Virus record (IMG/VR): IMGVR_UViG_2563366827_000004
Coordinates: 1 to 37,588 of that record
Direction: 5' to 3' (one strand)
DNA: 37,588 nt
DNA from: a virus
Taxonomy: Duplodnaviria > Heunggongvirae > Uroviricota > Caudoviricetes
Part shown: piece after piece, positions 1-37,588 of the stretch
How positions within the stretch are numbered: the first letter of the stretch is position 1
Layout: each line of letters begins with the position of its first letter
Made by a program: the position numbers and the translations under genes
Notes under the pieces: model-generated
Told to the model about the DNA's origin: nothing
Seen by the model: only the letters and a program-made list of their open reading frames with translations
Database searches by the model: none

Positions 1-1167
1 TCAGGCCTTATGGTGGAAATAATCACTCAGGCGAGAAAACATGCTGCCTTCCCCAACAGATTCCAGGGTAACCAGCGGCCAGTGCGCCACCTGTTTATCA
101 CGGTCGTAAAGTTCAATTTCCCCTACCCGCTGATGGGCGCTAATTGGCGCGGTGAGTTCTTTACCATCAAGGGTATATTTGGCTTTGATATGTGGAATTT
201 CGGCTTTCGGTAGTACCATCCAGAACTCTTGTTCTGTTCCCAGGGCGATATTTTCTTTATCGCCATACCAGATGCGTTCCGTACCGACCTTTTTCCCACG
301 GTGCAAAATTTGCACCGTAGTAAAGTTTTGTTGCCCCCAACGCAGTAATTTTCTTGCCTCTTCCTCACGACCTTTTGCACTGTCAGCCCCCATTACCACT
401 GCAATGAGACGACGCTGCCCATCTACAGCCGAAGCAATGAGGTTAAAACCGGCACCAGAAGTATGACCCGTTTTCAGGCCGTCAACATTCATGGTTTTAT
501 CCCACAACAACCCGTTACGGTTTTGCTGGGTGATACCGTTCCAGGTGAGACTTTTCTCACTGTACATATGATAAAACTCGGGCTCGCCGTGGATGATAGC
601 ACGAGAAAGCACAGCTAAATCATAAGCCGAGCTATGCTGGCCAGGTGCATCCAGACCATGCACTGTTTCAAAATGCGTATCCTTGAGATGCAGCTTCTCG
701 GCATAGTTGTTCATCATTTCAACAAACTGCCGTTGCCCACCGGCAATATAGTCAGCCAGAGCAACACAAGCGTCATTTCCGGAATCCACAATTAAACCAC
801 GGCTTAAATCATGTACCGATACGCGATCGCCCTCTTTCAAAAACATCAGTGAAGAACCGACAAACACCGGATTATCTTTCGCCCACGCATCGCGCCCCAC
901 GGTGACAATATCGTCTGGCGTAATGCGATGACTATCGATAGCGCGATCCACGACATAACCCGTCATCAGCTTTGTCAGGCTGGCGGGATTGCGCTGTTGA
1001 TGCTCATTACCCGCGGTGAGGATCTGACCGGTGGTGTAATCCATCAGTACCCAGGACCCGGCATGAATCTGTGGAGGCTGAGGTGAAAAAGGAATGTTTT
1101 CCGCCGCAAAACCAGACGATAAGTTAAAAACGAACAAAGAAGCAGCAATAATAAGACGGCGTTTCAA
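1..1167 (-). CDS. dacD: D-alanyl-D-alanine carboxypeptidase DacD (PBP6b)
   Basis: ORF 1..1173 matches recalled E. coli DacD end to end (MLLKRRLIIAASLFVF...SRLSDYFHHKA). Probable TTG start at 1167, 7 nt after GAGGG, giving 388 aa. Confidence 0.9.
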   Translation of the reverse strand: MKRRLIIAASLFVFNLSSGFAAENIPFSPQPPQIHAGSWVLMDYTTGQILTAGNEHQQRNPASLTKLMTGYVVDRAIDSHRITPDDIVTVGRDAWAKDNPVFVGSSLMFLKEGDRVSVHDLSRGLIVDSGNDACVALADYIAGGQRQFVEMMNNYAEKLHLKDTHFETVHGLDAPGQHSSAYDLAVLSRAIIHGEPEFYHMYSEKSLTWNGITQQNRNGLLWDKTMNVDGLKTGHTSGAGFNLIASAVDGQRRLIAVVMGADSAKGREEEARKLLRWGQQNFTTVQILHRGKKVGTERIWYGDKENIALGTEQEFWMVLPKAEIPHIKAKYTLDGKELTAPISAHQRVGEIELYDRDKQVAHWPLVTLESVGEGSMFSRLSDYFHHKA

Positions 1168-1375
1168 CAGCAAACCCTCAGGAGTTTCAAATAGCTGTTC
1201 TTTTTACGGAAATACTTATGAACTGGCTGGAATAAAGTGCAAGAAAATGTGACTACTCTCTCATTTTTATCTGACATGATCTGTTGCCACTCGCTGTCAA
1301 ATTGTTGCGCTAAAGCTGATTAGCACGGTGATATTTGATACTCTGGCAGACAGCAGAAATAACGGATTTAACCTA

Positions 1376-1423
1376 ATGATGAATGACGGTAAGCAACAAT
1401 CTACCTTTTTGTTTCACGATTAC
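1376..1423 (+). pseudogene. sbcB: 5' fragment of exonuclease I gene sbcB, truncated by prophage insertion
   Basis: ATG ATG AAT GAC GGT AAG CAA CAA TCT ACC TTT TTG TTT CAC GAT TAC encodes MMNDGKQQSTFLFHDY, the recalled SbcB N-terminus. The frame then leaves SbcB and stops 4 codons later at 1436-1438. Confidence 0.6.
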
Positions 1424-1478
1424 GCGCAACACCCCTGAGAACCGCCATGAACAAGGGTTTCATGATTTGTGATTTTAG

Positions 1479-1502
1479 TTTGGTACGCAATTTGGTACAC
1501 AA
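1479..1502. repeat. Tandem 12-bp direct repeat TTTGGTAC(G/A)CAA x2, candidate integrase arm-type site
   Basis: tttggtacgcaa immediately followed by tttggtacacaa, about 55 bp inside the inferred prophage end. Confidence 0.35.
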
Positions 1503-1847
1503 CACAATTTTCACTTCAGCGGGTAGTCATCAAACTCACCATAACGAGCATCGTTAATGATGTATGTGATCACCACAAATATCACATCTGGACTAGTTCC
1601 GTCTTCATGCGCAGGTATCTGTTCACGCCTCCCTTTCTGCAAATCCTAAAGATGAGATTTTGGGGTTTTGGGATATCTTTTTATCCTCAGTTCTCTATCA
1701 ATTCTACAAAGCAGTAATGAACCATCACTATGTGATAGTGAGGCATCCGCTACATTAAGCGCAGAGAAATGATGCAGTGGTGGGCGGACTGGCTTGATGA
1801 AAAGGTGGAGTGATGGTTATTCTAAATAAAAATAATGCATTAATTTA

Positions 1848-1870
1848 GCCCTTACATTATCTGTAAGGGC
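1848..1870. terminator. Hairpin just downstream of the tailspike stop
   Basis: gcccttaca-ttatc-tgtaagggc, a 9-bp perfect stem. T-rich flanks are modest on both strands. Confidence 0.4.
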
Positions 1871-1883
1871 TTTGCCTTAAAAA

Positions 1884-3731
1884 TTAAAAAAACTCTTTTC
1901 CTGTTGTAAACATGCCTTCGGGAAGACGCGCACCGTTAACTGAAGAAAATATAGGACCATAATATTGCTTGTTATAGCTTTGTTGAAATGAAATATATCC
2001 ACCACCATATCCGTTATCTGACATATTTACTTGCGAAAAATAACAATTAATTGTTGACGCATCAATATCTCTAAACTGCTGCATGAATCCGCATTGGCCA
2101 ACAACAACATCACCATCATCTTCTTTTTTTGTTAAAATAGGAAGGTGAATCCAGTTAAAATTCCTTGCGCTCGTAGCCATATGTGTATACACGCGCTCGC
2201 AAATAATATCATCACCAGATGTTTTATTTATTGCATAATTTGTCACGTTTGCTCCATCGCCAAATATAGTTTCAGCAACATAGCTATATGTAGATGACGA
2301 AACTGTAAGCGTTGATGCTGTATGTAGTGTTACATGCCTTGATAAGAGCAATTTAGGAGCATAACCAGAATCAAGGTTAAAGGATGCATTTTCTGTCCTC
2401 AACCTTTGAAGAAAATCACTATGACCACCATGGTATGTACCGAAGAACTTTCCAGTTGATAATTCTTTTGCAGCAAACTCTGTTGCTCCATTCCCACCGA
2501 AGTAATATGAAGGCCCCCCATTCACAAAAGGAGTTATTGTTGCTATAAAATTGTCATAATCTAGTAATTCACAACATCCAAGGCTAAAAACGTTTAGCCC
2601 AACGAGATTTGCAGGTTGAAGCGTTGTCGTATCTGTATTTTCAACTTTAAGATACCAAGTTCCTCCAAGTCCATTTATTTCAATATCAATAGGAAGTGGT
2701 GGCTGACCACCTGGTAATATTTTTGTGTCAACGATCTTTTGCGTTGTCCAGTCAGTGTTGTTTCTGCTTATTGATATTGTTACTGACTTACTTGATGCAT
2801 TAGAGCATGCAAGTCTGACATGCGCTATGCTATTTGTTAACATATATGTTACATAAGCGTTTGTGGAAATTGAATAAACTTGAGGTGTGTTAAGGGTGAA
2901 ATCACCTTGTTCTGTTTCCGCGTGTATAGCGTCATCTGTTTTAGAAAAGCCATACAATGTACTTATTTGAGATTCAGTAAATGAAGATAGGGAGACGCCA
3001 GTGTCACTTTTTGTATGTGGTGATAATTTTGCGATAACTGCATCACTTACCATATATACACTTCCAGGCCTAAAAGGTGATGCCCCGCCATAGTTATTCG
3101 AGTCTGATGGTGAAACCTCATTTGTTACTCTATGAGAAATATATTTTCCTTTCCCATGACATCTTTTACTTATAATATAAAAGTCATTAGAATTTTCATC
3201 TTTGACTATTGCTTTTATGTGTGTTGTTATTGTAGGTGATGTTGGGGGGATGATTGATGTCACAAAGTTAACATCTATAGATTTTCGCACATTAATAAAT
3301 TCATCATCTATACTAGTAATTTTATCTTTTAACGTTCCATCTTCATATCCAATATTTTCAGTCCCATCAGGACCTGCGAGAGACTTTGATAGTTGATCCG
3401 GGTCATACTTCAGAACATTCGGAAAATAGAACTGCTGCGCACCATACGCATCATAAACAGCCATAGAGTGGCCTTGCACGGTTACAAACTTGGCAATCTG
3501 TCCGTTATATACCGGATATCCAGAAGCGTTAATGATGATTGGTTGCGAAACAGGAACGTGAGAACCGTCTTCATTTTCCACATAAACCTGAATCTGGTTT
3601 TCATGATTTACCGGGTCAGTGTCAATTTTACCGATATAAATTTTACCATTAGCTACGGCTTTAAAAGAACGAGCCATAGTGAAGAGTTGCGAAGGCATTC
3701 CTATAACCACATTTGGTGTTATATTAGTCAT
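1884..3731 (-). CDS. Tailspike protein with P22 gp9-like N-terminal head-binding domain and divergent receptor-binding body
   Basis: From the internal Met at 3731 the first ~110 aa (MTNITPNVV...RSFKAVANGKIYIGKIDTDPVN...VQGHSMAVYDA...VLKYDPDQ) closely match the recalled P22 tailspike N-terminus. GGA RBS upstream. The rest does not resemble P22. Confidence 0.85.
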   Translation of the reverse strand: MTNITPNVVIGMPSQLFTMARSFKAVANGKIYIGKIDTDPVNHENQIQVYVENEDGSHVPVSQPIIINASGYPVYNGQIAKFVTVQGHSMAVYDAYGAQQFYFPNVLKYDPDQLSKSLAGPDGTENIGYEDGTLKDKITSIDDEFINVRKSIDVNFVTSIIPPTSPTITTHIKAIVKDENSNDFYIISKRCHGKGKYISHRVTNEVSPSDSNNYGGASPFRPGSVYMVSDAVIAKLSPHTKSDTGVSLSSFTESQISTLYGFSKTDDAIHAETEQGDFTLNTPQVYSISTNAYVTYMLTNSIAHVRLACSNASSKSVTISISRNNTDWTTQKIVDTKILPGGQPPLPIDIEINGLGGTWYLKVENTDTTTLQPANLVGLNVFSLGCCELLDYDNFIATITPFVNGGPSYYFGGNGATEFAAKELSTGKFFGTYHGGHSDFLQRLRTENASFNLDSGYAPKLLLSRHVTLHTASTLTVSSSTYSYVAETIFGDGANVTNYAINKTSGDDIICERVYTHMATSARNFNWIHLPILTKKEDDGDVVVGQCGFMQQFRDIDASTINCYFSQVNMSDNGYGGGYISFQQSYNKQYYGPIFSSVNGARLPEGMFTTGKEFF

Positions 3732-3833
3732 GTGTGCAATCCTATTAGACTTGTTTGATAAAGAAGATAATGGAGTTAATGCTACAAATGACGCTATTGA
3801 TTTGAAAAATGATCTTCTATTCATATTAAACAC

Positions 3834-3862
3834 ACATTAATGCAGAAAATTTGCATTAATGT
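3834..3862. promoter_or_regulatory. Perfect 11-bp inverted repeat (acattaatgca-N7-tgcattaatgt) between ejection-protein gene and tailspike
   Basis: Seen directly in the 190-bp gap upstream of the tailspike start. Operator or RNA hairpin. Confidence 0.35.
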
Positions 3863-3922
3863 AAGCAAAAAGCGCAATCAACTCCATAGCAATTTAATTT
3901 TTAACTGTAATTTACATCTACA

Positions 3923-5920
3923 TTACCATGACAACGCATCAGACTTAGCCCCCTGCGTCATAGCGTTAATGGCCTTTTGCGCCTGCTGCATGGCTTTCTC
4001 GAACACTGTTGATCCGCGTGGGGTGTTTGCCATTCGGAGCATTGCATTTCTGAATGGCTCGCTCTCATAGGCGCGAGTAAGAAGTCCGTAGCTTACTGCT
4101 GCGCCAGTTGTTGCAGGGTTCATTGCCGTCCCATACCCGATAATGAACGGGATGGTTTGCTGGCCTGTTGGTGTTGTTACTGCCGCTTTTGCAGCCTGCT
4201 GCGTGGATTGCAGGTAGTTTTTTAATCCTTTCAGATAAGCAGCGTCCTGCCCCTTAAATGTGATGCCAGTCTGGTTTTGCAGGATGTTAAGCTGCCGAAG
4301 GAACTGGTCAGGGGATCCGCCAGATTTCTCCATCGCCTTTCCAATGATGCCATTGCGCATTTGCGCCCTGCCAACACGACCAACTGAGTTATACAGCGTC
4401 TTAATTTCCGATTTGTTCTTGCTGAATAGCATGTTGTTGACAACTTCCGGCGTCAGGTCTCCTTTCATGAGAACATTCTTCAGCCTGGTATTCTTTAGTT
4501 TCGCCGCTTCGTCAGCGTAGACGGCATTGGCCTGCTGATATTTACGGAGAGTATCGTTGCCAAGATTCTGACCAATGGCACCATTGATATCGTCGGTCAT
4601 CGCCTTGTAAACACGTTGAATGGCGGCATCGGAACGGTTTGGTAACACTGGTCGCTCCCCCTTCACGTCCATTCTGAACTGGCTGCGCAGATCGCTTAAT
4701 TGCTTCAAATCCAGATTAACCGGACCATCAGGGCCAGCATTGCGAACAAGCTCATCACGATATGACTGAAGTTTTGAAATTGTCTCGTTATCAGCTACCT
4801 TACCAAGCTTCTGCAGATTAGATATTTCTGTATCAATCTGCTGAATTGCTCGCGCAGGCTGAATGTTTACTCCAGCCATAGCATTCTGAACCTGCTCCAG
4901 TCGATTACCGGCGGCACGACGAATTCCTGATGTTTTCGCTTTAAGGCTGTCAATAACAACAGATGGATCATACTCACCGAATTTATCAGCAAATCTCTGC
5001 ACCAACTGACTTCTCGCTTCCTGTTGCGTTGCTCTCATTCCGCTTGTGCCAGCCAGGGGGATATTTTCTGCTGTAGTCTGCGCCATTTTCCCGACGCGGG
5101 AAGTAGGCTGTAACAGGTCTGTGGTGTGCAGAGGAACTCCTTCACGCTCTGCAAATCTGATAGCCTGCTGCGCTTCTGGCGCAATAGCACCACGAACGCC
5201 ACGATAAGCAGCACCTAATCCACGTCCGGCAGCGTTAATAGCACCGCCAGCCAACACACCAACGCCTAAATCGGTGGCGAGTGCTTCCGCATCATCTTTC
5301 GCACTATTTGCAGCAAGTGATCCAACTGCGTTTTCTGCGAGAAGTCGTGTTGCCCCATGAGCAATTCGACCAGCAAGTGTTGGTGCCTGTGTTGCCGCCC
5401 TCTCAACGCCAGCAGGAGTGAGGTAAGGCAATGCTTCAGCAAATACCCTTCCCTCTGTCGTTTGTGGCGTCAGCGCGCCTTGCTGAAGGCCAAAGTCCTG
5501 CTCTAATCCCTGCGTTGTTACTCGTGGTGCTGGTTGATATGTACCATCGCCAATGCCGAGTTTACCGCCAGCCCAAGCCGCCGCGCTTGTTACAGCATCG
5601 GCAACTGATGCAGGTATGTTTGCCACGTTCACGCCAGCCTGCACCAGTCCGCGACCAGTCTCTTTCACTGCTTCACCAAGATCAGGCATAAATCCACTTT
5701 GCTGTGGTTGTTGCTGTGCTACTGGTTGCTGTGTCTCCACTGGCTGCACAGATGGCAATGGATAGGCTGCATAGAAAGCTTGCTTAGCCTGCTCTGCATT
5801 TTCTCCGGCTTGCGGGGCCACGACTTCATTGAAGTATTGCTCCTGAGCCTGCGCTTTTTGTTCTGGTGCTAACGCCTGATACTGTGGAGAGGCGATAACA
5901 TCTTTCCATGCTTTAGCCAT
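3923..5920 (-). CDS. DNA ejection (injection) protein, P22 gp16 position
   Basis: 665-aa ORF at the gp16 position of the conserved P22 order 7-20-16-tailspike; start overlaps upstream stop. Assigned by synteny and size only. Confidence 0.6.
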   Translation of the reverse strand: MAKAWKDVIASPQYQALAPEQKAQAQEQYFNEVVAPQAGENAEQAKQAFYAAYPLPSVQPVETQQPVAQQQPQQSGFMPDLGEAVKETGRGLVQAGVNVANIPASVADAVTSAAAWAGGKLGIGDGTYQPAPRVTTQGLEQDFGLQQGALTPQTTEGRVFAEALPYLTPAGVERAATQAPTLAGRIAHGATRLLAENAVGSLAANSAKDDAEALATDLGVGVLAGGAINAAGRGLGAAYRGVRGAIAPEAQQAIRFAEREGVPLHTTDLLQPTSRVGKMAQTTAENIPLAGTSGMRATQQEARSQLVQRFADKFGEYDPSVVIDSLKAKTSGIRRAAGNRLEQVQNAMAGVNIQPARAIQQIDTEISNLQKLGKVADNETISKLQSYRDELVRNAGPDGPVNLDLKQLSDLRSQFRMDVKGERPVLPNRSDAAIQRVYKAMTDDINGAIGQNLGNDTLRKYQQANAVYADEAAKLKNTRLKNVLMKGDLTPEVVNNMLFSKNKSEIKTLYNSVGRVGRAQMRNGIIGKAMEKSGGSPDQFLRQLNILQNQTGITFKGQDAAYLKGLKNYLQSTQQAAKAAVTTPTGQQTIPFIIGYGTAMNPATTGAAVSYGLLTRAYESEPFRNAMLRMANTPRGSTVFEKAMQQAQKAINAMTQGAKSDALSW

Positions 5921-7215
5921 TAATCACCCCATAGTGAAGAAAAATTACTGCCAGTAGTAGGTTGTTGCGCTGGCGTATTCTGTACTGGCTCCTGATAATC
6001 AAACTGTTTTTTAACAGTGCTCAACTTGCTTTCAAGCTGATTTCTAATCTTTCCGATAGAGTCACGAAAAGCCTTTTCACTCATTTTGGGGCTTAGGGCA
6101 CCAACCGCATCGGATAATTTTTTACCCTCAGCATCTGAAAGAGCACCCATACCCTTCAGGGACTGCACCATAGGAAGGAATGTTTGAGCTTTAAAGGTGT
6201 CGAGCCTTGCTTCAAAGTTAGCCGCATCAGAGCCAGGAACTGTCGGAAACGCTGAGCGAATTCCTACTGCTTTTGAAAGGCCGGGGCTTTGCTCTATCTC
6301 GTTGAGAGAATCAAGCGCGGTGCTGAACGTATCAACTGCACCCTGAGCGGCGGCCTGCCTGTCAGCGCGGGCTATGTCAGCCTTTTGCCGAACATCTGCC
6401 TGTTTCTGTTTTAGCTCTTCAAGCTTTAACTGATTGCTTTCTCTGGCTATCTGTCTGTCCAGAGCCTTTTCTTGTAATTCTGCTCTTTGTATTTCTCGGG
6501 AAAGAGCAGCATTCTGTGCGCTGATGTTCTGTCCACGTATCTGGATGTCCTGACCTCGAGCTGTTAGTGCTTCACCTGCCTGATTGCTGCGGATTGTCTC
6601 TGCCAGCCTGCCTCGGTCAATCTCACGACCAGCCATCTTGTCCTGAACATTGAAGTAATCAATCGGACCAAGCGCGGCCATTCCAAGGTGATCAACAAAC
6701 TCACCAAATCCTGAAGGATTCTGCTGATACATCTGAGCAACGTTATTAGGGTCAACACCGACGCGCGCCAGCTCATTGGCGTTGTTTTGCAGCCATGATT
6801 GCATTGCTTCTGGAGACGATGACGCAAGGCGTGCGCCAGCCGCTAAGGTGCCGATAGAATTACGCTGATCTTCATCAATGAATCCCATGCCTTTACGAAC
6901 GGATTCAATCTGTTCTGGATATTGAGTAGCCAACTGACGCAAAGCTCCGCGATCACCAGACGCATAAGCATTAGCGTACGCCTGCTGAAATTCTTTCTGC
7001 CGCTGAGCCTGCTTTTCCTGCTGAAACACCCCTGCAATACCTGAAAGACCTTGCAAAGCAGTCAGCCCAACATTGTTAGCGCCTGAACGCTCAATATCAT
7101 TGTTCTGCCTGATAAGCTGAAGCGTATTGCCGATGTCATTTACGCTCGGAGCGTTTGAGTTGACGCCGCCGATACCAGCTAACAATCCGCCATTTGATCC
7201 TTGCCAAGTAGCCAT
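5920..7215 (-). CDS. DNA ejection protein, P22 gp20 position
   Basis: 431-aa ORF between the gp7 and gp16 homologs; synteny. Confidence 0.6.
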   Translation of the reverse strand: MATWQGSNGGLLAGIGGVNSNAPSVNDIGNTLQLIRQNNDIERSGANNVGLTALQGLSGIAGVFQQEKQAQRQKEFQQAYANAYASGDRGALRQLATQYPEQIESVRKGMGFIDEDQRNSIGTLAAGARLASSSPEAMQSWLQNNANELARVGVDPNNVAQMYQQNPSGFGEFVDHLGMAALGPIDYFNVQDKMAGREIDRGRLAETIRSNQAGEALTARGQDIQIRGQNISAQNAALSREIQRAELQEKALDRQIARESNQLKLEELKQKQADVRQKADIARADRQAAAQGAVDTFSTALDSLNEIEQSPGLSKAVGIRSAFPTVPGSDAANFEARLDTFKAQTFLPMVQSLKGMGALSDAEGKKLSDAVGALSPKMSEKAFRDSIGKIRNQLESKLSTVKKQFDYQEPVQNTPAQQPTTGSNFSSLWGD

Positions 7216-7224
7216 GATTACCCC

Positions 7225-7917
7225 TTAAAACAACGAGCCAAGCAATCCGATACCAGCACCAATGCCAGCGCCCCAAGGTGTTGATGTTCCCAAAAGGCTG
7301 GCAAGACCTGCACCGGCAATCGCACCAGACGTTCCGCCACTAATTGCTGTCTGAAGACTTGATGGTTTGTTGGCATTAGCAGCGGCAAGAGCTGCGCTTT
7401 GCTGTGCAATGCTGCTCATGTTGTTGGCGTATGTCTGCCCGGCGTTTGCCTGACCTTGCAGCGCACCAAGCCCAACGTTTGCCAGATTATTGTAATTGCT
7501 CATCTGATTTGATAACCAAGACTGACCGAGTGTCGGCGCGATCGTAGCCAGTTGATTGCTTGTGGCTGTCGAACCAAGTCCACCCGTCGCCTCCGCAGCA
7601 GCAAGACTCTGGTAACGAGCCTGACCTGCAAGGTCTTTATACTGCTGAGAGTTGTAATACTGATTAAGTGCCTGCCCCTGACCTTCTAAACTGGAAAGGT
7701 TCTGAAGCTGGTTAACATACTGCTCCGCAAGAGGCGTGAACGGAGCAAGGTTTTTCATGATCGTCTGCCACTGCTGATTTTGCAGGTCTGCGGCATACTT
7801 CTGGGCTTCTGCTGCATACTTTGCGCTTTTATCAGAGCTACCACCTTTCCCGCCTTTTTCAGGGCAATAAGGTTCCTCGCCACGCAGTTTTCTGCCTAGC
7901 TTAAATGCATATAACAT
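7225..7917 (-). CDS. DNA ejection protein, P22 gp7-like
   Basis: 230 aa; N-terminus MLYAFKLGRKLRGEEPYCPEKGGKGGSSDKSAKYAAEAQKYAADLQNQQ and the Gly/Ala-rich C-terminus match recalled P22 gp7. Confidence 0.8.
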   Translation of the reverse strand: MLYAFKLGRKLRGEEPYCPEKGGKGGSSDKSAKYAAEAQKYAADLQNQQWQTIMKNLAPFTPLAEQYVNQLQNLSSLEGQGQALNQYYNSQQYKDLAGQARYQSLAAAEATGGLGSTATSNQLATIAPTLGQSWLSNQMSNYNNLANVGLGALQGQANAGQTYANNMSSIAQQSAALAAANANKPSSLQTAISGGTSGAIAGAGLASLLGTSTPWGAGIGAGIGLLGSLF

Positions 7918-7919
7918 GG

Positions 7920-8375
7920 CTATCTCCTGTGATTCAGGAAGTCGATTAGTTCTTCGCGTGTGGCGCTGTAAAAAGTCACGTCATCCACGCCTTTAAAGTA
8001 TTTCTTGATGGTTCCGACACGCTTAAGGCCAATCATTGCGCAGTAAATCTGCCCGTGGCGGAATTTGCGTGCGGCGAACGATGTGACGCACTGAACGGTG
8101 GTGTTAGTCAGAATGTATCGCCAGAACGCCAGCCCGATTTCCTTGCTGAACCCACGAACCTCTGGCAGGTACATGGCGTGGCAATCGAATGTCAGCGGCT
8201 GAATCTCCTGATAGTAAACAATGCCGCCGAACTGCCCGTGCACGTTCACCTCAAAGTAACGGCAATCAGGTTTGTAGTCGTATCCATCACCGTTATTGCT
8301 CCCGGCGATAATGTCAGGGTGATTTCCGACAGCTTCGATCAGGTCGATGTTTCGCGTTGGTTTGAATGTAATCAT
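7920..8375 (-). CDS. Virion protein at the P22 gp14 position
   Basis: 151-aa ORF between the gp26 and gp7 homologs; synteny only. Confidence 0.5.
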   Translation of the reverse strand: MITFKPTRNIDLIEAVGNHPDIIAGSNNGDGYDYKPDCRYFEVNVHGQFGGIVYYQEIQPLTFDCHAMYLPEVRGFSKEIGLAFWRYILTNTTVQCVTSFAARKFRHGQIYCAMIGLKRVGTIKKYFKGVDDVTFYSATREELIDFLNHRR

Positions 8376-9076
8376 CAGTCAATCAGCCCATGTAATCTAA
8401 GTGCCGTTTCAAGCGCCAGAATACGCTGCCGAGCCTGCTGCAAACCTGTAGCGAGAGCCGCGACTTCGGATTGTGTGTACGTAGTGCCGACCGTGTATGA
8501 CTGGTTAGCGTTGAATGAGCCAAGAAGAGGTGTACCTGTGGCTGCAGTCCATCCGGTCTGCCTTGCTCCAACGACCTGAATTCCATCAACTGAATATGAT
8601 GTTTTTACATCCAGCGGTGACGCAAGAGACTGCGATTCGGTTACGGTTTTCGATACGTAATCACTCTTAATGCCAGAGACATCGTTTTCTACGTTATCCA
8701 GTCTTTGGTCAACAGTGACCAGATGCGCCTGAATATCGATAACCTCATCCAGCAAGTAATCAACATCGCTACGCAGTACGACTATCTTCCCTTCGGCAGT
8801 TGTTAACCTGACCTCAAGTAGATTTATCGCTTTTGTGTTTGCGGTGATTCTTGCATCGTGATCTGCCAGTTCGACGTCCTGTTCATCGTTTTTTACCTGG
8901 GCATCGTAAGCGCCCTGACCAGCCTGATTTGCCTTCCCAGCAATTGCACCGACATCAGCTCCCTGATTTATGACATACAGCAGGTAAGACTGGCTGAATA
9001 TATTGCGTGGCAAAATTGAAGCATCAAGGCGCGTAGCCTGAACCACGACAGGATCATTCAGTGATGAATCAGCCAT
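8375..9076 (-). CDS. Tail needle protein, P22 gp26-like
   Basis: 233 aa; [25 protein letters not shown]...[22 protein letters not shown]...RLHGLID matches recalled P22 gp26. Confidence 0.85.
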
Positions 9077-10494
9077 TACTCAATCCTTATCTGGCAGCCA
9101 GACAGAGTGACAGGTGACTTCGTGATAACGCGCAATTTGAAGCCGACATTTTTCCTGATGCGCCCTACTCGCTTCCACAAAACACGTTTGTCGTAAACGA
9201 ACGGTTCATTCTGCTCAATCATCTGTTCACGCCCGTAATTTATGCCATCAGTGGTTGCAGATAGGAACAGGCGGTCGGCGTACTGCGCAACACCAGTCGA
9301 TGATTCCACCTCCAGATCGAAGCATCTGGCGTTATCCGCTTTGAACAACGGAGTAAACAGCAGGTGTTCCTGTTGAAGACCATACTGACTGCTGATATCG
9401 AACTGCAATTTGCCGGTAACCGATTCCAGCTTATCGCCGCACGTTATCTGATTGCCTTCGTAAATGAAGTCGATAGCGCGGTACACATCGTCATACAGGC
9501 CTGTTTTCAACACACACCATTGCGGACCATTGGCGCTTGAAGATGCGTCGTACACGAGAACATGGCGAGGAAGGTGGATAATCAGCAACTCATGAGCATC
9601 AAATCGCAGCGATTCCATCACACCATCAGCCAGTTCATCAGCAGTGTAGGAGCGGAGAATTTTCTCAATGCTCGCGCTGGCGATTGGTGACACCTGACCG
9701 GAGCCGATGATGTATACAGACGGCGCACCTGTTGCCGGATTGCTGATGAACGCATAAGAATCAGCAAACGGCGTTTTGCAGTAAGTCCCGGCAATGCCTT
9801 TCTGCACCATCAGCGATGGCTGTGCGACATACAAAGCAGCACCAACTGTGGTTGCGCCAGTCAGGGAGAAATATTCAATTGTCGATGAACCAAAGCAGAC
9901 GATGAAGTCTCGCCATGTTCCGATGCCGACAATACCGTCAGGCTGCGACTCGGCACGATATTGTGCGCTGTAGCGGTCAGGATGCGATTCGTCTTCAAGG
10001 TCAGTGATAAACCATGAATCAGTTCCGTCTTTTGACCACGCATAACGCCCACGTAAGCGTGTAATGTCGCGGACTGAGCCTAACTCATACTGCGTGAATC
10101 CGCTGTCTGTAGGCCAGTTTGAGACGGTTTTAACCGTGCCATCATAGCGATACTCGACCAGTTGACCATTAACGCCTACTGCCTGTGATGTCCTACCGTG
10201 TGCCATTGATACGCGACCACTTCCGGCAACATCACCGACCTCGCTTTCGCCCTTATACAGCTTGCCGCCACACACGCGATAAACAGCACTCTGCGCCATG
10301 TTGTACTCGACGCCGCGCGATACACCGTTCACATCAGAGCGTTTGGCAATGCCCGGGAATGAGCGAAGATATCCGCTGCTGTTCAGGATTTCTTTGGGTG
10401 TAGCCAACATATTCGCTGGCAGATAGTCGATATAGTCGGCGTTTCGAAAGTCTTTGCCGACACCTTTCATAAGCGGAAGTTGCTGAATCGGCAT
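9076..10494 (-). CDS. Tail hub / head-closure protein, P22 gp10-like
   Basis: 472 aa, same length as P22 gp10; position between gp4 and gp26 homologs. Confidence 0.7.
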
Positions 10495-10503
10495 TTATTC
10501 ACC

Positions 10504-10965
10504 TCACGTACTCGGATCATCTTTCTCGATGTAAAACCGATTCCACGTAAACGCGCTTTTGTTACCACTACCGCGAGGCATGTCATTTCGTCGCTCAAGT
10601 GGTGGTATTTTTGTTAAAGCGATACAGATTGTCTGATATGCACTGTCAGCAGTGGTCAGGAGAGCATCCGACGGCTGAATGACGTTATCCATGCACACCT
10701 GCACAGCGAGCTTCAAAGCGACGCCATCATTTGCCCATGCAGGGATACCTGAATCATCGTCAGGTAACGGCATGATGCCGTTTTCTGTATCAGCAAACTG
10801 ATATCCAAGCTCGATACCTTTCGCCTGCCATGCTGCCATCATGTCTTCGAGGTCATTAATGGCATCTTCAATTGCCTGAGGGTCGGCATCTGTCAACGTG
10901 GCATTGGAATACAGCCCGGCTTTTCGTAAAGCCTTAAGAACGAGATCACCCTTCGTTTTCGCCAT
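10504..10965 (-). CDS. Tail adaptor / head completion protein, P22 gp4-like
   Basis: 153 aa, directly downstream of the coat gene block; synteny. Confidence 0.65.
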   Translation of the reverse strand: MAKTKGDLVLKALRKAGLYSNATLTDADPQAIEDAINDLEDMMAAWQAKGIELGYQFADTENGIMPLPDDDSGIPAWANDGVALKLAVQVCMDNVIQPSDALLTTADSAYQTICIALTKIPPLERRNDMPRGSGNKSAFTWNRFYIEKDDPST

Positions 10966-11134
10966 CTTCTTCCGCCTTAGCCACTTTTTGCTTCGTTGCG
11001 GTTTCTTCAGGAGTTTTTACCCAGCCTTTTTTCAGGTGAGATTTAACTTCTTCGTCATCAACAATGATGTAATCGACAGCAAACTGACCACAGGTGATCA
11101 TGTTGCCAGGCTTATAGAGCATTGTTCGTGCCAT
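10946..11134 (-). CDS. Small hypothetical protein between coat and gp4
   Basis: 62-aa ORF from the internal Met (MARTMLYKPGN...), GGGAGA RBS, lysine-rich C-terminus. Confidence 0.4.
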   Translation of the reverse strand: MARTMLYKPGNMITCGQFAVDYIIVDDEEVKSHLKKGWVKTPEETATKQKVAKAEEDGENEG

Positions 11135-11175
11135 TGTCTTCTCCCAATAAAAATGGGGCCGAAGCCCCACCAAAA

Positions 11176-12429
11176 TTACTGCCCGGCAATAACGATGCCC
11201 GTATATTCAGGAACAAGTACAGAGCAACCATACAGAGTGGTGAAACGAGCAGTGGTTACGCCTTTGATGTGGTCGAAGGCGTAAGACATGATCAGCGTAG
11301 CGCCCTGCTCGGTGGTTGCTGTCATTACCTGTGGACCCTGACCAGTCGGGAACGCCAGTTTGCCGTACATCAGTTCAACAGAACCATCAGCCCAGAACAG
11401 GTTAGCCGGTGCGGCATTTTTGTTGAGAATGGTAATTGCTGCACCATTTGCCGCGTTAGCATCAACGTTTGCATATGGACGGCTGGCGACATCCGCGTTG
11501 TCAGGCGGCAGAATTTTCGGGGAGATAGTTACTGTCGTTCCGCTAACTGCAAGAACGCGGAATACCTGTGGCTGCCCGGTGGTGTCTTTGGTGATCTGGT
11601 GTACGGAATTCACGTCAGCAATGGTGAACGCATCGCCAACCTGCAAACCAGATGCAGATACCGTAATAGTCCCCTGTCGGTTATCCACTGGCATATCGTT
11701 GGCATCTTTCGCTTCAACCTTGTGCGCAGGTTCAGCCGCCAGCGTCAGGGAAGTTGCTGTACCCTTCGGAACACGACCAGAAATATCGGTCTTGTAGCTA
11801 TCGAAGGACGCAACCGGAGGGATCTGCGCTTTTTCGTATGCTGTCAGGGTTGCGCCCTGAGCATAGGCACGGTGACCAAGCTCGCCAGCAAGGTCTTTGT
11901 AGTTGAAGGGGTTCCAGAAAGAGCGACGGTTGATACCCTGAGGTACACCAATCGCCGTCATGGTGGCATCAATACCTGCCGCACAGTTCCACAAATCACG
12001 GCCCTGTGAACCAGTGGTTGAGTCAGCCATTGTGATCACGTTAGTAGCACGCTGCGTGACCATGGAAATCAGGTCAGAGTCAATCTGTGCAGCAAGGCGC
12101 ATACCTGCGGCGCGACCAGCTTCAGTTTTATGTTCCGGGTCACGCATTTCACGCGCATCCAGAGTGTACAGAATGTTTTTCGGCTCCTTGAACACAGAAG
12201 GAACAAGGCGCTGAACCAGTGCTGTTGGCGTTTTGCTGCTGAGGTCGAGGCCTTCCTCAATGTTCATGTGGTAATGCTGCGGACGATACAGAACATCACC
12301 TGCTCGCTGCATTGCTGTATCACCGGGACGGAATTTTTTAGCGTTACGGGAAACTACGCAGGCGGCCTCAAAGCCTTCAACGTAGTTTTCGAACATGATT
12401 TCAAGGTCTTTTGCTAATTGGTTAGCCAT
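11176..12429 (-). CDS. Major capsid (coat) protein, P22 gp5 family
   Basis: 417 aa, follows the scaffold gene by 18 bp; blocks such as NLFWADGSVELMYG resemble the recalled P22 coat. Confidence 0.8.
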   Translation of the reverse strand: MANQLAKDLEIMFENYVEGFEAACVVSRNAKKFRPGDTAMQRAGDVLYRPQHYHMNIEEGLDLSSKTPTALVQRLVPSVFKEPKNILYTLDAREMRDPEHKTEAGRAAGMRLAAQIDSDLISMVTQRATNVITMADSTTGSQGRDLWNCAAGIDATMTAIGVPQGINRRSFWNPFNYKDLAGELGHRAYAQGATLTAYEKAQIPPVASFDSYKTDISGRVPKGTATSLTLAAEPAHKVEAKDANDMPVDNRQGTITVSASGLQVGDAFTIADVNSVHQITKDTTGQPQVFRVLAVSGTTVTISPKILPPDNADVASRPYANVDANAANGAAITILNKNAAPANLFWADGSVELMYGKLAFPTGQGPQVMTATTEQGATLIMSYAFDHIKGVTTARFTTLYGCSVLVPEYTGIVIAGQ

Positions 12430-12447
12430 GCTTAATGCTCCGATAGG

Positions 12448-13341
12448 TTATTTTTTTGCCTTTTTAGCGGCGAAATACGGCGTCCAGTCACCAGTTTCCA
12501 GCGCCTTGGCTTTCAGTTTGTCGAGGTTATTGATTACTGCGCCGTTGCTCCCCTTAACTGTCGGGGTTGTGGCTGCCGTGGTTTTTGCTTTTGGCATGAT
12601 TCTGGCCTTCGATTCGATACGTTCCAGCAGACGACCAATTGCTACGGGGTTGGTAGCTTCTGCCAGTTGCTTGCGCAGTTCAGCGTTGCGACCGAGCGCC
12701 AGAACAACGATTTCCGGCTTCTCTGACTCAAACAGGATCGCGTTTTGTGTCTCGATGGGGATTTCCTCGAGTACGGCCTGTTCTGCTTCCTGATAGCCAG
12801 GAACCTTGAGAGCCTTAACACGTTGCTGATATTTGGATAATCGCTCTTGATAGGCAGCCTGAAGCTCCTGCTCCTTCTGCTTGCGAGCCATCTCCTGTTG
12901 CTGGTACTTGCCGTTATCCTCTGCCCACTTAGCCATGCGTTGCTGGTAGATTTCTTCATCGAAACCGATGTCCTCATCGTCCAGTTTTGGCATTCGCGGT
13001 GGTTGAGTGATTACCGGCTGCTGCTCGACGGGTTTCTGAGACTGACGCATCAGCTCTTTCAGCTCGCGGTCTTTCTCTTTAATCGTCTTGCGCAGGTGTT
13101 TTACCAGTCCATGCTCTGCGCCATCTTCGCTGGTTGGCGAATCCAGCTTTTCGTCACCAAAGTAGAATTCCTGTTCTGATTCGTCGTCATCAGTTTCAGT
13201 AGCTTCCTCTGCATCATTGCCGGAGGACTCACTGCCATCTTCTGTTTCTACTTCTTCAGCCAGTTCGACATCATCAGGAATCTGCTCTGACGCGTCGGTT
13301 TCGATTTCAACTTCTGGTGTGTTTTCTGCCATCTGGTCCAT
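12448..13341 (-). CDS. Scaffolding protein
   Basis: 297 aa with a highly acidic N-terminus and helical, charged remainder; sits between portal and coat. Confidence 0.6.
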   Translation of the reverse strand: MDQMAENTPEVEIETDASEQIPDDVELAEEVETEDGSESSGNDAEEATETDDDESEQEFYFGDEKLDSPTSEDGAEHGLVKHLRKTIKEKDRELKELMRQSQKPVEQQPVITQPPRMPKLDDEDIGFDEEIYQQRMAKWAEDNGKYQQQEMARKQKEQELQAAYQERLSKYQQRVKALKVPGYQEAEQAVLEEIPIETQNAILFESEKPEIVVLALGRNAELRKQLAEATNPVAIGRLLERIESKARIMPKAKTTAATTPTVKGSNGAVINNLDKLKAKALETGDWTPYFAAKKAKK

Positions 13342-13431
13342 TTGTTACCCCTGTTTACTCGATGTTCAGCCCATCGGAAGGCAATAGGGTGCCAGGCCTC
13401 ATAAAGACAGCCATTGCACGTTATGGGTTAA

Positions 13432-15636
13432 TTACTGCTGTGGTTGTTGCTGAGTTGATTTTTGCAGGATGCTGCTGATGTCCATGCGCTGCGCATGGCC
13501 CTGTGCCTGACTTTTCAGGACAAGCTCTGCATCAGCACGGGCATTATCTCCTTGCTGTTGCTGGAACTGTCCGAGCAGTTTCAGAGCCTCGCGGATATCA
13601 GATTTCTGCTGACTATCGGCAGATGCGAGTATTTTCACAACATTTGCCGCTGCAACCTGAGCATCCGTCTGTGCCTGGAATGCTTTAACCTGAATGGCTG
13701 CCTGCTCGTTCTGCGCTTTCTGCAATTCAGCCTGACCAGCAAGAAGCTGACCTTGCGCTGCAACCATAGCCGGATCTGGCTGACTGGCCTGTTGTTGTTT
13801 CGCCTGTTCAACCATCTGCTGTTCTTCAGGCGTTCTCGGCTTGATAACGCCAGACAGAAGCAACTGATTGCGGTTGTATTCTTTCAGGTCGTTCATCCCT
13901 TCGCCGTCCATATTGTCGAGAATCATAGACGATACAAGGTCGTGCTTCGGCGTTCCTGGTGGGATAAGTGCCAGCATGGAAAGTAACGACTTAACCGTTG
14001 CATCACGGCGAGTAGCGAACGACTGACCAACATCGACAGTCACTTCATAGTTACCCTGCGAAAGGTCGTTAAGCGCGATAACCTTCCCTGTCTGACGGTC
14101 AACCACTTCACCTGTCATCAGCGCCACGTCATCGCTGCCGTCCTCATTAACGATACGCATCGGCGTATCACTGCCATAGACCTCACGCGCCATAGAAAGC
14201 CACACGACGCCAGCGCGGCGCATGGATTTAGCCATGTTGTCCATGTAGATATAGGACTGCGTATCCATCCGGTTAAAAATGCTATCAACGGTATCGGTGG
14301 CGATGTTGCTCGGCATGTTCTCAAGCTGCGACGCACCTGTAATTTGCTGAATAGCCGTTCCGGTGTACTGCAATAGCCCGGCAAGAGCAGGAGGCATTTG
14401 TGTCGGAGGTGTCCAGCCAGCAACCTGAGCCTCTGAAATGACCGTTCCGTTTTTGTCCTTCTTGCTGGTCATGGGAAGAACTGCAGGTCTTTTCTTATTC
14501 CTCTCTGCCCAGTGATTCATTAATGGACCGGGAATGAAATCAACATCCACGATAGGAATGCCATCACCGCCAGCCTGAGTAGCGTTATCTGCAATCATGG
14601 AAACCATCAGGTTCTCAAGACGCTGTGCATCCATCGCTTTTGCTGCGTGGCCTTCGATTCGCTCCTGATTATCAACAAATGAACGACGCCCATATACCGG
14701 GATGAGAGGAATATGTTCGCCCGGAATACGCTTAGGTTCTTCCAGCCATTCAGCGCCAGACAGAAGACCGCAATAAACTCTGCGTTTCTTCACCGTCCGC
14801 TCACCGATCAGTTCGAATGCACCATCGGTTAGCTCATCGACAATATCTTTGATTTGATCTTCATCATAGATTGCCGTTTCTCCGCTAACAGGGTTGCGCC
14901 ATGCCGTGAGCTTCACCTTCTCTATGCGAACTTCGTAGTAGCGCCCAACATAGATGGCATCTGGCGTTGACCAGTCATATTGAGTGCCAGTGTCATCACG
15001 AGAAAGGCTTGCCGCGATGGAATCAGGGTATTCAGCCTCGAACGCTTTGGGCGTCATGGAGAACATTTCCATAGCCCACATAGCATCAGAGCGGTCATAT
15101 TGCTTGCTGTCCTGATCGAAGAAGACGCATGTCGCTGGGTCGTAAACAGGAAGAAGGCTGATGCGTCGCTGCTCGTTACTCGGGTCCATTTCATCTTCGT
15201 AATCGGCACACATGCGGAAACAACCGAATCCGCCCGTTACGGCATCATCAAATGCGTTATCACACGCTTCACCACCGGATGTTTCCTGATAGTCAGCGCG
15301 GAATTTGCCGTTCATCTTTTCGGCTAACGCTTCCGATGCCTTATCGTCCTTCGGCCTGAATTTAACGCTGATGCGATTCTGTCGATACTCGCCAATGATG
15401 CGATCACATTCACGGGCAATCTTATTCAGTTCAAAGCGCGGATAATGCTCAAACCTGCCTTCATCAAATGAGTAACCAGCGCTTGTGCTGCCTTCCCACT
15501 GTGCGCCGGATACCCGGACGAAACGTTGAGCCTCAATAATCTGCTCACGCATATCCTGCGTTGCTGACCAGGCATTATCAAAGTTGCACAGCACCTTGCG
15601 ATGCCAGTCAGTCATCTTTCTATCATCAGCCATCAT
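13432..15636 (-). CDS. Portal protein, P22 gp1-like
   Basis: Conserved blocks RRVY, GEHIPLIPVYG, PDPAMVAAQGQLLAGQAELQKAQN match recalled P22 portal. Start placed at ATG 15636 after GGAG; the track's 15648 start is TTG. Confidence 0.85.
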   Translation of the reverse strand: MMADDRKMTDWHRKVLCNFDNAWSATQDMREQIIEAQRFVRVSGAQWEGSTSAGYSFDEGRFEHYPRFELNKIARECDRIIGEYRQNRISVKFRPKDDKASEALAEKMNGKFRADYQETSGGEACDNAFDDAVTGGFGCFRMCADYEDEMDPSNEQRRISLLPVYDPATCVFFDQDSKQYDRSDAMWAMEMFSMTPKAFEAEYPDSIAASLSRDDTGTQYDWSTPDAIYVGRYYEVRIEKVKLTAWRNPVSGETAIYDEDQIKDIVDELTDGAFELIGERTVKKRRVYCGLLSGAEWLEEPKRIPGEHIPLIPVYGRRSFVDNQERIEGHAAKAMDAQRLENLMVSMIADNATQAGGDGIPIVDVDFIPGPLMNHWAERNKKRPAVLPMTSKKDKNGTVISEAQVAGWTPPTQMPPALAGLLQYTGTAIQQITGASQLENMPSNIATDTVDSIFNRMDTQSYIYMDNMAKSMRRAGVVWLSMAREVYGSDTPMRIVNEDGSDDVALMTGEVVDRQTGKVIALNDLSQGNYEVTVDVGQSFATRRDATVKSLLSMLALIPPGTPKHDLVSSMILDNMDGEGMNDLKEYNRNQLLLSGVIKPRTPEEQQMVEQAKQQQASQPDPAMVAAQGQLLAGQAELQKAQNEQAAIQVKAFQAQTDAQVAAANVVKILASADSQQKSDIREALKLLGQFQQQQGDNARADAELVLKSQAQGHAQRMDISSILQKSTQQQPQQ

Positions 15637-17129
15637 CCAACTCCGCAAGGTATGTTGTAGCTTGAGTAATCAATCTCTTTAGGATCTTTGATGTCTCGCA
15701 TCTGTATTGCAAAACGCCTCATCATGTAGCCATAGCGAACAGCAGAAAGGATGTCGTCATTTAGCTTGACGATCTTCCCGTTCTCATCGCGGTGATACAG
15801 GCGAAACTCTTCAAAGAATGGCTCGCAGGTGTTAAATACCTTGAAACGACCGTCGAGCATCATGTCGCGTATCTCTGCTATCCCGGGTTCGACCGCATTA
15901 CCTCCATCAGGCCATGTTGCATGATCTGGCAACATGTCGAACCCAGCGTCGGCGTATTGTTCCTTGAGCTGAGCGCCGCCTCCCTTTTCGTGCTGATGCC
16001 CGTCATGAGGCCAAGCCGTAGGGGTGTTTTTGCTCCATGCTTTAACAGCACTCCATGCCTCTGTCGCCTTCTTCTGTTTGGCCTTCCAGACGCGAGAAAG
16101 ATAAATCACGTCCTCGTCTTTATCCCACCAAAGCTGGATGTGTGCCTGTGGGTGATCCCATCCGAAGTCCATTGCATTGATGACGTAGAAGTGATCAGGA
16201 CACTCGAACGGCTGACACTTAATCGTCTCTTCCGGTATCTGGAAGATTCGACCGCTACCCATCGTAGGAATACCGCGAGCACGCGCCTCTCTCTCATGCT
16301 CAGGATAGGATGCGATGATTTGCTCTTTCTGCTCGTCGGTGTAGTGCTCAGCGTCATAGATGGTCATGTTGACCACTTTCTGCGACTTGCTGGGATTCTT
16401 CAGGAACTTGGTAACAACGTCAGACATCCCCATCAGCGGGGTAAACGTCAGAATTGAGAATTGCCCGTATTTGTTGGTACGGGTAAGGCCTTCGCCATAA
16501 ATGCTGTATGGTGGCTCTTCGTCAAACCACACGCCGTGGATTGTGTCACCCTGCCAGCGAGCACGGCCTTGCGAGTATGGTTTGAAGTAGCAGATTGAAA
16601 TGCCATCTTCAACGCCATCAGCTGTATGATGCTTAACCAGAAGATGATCAACAAGGTTCGGAAAGAAAGGAGACTTCTTCCAGCTAATGATGTCTTCTTT
16701 CGGTATGGAACCGTAGCCAGGCTCATCATTCTCTTCGATACGACCGCACAGGATGCGTTGAGTCGTTTTGGTTACAGTCTCGTTTGTCTCGCCACCAATC
16801 CAGAAGACAACAGGCTCATAGAAACGCTTACCTTTCCACTCACCGCCATATTTACCATCAGCTGGATAGCCTTTTGTGCCCGGATAACGCCCGGTAAGGT
16901 GAAACGCGACTTCAGCAGCACCAGTAAATGACTTACCAAGCTGGTTACCAGCCATAAAACATCGCTCTGGATAGTCATGCCCGGCGTCGATGAACTCACG
17001 CTGTTTGCTGTATGGCGTAAATTCATATAGCAGGTGTGTGTTCCGGTAGTTCTCTTCTTCTTCGAGTAGCTCGAGCAATTCGATTTGCTCTTCGTCGCTC
17101 AGGTTATCAAGAATCGCGTCCAGTTCCAC
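15633..17129 (-). CDS. Terminase large subunit
   Basis: 498 aa between TerS and portal; Walker A-like [11 protein letters not shown] start at 17129 after AAGGAG, overlapping TerS by 23 nt. Confidence 0.75.
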
Positions 17130-17595
17130 GGTTGAATAGCTCCTTGATACGAGAGCGTCGCTTATCGCGATCTCCCTTATCAGGTGTCACGTCTTCAACT
17201 TGCGACTGCTCTTTGAGGCCCAAATCACGGGCGATGATGTTAGCGTTGAGAAGGTCAGCGGCTGCGCCAGAGAATTTCTGGTCGTAGATGATGTCTTCCG
17301 CTCGTGATGTGACGTCAGAAAAACCTTCCATTGACCGGAAGGTTCCCCATGTTTGCCTGGTGATATCAAGGAAGGTACACAATCCTGAAATAGTCATGGC
17401 TCGCATCTTAGGGACATTAGCCTTAATTATTTCTCCCTGATATGAAAATACCTTACCCTCCCATAGTGGGTTATCATCAGCCCACTCGAAGTATTCACAA
17501 CAAGCAGCCCACAGCGCCTCAGGCGATTCGAATTTAGGATTTCGCCCATGACTACTGCGGGCCTCCCAAAATCGGTTGCCCTTTGGTGCTGCCAT
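17107..17595 (-). CDS. Terminase small subunit, P22 gp3-like
   Basis: 162 aa; [38 protein letters not shown] matches the recalled P22 gp3 N-terminus. Confidence 0.9.
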
Positions 17596-17674
17596 ATTGA
17601 TTATTTCCCTTCTGCTTGCTTATCCCATTCATCGCGGAATTTGGATGGGTTGTCGAAACCTTGAGTTGCCATGT

Positions 17675-17854
17675 TTATGCTCCGGTGGTGAACAGGTCTA
17701 ACGCTTCCTTCGATTTACGCACCGCTTCGATAGTGCGGGTCGTGATATCTGAATTAGCGCCGCCTGACTGGAAGTGAATTTTGAATAGCTCAAGCTTCAG
17801 TTCGTCAGTGCCAATGAACTGAAATGCTTCTTCTGCGGCTGCGTTCTGGTTCAT
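17675..17854 (-). CDS. Possible small protein upstream of TerS
   Basis: 59-aa ATG ORF (MNQNAAAEEAFQF...), below the track cutoff; weak RBS. Confidence 0.25.
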   Translation of the reverse strand: MNQNAAAEEAFQFIGTDELKLELFKIHFQSGGANSDITTRTIEAVRKSKEALDLFTTGA

Positions 17855-18083
17855 GACCAGTTTGCCGTTTATCCGTTAAAAGGGATATCAGTTAAGTTAT
17901 CCCGTGTAGGGTATAAGCCATTATCGAGACCACTCATTGAATGGCCTCTGCAATAACCGATGTCTTTCCATCAGTCCGCCACCACAAAGAATCTTTTTTG
18001 CCATCAGGCAGGAGGTTCATCTTTCAGTGGCTGCCAGTGTTATTTCCCCACTTACTGGCTTGGGTTGTTTCGTGGTACTGCTG

Positions 18084-18626
18084 TTAATTAGTGAGTCCGG
18101 GGATTACGGTTTGCCCGTGCTGTTCAAGGCGTTCAATTCTCGCCAGTAGCTGAGGCTTCTTAATTTTTCCCCAGCGATTGAGCAGGCGACCTGACATGCT
18201 GGCAACATCCTTCTCTTTCATGTACTCCAGCATTACGGCATTTCTCTCTTCTTCAAATTGACGATGACCAACCTGAAGCATGGCGTACATCCAGTTAAAT
18301 GCGTTGATGTAAGCAATTTTGATACGCATTGCTTCTTTTTTGGTGTAGGACATAACCAAAAGCATCAACCCATCCTTGCGGAGACGGTAGAATTTTTGCG
18401 GCTTACCATTCTGTAACTCATTGTTTTTATAGCAAAGCTCAAAGTTGAGCTTTGTATCAAACTCAGGAGGGCAAGCTTCTATGGTTCGCTCAATGTCACG
18501 GACTACGTTCTTCGGCAGCTTTCCAAATGCTTTTGCCACCATAAAAGAATCTGTAACCGGATCGTTGTTTGCTACAAAAATTAGGTCTCTGAAATCTATA
18601 TCGTTAACAACGGTTGGGTAGTTCAT
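18084..18626 (-). CDS. rha: Rha-family phage regulatory protein
   Basis: 180 aa; N-terminal block DFRDLIFVANNDPVTDSFMVAKAFGKLPKNVVRDIE resembles the Rha signature. Confidence 0.65.
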   Translation of the reverse strand: MNYPTVVNDIDFRDLIFVANNDPVTDSFMVAKAFGKLPKNVVRDIERTIEACPPEFDTKLNFELCYKNNELQNGKPQKFYRLRKDGLMLLVMSYTKKEAMRIKIAYINAFNWMYAMLQVGHRQFEEERNAVMLEYMKEKDVASMSGRLLNRWGKIKKPQLLARIERLEQHGQTVIPGLTN

Positions 18627-18774
18627 TGCGTCTTTACCTTTTAGAAAGATGAGCCTGTTCGCACAGAAAAGCCGTCCCCGAGATGGTCGCCACCATATAC
18701 GGCAATTCTCAGGCTCAGCTTTCTGAAAGACTCGGGATTGTTACGCGCTGCGATGCGCGGTTTACTGCAGATGT

Positions 18775-18798
18775 AAAAAAGCCCCGCAAATGCGAGGC
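18775..18798 (-). terminator. Intrinsic terminator downstream of the lysis cassette
   Basis: Minus-strand RNA GCCUCGC-AUUU-GCGGGGC followed by UUUUUU; 7-bp stem with one G-U pair. Confidence 0.5.
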
Positions 18799-18972
18799 TA
18801 AATCCTGGTATTTGTAATGACTGGCTCTTATCTCAACGCAGACCCTTACCGCGCGCCAGATGCTCAATATCAAGCATCAGCAATGAGATGTTTAATCTGG
18901 ATTCACTCCAGAAGTGATCACCACCCTGTCTACAGAGCCAGATGTGAAGGATGATGAGTAAAATTATCGCTA

Positions 18973-19410
18973 TCATCGAAGGCATTGCGTCCTGATGTAC
19001 TCCTGCAGGTAGTTAACCTGCGCGGTTATCCTGTCTATTCCACTTCGGAGACGGTAATAATTGAGTTCAGCATCTGCTGTAAGTCTTGGGCTTTCTCCAT
19101 CGCCCATGCTGCTGGCTCCGGTCGTTGACTTTGCACAGGTGGCGGCGACTTGCAGGCGCTTACGACCAGCAGAAACATCAGCACGGAGACTTTCGATAGT
19201 CGCGTTAGCATCAGCAAGCTCCTTTGTGTATCTGGCATCGAGTTCAGCTACATCACGTTGACGCTTCTGCATATCAGCGATGATGGATGTGGCTTTATCG
19301 CGCTGCTCTTTGTAGGTCATGGCGTTATCACGGTAATGATTAACAGCCCATGACAGGCAGACGATGATGCAGATAACCAGAGCGGAGATAATCGCGGTTA
19401 CTCTGCTCAT
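18973..19410 (-). CDS. Rz: Spanin inner-membrane subunit Rz
   Basis: 145 aa; [30 protein letters not shown]... near-identical to recalled lambda Rz N-terminus. Confidence 0.9.
19035..19211 (-). CDS. Rz1: Spanin outer-membrane lipoprotein Rz1, embedded in Rz in the +1 frame
   Basis: Embedded ORF with lipoprotein signal [20 protein letters not shown] and proline-rich mature part, as in lambda Rz1. Confidence 0.8.
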
Positions 19411-19883
19411 ACCTCAATCTCTCTGACCGTTCCGCCTGCTTCTTTGAATTTTGCAATCAGGTTGTCAGCCTTATGCTCGAACTGACCATAACCAGCGCCC
19501 GGCAGTGAAGCCCAGATATTGCTGCAACGGTCGATAGCCTGACGGATATCACCGCGATCAATCATCGGTAAAGCGCCACGCTCTTTAATCTGTTGCAGTG
19601 CCACAGCGTCCTGGCTTTTCGGAGAGAAATCTTTCAGGCCAAGCTGCTTACGATAGGCATCCCACCAACGGGAAAGAAGCTGGTAACGGCCTGCAGCTGT
19701 TGATTTGAGTTTGGGGTTTAGCGTGACAAGTTTGCGAGGGTGATCTGAGTAATCAGTGAATAGCTCTCCGCCTACAATGACGTCATAACCATGATTTCTG
19801 GTTTTCTGACGTCCGTTATCAGTCCCCTCTGACCACGCCAGCATATCGAGGAACGCCTTACGTTGATTATTGATTTCCACCAT
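19407..19883 (-). CDS. R: Endolysin, lambda R lytic transglycosylase
   Basis: 158 aa, near-identical to recalled lambda R ([45 protein letters not shown]...). Confidence 0.95.
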
Positions 19884-20190
19884 CTTCTACTCCGGCTTTT
19901 TTAGCAGCGAAGCGTTTGATAAGCGAACCAATCGAGTCAGTACCGATGTAGCCGATGAACACGCTCGTTATATAAGCGAGATTGCTACTTAGTCCGGCGA
20001 AGTCGAGAAGGTCACGAATGAACCAGGCGATAATGGCGCACATCGTTGCGTCGATTACTGTTTTTGTAAACGCACCGCCATTATATCTGCCGCGAAGGTA
20101 CGCCATTGCAAACGCAAGGATTGCCCCGATGCCTTGTTCCTTTGCCGCGAGAATGGCGGCTAACAGGTCATGTTTTTCTGGCATCTTCAT
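19867..20190 (-). CDS. S: Holin/antiholin, lambda S
   Basis: 107 aa, near-identical to recalled lambda S, with the MKM dual-start motif. Confidence 0.95.
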
Positions 20191-20588
20191 GTCTTACCCC
20201 CAATAAGGGGATTTGCTCTATTTAATTAGGAATAAGGTCGGTTACTGATAGAACAAATCCAGGCTACTGTGTTTAGTAATCAGATTTGTTCGTGACCGAT
20301 ATGCACGGGCAAAACGGCATGAGGTTGTTAGCGCAACCTCCTGCCACCCGCTTTCACGAAGGTCATGTGTAGAAGGCCGCAGCGTAACTATCACTGATGA
20401 ATTCAGGATAGCCAGTGGCTACGGCTCAGTTTAGGTTGTGCTGTTGCTGGGCGGCGATGACGCCTGTACGCATTTGGTGATCCGGTTCTGCTTCCGGCAT
20501 TCGCTTAATTCAGCACAACGATAAGAGCACTCGGTGCATTTAAGCCAAGCCCCATAAGGGAGAATGCTCTTACCTGTTGCACAGATAT

Positions 20589-20781
20589 AAAAAATCCCGA
20601 AACCGTTATGCAGGCTCTAACTATTACCTGCGAACTGTTTCGGGATTGCATTTTGCAGACCTCTCAGCCTGCGATGGTTGGAGTTCCAGACGATACGTCG
20701 AAGTGACCAACTAGGCGGAATCGGTAGTAAGCGCCGCCTCTTTTTATCTCACTACCACAACGAGCGAATTAACCCATCGTT
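20589..20781 (-). ncRNA. Lambda-type 6S RNA (pR' leader) ending at tR'
   Basis: Region matches the recalled lambda pR'-tR' segment almost base for base. tR' hairpin AAUCCCGAAAC...GUUUCGGGAUU plus U6 lies at about 20589-20646 on the minus strand. Confidence 0.6.
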
Positions 20782-20787
20782 GGGTCA

Positions 20788-20816
20788 AATTTACCCAACT
20801 TTATTCAAAAAGTCAA
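20788..20816 (-). promoter_or_regulatory. Late promoter pR' (-35 TTGACT, -10 TAAATT, 17-bp spacer) with Q-utilisation site
   Basis: Minus-strand TTGACTTTTTGAATAAAGTTGGGTAAATTTGACCC matches the recalled lambda pR'. Confidence 0.8.
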
Positions 20817-20858
20817 TATCATGCCGTTAATATGTTGCCATCCGTGGCAATCATGCTG

Positions 20859-21482
20859 CTAACGTGTGACCGCATTCAAGATATTGTCTGCGATTGACTC
20901 TTCCTTGTGGCATTGCACCACCAGAGCGTCATACAGCGGCTTAACAGTGCGTGACCAGGTGGGTTGAGTAAGGTTTGGGATTAGCATCGTTACAGCGCGA
21001 TATGCGGCGCTTGCTGGCATCCTTGAATAGCCGACACCTTTGCATCTTCCGCACTCTTTCTCAACAACTCTCCCCCACTGCTCTGTTTTTGCTATATCAA
21101 CCGCGCGGCCTGTACCGTGGCAATCTCTGCATCTTGCCCCCGGCGTCGCGGCACTACGGCAATAATCCGCATAAGCGAATGTTGCGAGCACTTGCAGTAC
21201 CTTTGCCCTAGTATTTCCTTCAAGCTTTGCCACACCACGGTATTTCCCCGATACCTTGTGTGCAAATTGCATCAGATAGTTGATAGCCTTTTGTTTGTCG
21301 TTCTGGCTGAGTTCATGCTTACCGCAGAATGCAGCCATTCCGAATCCGGCTTGTGATTGCGCCATCCCCATAGCAGCCATCACATCAGTACCGGAAAGAG
21401 AGTCAGAAGCCGTAGCCCGTGGTGAGTCGCTCATCATCGGGCTTTTTGGCGAATGAAATTTAGCTACGCTTTCGAGTCTCAT
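20859..21482 (-). CDS. Q: Late antiterminator Q
   Basis: 207 aa, near-identical to recalled lambda Q. Confidence 0.95.
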
Positions 21483-22144
21483 GCGCCTTCTCCCTGTACC
21501 TGAATCAATGTGAGGTTTCCGCAGAACACTGCGCCGGTATCGATATACATCTGGTTGGCAAACTTGAGTGGTTTCACTGCTGGCGTATGACCAAAGATGA
21601 ACGTGTCCGCGCCTTTGATTTCTTTCACGATCCCGTCTTGTGAGTTGCTGATTCGTTCGCGGTTCCAGATTACCTGCTGATGATCAACTGGCTTTCCAAA
21701 CTCGTATTCGTCACAAGGATAATCGGCGTGGCAGATGACATATTTTTTATCTTTGCTCACCAGTTCGATGATTAACGGAAGTTCTTCTGCTTTATGGGCA
21801 AGAGCTTTAGCCAGAGTTTCTTTGTCGTAATCGAGATTAAAGAACCAACTACCGCCATTAAGCAGCCAGTGATTGACGTTTCCGCGCTCTGATAAGCCAT
21901 CAATCATCATTTGCTCATGGTTTCCACGTACAGCTCTGAACCAGGGGAATGTGATTAATTCCAGGCATTCAACGTTCTCTGCACCACGATCAACCAAATC
22001 GCCCACCGAGATAAGCAGGTCTTTTTTGTTGTCGAATCCAATCGTATCCAGTTTGTTCATCAGGTTCGTGTAGCATCCGTGCAGATCGCCAACTACCCAA
22101 ATATTTCGGTATTTGCTGCCATCAATTTTTTCGTAATAGCGCAT
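21479..22144 (-). CDS. ninI: Ser/Thr protein phosphatase NinI (lambda PPase)
   Basis: From [25 protein letters not shown]... (GDxHG, GDxVDRG, GNHE motifs), 221 aa. The track's upstream extension overlaps ninH and is not used. Confidence 0.9.
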
Positions 22145-22328
22145 CTCTTTCACTCCATCCGCGATGAACCATGAGAACGTCGTTGACGATGGCGTGCATT
22201 TTCCCGTCTTTATCATCAACGTATTTTCTGACCGTACCGCGACTACATTTCAGTCTGCGAGCTACTTCTGTCTGGTTTCCGTATGCTTCAACGAGCATGT
22301 CTGGAATGGTTTTTACTGAGAACGTCAT
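22122..22328 (-). CDS. ninH: NinH
   Basis: 68 aa, matches recalled lambda NinH. Confidence 0.85.
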
Positions 22329-22936
22329 GCGGCCTCACTTCTGCTATTTCGCAGGTCTTTGAGTTTCTGTTGGTACTCTGCCTTGATCGCCTTGCACTCT
22401 TCGATAGTCCAGCGATGGCGGTTATGGTTTGATTCGATTTCGTCTACTGCTTCCTGCCCGATTCGGTTAATCAGTTCGACGCGATACGGAACAAGATTTC
22501 CGCTTTTGTGCTGGTTGCACACCACGCATTGCTTGTGAATATTGCGTTCATCAAATCGGAGTTGAGGTGCCGCAGCAGTTGTCCGGTAATGCCCGGCATC
22601 CCACTGAGCAGACGTGAGCGTTCCGCACGAGATACATGGTAAGTCGCGGTCTCTTTCTCTGATGAAGGCGTTTACGGCTTGCTGGGCTTGTTTAATCCAG
22701 TAACTGCGGGGCTTTAAGGCGAGTTTTCGAATCTTCAGTTTATCTTTCTGTTTCTGCTCCTCTCGTCGTCGTTTCTTCTCTGCTGCTTTTTCCGCTTTTT
22801 CGCGTTCTTTGCTTCGTCGTTCGAGTGCTATCTTTGTTCCACACTCTGGAGAGCACCACCACTGATTAGCGAATGCAGGGTGAAACCATTCCCGACATTC
22901 TTCGTTTTTACATCGTCTTCGCGCTGGTTTAGCCAT
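22325..22936 (-). CDS. ninG: NinG (Rap) recombination-associated protein
   Basis: 203 aa, [20 protein letters not shown]..., matches recalled lambda NinG. Confidence 0.9.
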
Positions 22937-23105
22937 CGTCTTCTTCCTCGTACATTGAGCTATTCGGATCGCTCATCAGTTCTGCGCAGCAGTGCTCACA
23001 CACGTGAACTTCCAGCACATGCAGCTTCTGACCGCAGTTAGCGCACGTTAAAGCCCGCTCGACGCTTTCTTTCTGGTATTGAATGGATTGGGATGGGCTA
23101 AGCAT
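22929..23105 (-). CDS. ninF: NinF
   Basis: 58-aa [43 protein letters not shown]..., below the track cutoff; stop overlaps the ninG start. Confidence 0.8.
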
Positions 23106-23470
23106 TATTGGATTCTCTGCATCATGAGAAAGACAATCATGGCGGCTCGGAGGGGATTTTCATGTATAGCTCGCTTAGATTTACAGTAGGCCACACCGCG
23201 TGCACCCCACTCATCTTCATCGAGATTGATAATGCTAATCCTGTATTTTTCAATAATCGGCCATGCGTCTGCTGGGTTTGCGCATGGGTTAAAGGATCCG
23301 CGCTCAACTTCTACTTCAACTGCGTCTCCGTTTACAATGTCTCCCTCAAATGAGACAAACACCATATCGCCATTCTCACCTTCTTTGTAATCCGGTGATC
23401 CGTTATGAATGGCTTCGAATACCGCCACGTTAATTTCAAAATCACTTAACTGTGAATAATCCATTGTCAT
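23105..23470 (-). CDS. NinX-like protein
   Basis: 121 aa from [14 protein letters not shown]...; ATGA overlap with the ninE stop; sits where P22-type phages carry ninX. Confidence 0.5.
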
Positions 23471-23643
23471 TTCCTCGCACGATGTCTTAGCCACCGGATA
23501 TCCCACAGGTGAGCCGTGTAGTTGAAGGTTTTTACGTCAGATTCTTTTGGGATTGGCTTGCGTTTATTTCTGGAGCGTTTCGTTGGAAGGTATTTGCAGT
23601 TTTCGCAGATGATGTCGGTGATGCTTCGTCGCTGTCGTCTCAT
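23467..23643 (-). CDS. ninE: NinE
   Basis: [51 protein letters not shown]... matches recalled lambda NinE. Confidence 0.85.
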
Positions 23644-24167
23644 TCTGCCCTCCTGACGCCCTGCCCGATCGCCATCAATGCCGCTTTGGATACGGTAGTA
23701 AACATCCGTCGAGGACTGATGAACGGTCGCCAAATCAGCAGCATGGAGCCTTTGCTGTTTCCCTTCTTCTCCAGCCCTGTCGATGGTTCGATAAAATTAA
23801 TCCGTCCATCAGTGATAATGCGAACTTCGTCGACACTCTCCAGAGCCTTGCTGAACCATCCGACTGACATATCCTCTGGCACAAGCATAACTACCGTCTG
23901 TCGCTGTTGTATGCACTGCTCAGCGGCTTTATCCACCCACGGCCTGATATTGCTGTACGGTGGGTTATTCCAGATTGCACCGTGGCTTACCCACTCAGAA
24001 TTGAGCGCGTCGTCGGCCTCAGTTAGCCAGTGAGCACACAGAGCATTTTTGTCGCTCGCTGCCGAATCCAGCCAGAATCCAAACTCAATATCCAGTGCAT
24101 CAAAAAGCCAAAGCGGCGTTTGCCAGCAGTCCTTGTCGTGTGCTGGCGTATTTGATTTGATAGTCAT
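23640..24167 (-). CDS. Phage Dam-like DNA N6-adenine methyltransferase (orphan)
   Basis: 175 aa from [25 protein letters not shown]...; NPPY catalytic motif ([10 protein letters not shown]); no adjacent restriction gene. Confidence 0.7.
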
Positions 24168-24604
24168 GCAGCCCGATCTCCCCATCGCGCTTTCCACTCC
24201 AGAGCCAGTCGCGCTTCGTCTGACCACTTAACGCCACGCTCTGTACCGAATGCCTGTATAAGCTCTAATAGCTCCGCAAATTCGCTTACACGCATCCTGC
24301 TGGTTGACTGGCCTATTACCACAAAGCCATTCCCGGCAAGGTTAGGAACAACATCCTGCTGCTTTAATGCTGCGGTAAACACACACTTCCAGCTTTCTGC
24401 ATCCAGCCAGCGACCATGCCATTCAACCTGACGAGAGACGTCACCTAAGCAGGCCCATAGCTTCCTGTTTTGGTCTAAGCTGCGGTTGCGTTCCTGAATG
24501 GTTACTACGATTGGTTTGGTTGGGTCTGGAAGAATTTGCTGTACTGCGTGAATAGCGTTTTGCTGATGTGCTGGAGATCGAATTTCAAAGGTTAGTTTTT
24601 TCAT
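24164..24604 (-). CDS. ninB: NinB (Orf) recombination mediator
   Basis: From MKKLTFEIRSPAHQQNAIHAVQQILPDPTKPIVV..., near-identical to recalled lambda NinB. Confidence 0.9.
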   Translation of the reverse strand: MKKLTFEIRSPAHQQNAIHAVQQILPDPTKPIVVTIQERNRSLDQNRKLWACLGDVSRQVEWHGRWLDAESWKCVFTAALKQQDVVPNLAGNGFVVIGQSTSRMRVSEFAELLELIQAFGTERGVKWSDEARLALEWKARWGDRAA

Positions 24605-24620
24605 GACTTCCCTCTCCCCC

Positions 24621-24652
24621 AAATAAAAAGGCCTGCGATTACCAGCAGGCCT
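24621..24652 (-). terminator. tR2-like intrinsic terminator between helicase gene and nin region
   Basis: Minus-strand hairpin AGGCCUGC-N8-GCAGGCCU (8-bp perfect stem) followed by UUUUUAUUU. Confidence 0.6.
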
Positions 24653-24677
24653 GTTATTAGCTCAGTGATGTAGATGG

Positions 24678-26054
24678 TCATACGTCCGCCCCTTGTGCAT
24701 ATCGTCTGCCACGCGCAGCAGGTGCATTTGATGCTGTGCAAATCTGTCTGGCTTCATCCTGGTCACATGCAACAAAGTGTCCGTTGCAGAACCGCTGGTA
24801 AACCGTACCAAGTGAGCCAAAACGGTTTTTTGTCACAATGATTTCAGCAAATGGTGCGGCGCTACTGTTCTCGTCATATACCGCTTCCCGATAGAGCATG
24901 ATGATTGAGTCTGCGTCCTGTTCAATGCTTCCAGAATCACGCAAATCTGCGTTTGTCGGGCGTTTGTTTGGTCGCTTCTCAACATCGCGCGAAAGCTGAC
25001 TCAGGGAGATAACAGGCGTTTTCAGGTCTTTCGCCATCGCCTTCAGGCTTCCGGAGATGTGAGCAATTGCGAGGTCGTTGCGGTCTGCTTTCGGCTTCTC
25101 AATCAGGCCAAGATAATCCGCCATGATGAGTGACAGGTTTGGATTTTCCTGTTTATGCCGTTCTGCGATTGAGCGTATTTCTTCGACCGATAACCGCGAG
25201 GCATCGACTACCCATACATCCAAATCTGCAAGCTGACTCATGCCGTTAGCAACACGCGCCCAGCCTTCGTCATCCATCGATGCAGGATTTCGCAGTACGC
25301 TAACCGACATCCTCCCGGCGTTGGCAATGCTTCGCTCTGCAATCTGCAATGCGCTCATTTCCATCGAGAAAATCAACACTCCGCGCCTGACGTCAGAACC
25401 AGGAATAACGCGGCTTGCAACGCCTTCGGCAATCTTCAGCGCCAGTTCGGTTTTCCCCATACCAGGACGAGCAGCGATTATCACCAGGTCTTCCGCGTTC
25501 ATCCCTCCGGTGATGGCATCAAGTTCTTCGATTCCGGTCTTCAGGGTATCTGACTCTTCTCCGTTCCTCAGACGCCTGTCAAGCGTGTCAGTGTAGTCAG
25601 TGATGATTTCCCCTAACCGTACAGGTTTAACCTCGTCACGGGGCTTTCTGATGGCTGAAAGACGCTTTACAAGTTCATCCATCGCCTGACTCGATGCGTC
25701 GATGGTTCCGCTCTGAATTGGTTCACGCATTTCATCCATGATTTCCAGCACCAGACGGCGGTGATAGTTATCCGCGACCATTCCGGCATATCCCTTCAGG
25801 TTTGCGGCACTCGGGCAGTTTTTGCTGGTCATCAGGATTGACGTGAAATGCTCCTCTCCGCACGCCTCGGCAACCATCAGCGCATCGATTAGGTTTCTGT
25901 TTCTCGCCTGCTTGCGGATAACCTCGAAGGCTTTCCGGTAGAGCGGAATTGAAAACGCTTCCGGCTCCAGCGTTGCAAGAACGTCACTGGCGGTTGGAGT
26001 TAATCCACCAATCAGCAGGCCACCGATAACGCTCGCTTCGATATCCTGTCTCAT
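24678..26054 (-). CDS. Replicative DNA helicase, DnaB family
   Basis: 458 aa; Walker A ARPGMGKT and DnaB-like C-terminal domain; at the P22 gene 12 position downstream of O. Confidence 0.85.
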
Positions 26055-26998
26055 GCAATCCCCCTGTCTGCAAACTTCCCTTCCCGAACTCCCGTTAACG
26101 AGTCTTCTCTCAGCAGGTAATCAAAATCAGCCGTCCAGCCCGTGTCGTTGTCTCCGAAGTAAAACGGCTTGGCCTGATGCACAAACGCCCTGACATACGC
26201 TCTGAAACCGTCCACGTTTGGCGTTTTCAGTTGCGGGATGATTTTCTTCAGGCGGCGTTTTCGTTTCTCGTTGACCGCAACAGCGTGTGGCAGTCTGTCA
26301 CCGACTTCGGTGTTGTAGGCGTTCAGGAAGGATTCGTAGTCGATTCGTTCTGCCTTGCGACGTTCAGGTTTAACCTGCCCATCGCCTCCCCCATTGGGGG
26401 GTAGGGGGGTATTATTTATATTCTTGTTAATACCTTCTTGTTCATGATGTGCGGTTGTTTGTGCGGCTTCATGTGCGCTTTCATGTGCGGCATGTACGCT
26501 GAAAGCCGCGCTATTGCTGGCTTCATCATGTGCGGCATCATGTGCGGTTGTTTGTGCGGCTTCATGTGCGGGTAAATTGTCCATTTTTTGAGCATATTCA
26601 TGGTAATTTGTGATGGTTATCACACGGCCTTTTTGCTTCTCTCCATCAATGGAGATCATCCCCTCTTTCACAAAAACCTGAAGCATCCGCTCAACCTGAT
26701 CACGGCTTGCTGGCTTGCCATGTCTGTCGCATAACTGAAGACCTAAATCAGCTGCTGTCACAACCAGTTGACCGGGTTGCAGATGCCATTCATGACCTTT
26801 GAAATTCGCTTTGTATGGCTTTCTGGCGGCATTCAGGAGAAGGTTTTCCCACAGGGTGCGAAGATAAACATCTTTCGCCCATGACTGTTTCAGAATGCTC
26901 CGGTACAACGGAATGTAACCAGTTTTCTGGTTCTCCATCCTGTTGCTCCTGCGCTCGTGTGCGGCGCTGAAATCGTAGATTTTTGCTGTATTGCTCAT
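26051..26998 (-). CDS. O: Replication initiator O-like protein
   Basis: 315 aa; N-terminus [10 protein letters not shown] resembles lambda O (MTNTAKILNF); iteron array inside the gene; 4-bp overlap with the helicase gene. Confidence 0.75.
26441..26571. repeat. Origin-like iteron array (~9 tandem copies of a 12-bp unit nnTCATGTGCGG) with adjacent AT-rich block
   Basis: Tandem units seen directly; AT-rich stretch at about 26400-26440, downstream in the direction of O as in the lambda origin. Confidence 0.5.
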
Positions 26999-27000
26999 AA

Positions 27001-27273
27001 CTACCTGCCTTGACGAAAGACCTTAAGAACATCGTTAAACTGACTTACGGATATGTCTTCTTTGAGAAGCTTTTCCAGAAATGCGTTTGGAATGAACGTA
27101 TATCCCTCCTCTTTTGGTAGAGACGGGAGCAACGCCCTCGCCTCAGCCTTCAGAAGCTCAGTTCTGGCAACTTTCACAAAAGAGATTTGAGTTCTTTCAT
27201 CAATGGAACGAAGGAAGCGCAAACGCTTAGCTTCTTTGTGTGTATCAGGTGGATTAAAGCCTTTGTTTCGCAT
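27001..27273 (-). CDS. Hypothetical basic 90-aa protein between cII and O
   Basis: ATG at 27273 preceded by GAGGT; 22 bp after the cII stop and 2 bp before the O start. Taken from inside the longer track ORF 27001..27546. Confidence 0.55.
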   Translation of the reverse strand: MRNKGFNPPDTHKEAKRLRFLRSIDERTQISFVKVARTELLKAEARALLPSLPKEEGYTFIPNAFLEKLLKEDISVSQFNDVLKVFRQGR

Positions 27274-27295
27274 ATAATTACCTCGTTGGATGTTG

Positions 27296-27589
27296 TTAAA
27301 ATTCCATTTGTATTTGATCAGAACGCTCGGTTGCCGCCGGGCGTTTTTTATTGGTGAGAATCGAAGCAACTTGTCGTGCCAATCGAGCCATGTCGTCGTC
27401 GACAACACCCCATTCAAGAACAGCAAGCAGCATTGAGAACTTTGGAATCCAGTCCCTCTTCCACCTGCTGATCTGCGACTTATCAACGCCCACAGCTTCC
27501 GCTGTCTTCTCAGTTCCAAGCATTGCGATTTTGTTAAGCAACGCACTCTCGATTCTTAGAGCCTCGTTGCGTTTGTTTGCACGAACCAT
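27296..27589 (-). CDS. cII: Transcriptional activator CII
   Basis: 97 aa from MVRANKRNEALRIESALLNKIAMLGTEKTAEAVGVDKSQISRWKRDWIPKFSMLLAVLEWGV..., near-identical to recalled lambda CII. Confidence 0.95.
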   Translation of the reverse strand: MVRANKRNEALRIESALLNKIAMLGTEKTAEAVGVDKSQISRWKRDWIPKFSMLLAVLEWGVVDDDMARLARQVASILTNKKRPAATERSDQIQMEF

Positions 27590-27600
27590 ATGTAAGTATT

Positions 27601-27640
27601 TCCTTAACAAATAAGAAGTTATGCGCATCAACTTATGCGC
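27601..27640 (-). terminator. tR1-like hairpin between nutR and cII
   Basis: Minus-strand GCGCAU-N6-AUGCGC followed by a U-rich tract; weak. Confidence 0.3.
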
Positions 27641-27647
27641 GTTGTAT

Positions 27648-27691
27648 TCCCGCATTTCGGCGGGAATGAGGACCATGACTGTTAAAGAGCG
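27648..27691 (-). promoter_or_regulatory. nutR (boxA CGCTCTTTAACA and boxB hairpin)
   Basis: Minus-strand boxA is a perfect consensus, followed by a 6-bp stem hairpin UCCCGC-CGAAAU-GCGGGA, between cro and cII. Confidence 0.7.
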
Positions 27692-27697
27692 GTGTTA

Positions 27698-27892
27698 CTA
27701 TTTGTTTTTCTTGTTGCTTGGGAAAGGACGAACTTCCTCTCCAATCACACTGCCATCAGGCTTTACCGTAACCATAATGTTACGGCCTGCCAGAATGGCC
27801 TTGCTGATAGCGCACTGGATTACACCAAAGTCACTGGCTGCTTTAGCCTGTCCATGGATTTTGGCGTAATCGGCAAGTGTCATTCGAATCAT
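27698..27892 (-). CDS. cro: Cro repressor
   Basis: [62 protein letters not shown] aligns with recalled lambda Cro; ATG 27892 sits 6 nt after GGAGA. Confidence 0.9.
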
Positions 27893-27921
27893 ATGCACTC
27901 TCCGTTATTAACCATGAACAA

Positions 27922-27992
27922 AGAATACTACAGGTATTCAAAGCAATCAATACTTAGGGTATTTTTAGTTTAAGTACCTTAGCTATTAGAAT
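27922..27992. promoter_or_regulatory. OR operator region with divergent pR and pRM
   Basis: Palindromic sites AATACTACAGGTATT (27924-27938), AATACTTAGGGTATT (27949-27963) and a degenerate third (about 27972-27987). Minus-strand pR: -35 TTGATT, 17 bp, -10 TATTCT. cI ATG has no SD, so probably leaderless from pRM. Confidence 0.65.
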
Positions 27993-27998
27993 TAAGCT

Positions 27999-28715
27999 AT
28001 GGAAAATAAAAAATCACTGACGACAGAACAGCTGGAAGACGCTAAGCGGCTTAAGGCTTTGTATGAGTCAAAAAAGAAAGAATTGGGAATAACCCAATAC
28101 TCAATCGCTGATGAACTGGGTATCACCCAAGGAGCGGTAGGGCATTATCTTAATGGCAGAAATGCGCTAAACGTTGAGGTTGCATCTGGTTTTGCACGAT
28201 TGTTGCAAGTCTCAATTGCTGATTTTAGCCAGTCAATTGCTGCCAAGGTTGCAGAACAGGCAGAAAGCCTTAAGAGCGATGCCAACGTAAGGTATGCAGG
28301 GGAATACAGAGCAGGAAAGAGGTATCCGGTGTTAAGCAGTATCCAGGCTGGCTCGTGGTGTGAAGCATGCGAACCATACACCATTAAAGACATAGATGTT
28401 TGGCTTGAGTCTGACGCGCATATTCAAGGTAATGCGTTCTGGCTTAAAGTGGAAGGTGATTCAATGACGGCACCGGTTGGGTTAAGCATTCCAGAGGGAA
28501 CATTCGTTCTTTTCGATACCGGAAGGGAGGCGATCAACGGCAGCTTGGTCATAGCAAAACTTTCTGACTCTAACGAAGCAACATTCAAGAAGCTGATAAT
28601 CGACGGCGGAAATAAATACCTCAAGGGACTTAATCCTGCATGGCCTCTCGTGCCAATCAATGGAAACTGCAAGATTATAGGCGTTGCAATTGAGACAAAA
28701 CTCAGACTGGTTTGA
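27999..28715 (+). CDS. cI: CI repressor (lambda-CI-like, LexA-type autocleaving C-terminal domain)
   Basis: 238 aa; aligns with recalled lambda CI along its length (TQEQLEDA.RLKA.YE.KK.ELG...FWL.VEG.SMTAP...FTFKKLI.D) but the HTH recognition-helix region differs. Confidence 0.9.
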   Translation: MENKKSLTTEQLEDAKRLKALYESKKKELGITQYSIADELGITQGAVGHYLNGRNALNVEVASGFARLLQVSIADFSQSIAAKVAEQAESLKSDANVRYAGEYRAGKRYPVLSSIQAGSWCEACEPYTIKDIDVWLESDAHIQGNAFWLKVEGDSMTAPVGLSIPEGTFVLFDTGREAINGSLVIAKLSDSNEATFKKLIIDGGNKYLKGLNPAWPLVPINGNCKIIGVAIETKLRLV

Positions 28716-28733
28716 TCACGCAAGGGGGCGCTT

Positions 28734-29102
28734 ATGGTTGGAACCGCTATAGCAAGCTTTTTTGGGATGTTGGCAATCTCGACAATTTACGGCTTAGCGC
28801 ATGCTTTTATTGCGAAATCTCTATCAGAAAAAATAAGCCAGGCTTGGGCGCATAGATCAGCTCGTTTCATGATTCTGGTGATCATAGCAATACAAGGGAT
28901 ATCTGCATTTATCCTCTATGGATCAAGCTTATACCTATTGTATCAAGGCGCGACATTTACGCCTTACACCAGTGATTACGGAACTCTATACGATGGTAGT
29001 GAAGACATCACTGTGGCTTGGATCGTCTTTGGTTTATCTATGGCCGTGTCTGTTGTAGCAGACATCATTAAGGTAATTCTCGTCTTAACCTTCGCTGACT
29101 AA
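28734..29102 (+). CDS. Hypothetical 3-TM membrane protein, rexAB-position gene
   Basis: 122 aa; AGGGGG RBS 5 nt upstream; starts 18 bp after the cI stop; three hydrophobic segments (about aa 2-27, 45-70, 92-120). Confidence 0.7.
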   Translation: MVGTAIASFFGMLAISTIYGLAHAFIAKSLSEKISQAWAHRSARFMILVIIAIQGISAFILYGSSLYLLYQGATFTPYTSDYGTLYDGSEDITVAWIVFGLSMAVSVVADIIKVILVLTFAD

Positions 29103-29233
29103 CCTATAATCCCGGCAGCAATAGCTATCGGGATCCACTTCACATATCCCGCATAAAAAGCACTGAACAAGCAGACACCGAAAAAATAAATATCCTTTGT
29201 ATTCATTTGCTTATCATTATTTCATCAAAAATA

Positions 29234-29275
29234 AATACCTTGGGTATTTACACAATAAAATACCTACAGTATTCT
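29234..29275 (+). promoter_or_regulatory. OL operators and pL promoter
   Basis: AATACCTTGGGTATT (29234-29248) and AATACCTACAGTATT (29259-29273), same palindrome family as OR; -35 TTTACA (29247-29252), 17 bp, -10 TATTCT (29270-29275). Confidence 0.6.
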
Positions 29276-29321
29276 TTAGCCATCAGCAGGAAGCTGGAAG
29301 CCAAACGGAAAAGATTGGCAG

Positions 29322-29362
29322 GCTCTTTAACATTGATGGGATTGTCCCGCCGAAATGCGGGA
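29322..29362 (+). promoter_or_regulatory. nutL (boxA GCTCTTTAACA and boxB hairpin)
   Basis: boxB TCCCGC-CGAAAT-GCGGGA is identical to the nutR boxB. Confidence 0.7.
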
Positions 29363-29469
29363 ACCAAAGAGTAATTGGCTTTGGGGTGACGTGAAGTGCA
29401 GCTGCACGACGGCAACCGGAAGATAAGCACCCGGCGCGTCACCGCCAAAGTCAATCATCGGAGGTCAAC

Positions 29470-29769
29470 ATGACAGTAGTCATTACATATCTGGCTGACG
29501 ATAACGCCAGAAATCGCCGCAGAGCACGCAGACAGGCTCAACGTGAACAGGCGATGCAAGAACAGCGACTGGCGCGAAAAATTGCGCTAAAGCTCTCTGG
29601 TTGCGTCAGAGCGGATAAAGCAGCATCACTCGGAATCCTTCGCTGCAAGAAGGCAGATGAAGTCGAGAGTAAACAGAATCGTATTTACTACCGCAAGCCA
29701 CGCAGTGAAATGGGTGTGACTTGTGTTGGTCGCCAGAAAATGAAATTAGGCAGCAAACCACTTATTTGA
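29470..29769 (+). CDS. N: N-like antitermination protein
   Basis: 99 aa, first gene after pL/nutL, GGAGG RBS, N-terminal arginine-rich motif DNARNRRRARRQAQREQ. Confidence 0.7.
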   Translation: MTVVITYLADDNARNRRRARRQAQREQAMQEQRLARKIALKLSGCVRADKAASLGILRCKKADEVESKQNRIYYRKPRSEMGVTCVGRQKMKLGSKPLI

Positions 29770-29780
29770 GAGGAATTAAT

Positions 29781-30404
29781 ATGTCATCAATCCGCTTAAC
29801 TACGAGAATGAAAGAGGAAATCGCTCGTAACGCTTTAATTAAGTCTGGGGTTTTCACTGAACTTGAAGAAGTAACAAAGTTAAAGAACCAGCTTGCACTT
29901 GACGCCAGAGTTATTGCGTTTGGCGGTAAAAAGAAAACTGAGGAAGTGGATCGGTTATCATCCAAGTTAGCAGCTATAAGTGAAGAACTTGAGAAGATGG
30001 GATGTTCATTTTACTCATGCGATGTTCGTTCTGCTTCGATTTATCTGACTGTATCTGGAAGAAGGGTTGGCTGGCATTCATACGGAAAAGACGGCAACGG
30101 TGAAGATATATTGCTCCCCACCCCAGAAAAAGATAAATGCATGTTTGACGCAGAACACGAAATAACAAAAAGGTTTGATGAAATCTGCGCATTGCAACAA
30201 AAACTTGAAGCCAAGAAAAAGGATATCGAATCAAATGTATGGGCTGCTTTGAACTCAGTCACAACAGTTAAGCGACTTATTGAAGTTTGGCCTGAAAGCA
30301 AAGAATTGCTACCAAAAGAAGCAGATAAAGCAAGTACAGCACTTCCTGCTTTACGGGTAGAAGATTTGAATAAGATGATTGGACTTCCTTCCGAGGCCGC
30401 ATAG
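29781..30404 (+). CDS. Hypothetical 207-aa protein co-transcribed with N
   Basis: ATG at 29781 with GAGAGGAA RBS, 12 bp after the N stop; soluble, no recognised motif. Confidence 0.7.
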   Translation: MSSIRLTTRMKEEIARNALIKSGVFTELEEVTKLKNQLALDARVIAFGGKKKTEEVDRLSSKLAAISEELEKMGCSFYSCDVRSASIYLTVSGRRVGWHSYGKDGNGEDILLPTPEKDKCMFDAEHEITKRFDEICALQQKLEAKKKDIESNVWAALNSVTTVKRLIEVWPESKELLPKEADKASTALPALRVEDLNKMIGLPSEAA

Positions 30405-30419
30405 TCGGCCTTTATTTTT
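30394..30419 (+). terminator. Intrinsic terminator overlapping the stop of the 207-aa gene
   Basis: AGGCCG-CATAGT-CGGCCT followed by TTATTTTT. Confidence 0.6.
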
Positions 30420-30448
30420 GGCATAAACAACAGAATAAACACTGCACT

Positions 30449-30476
30449 GTGTATTCATTCCAACGAGTGAATACAC
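30449..30476. promoter_or_regulatory. 12-bp inverted repeat (gtgtattcattc-caac-gagtgaatacac, 11/12 match)
   Basis: Seen directly between two terminators; no T-run follows. Confidence 0.3.
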
Positions 30477-30538
30477 GGAGCAATGTCGCTCGTAACTAAA
30501 CAGGAGCCGACTTGTTCTGATTATTGGAAATCTTCTTT

Positions 30539-30564
30539 GCCCTCCTATGTGAGGGCAATTTTTT
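30539..30564 (+). terminator. Second intrinsic terminator, immediately before the coiled-coil gene
   Basis: GCCCTC-CTATGT-GAGGGC followed by AATTTTTT, 12 bp before the GGAGG RBS. Confidence 0.55.
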
Positions 30565-30576
30565 GACGGAGGATAT

Positions 30577-31545
30577 ATGAGTGAAGTAACAGATTTAGTT
30601 GTTATTGAAAAAGCAAATGCAATGACTGTATTTCAGTCTGCCGACCAGATTGAAGAAATCCTTCAAAAGGTTGAACGTGAAGTTATGTCCTTTGTGCCTG
30701 ATATCACAACGGCAAAGGGCAGAAAGGAGATCGCTTCTCTGGCGTATAAAGTTGCGCAAACGAAAACATATCTCGATGGTCTTGGAAAAGACCTTGTTGC
30801 TGAACTGAAGGAAATTCCAAAGCTAATTGATGCCAACCGCAAGACAGTGCGTGATCGCCTTGATGAGCTGAAAGCCAAGGCACGCCAGCCTCTTACTGAT
30901 TATGAGGAGGAGCAGGCGCGGATTAAAGCCGAAGAAGAGGCTAAGGCAGCAGCTGAAGCTCTCGCAAAGCAAATTGAGTCTGACCATGAAATAGCGATTT
31001 TGATGGATCGCGAATTTGACCGCCAAAGAGAAGAGGCAAGACTCAAAGCGGAGCAGGAAAAGCGAGAGCATGAAGAACGCTTAAAAAGAGAAGCTGAAGA
31101 GAAAGCCAGAGCAGAAGCCGAAGCAAAGGCAAAAGCCGAAATTGAAGCAGCAGCAAGGCGAGAAGCAGAGGCTAAGGCCGCAGCGGAACGTGCAGAGCGT
31201 GAACGCATTGAAGCCGAGCAACGAGCACAGCGCGAAGCAAAAGAGGCAGCAGAACGGGCTGAAAGAGAAAAGCAGGCGGCAATTGAAGCAGAACGCCGAA
31301 AAGCACAGGAGGAGGCAGAACGAATCCGGCGCGAGGCTGAAGCAAAAGAGCAAGCCAGAATAGCAGAAGAAAAAAGAATCAAGGACGAAGAAGAGCGTAG
31401 AGCAAAGGATAAAGCTCACCGGAAAGAAGTAAATAACAAAATACTTGCTGACCTTATCAAGGTTGGCGCATCAGAAGATGTTGCTAAAAATATCATAACA
31501 GCCATCGTAAAAGGCGAAGTATTCGCAACAAAAATAACCTACTAA
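30577..31545 (+). CDS. Hypothetical protein with a long E/R/K/A-rich helical repeat region
   Basis: 322 aa; about 150 central residues are almost only E, A, R, K, Q; globular-looking N- and C-termini; GGAGG RBS. Confidence 0.7.
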   Translation: MSEVTDLVVIEKANAMTVFQSADQIEEILQKVEREVMSFVPDITTAKGRKEIASLAYKVAQTKTYLDGLGKDLVAELKEIPKLIDANRKTVRDRLDELKAKARQPLTDYEEEQARIKAEEEAKAAAEALAKQIESDHEIAILMDREFDRQREEARLKAEQEKREHEERLKREAEEKARAEAEAKAKAEIEAAARREAEAKAAAERAERERIEAEQRAQREAKEAAERAEREKQAAIEAERRKAQEEAERIRREAEAKEQARIAEEKRIKDEEERRAKDKAHRKEVNNKILADLIKVGASEDVAKNIITAIVKGEVFATKITY

Positions 31546-31569
31546 TAAAACCAACATAAGGAACCACCC

Positions 31570-31701
31570 ATGATTTACGCAATCGCGGGAGGCGCTCGCA
31601 TGGGTGCCTTCCAACTAAATGAATCTTTACTTGAACGAATCACCCGTAAATTACGTGACGGATGGAAAAGAGTTGAGATCTTATTATGCGCAATGAAATA
31701 G
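31570..31701 (+). CDS. Possible small protein (43 aa)
   Basis: ATG 31570 after AAGGAA; below the track cutoff. Confidence 0.3.
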   Translation: MIYAIAGGARMGAFQLNESLLERITRKLRDGWKRVEILLCAMK

Positions 31702-31838
31702 CCATCAATCACCAGATGCTTCGTGCTGCACAGAACAAAGCAGTAATAGCCAGATTTATTGGTGATTCAAAAATGTGGCTTGAAGCAAATAAAGCGATGA
31801 AATCAGCTATCAACCTTCCGTGGTATCGCAGGAAATGA
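31686..31838 (+). CDS. Possible small protein (50 aa)
   Basis: Overlaps the previous ORF; stop overlaps the next start (ATGA). Confidence 0.3.
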   Translation: MRNEIAINHQMLRAAQNKAVIARFIGDSKMWLEANKAMKSAINLPWYRRK

Positions 31839-31993
31839 GTTTTACAGATAACTGGTCAGACGAAGAATTCATTCGTCAGATGAAAGATTTAATCGGTAAC
31901 GAAGGAGATATTCATGTCACTTGCAACCACAGTGAAGGAGAGCAAGTTACAGAGACGCATGTACACGCAGAAAGCTCTCTGGTATCGCCATAA
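31835..31993 (+). CDS. Possible small protein (52 aa)
   Basis: ATGA-coupled to the previous ORF; below the track cutoff. Confidence 0.3.
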   Translation: MSFTDNWSDEEFIRQMKDLIGNEGDIHVTCNHSEGEQVTETHVHAESSLVSP

Positions 31994-32092
31994 TGGTGAC
32001 CGCGAAGGAATGCGGGTATGCCTTAATTTGTCCCGAGTCGAAGTATTAAATCAGCGTTATTTCCTTGGGCCTTGTCCATTCTGAGGTGAATT

Positions 32093-32800
32093 ATGGATTT
32101 GAACAAATTCGATGAGCCATTCAGCCCTGAAGATATCGAATGGCGAATACAGCAAAGCGGTAAAACACGCGATGGCAAGGTGTGGGCTATGGTGCTGGCT
32201 TATATCACGAACCGGGCAATCATGAAACGCCTGGACGATGTTTGCGGCAAAGCAGGATGGCGCAATGAATACCGCGATATTCCCAACAACGGCGGCGTTG
32301 AATGCGGCATATCAATAAAGATTGATTCCGAATGGGTAACCAAATGGGATGCTGCTGAAAACACGCAGGTAGAAGCCGTCAAAGGTGGTCGTTCAGGTGC
32401 AATGAAGCGTGCTGCCGTTCAGTGGGGAATCGGTCGGTATCTGTATAACCTTGAGGAAGGTTTCGCACAAACATCTCTCGATAAAAAGCAGGGGTGGCAC
32501 AGGGCAAAACTGAAGGATGGAACAGGATTTTACTGGCTCCCTCCATCGCTGCCGGGATGGGCAATCCCAGCATCAGATAACAAACCATCACCAGAAAATA
32601 CCAACCAGAAATCTCCATCGGTTGACTGCGAACAAATCCTGAAAGACTTCAGCGATTATGCGTCAACAGAAACTGACAAGAAAAAACTCATCGAGCGTTA
32701 TCAGCGTGACTGGCAATTAATGGCTGGCAACGAGGAGGCGCAGGCTAAATGCGTTCAGGTAATGAACATCAGAGTTAACGAACTAAAACAGGCGGCATAA
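32093..32800 (+). CDS. Single-strand annealing recombinase (Rad52/Erf-type SSAP)
   Basis: 235 aa; motif AMKRAAVQWGIGRYLYNLE is typical of Rad52-like phage annealases; the C-terminal ~50 aa resemble what I recall of the P22 Erf C-terminus (unverified). Confidence 0.7.
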   Translation: MDLNKFDEPFSPEDIEWRIQQSGKTRDGKVWAMVLAYITNRAIMKRLDDVCGKAGWRNEYRDIPNNGGVECGISIKIDSEWVTKWDAAENTQVEAVKGGRSGAMKRAAVQWGIGRYLYNLEEGFAQTSLDKKQGWHRAKLKDGTGFYWLPPSLPGWAIPASDNKPSPENTNQKSPSVDCEQILKDFSDYASTETDKKKLIERYQRDWQLMAGNEEAQAKCVQVMNIRVNELKQAA

Positions 32801-33274
32801 ATGGCAAGCAGAGGCGTAAATAAGGTGATCATTATTGGTCGCCTTGGGCATGATCCAGAAATCAGATATTCACCATCAGGAACGGCATTTGCAAACCTTA
32901 CAGTTGCTACGTCAGAACAATGGCGTGATAAGCAAACTGGAGAGCAAAAGGAGCAGACGGAGTGGCACCGTGTGGTAATGAGCGGGAAACTAGCAGAAAT
33001 TGCCAGCGAGTATCTGCGAAAAGGCTCTGAGGTTTATCTTGAAGGCAAATTGCGGACAAGAAAATGGCAGGATCAAAGCGGACAGGATCGGTTCACTACC
33101 GAAGTTATCGTAGGCGTTGGTGGAACCATGCAAATGCTTGGTGGCAAGCAAGGAGGCAATGAACAGTCTTCACCTCAGCGAAATAACGGTCAGCAACAAA
33201 GACAGCAACCTCTGCAGCAGGGAAATCACAGCGAACCACCTATGAACTTCGACGATTCGGATATTCCGTTCTAG
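32801..33274 (+). CDS. ssb: Single-stranded DNA-binding protein
   Basis: 157 aa; OB-fold-like N-terminus, Gln/Gly-rich linker and acidic tail ending DDSDIPF. Confidence 0.9.
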
Positions 33275-33283
33275 GAGCTGAAT

Positions 33284-33763
33284 ATGAAAATCTGCTCAAG
33301 ATGCCATCAACAGAAGGAAGAAAAGGACTTTCAAATCAGAAGAGCATCCAGAGATGGATTAACTGCCGCTTGCCGGGCTTGCCTGGCTGAATACGACAAA
33401 GAGCGCGCGGGATTGCCACATCGAGTATCAGCAAGGAGAGAATATCAATCATCGGAACGCGGCAGAGAACGGTGTAACGCAGCCAAAAAGCGGTTCATTC
33501 AGAGCAACCCATGGAAAAGAAAAGCCCACATCATCGTGGGTAATTTTTTGCGCGACGGTAAGCTAATCCGACCACCACAATGTGAGTGCTGCGGATCAGA
33601 ATGTAAACCACAGGCGCACCACTGCGACTACAGCAAACCAACCGATGTGATGTGGCTCTGCAAGTCATGTCATGTCGAGTGGCACAAACATAACAAACCT
33701 ATCTACCCAGACGAGGAACCAGTAACTCTCCCCTTCCCTCGTCACGCTATTCACGCAATTTAA
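33284..33763 (+). CDS. HNH endonuclease-like zinc-binding protein
   Basis: 159 aa; N-terminal Cys pairs and C-terminal CECCGSE...AHHCDY...LCKSCHVEWH, an HNH-type motif. Confidence 0.6.
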   Translation: MKICSRCHQQKEEKDFQIRRASRDGLTAACRACLAEYDKERAGLPHRVSARREYQSSERGRERCNAAKKRFIQSNPWKRKAHIIVGNFLRDGKLIRPPQCECCGSECKPQAHHCDYSKPTDVMWLCKSCHVEWHKHNKPIYPDEEPVTLPFPRHAIHAI

Positions 33764-33776
33764 TCAGGAGAAAATC

Positions 33777-34070
33777 ATGCCAGCGCCTCTGTATGGTGCG
33801 GATGACGCGCGCCGCTGTTCCGGCAATTCCGTATCGGAGGTGCTGGATAAATTCAGAAAAAACTACGATCGAATAATGTCGCTACCGCAGGAAACGAAAG
33901 AGGAAAAGGAATTTCGCCATTGTATATGGCTTGCAGAGAAAGAAGAACGCGAGCGAATTTACCAGACATCAATCCGACCATTCCGCAAAGCCACATATAC
34001 CCACTTCCCTGAAATTGACCCGCGCCTGCGTAATTACCGCTCACGCTATGGCGCTATCAGTAATGACTGA
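33777..34070 (+). CDS. Hypothetical protein
   Basis: 97 aa; AGGAG RBS 6 nt upstream. Confidence 0.5.
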
Positions 34071-34080
34071 GGAATTTACC

Positions 34081-34245
34081 ATGAGAGGACTTGCATACAA
34101 TCCCGGCATTCTTCCGGCAGAAATGATTATTCGCCAACGCGTAAAGCCAATGCCATCGAGAGAGGAATTGCTCAAGAGAAATTCTTTTCCATCAGTAAAT
34201 CAAAACAAATATCTGAATGCGATGTGGCGGAGTGGGAAGAAATGA
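34081..34245 (+). CDS. Hypothetical small protein (54 aa)
   Basis: ATG 34081 after GAGGAA; start choice uncertain (alternative ATG 34060). Confidence 0.35.
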
Positions 34246-34778
34246 AACAAATGTCACTAATTGAGATGGATGGATTTCTGAAAGGTAAATGCATCCCACG
34301 AGATTTAAAGGTTAACGAAACAAACGCTGAATATCTGGTGCGTAAATTTGCTGAAGCGGAGGCCAAGATTTCGGCTCTGTCCGAAGACCACCAGAAAGCG
34401 ATTGAGTCAATTAAGCAGGCTGATGCGGCTGTTAAGTTGGCACACGAGAAGTTTTCGGCGCTGGCGGCGGAGAATGCGGGGCTGAAGTCTGGCGCTATGG
34501 ACGAAATCAAGGTTATCAACCGTGGAGGGCAGGCATATTGCGTAAAAGATGGAGTGCAAGTTAATCCCATGTATGCAAGAGGGTGGAATGACTATCGCGC
34601 AAAGTCTATGCAATCAGACACCCCAGCCACCGATGCTTTCCTGACTGAAATTGAACGCAAAGCAATCCGAAAGTTCATTAACAGCATTGAACACATCCTG
34701 CGTGACAAGTTGTCACCGTATGACACCGAAGAGATGCTTGAGACTATGCGTATTTTTCTGGAAGAACAGGGAGGCTAG
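34242..34778 (+). CDS. Hypothetical protein (178 aa)
   Basis: ATGA overlap with the upstream stop; GGAG RBS. Confidence 0.55.
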
Positions 34779-34783
34779 CAAAA

Positions 34784-35098
34784 ATGACAATCACAAAACA
34801 ACGAGTAGAAAAAATCATATATCGCCATGAAATGGGACTGAACAGCGATGTCACTGCCGAAGAGGTTTATGACCTGGCTGTACTGGCGCTGAATTTATCA
34901 AATATCGCAAACCTGAAGCGATACGAGCTTGATATGGGAGGTTGCGACTCGTGCGGTCAGGATTGTGGCGCTGACATGACTGAAGATTCTGATGGCGATT
35001 ATGTCCTGTTTGATGACGTGGTTAAGTTGTTTGAGTTTGATACAACCACTCAGAAGTTAGAAGGCCCAGCAAAGGAGACAACCAGTGAGCGAAATTGA
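34784..35098 (+). CDS. Hypothetical acidic protein (104 aa)
   Basis: ORF with RBS; cysteine cluster CDSCGQDCG. Confidence 0.5.
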   Translation: MTITKQRVEKIIYRHEMGLNSDVTAEEVYDLAVLALNLSNIANLKRYELDMGGCDSCGQDCGADMTEDSDGDYVLFDDVVKLFEFDTTTQKLEGPAKETTSERN

Positions 35099-35981
35099 CT
35101 ATCAGGCACTGCGTGAAAAGGCAGAGAAAGCAACGTGTGGGGTGTGGTCGCTCGAATATGGAGAGAGCCGATTTGATTGTGATGATGCGCTAATTCATCG
35201 TGACGTTGTTGGATATATTCCCATTTGCAGAATTGAAGGAGCGCATCCTGAAAGCGGTTTCGATGAAGATTTCCAAATGGAACAGCAGGCCAATGCTGAA
35301 TTCATCGCCGCAGCCAATCCGGCTACTGTGCTGGCACTACTGGATGAACGGGAAAGAAACCAGCAATACATAAAACGCCGCGACCAGGAGAACGAGGAGA
35401 TTGCGCTAACGGTAGGGAAGCTGCGCGTTGAGCTGGAAGGCAAAGACAAGCTGATTGCAGAGCTTAGAAAACAATGCGCTGAATGGGAGCGAAAAGCATT
35501 AAGCAACTTTGAAGAGTGTGCTGCGATGGCTGAACGTATCGAAGAGTTGCAGACAAAATCTGCACCAGATTCGTTTGGCATCATCGGTGAAAATATTCGA
35601 ACACAGGATAATCGAATAACGTCAGACCCTATGTTTTGTGTGTATCAAAAGCGCGAAATCGTTGTTGATGCTGATTATGACTATGACCGGATTGTCTGGG
35701 TTGATGAAGATGGCAATGAAGCCAATAAACGCCAAAGTCGTCGTCTCGAACTACTTCACGAAAACTTTCGAGAGCCACCAGAAAAGTGGCGGCGCGTTGC
35801 TGTGAAAGATATTGATGAATTCGTTACCTGCTGTTTCACCGAACAGGGTTGTAAAGATTACCTGGCAGTCAATGGTCACAATCTTCGCTTGCCATTTATA
35901 TATGTAAAAAGTGGTTTCAGGAACGCTGAATATATCGGCATAAGAAACTGGCTTGCTGGCATTCGCATCAAAGGAGAGTGA
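35085..35981 (+). CDS. Ead/Ea22-like protein
   Basis: 298 aa; GTG start after AAAGGAGA; block ANAEFIAAANPATVLALLDERE is characteristic of Ead/Ea22-like prophage proteins. Confidence 0.65.
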   Translation: MSEIDYQALREKAEKATCGVWSLEYGESRFDCDDALIHRDVVGYIPICRIEGAHPESGFDEDFQMEQQANAEFIAAANPATVLALLDERERNQQYIKRRDQENEEIALTVGKLRVELEGKDKLIAELRKQCAEWERKALSNFEECAAMAERIEELQTKSAPDSFGIIGENIRTQDNRITSDPMFCVYQKREIVVDADYDYDRIVWVDEDGNEANKRQSRRLELLHENFREPPEKWRRVAVKDIDEFVTCCFTEQGCKDYLAVNGHNLRLPFIYVKSGFRNAEYIGIRNWLAGIRIKGE

Positions 35982-35982
35982 G

Positions 35983-36174
35983 ATGAACGGACAAATATCA
36001 ATTGTTCGACCGGGAGCATGTGACGATTGCGAGATACGAATGATTATTCGTCTGGCGATGGGGAAAACAATAACTGCTCTCATTACTCCTGAAAATCTCG
36101 CATTAGCATTAACAGGAAAGTCAGACCTGCCAGTAGAGCTAAAGCTGCGAAACGTTGAGATTAAAGTGAAATAG
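35983..36174 (+). CDS. Hypothetical small protein (63 aa)
   Basis: ATG 35983 after AAGGAGAG, 1 bp after the upstream stop. Confidence 0.45.
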   Translation: MNGQISIVRPGACDDCEIRMIIRLAMGKTITALITPENLALALTGKSDLPVELKLRNVEIKVK

Positions 36175-36176
36175 TT

Positions 36177-36701
36177 ATGAATACTCTTACCAAAGAATGG
36201 TTACAGAACACGATTACCAGCATTGAGTCAGCACGGGATGAAATACCGTTCGGACTCAATGAAGATCAAAACAACATGCTTACCGCATTAAAAATTGCAC
36301 TGACATCGCTGGAAGCAGAGCCGGTGGCATGGAAGGCAACCTTCACGCAAATTGACAATGAATATAATACATTCACCACTATGTATTCTGACAAAGCAGA
36401 AGTCGAACGCTGGGTGCGACTGCATGAAATAGGTGACTTTCGGGCAGAAATAACACCGCTTTACGCAGCGCCGTCAGCGCCGGTAATTCCGGATGGTTGG
36501 ATAAGCTGTAGTGAGCGGATGCCAGATGATGGTCAGCACGTAATTATTTTATGTGATGGCGCATTCGTTCTTTATGCGCAATATCGAGACGGAGAGTTTT
36601 TCGATATTGTCCGCAATGGTGATGAATTTTTCGAAACACAGAGTCGCAATGTAACCGACTGGATGCCGCTGCCAGAACCGCCGGAGCAGGATGGTGAATG
36701 A
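36177..36701 (+). CDS. DUF551-like phage protein
   Basis: 174 aa; C-terminal part (DGWISCSERMPDDGQHVIILCDG...DWMPLPEPP) resembles the DUF551 family seen in lambdoid early-left regions. Confidence 0.55.
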   Translation: MNTLTKEWLQNTITSIESARDEIPFGLNEDQNNMLTALKIALTSLEAEPVAWKATFTQIDNEYNTFTTMYSDKAEVERWVRLHEIGDFRAEITPLYAAPSAPVIPDGWISCSERMPDDGQHVIILCDGAFVLYAQYRDGEFFDIVRNGDEFFETQSRNVTDWMPLPEPPEQDGE

Positions 36702-36787
36702 TGCCGCCAGTTAAAGTTGTGATTATCACTTTGGTGATGATAGTGATTGCGAGAATCATGTCTGGTGAAATTGGGTGGATATGGTAA
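36698..36787 (+). CDS. Possible 29-aa hydrophobic peptide
   Basis: MMPPVKVVIITLVMIVIARIMSGEIGWIW; ATG overlaps the upstream stop; single predicted TM helix. Confidence 0.3.
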   Translation: MMPPVKVVIITLVMIVIARIMSGEIGWIW

Positions 36788-36888
36788 TGACCATGGCAGC
36801 AGCAGATCGCAACTAACAATCCTCGCACTCGCGGGGATTTCTTTTATCTGAACTCGCTACGGCGGGTTTTGTTTTATGGAGATGATAA

Positions 36889-37056
36889 ATGCACTTTCGA
36901 GTCACAGGTGAATGGAATGGAGAGCCATTCAACAGGGTTATCGAAGCAGAGGACATCAACGACTGCTATAACCACTGGATGATATGGGCGCAGATAGCGC
37001 ATGCAGACGTAACCAATATTCGAATTGAAGAACTGAAAGAACACCAAGACGCCTGA
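36889..37056 (+). CDS. Hypothetical small protein (55 aa)
   Basis: ATG 36889, 7 nt after GGAG; followed by a hairpin and T-run. Confidence 0.4.
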   Translation: MHFRVTGEWNGEPFNRVIEAEDINDCYNHWMIWAQIAHADVTNIRIEELKEHQDA

Positions 37057-37069
37057 TGGCGGTTTTTTT
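37050..37069 (+). terminator. Weak hairpin plus T7 run (CGCC-TGAT-GGCG then TTTTTTT)
   Basis: Seen directly; stop codon of the 55-aa ORF lies in the loop. Confidence 0.35.
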
Positions 37070-37080
37070 GGGGGTAGTAG

Positions 37081-37296
37081 ATGGCTGCAATTCACATTGT
37101 CTCAATAATATGCAATGCAATTCAGATAGTTGCTTGCATTATCTTTGTTTTCTCAATCCTTCGCTCCCGACGATATTCTCCAGCAATTAACCGACATCCT
37201 GCACAGGTTGAAGCCGTCAGGATGGCTATAGAGTTACGAAATGAGATGAATAAGGCATTAATGGAGATGGAGAAACCATTCACTGACAAACATTAA
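37081..37296 (+). CDS. Small membrane protein (71 aa)
   Basis: MAAIHIVSIICNAIQIVACIIFVFSIL: N-terminal TM helix followed by a charged helical tail. Confidence 0.5.
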   Translation: MAAIHIVSIICNAIQIVACIIFVFSILRSRRYSPAINRHPAQVEAVRMAIELRNEMNKALMEMEKPFTDKH

Positions 37297-37358
37297 GAGT
37301 GTAAATAAAGAAATCACACCGCCTCACACTCGATGAGGCATGTACATATCTGATAGAT

Positions 37359-37381
37359 CCGCTATATGGCGGTTTCTTTTT
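37359..37381 (+). terminator. Weak hairpin plus T-run (CCGC-TATATG-GCGG then TTTCTTTTT) upstream of xis
   Basis: Seen directly; same GGCGGTTT motif as the element at 37050. Confidence 0.3.
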
Positions 37382-37396
37382 GCCTGGAGAATTAAG

Positions 37397-37588
37397 ATGA
37401 CCGATACCAGCCTGATTCCTGAGAAAGAAGTGATGAACAAGCTCGGTGTTTCATCACGTCAGACAATCTGGAACTATACCAAACGGCACGGATTTCCGAA
37501 GCCAGTCAGAACCCACCCCAAATCATACCTTCGTGAAGCTGTTGAAGGGTGGATTCTTAACGGTGGCGTTAATCAGAAATGCTCCTGA
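37397..37588 (+). CDS. xis: Excisionase / AlpA-family DNA-binding protein
   Basis: 63 aa from MTDTSLIPEKEVMNKLGVSSRQTIWNYTKRHGFPKPV...; GGAGA RBS; last gene before the expected int; stop is the final triplet of the window. Confidence 0.65.
   Translation: MTDTSLIPEKEVMNKLGVSSRQTIWNYTKRHGFPKPVRTHPKSYLREAVEGWILNGGVNQKCS

Follow-up and report, generated by a model that had tools for sequence, protein, structure and literature searches.

The window, by which we mean the whole 37,588-nucleotide stretch of DNA that was analysed, carries a lambdoid (lambda-like) prophage whose pL (early-left, exo-xis) operon has four hairpins at its distal end, each followed directly by a U-rich run. We consider it fairly probable that these elements, called A to D from 5' to 3', are intrinsic-terminator-like sites that N overrides and that they double as joints of the genetic mosaic in this part of the genome. 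As we discuss below, this reading draws on the anatomy of the hairpins, on their orthology to elements of phage lambda, on their conservation before three families of excisionase (recombination directionality factor, RDF) genes, on one covarying base pair, and on the clustering of recombination breakpoints.

Anatomy and setting of the four hairpins

All four U-runs stand directly 3' of a stem on the plus (coding) strand. Element A, with the U-run TCTTTTAT, is the strongest of the hairpins (-13.1 kcal/mol, z = -5.4) and sits 2 nt upstream of B (-11.0 kcal/mol, z = -3.4), which has the core CTCGC/GCGGG and in relatives carries a U-A pair in place of a U-G pair (GCGGG to GCGAG). The run of B abuts the orf55 ribosome-binding site GGAG (36878-81), with the ATG at 36889. 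Element C is followed by GGGGG (37070-74) and an ATG at 37081, and its loop contains the orf55 stop codon TGA (37054-56); element D is followed by GGAG (37386-89) and the ATG at 37397, and 15 nt separate it from the start of the xis-like gene. An initial annotation had listed B, C, and D as recurrent hairpin/T-run sites in front of three consecutive genes. These three sites were present where it had placed them, each followed by a G-rich ribosome-binding site and a start codon, and the starts at 36889, 37081, and 37397 agreed with the open reading frames and with annotated homologues. Element A had been missed, however, and the elements follow genes no less than they precede them.

Table 1. 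Positions of the features discussed, with breakpoint clusters given as numbers of alignment ends (n), which include many near-identical loci and are not independent events.
Feature	Position	Strand	Description
cI-like repressor gene	27999-28715	+	
pL-like promoter (promoter-like site)	29247-29275		5' of N
Candidate nutL	29323-29362	+	boxA-like GCTCTTTAAC, then boxB-like hairpin CCCGC-CGAAAT-GCGGG; resemblance judged by eye only
N-type antiterminator gene	29470-29769	+	phrog_271, E = 3e-36; tblastn to annotated N proteins
Element A	36818-36848	+	9-bp hairpin AATCCTCGC-ACTC-GCGGGGATT (36818-36839), run TCTTTTATC to 36848
Element B	36850-36876	+	8-bp hairpin GAACTCGC-TACG-GCGGGTTT, stem 36850-36869, run TTTTGTTTT
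orf55	36889-37056	+	55 aa, homologue of lambda lambdap35; phrog_676, E = 9e-39
Element C	37050-37069	+	4-bp hairpin CGCC-TGAT-GGCG (37050-37061), then T7 (37063-69)
orf71	37081-37296	+	small protein, hydrophobic N-terminus; phrog_15342, E = 7e-52
Leader hairpin	37321-37339	+	GCCTCA-CACTCGA-TGAGGC; first conserved bases of the RDF leader module
Element D	37359-37381	+	5-bp hairpin CCGCT-ATAT-GGCGG (37359-37372), run TTTCTTTTT (37373-81)
AlpA-type excisionase/regulator (RDF) gene	37397-37588	+	phrog_66 'excisionase and transcriptional regulator', E = 2e-8
Breakpoints	36810-14		n = 100, left ends; start of A
Breakpoints	36834-35		n = 16; 3' arm of A
Breakpoints	36842		n = 9; between A and B
Breakpoints	36886-91		n = 22; orf55 start
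Breakpoints	37005-09		n = 16; inside orf55
Breakpoints	37068-69		n = 129, right ends; end of C T-run
Breakpoints	37317-21		n = 42, left ends; start of leader hairpin
Breakpoints	37366		n = 41, left ends; 3' arm of D

Measured against a GC-rich stem of at least about 5 bp, A, B, and D were long enough and C was marginal. The stem of C alone folded at -4.9 kcal/mol, its optimal fold paired the U-run with upstream bases, and our terminator scan, which asks for five pairs, passed over it; the stem has 4 bp in the window versus 5-6 bp in lambda, and the hairpin is weakened in the window by a C-to-A change at position 37049. The stem of D gave -5.9 kcal/mol alone and -8.2 kcal/mol in context, no better than many shuffled sequences (z = -1.6); values for the other terminator-like hairpins of the window ranged from -12.5 to -16.7 kcal/mol. 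In the scan of 30000-37588, 15 terminator-like sites were found and 7.8 +/- 2.5 were expected, with A, B, and D among the eight on the plus strand. A d'Aubenton-Carafa-type score with ViennaRNA energies was left unused, having been negative even for a control hairpin at 27320-27347, the strongest-folding terminator-like one. A search of Rfam returned nothing at E <= 1 save one sub-threshold chance hit.

The repetition of these elements exceeds what base composition would produce. The string GGCGG followed by at least seven T's in ten positions matched three times in the window, always on the plus strand and within 510 nt, and shuffled sequences averaged 0.42 matches; the statement in the initial annotation that the repetition is no coincidence was borne out in this respect. 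The motif as it had been typed, GGCGG(G)TTTnTTTT, described D exactly and B with one mismatch, but C did not appear at one mismatch or fewer and by eye needs two. Because the shared core is short (GGCGG and T's) and 2% of the shuffles do reach three matches, one might see here an accidental likeness between GC-rich stems combined with T-rich spacers before ribosome-binding sites. We hold this to be extremely improbable: against it stand the strand and spacing of the three matches, and it is already disfavoured by the conservation of all the elements in hundreds of phages and prophages, three of them being common to lambda.

The late genes of the window lie on the minus strand. Downstream of the N gene runs a long plus-strand operon, which ends in an ea22-like gene, a DUF551 gene, orf55 (576 relatives in IMG/VR; the note to HK140 gp31 reads 'similar to lambdap35'), orf71, and the 63-aa AlpA-type gene. 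By tblastn, residues 1-64 of the N protein shared 97% identity with the N of phage mEp213, and its C-terminal 63 aa (residues 37-99) shared 92% identity with the N-like protein of DE3, also a phage; the protein is thus a chimera of an mEp213-like N-terminal part and a DE3-like C-terminal part, and its match to the Pfam N_peptide family fell below that family's cut-off. Read straight from the sequence, the candidate nutL is placed between the pL-like promoter and N. Its boxB-like loop, CGAAAT, differs from the loop of lambda boxB. The N gene and the nutL-like site lie upstream of the hairpins and on the same strand, and read-through to the xis-like gene under the control of N is therefore plausible on sequence grounds. 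Our scan found no plus-strand promoter-like site in 32000-37588, which covers about 5 kb upstream of the elements, and only one past position 30000, at 31841. Two good terminator-like hairpins in tandem (30393-30422 and 30537-30568, plus strand) follow the second gene of the pL operon and are candidates for a tL1-like pair.

Counterparts in lambda, HK140, and P22

First, phage lambda has the same arrangement on its leftward strand, in the order ea8.5, A, B, orf55 (lambdap35), C, and xis, with a single base differing from the window in the A/B stretch (in the T-run of A) and a single base in the stem of C. In lambda, the orthologues of A, B, and C have been listed as t3, t4, and t5, terminators predicted in silico with ARNold rather than mapped by their 3' ends (Bloch et al., 2014, Table 4; PMC4195576). 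Sequence, order (upstream gene, A, B, orf55, C), strand, and location are all shared, the location being the last stretch of the pL operon ahead of the excisionase gene. The two genomes part ways after C, which in lambda is directly followed by xis and int in the same orientation; in the window, orf71 and D intervene, the RDF is of the AlpA type, and int is convergent. We found no usable table of 3' ends for these sites in published lambda, exo-xis, or EHEC Term-seq data.

Second, the pL operon of lambda contains the intrinsic terminators tL1, tL2, and tL3, the last just after exo, which N-modified polymerase overrides, so that the distal genes depend on N. The window likewise has an N gene and a nutL-like site. 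The lambda terminators, however, have been demonstrated experimentally and are proximal (from N to exo), whereas the elements of the window are terminator-like in sequence and lie at the far end of the operon.

Third, the GenBank record of HK140 annotates a 'rho-independent terminator' between the orf55 homologue and the AlpA-type gene. This site is a fusion in which the left arm and loop are those of C, and the right arm and tail those of D (GCCGCCTGATGGCGG|TTTCTTTTTGCCTGGAGAATTAAGATG). Elements C and D themselves matched at 24 of 31 positions in a hand alignment of hairpin variants, and D is a diverged copy of C. Thus, A to C were already known as lambda predictions and the C/D hybrid as an annotated terminator, which makes the present finding real but ordinary. 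The earlier description of the sites as weak intrinsic terminators is supported as to form by stem, U-run, strand, lambda orthology, the HK140 annotation, and covariation; the 4-bp stem of C counts against it.

Finally, the P22 record suggests a different use for the same sequence. Its xis abuts eaC with no hairpin between, and the C hairpin is found one gene further up: P22 has no orf55, yet the last 45 nt of that gene, hairpin C, and the T-run precede eaC (locus L326, 6391-6460, minus strand). The P22-like 45-nt remnant of orf55 also occurred in several IMG/VR loci. The record annotates the orthologue of C on the other strand, where it would terminate an antisense transcript, aI RNA; this annotation, together with the retention of the orf55 remnant beside C in phages that lack orf55, raises the question of whether the elements serve to end an antisense RNA of this kind or a convergent int transcript. 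Read on the minus strand, the leader hairpin (37340-37320) is followed by GGTGTGATTTCTTTATTT, a T-rich tail that could end a convergent int transcript in the orf71 context, but the tail is absent in most relatives. In the window, the minus-strand versions of the elements have no proper U-run and their folds are weak (-6.9 kcal/mol with z = -0.6 for C, -6.7 kcal/mol with z = -1.2 for D), and the sequence rightward of C contains no exact TTGC-N6-TTGC site of the cII type. We regard a role on the opposite strand as very unlikely and retain the plus-strand, terminator-like reading.

Mosaic joints at the hairpins

The region had matches in 523 phage records, with no match extending over 80% of the region, and in 2681 of 5426 complete E. 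coli genomes, only 29 of them over 80% of the query; among the E. coli matches listed, most started at 36814, 4 nt before A. BLAST of positions 35000-37588 against loci L001-L162 (the orf55 and AlpA-type sets, HK140, WGPS8, and lambda) gave the breakpoint clusters in Table 1. By our own tally, which includes many near-identical loci and so does not count independent events, about 87% of the breakpoints in 36790-37400 fell on an element or within 5 nt of one.

The genes on either side of these breakpoints varied. A-B-orf55-C moves as one unit. Before A there were at least six different gene ends, before the RDF leader there were three, and at least five different genes followed the T-run of C, including lambda xis, a torI-type RDF gene, an AlpA-type RDF gene, a 114-aa gene, and orf71. 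As a cassette, orf71 has been inserted between element C and the RDF leader; HK140 lacks it, and among relatives it is present or absent. In some loci A was replaced by an unrelated hairpin (CCGC-TTAAT-GCGG or CCCGC-CGAGT-GCGGG) with the same T-run after it, and in 14 loci no hairpin stood at the position of A. Hybrids with the left arm of C and the tail of D were found in HK140 and in at least 28 IMG/VR loci. These comparisons showed the elements to be mosaic joints, or lambdoid 'boundary sequences', with crossovers in or next to the T-run. The initial annotation took the repetition of the hairpins to mark a shared regulatory module; the match between C and D fits better with cassette-boundary elements that recombine with one another. 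Selection following illegitimate recombination, as opposed to targeting, could also account for joints at the ends of genes.

Lambdoid module junctions carry short conserved boundary sequences (Clark et al., 2001, J Mol Biol 311:657, as cited in PMC3029335). The joints described here are similar in that short conserved sequences lie between non-homologous modules and contain the recombinant joints; they differ in that the boundary sequence of the window is a terminator-like hairpin as well. The modular theory behind such comparisons reportedly goes back to Susskind and Botstein in 1978. Morons, which are said to have been described by Juhala et al. and by Hendrix et al. in 2000, offer another parallel, for orf71 and the 114-aa gene are present or absent between otherwise neighbouring genes and have a terminator-like hairpin at their border. 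Unlike what is expected of morons, though, the hairpins accompany orf55 and the RDF leader rather than the inserted genes. We also considered the cassettes as classical morons and rejected this assignment, because no promoter-like site accompanies them.

Might the elements then be linkers or scars and nothing else, kept by homologous recombination of the Red/Erf type or as harmless joints, with no part in transcription? The accumulation of breakpoints on the elements, crossovers inside the T-run, and the C/D hybrids would all be expected, and the phage may encode an Erf-type recombinase (an impression from the sequence of the open reading frame at 32093-32800). Homology alone, however, leaves unexplained why the T-runs are oriented on one strand, why unrelated hairpins replace A at the same spot, and why a loop-closing pair covaries in an alignment in which 92% of cells pair. 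We judge an exclusively recombinational role to be unlikely and prefer a joint that is terminator-like too.

Hairpins before excisionase genes and their proposed role

We compared 314 related loci in all; the IMG/VR sets comprised 80 loci for each of four queries, namely orf55, the AlpA-type gene, TorI, and lambda Xis. A hairpin and T-run stood no more than 75 nt upstream of the RDF start in 75 alpA-type, 80 torI-type, and 79 lambda-xis-type loci, a count of those loci with a locatable RDF start and enough upstream sequence, none of which fell into the class without a hairpin. The three RDF types are unrelated, and yet each has a hairpin before it. Type C (GCCGCC-TGAT-GGCGG) was found with all three and type E (GCCGCA-TCAA-TGCGGC) with two; the others were type D (CCGCT-ATAT-GGCGG), type G (GGAGC-TTCG-GCTCC), which is unrelated in sequence, and type F, a degenerate form that is the one in the K-12 element KplE1. 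There, in E. coli K-12 BW25113 (locus L324, 950-975), torI is preceded by a degenerate hairpin of about 3 bp, CGCCGTCATAGAGCG, so that K-12 can tell us nothing about 3' ends at this site. Many other E. coli prophages have an intact 6-bp hairpin before torI.

With the stems set in a common register, 92% of cells paired, and the pair closing the loop covaried, being C-G in 10 variants, A-U in 5, and U-G in 5. The covariation score was reached by none of 500 shuffles and was far lower in slid registers, although the register was set by hand, independent changes were few, and changes of the inner pairs came from the single G row. The T-run was invariant at five of ten columns across hairpin types. 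Its T-rich tail mostly tracked the type of RDF, which points to crossovers at the border between stem and T-run; tails of one RDF type were also found with another RDF.

Conservation of the T-run bears on a further explanation, in which the hairpins shield small upstream mRNAs from 3' exonucleases after processing of the pL transcript. Their location at the 3' ends of small cistrons would suit such a function, as would the weakness of C and D, which are too weak for good terminators. Protection requires no conserved U-run, however, and no processing site is known in the region. We therefore consider stabilisation of 3' ends distinctly improbable and return to termination overridden by N as the reading to be developed here.

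The last base of the window is the end of the RDF stop codon, and int consequently lies outside it; many IMG/VR prophage calls end exactly at the RDF stop codon and thus lack int. In the nearest genome, E. coli FT130 (97.5% identity over 887 nt), where the prophage adjoins sbcB, int (locus L163, 2868-4046) lies on the opposite strand, overlaps the 3' end of the RDF gene by 20 nt, and is convergent with it. HK140 and Stx2a_WGPS8 have int in the same arrangement, the HK140 integrase being annotated as similar to that of phage 2851, and in all three genomes the RDF homologues adjoin int and are annotated as AlpA family. Because int is convergent and on the other strand, it is not expressed by read-through of the hairpins and must have its own promoter. 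The initial proposal that expression of int as well as xis depends on these elements hence does not hold for int.

An uncoupling of this sort has precedent in the KplE1/HK620/Sf6/CUS-3 module, in which int and RDF transcription are separate (Panis et al., 2010; PMC2951348). As in that module, int would be transcribed apart from the RDF gene and directionality would rest on RDF expression alone; the torI-type RDF of the KplE1-like module, moreover, has the same hairpin/T-run leader in many prophages. The RDF and integrase of the window are of another type.

How might the elements act? Termination at A to D, its efficiency, and read-through under N are steps that we infer. N-modified complexes are known to read through intrinsic terminators in the lambda pL operon. 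In the mechanism we propose, unmodified polymerase arriving from upstream would be stopped in part at each hairpin, stepwise before the RDF gene; A and B look like moderate terminators and C and D like weak ones. Only polymerase modified by N at nutL would reach the RDF gene efficiently, and excision would thereby be licensed by induction, with int, convergent and presumably transcribed from its own promoter, outside the control of the hairpins. Several observations speak against this mechanism: the short stem of C and the poor fold of D, the 14 loci with no hairpin where A would stand, the degenerate hairpin of KplE1, and the lack of one between eaC and xis in P22. Given that the loop of C includes the stop codon of orf55, termination at that element may depend as well on how close the ribosome is to the polymerase.

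More tentatively, and with appreciable doubt, we suggest that the hairpin/T-run is an exchangeable 'excision gate and linker' placed before three families of excisionase (lambda Xis, TorI-type, and AlpA-type). As a gate, the hairpin would insulate the RDF gene from transcription that has not been antiterminated, and with a convergent and self-promoted int, N would be the sole licence for excision. As a linker, the same sequence would provide a patch of homology for swapping RDF modules and small accessory genes. Should the predicted termination take place, the hairpins would explain why the excisionase is silent until induction even when int is expressed separately. The shared joints illustrate cleanly, at the level of single bases, how small genes and recombination modules are reshuffled among lambdoid phages. 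Neither of these points alters current understanding. The practical value lies in annotation, with four terminator-like sites, a map of the cassettes, and a corrected orientation for int.

The leader hairpin opens a leader of 60-90 nt that precedes RDF genes of all three types (alpA, torI, and lambda xis) and starts just downstream of the stop codon of one or another upstream gene; on the plus strand the hairpin has no U-run. The leader and terminator arms are alike, and we considered a translation-coupled attenuator with 2:3 pairing; this model was rejected, because the terminator hairpin still formed in constrained folding with region 1 masked, in all three kinds of leader (E-type, common D-type, and window D-type).

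Two further features of the window may be recorded. On the plus strand at 27320-27357, a 12-bp terminator-like hairpin with a T-run overlaps the minus-strand open reading frames 27001-27546 and 27296-27676; we take the hairpin to resemble the lambda oop terminator and the second of these frames to be cII-like. An exact TTGC-N6-TTGC site, of the pRE-like kind, occurs at 27567-27580. Just upstream of A, a 29-aa hydrophobic open reading frame (36698-36787, plus strand; MMPPVKVVIITLVMIVIARIMSGEIGWIW) overlaps the DUF551 stop codon (ATGA) and may encode a small membrane peptide; it is kept in Stx2a_WGPS8 (locus L002, 3665-3752), where it carries no annotation.
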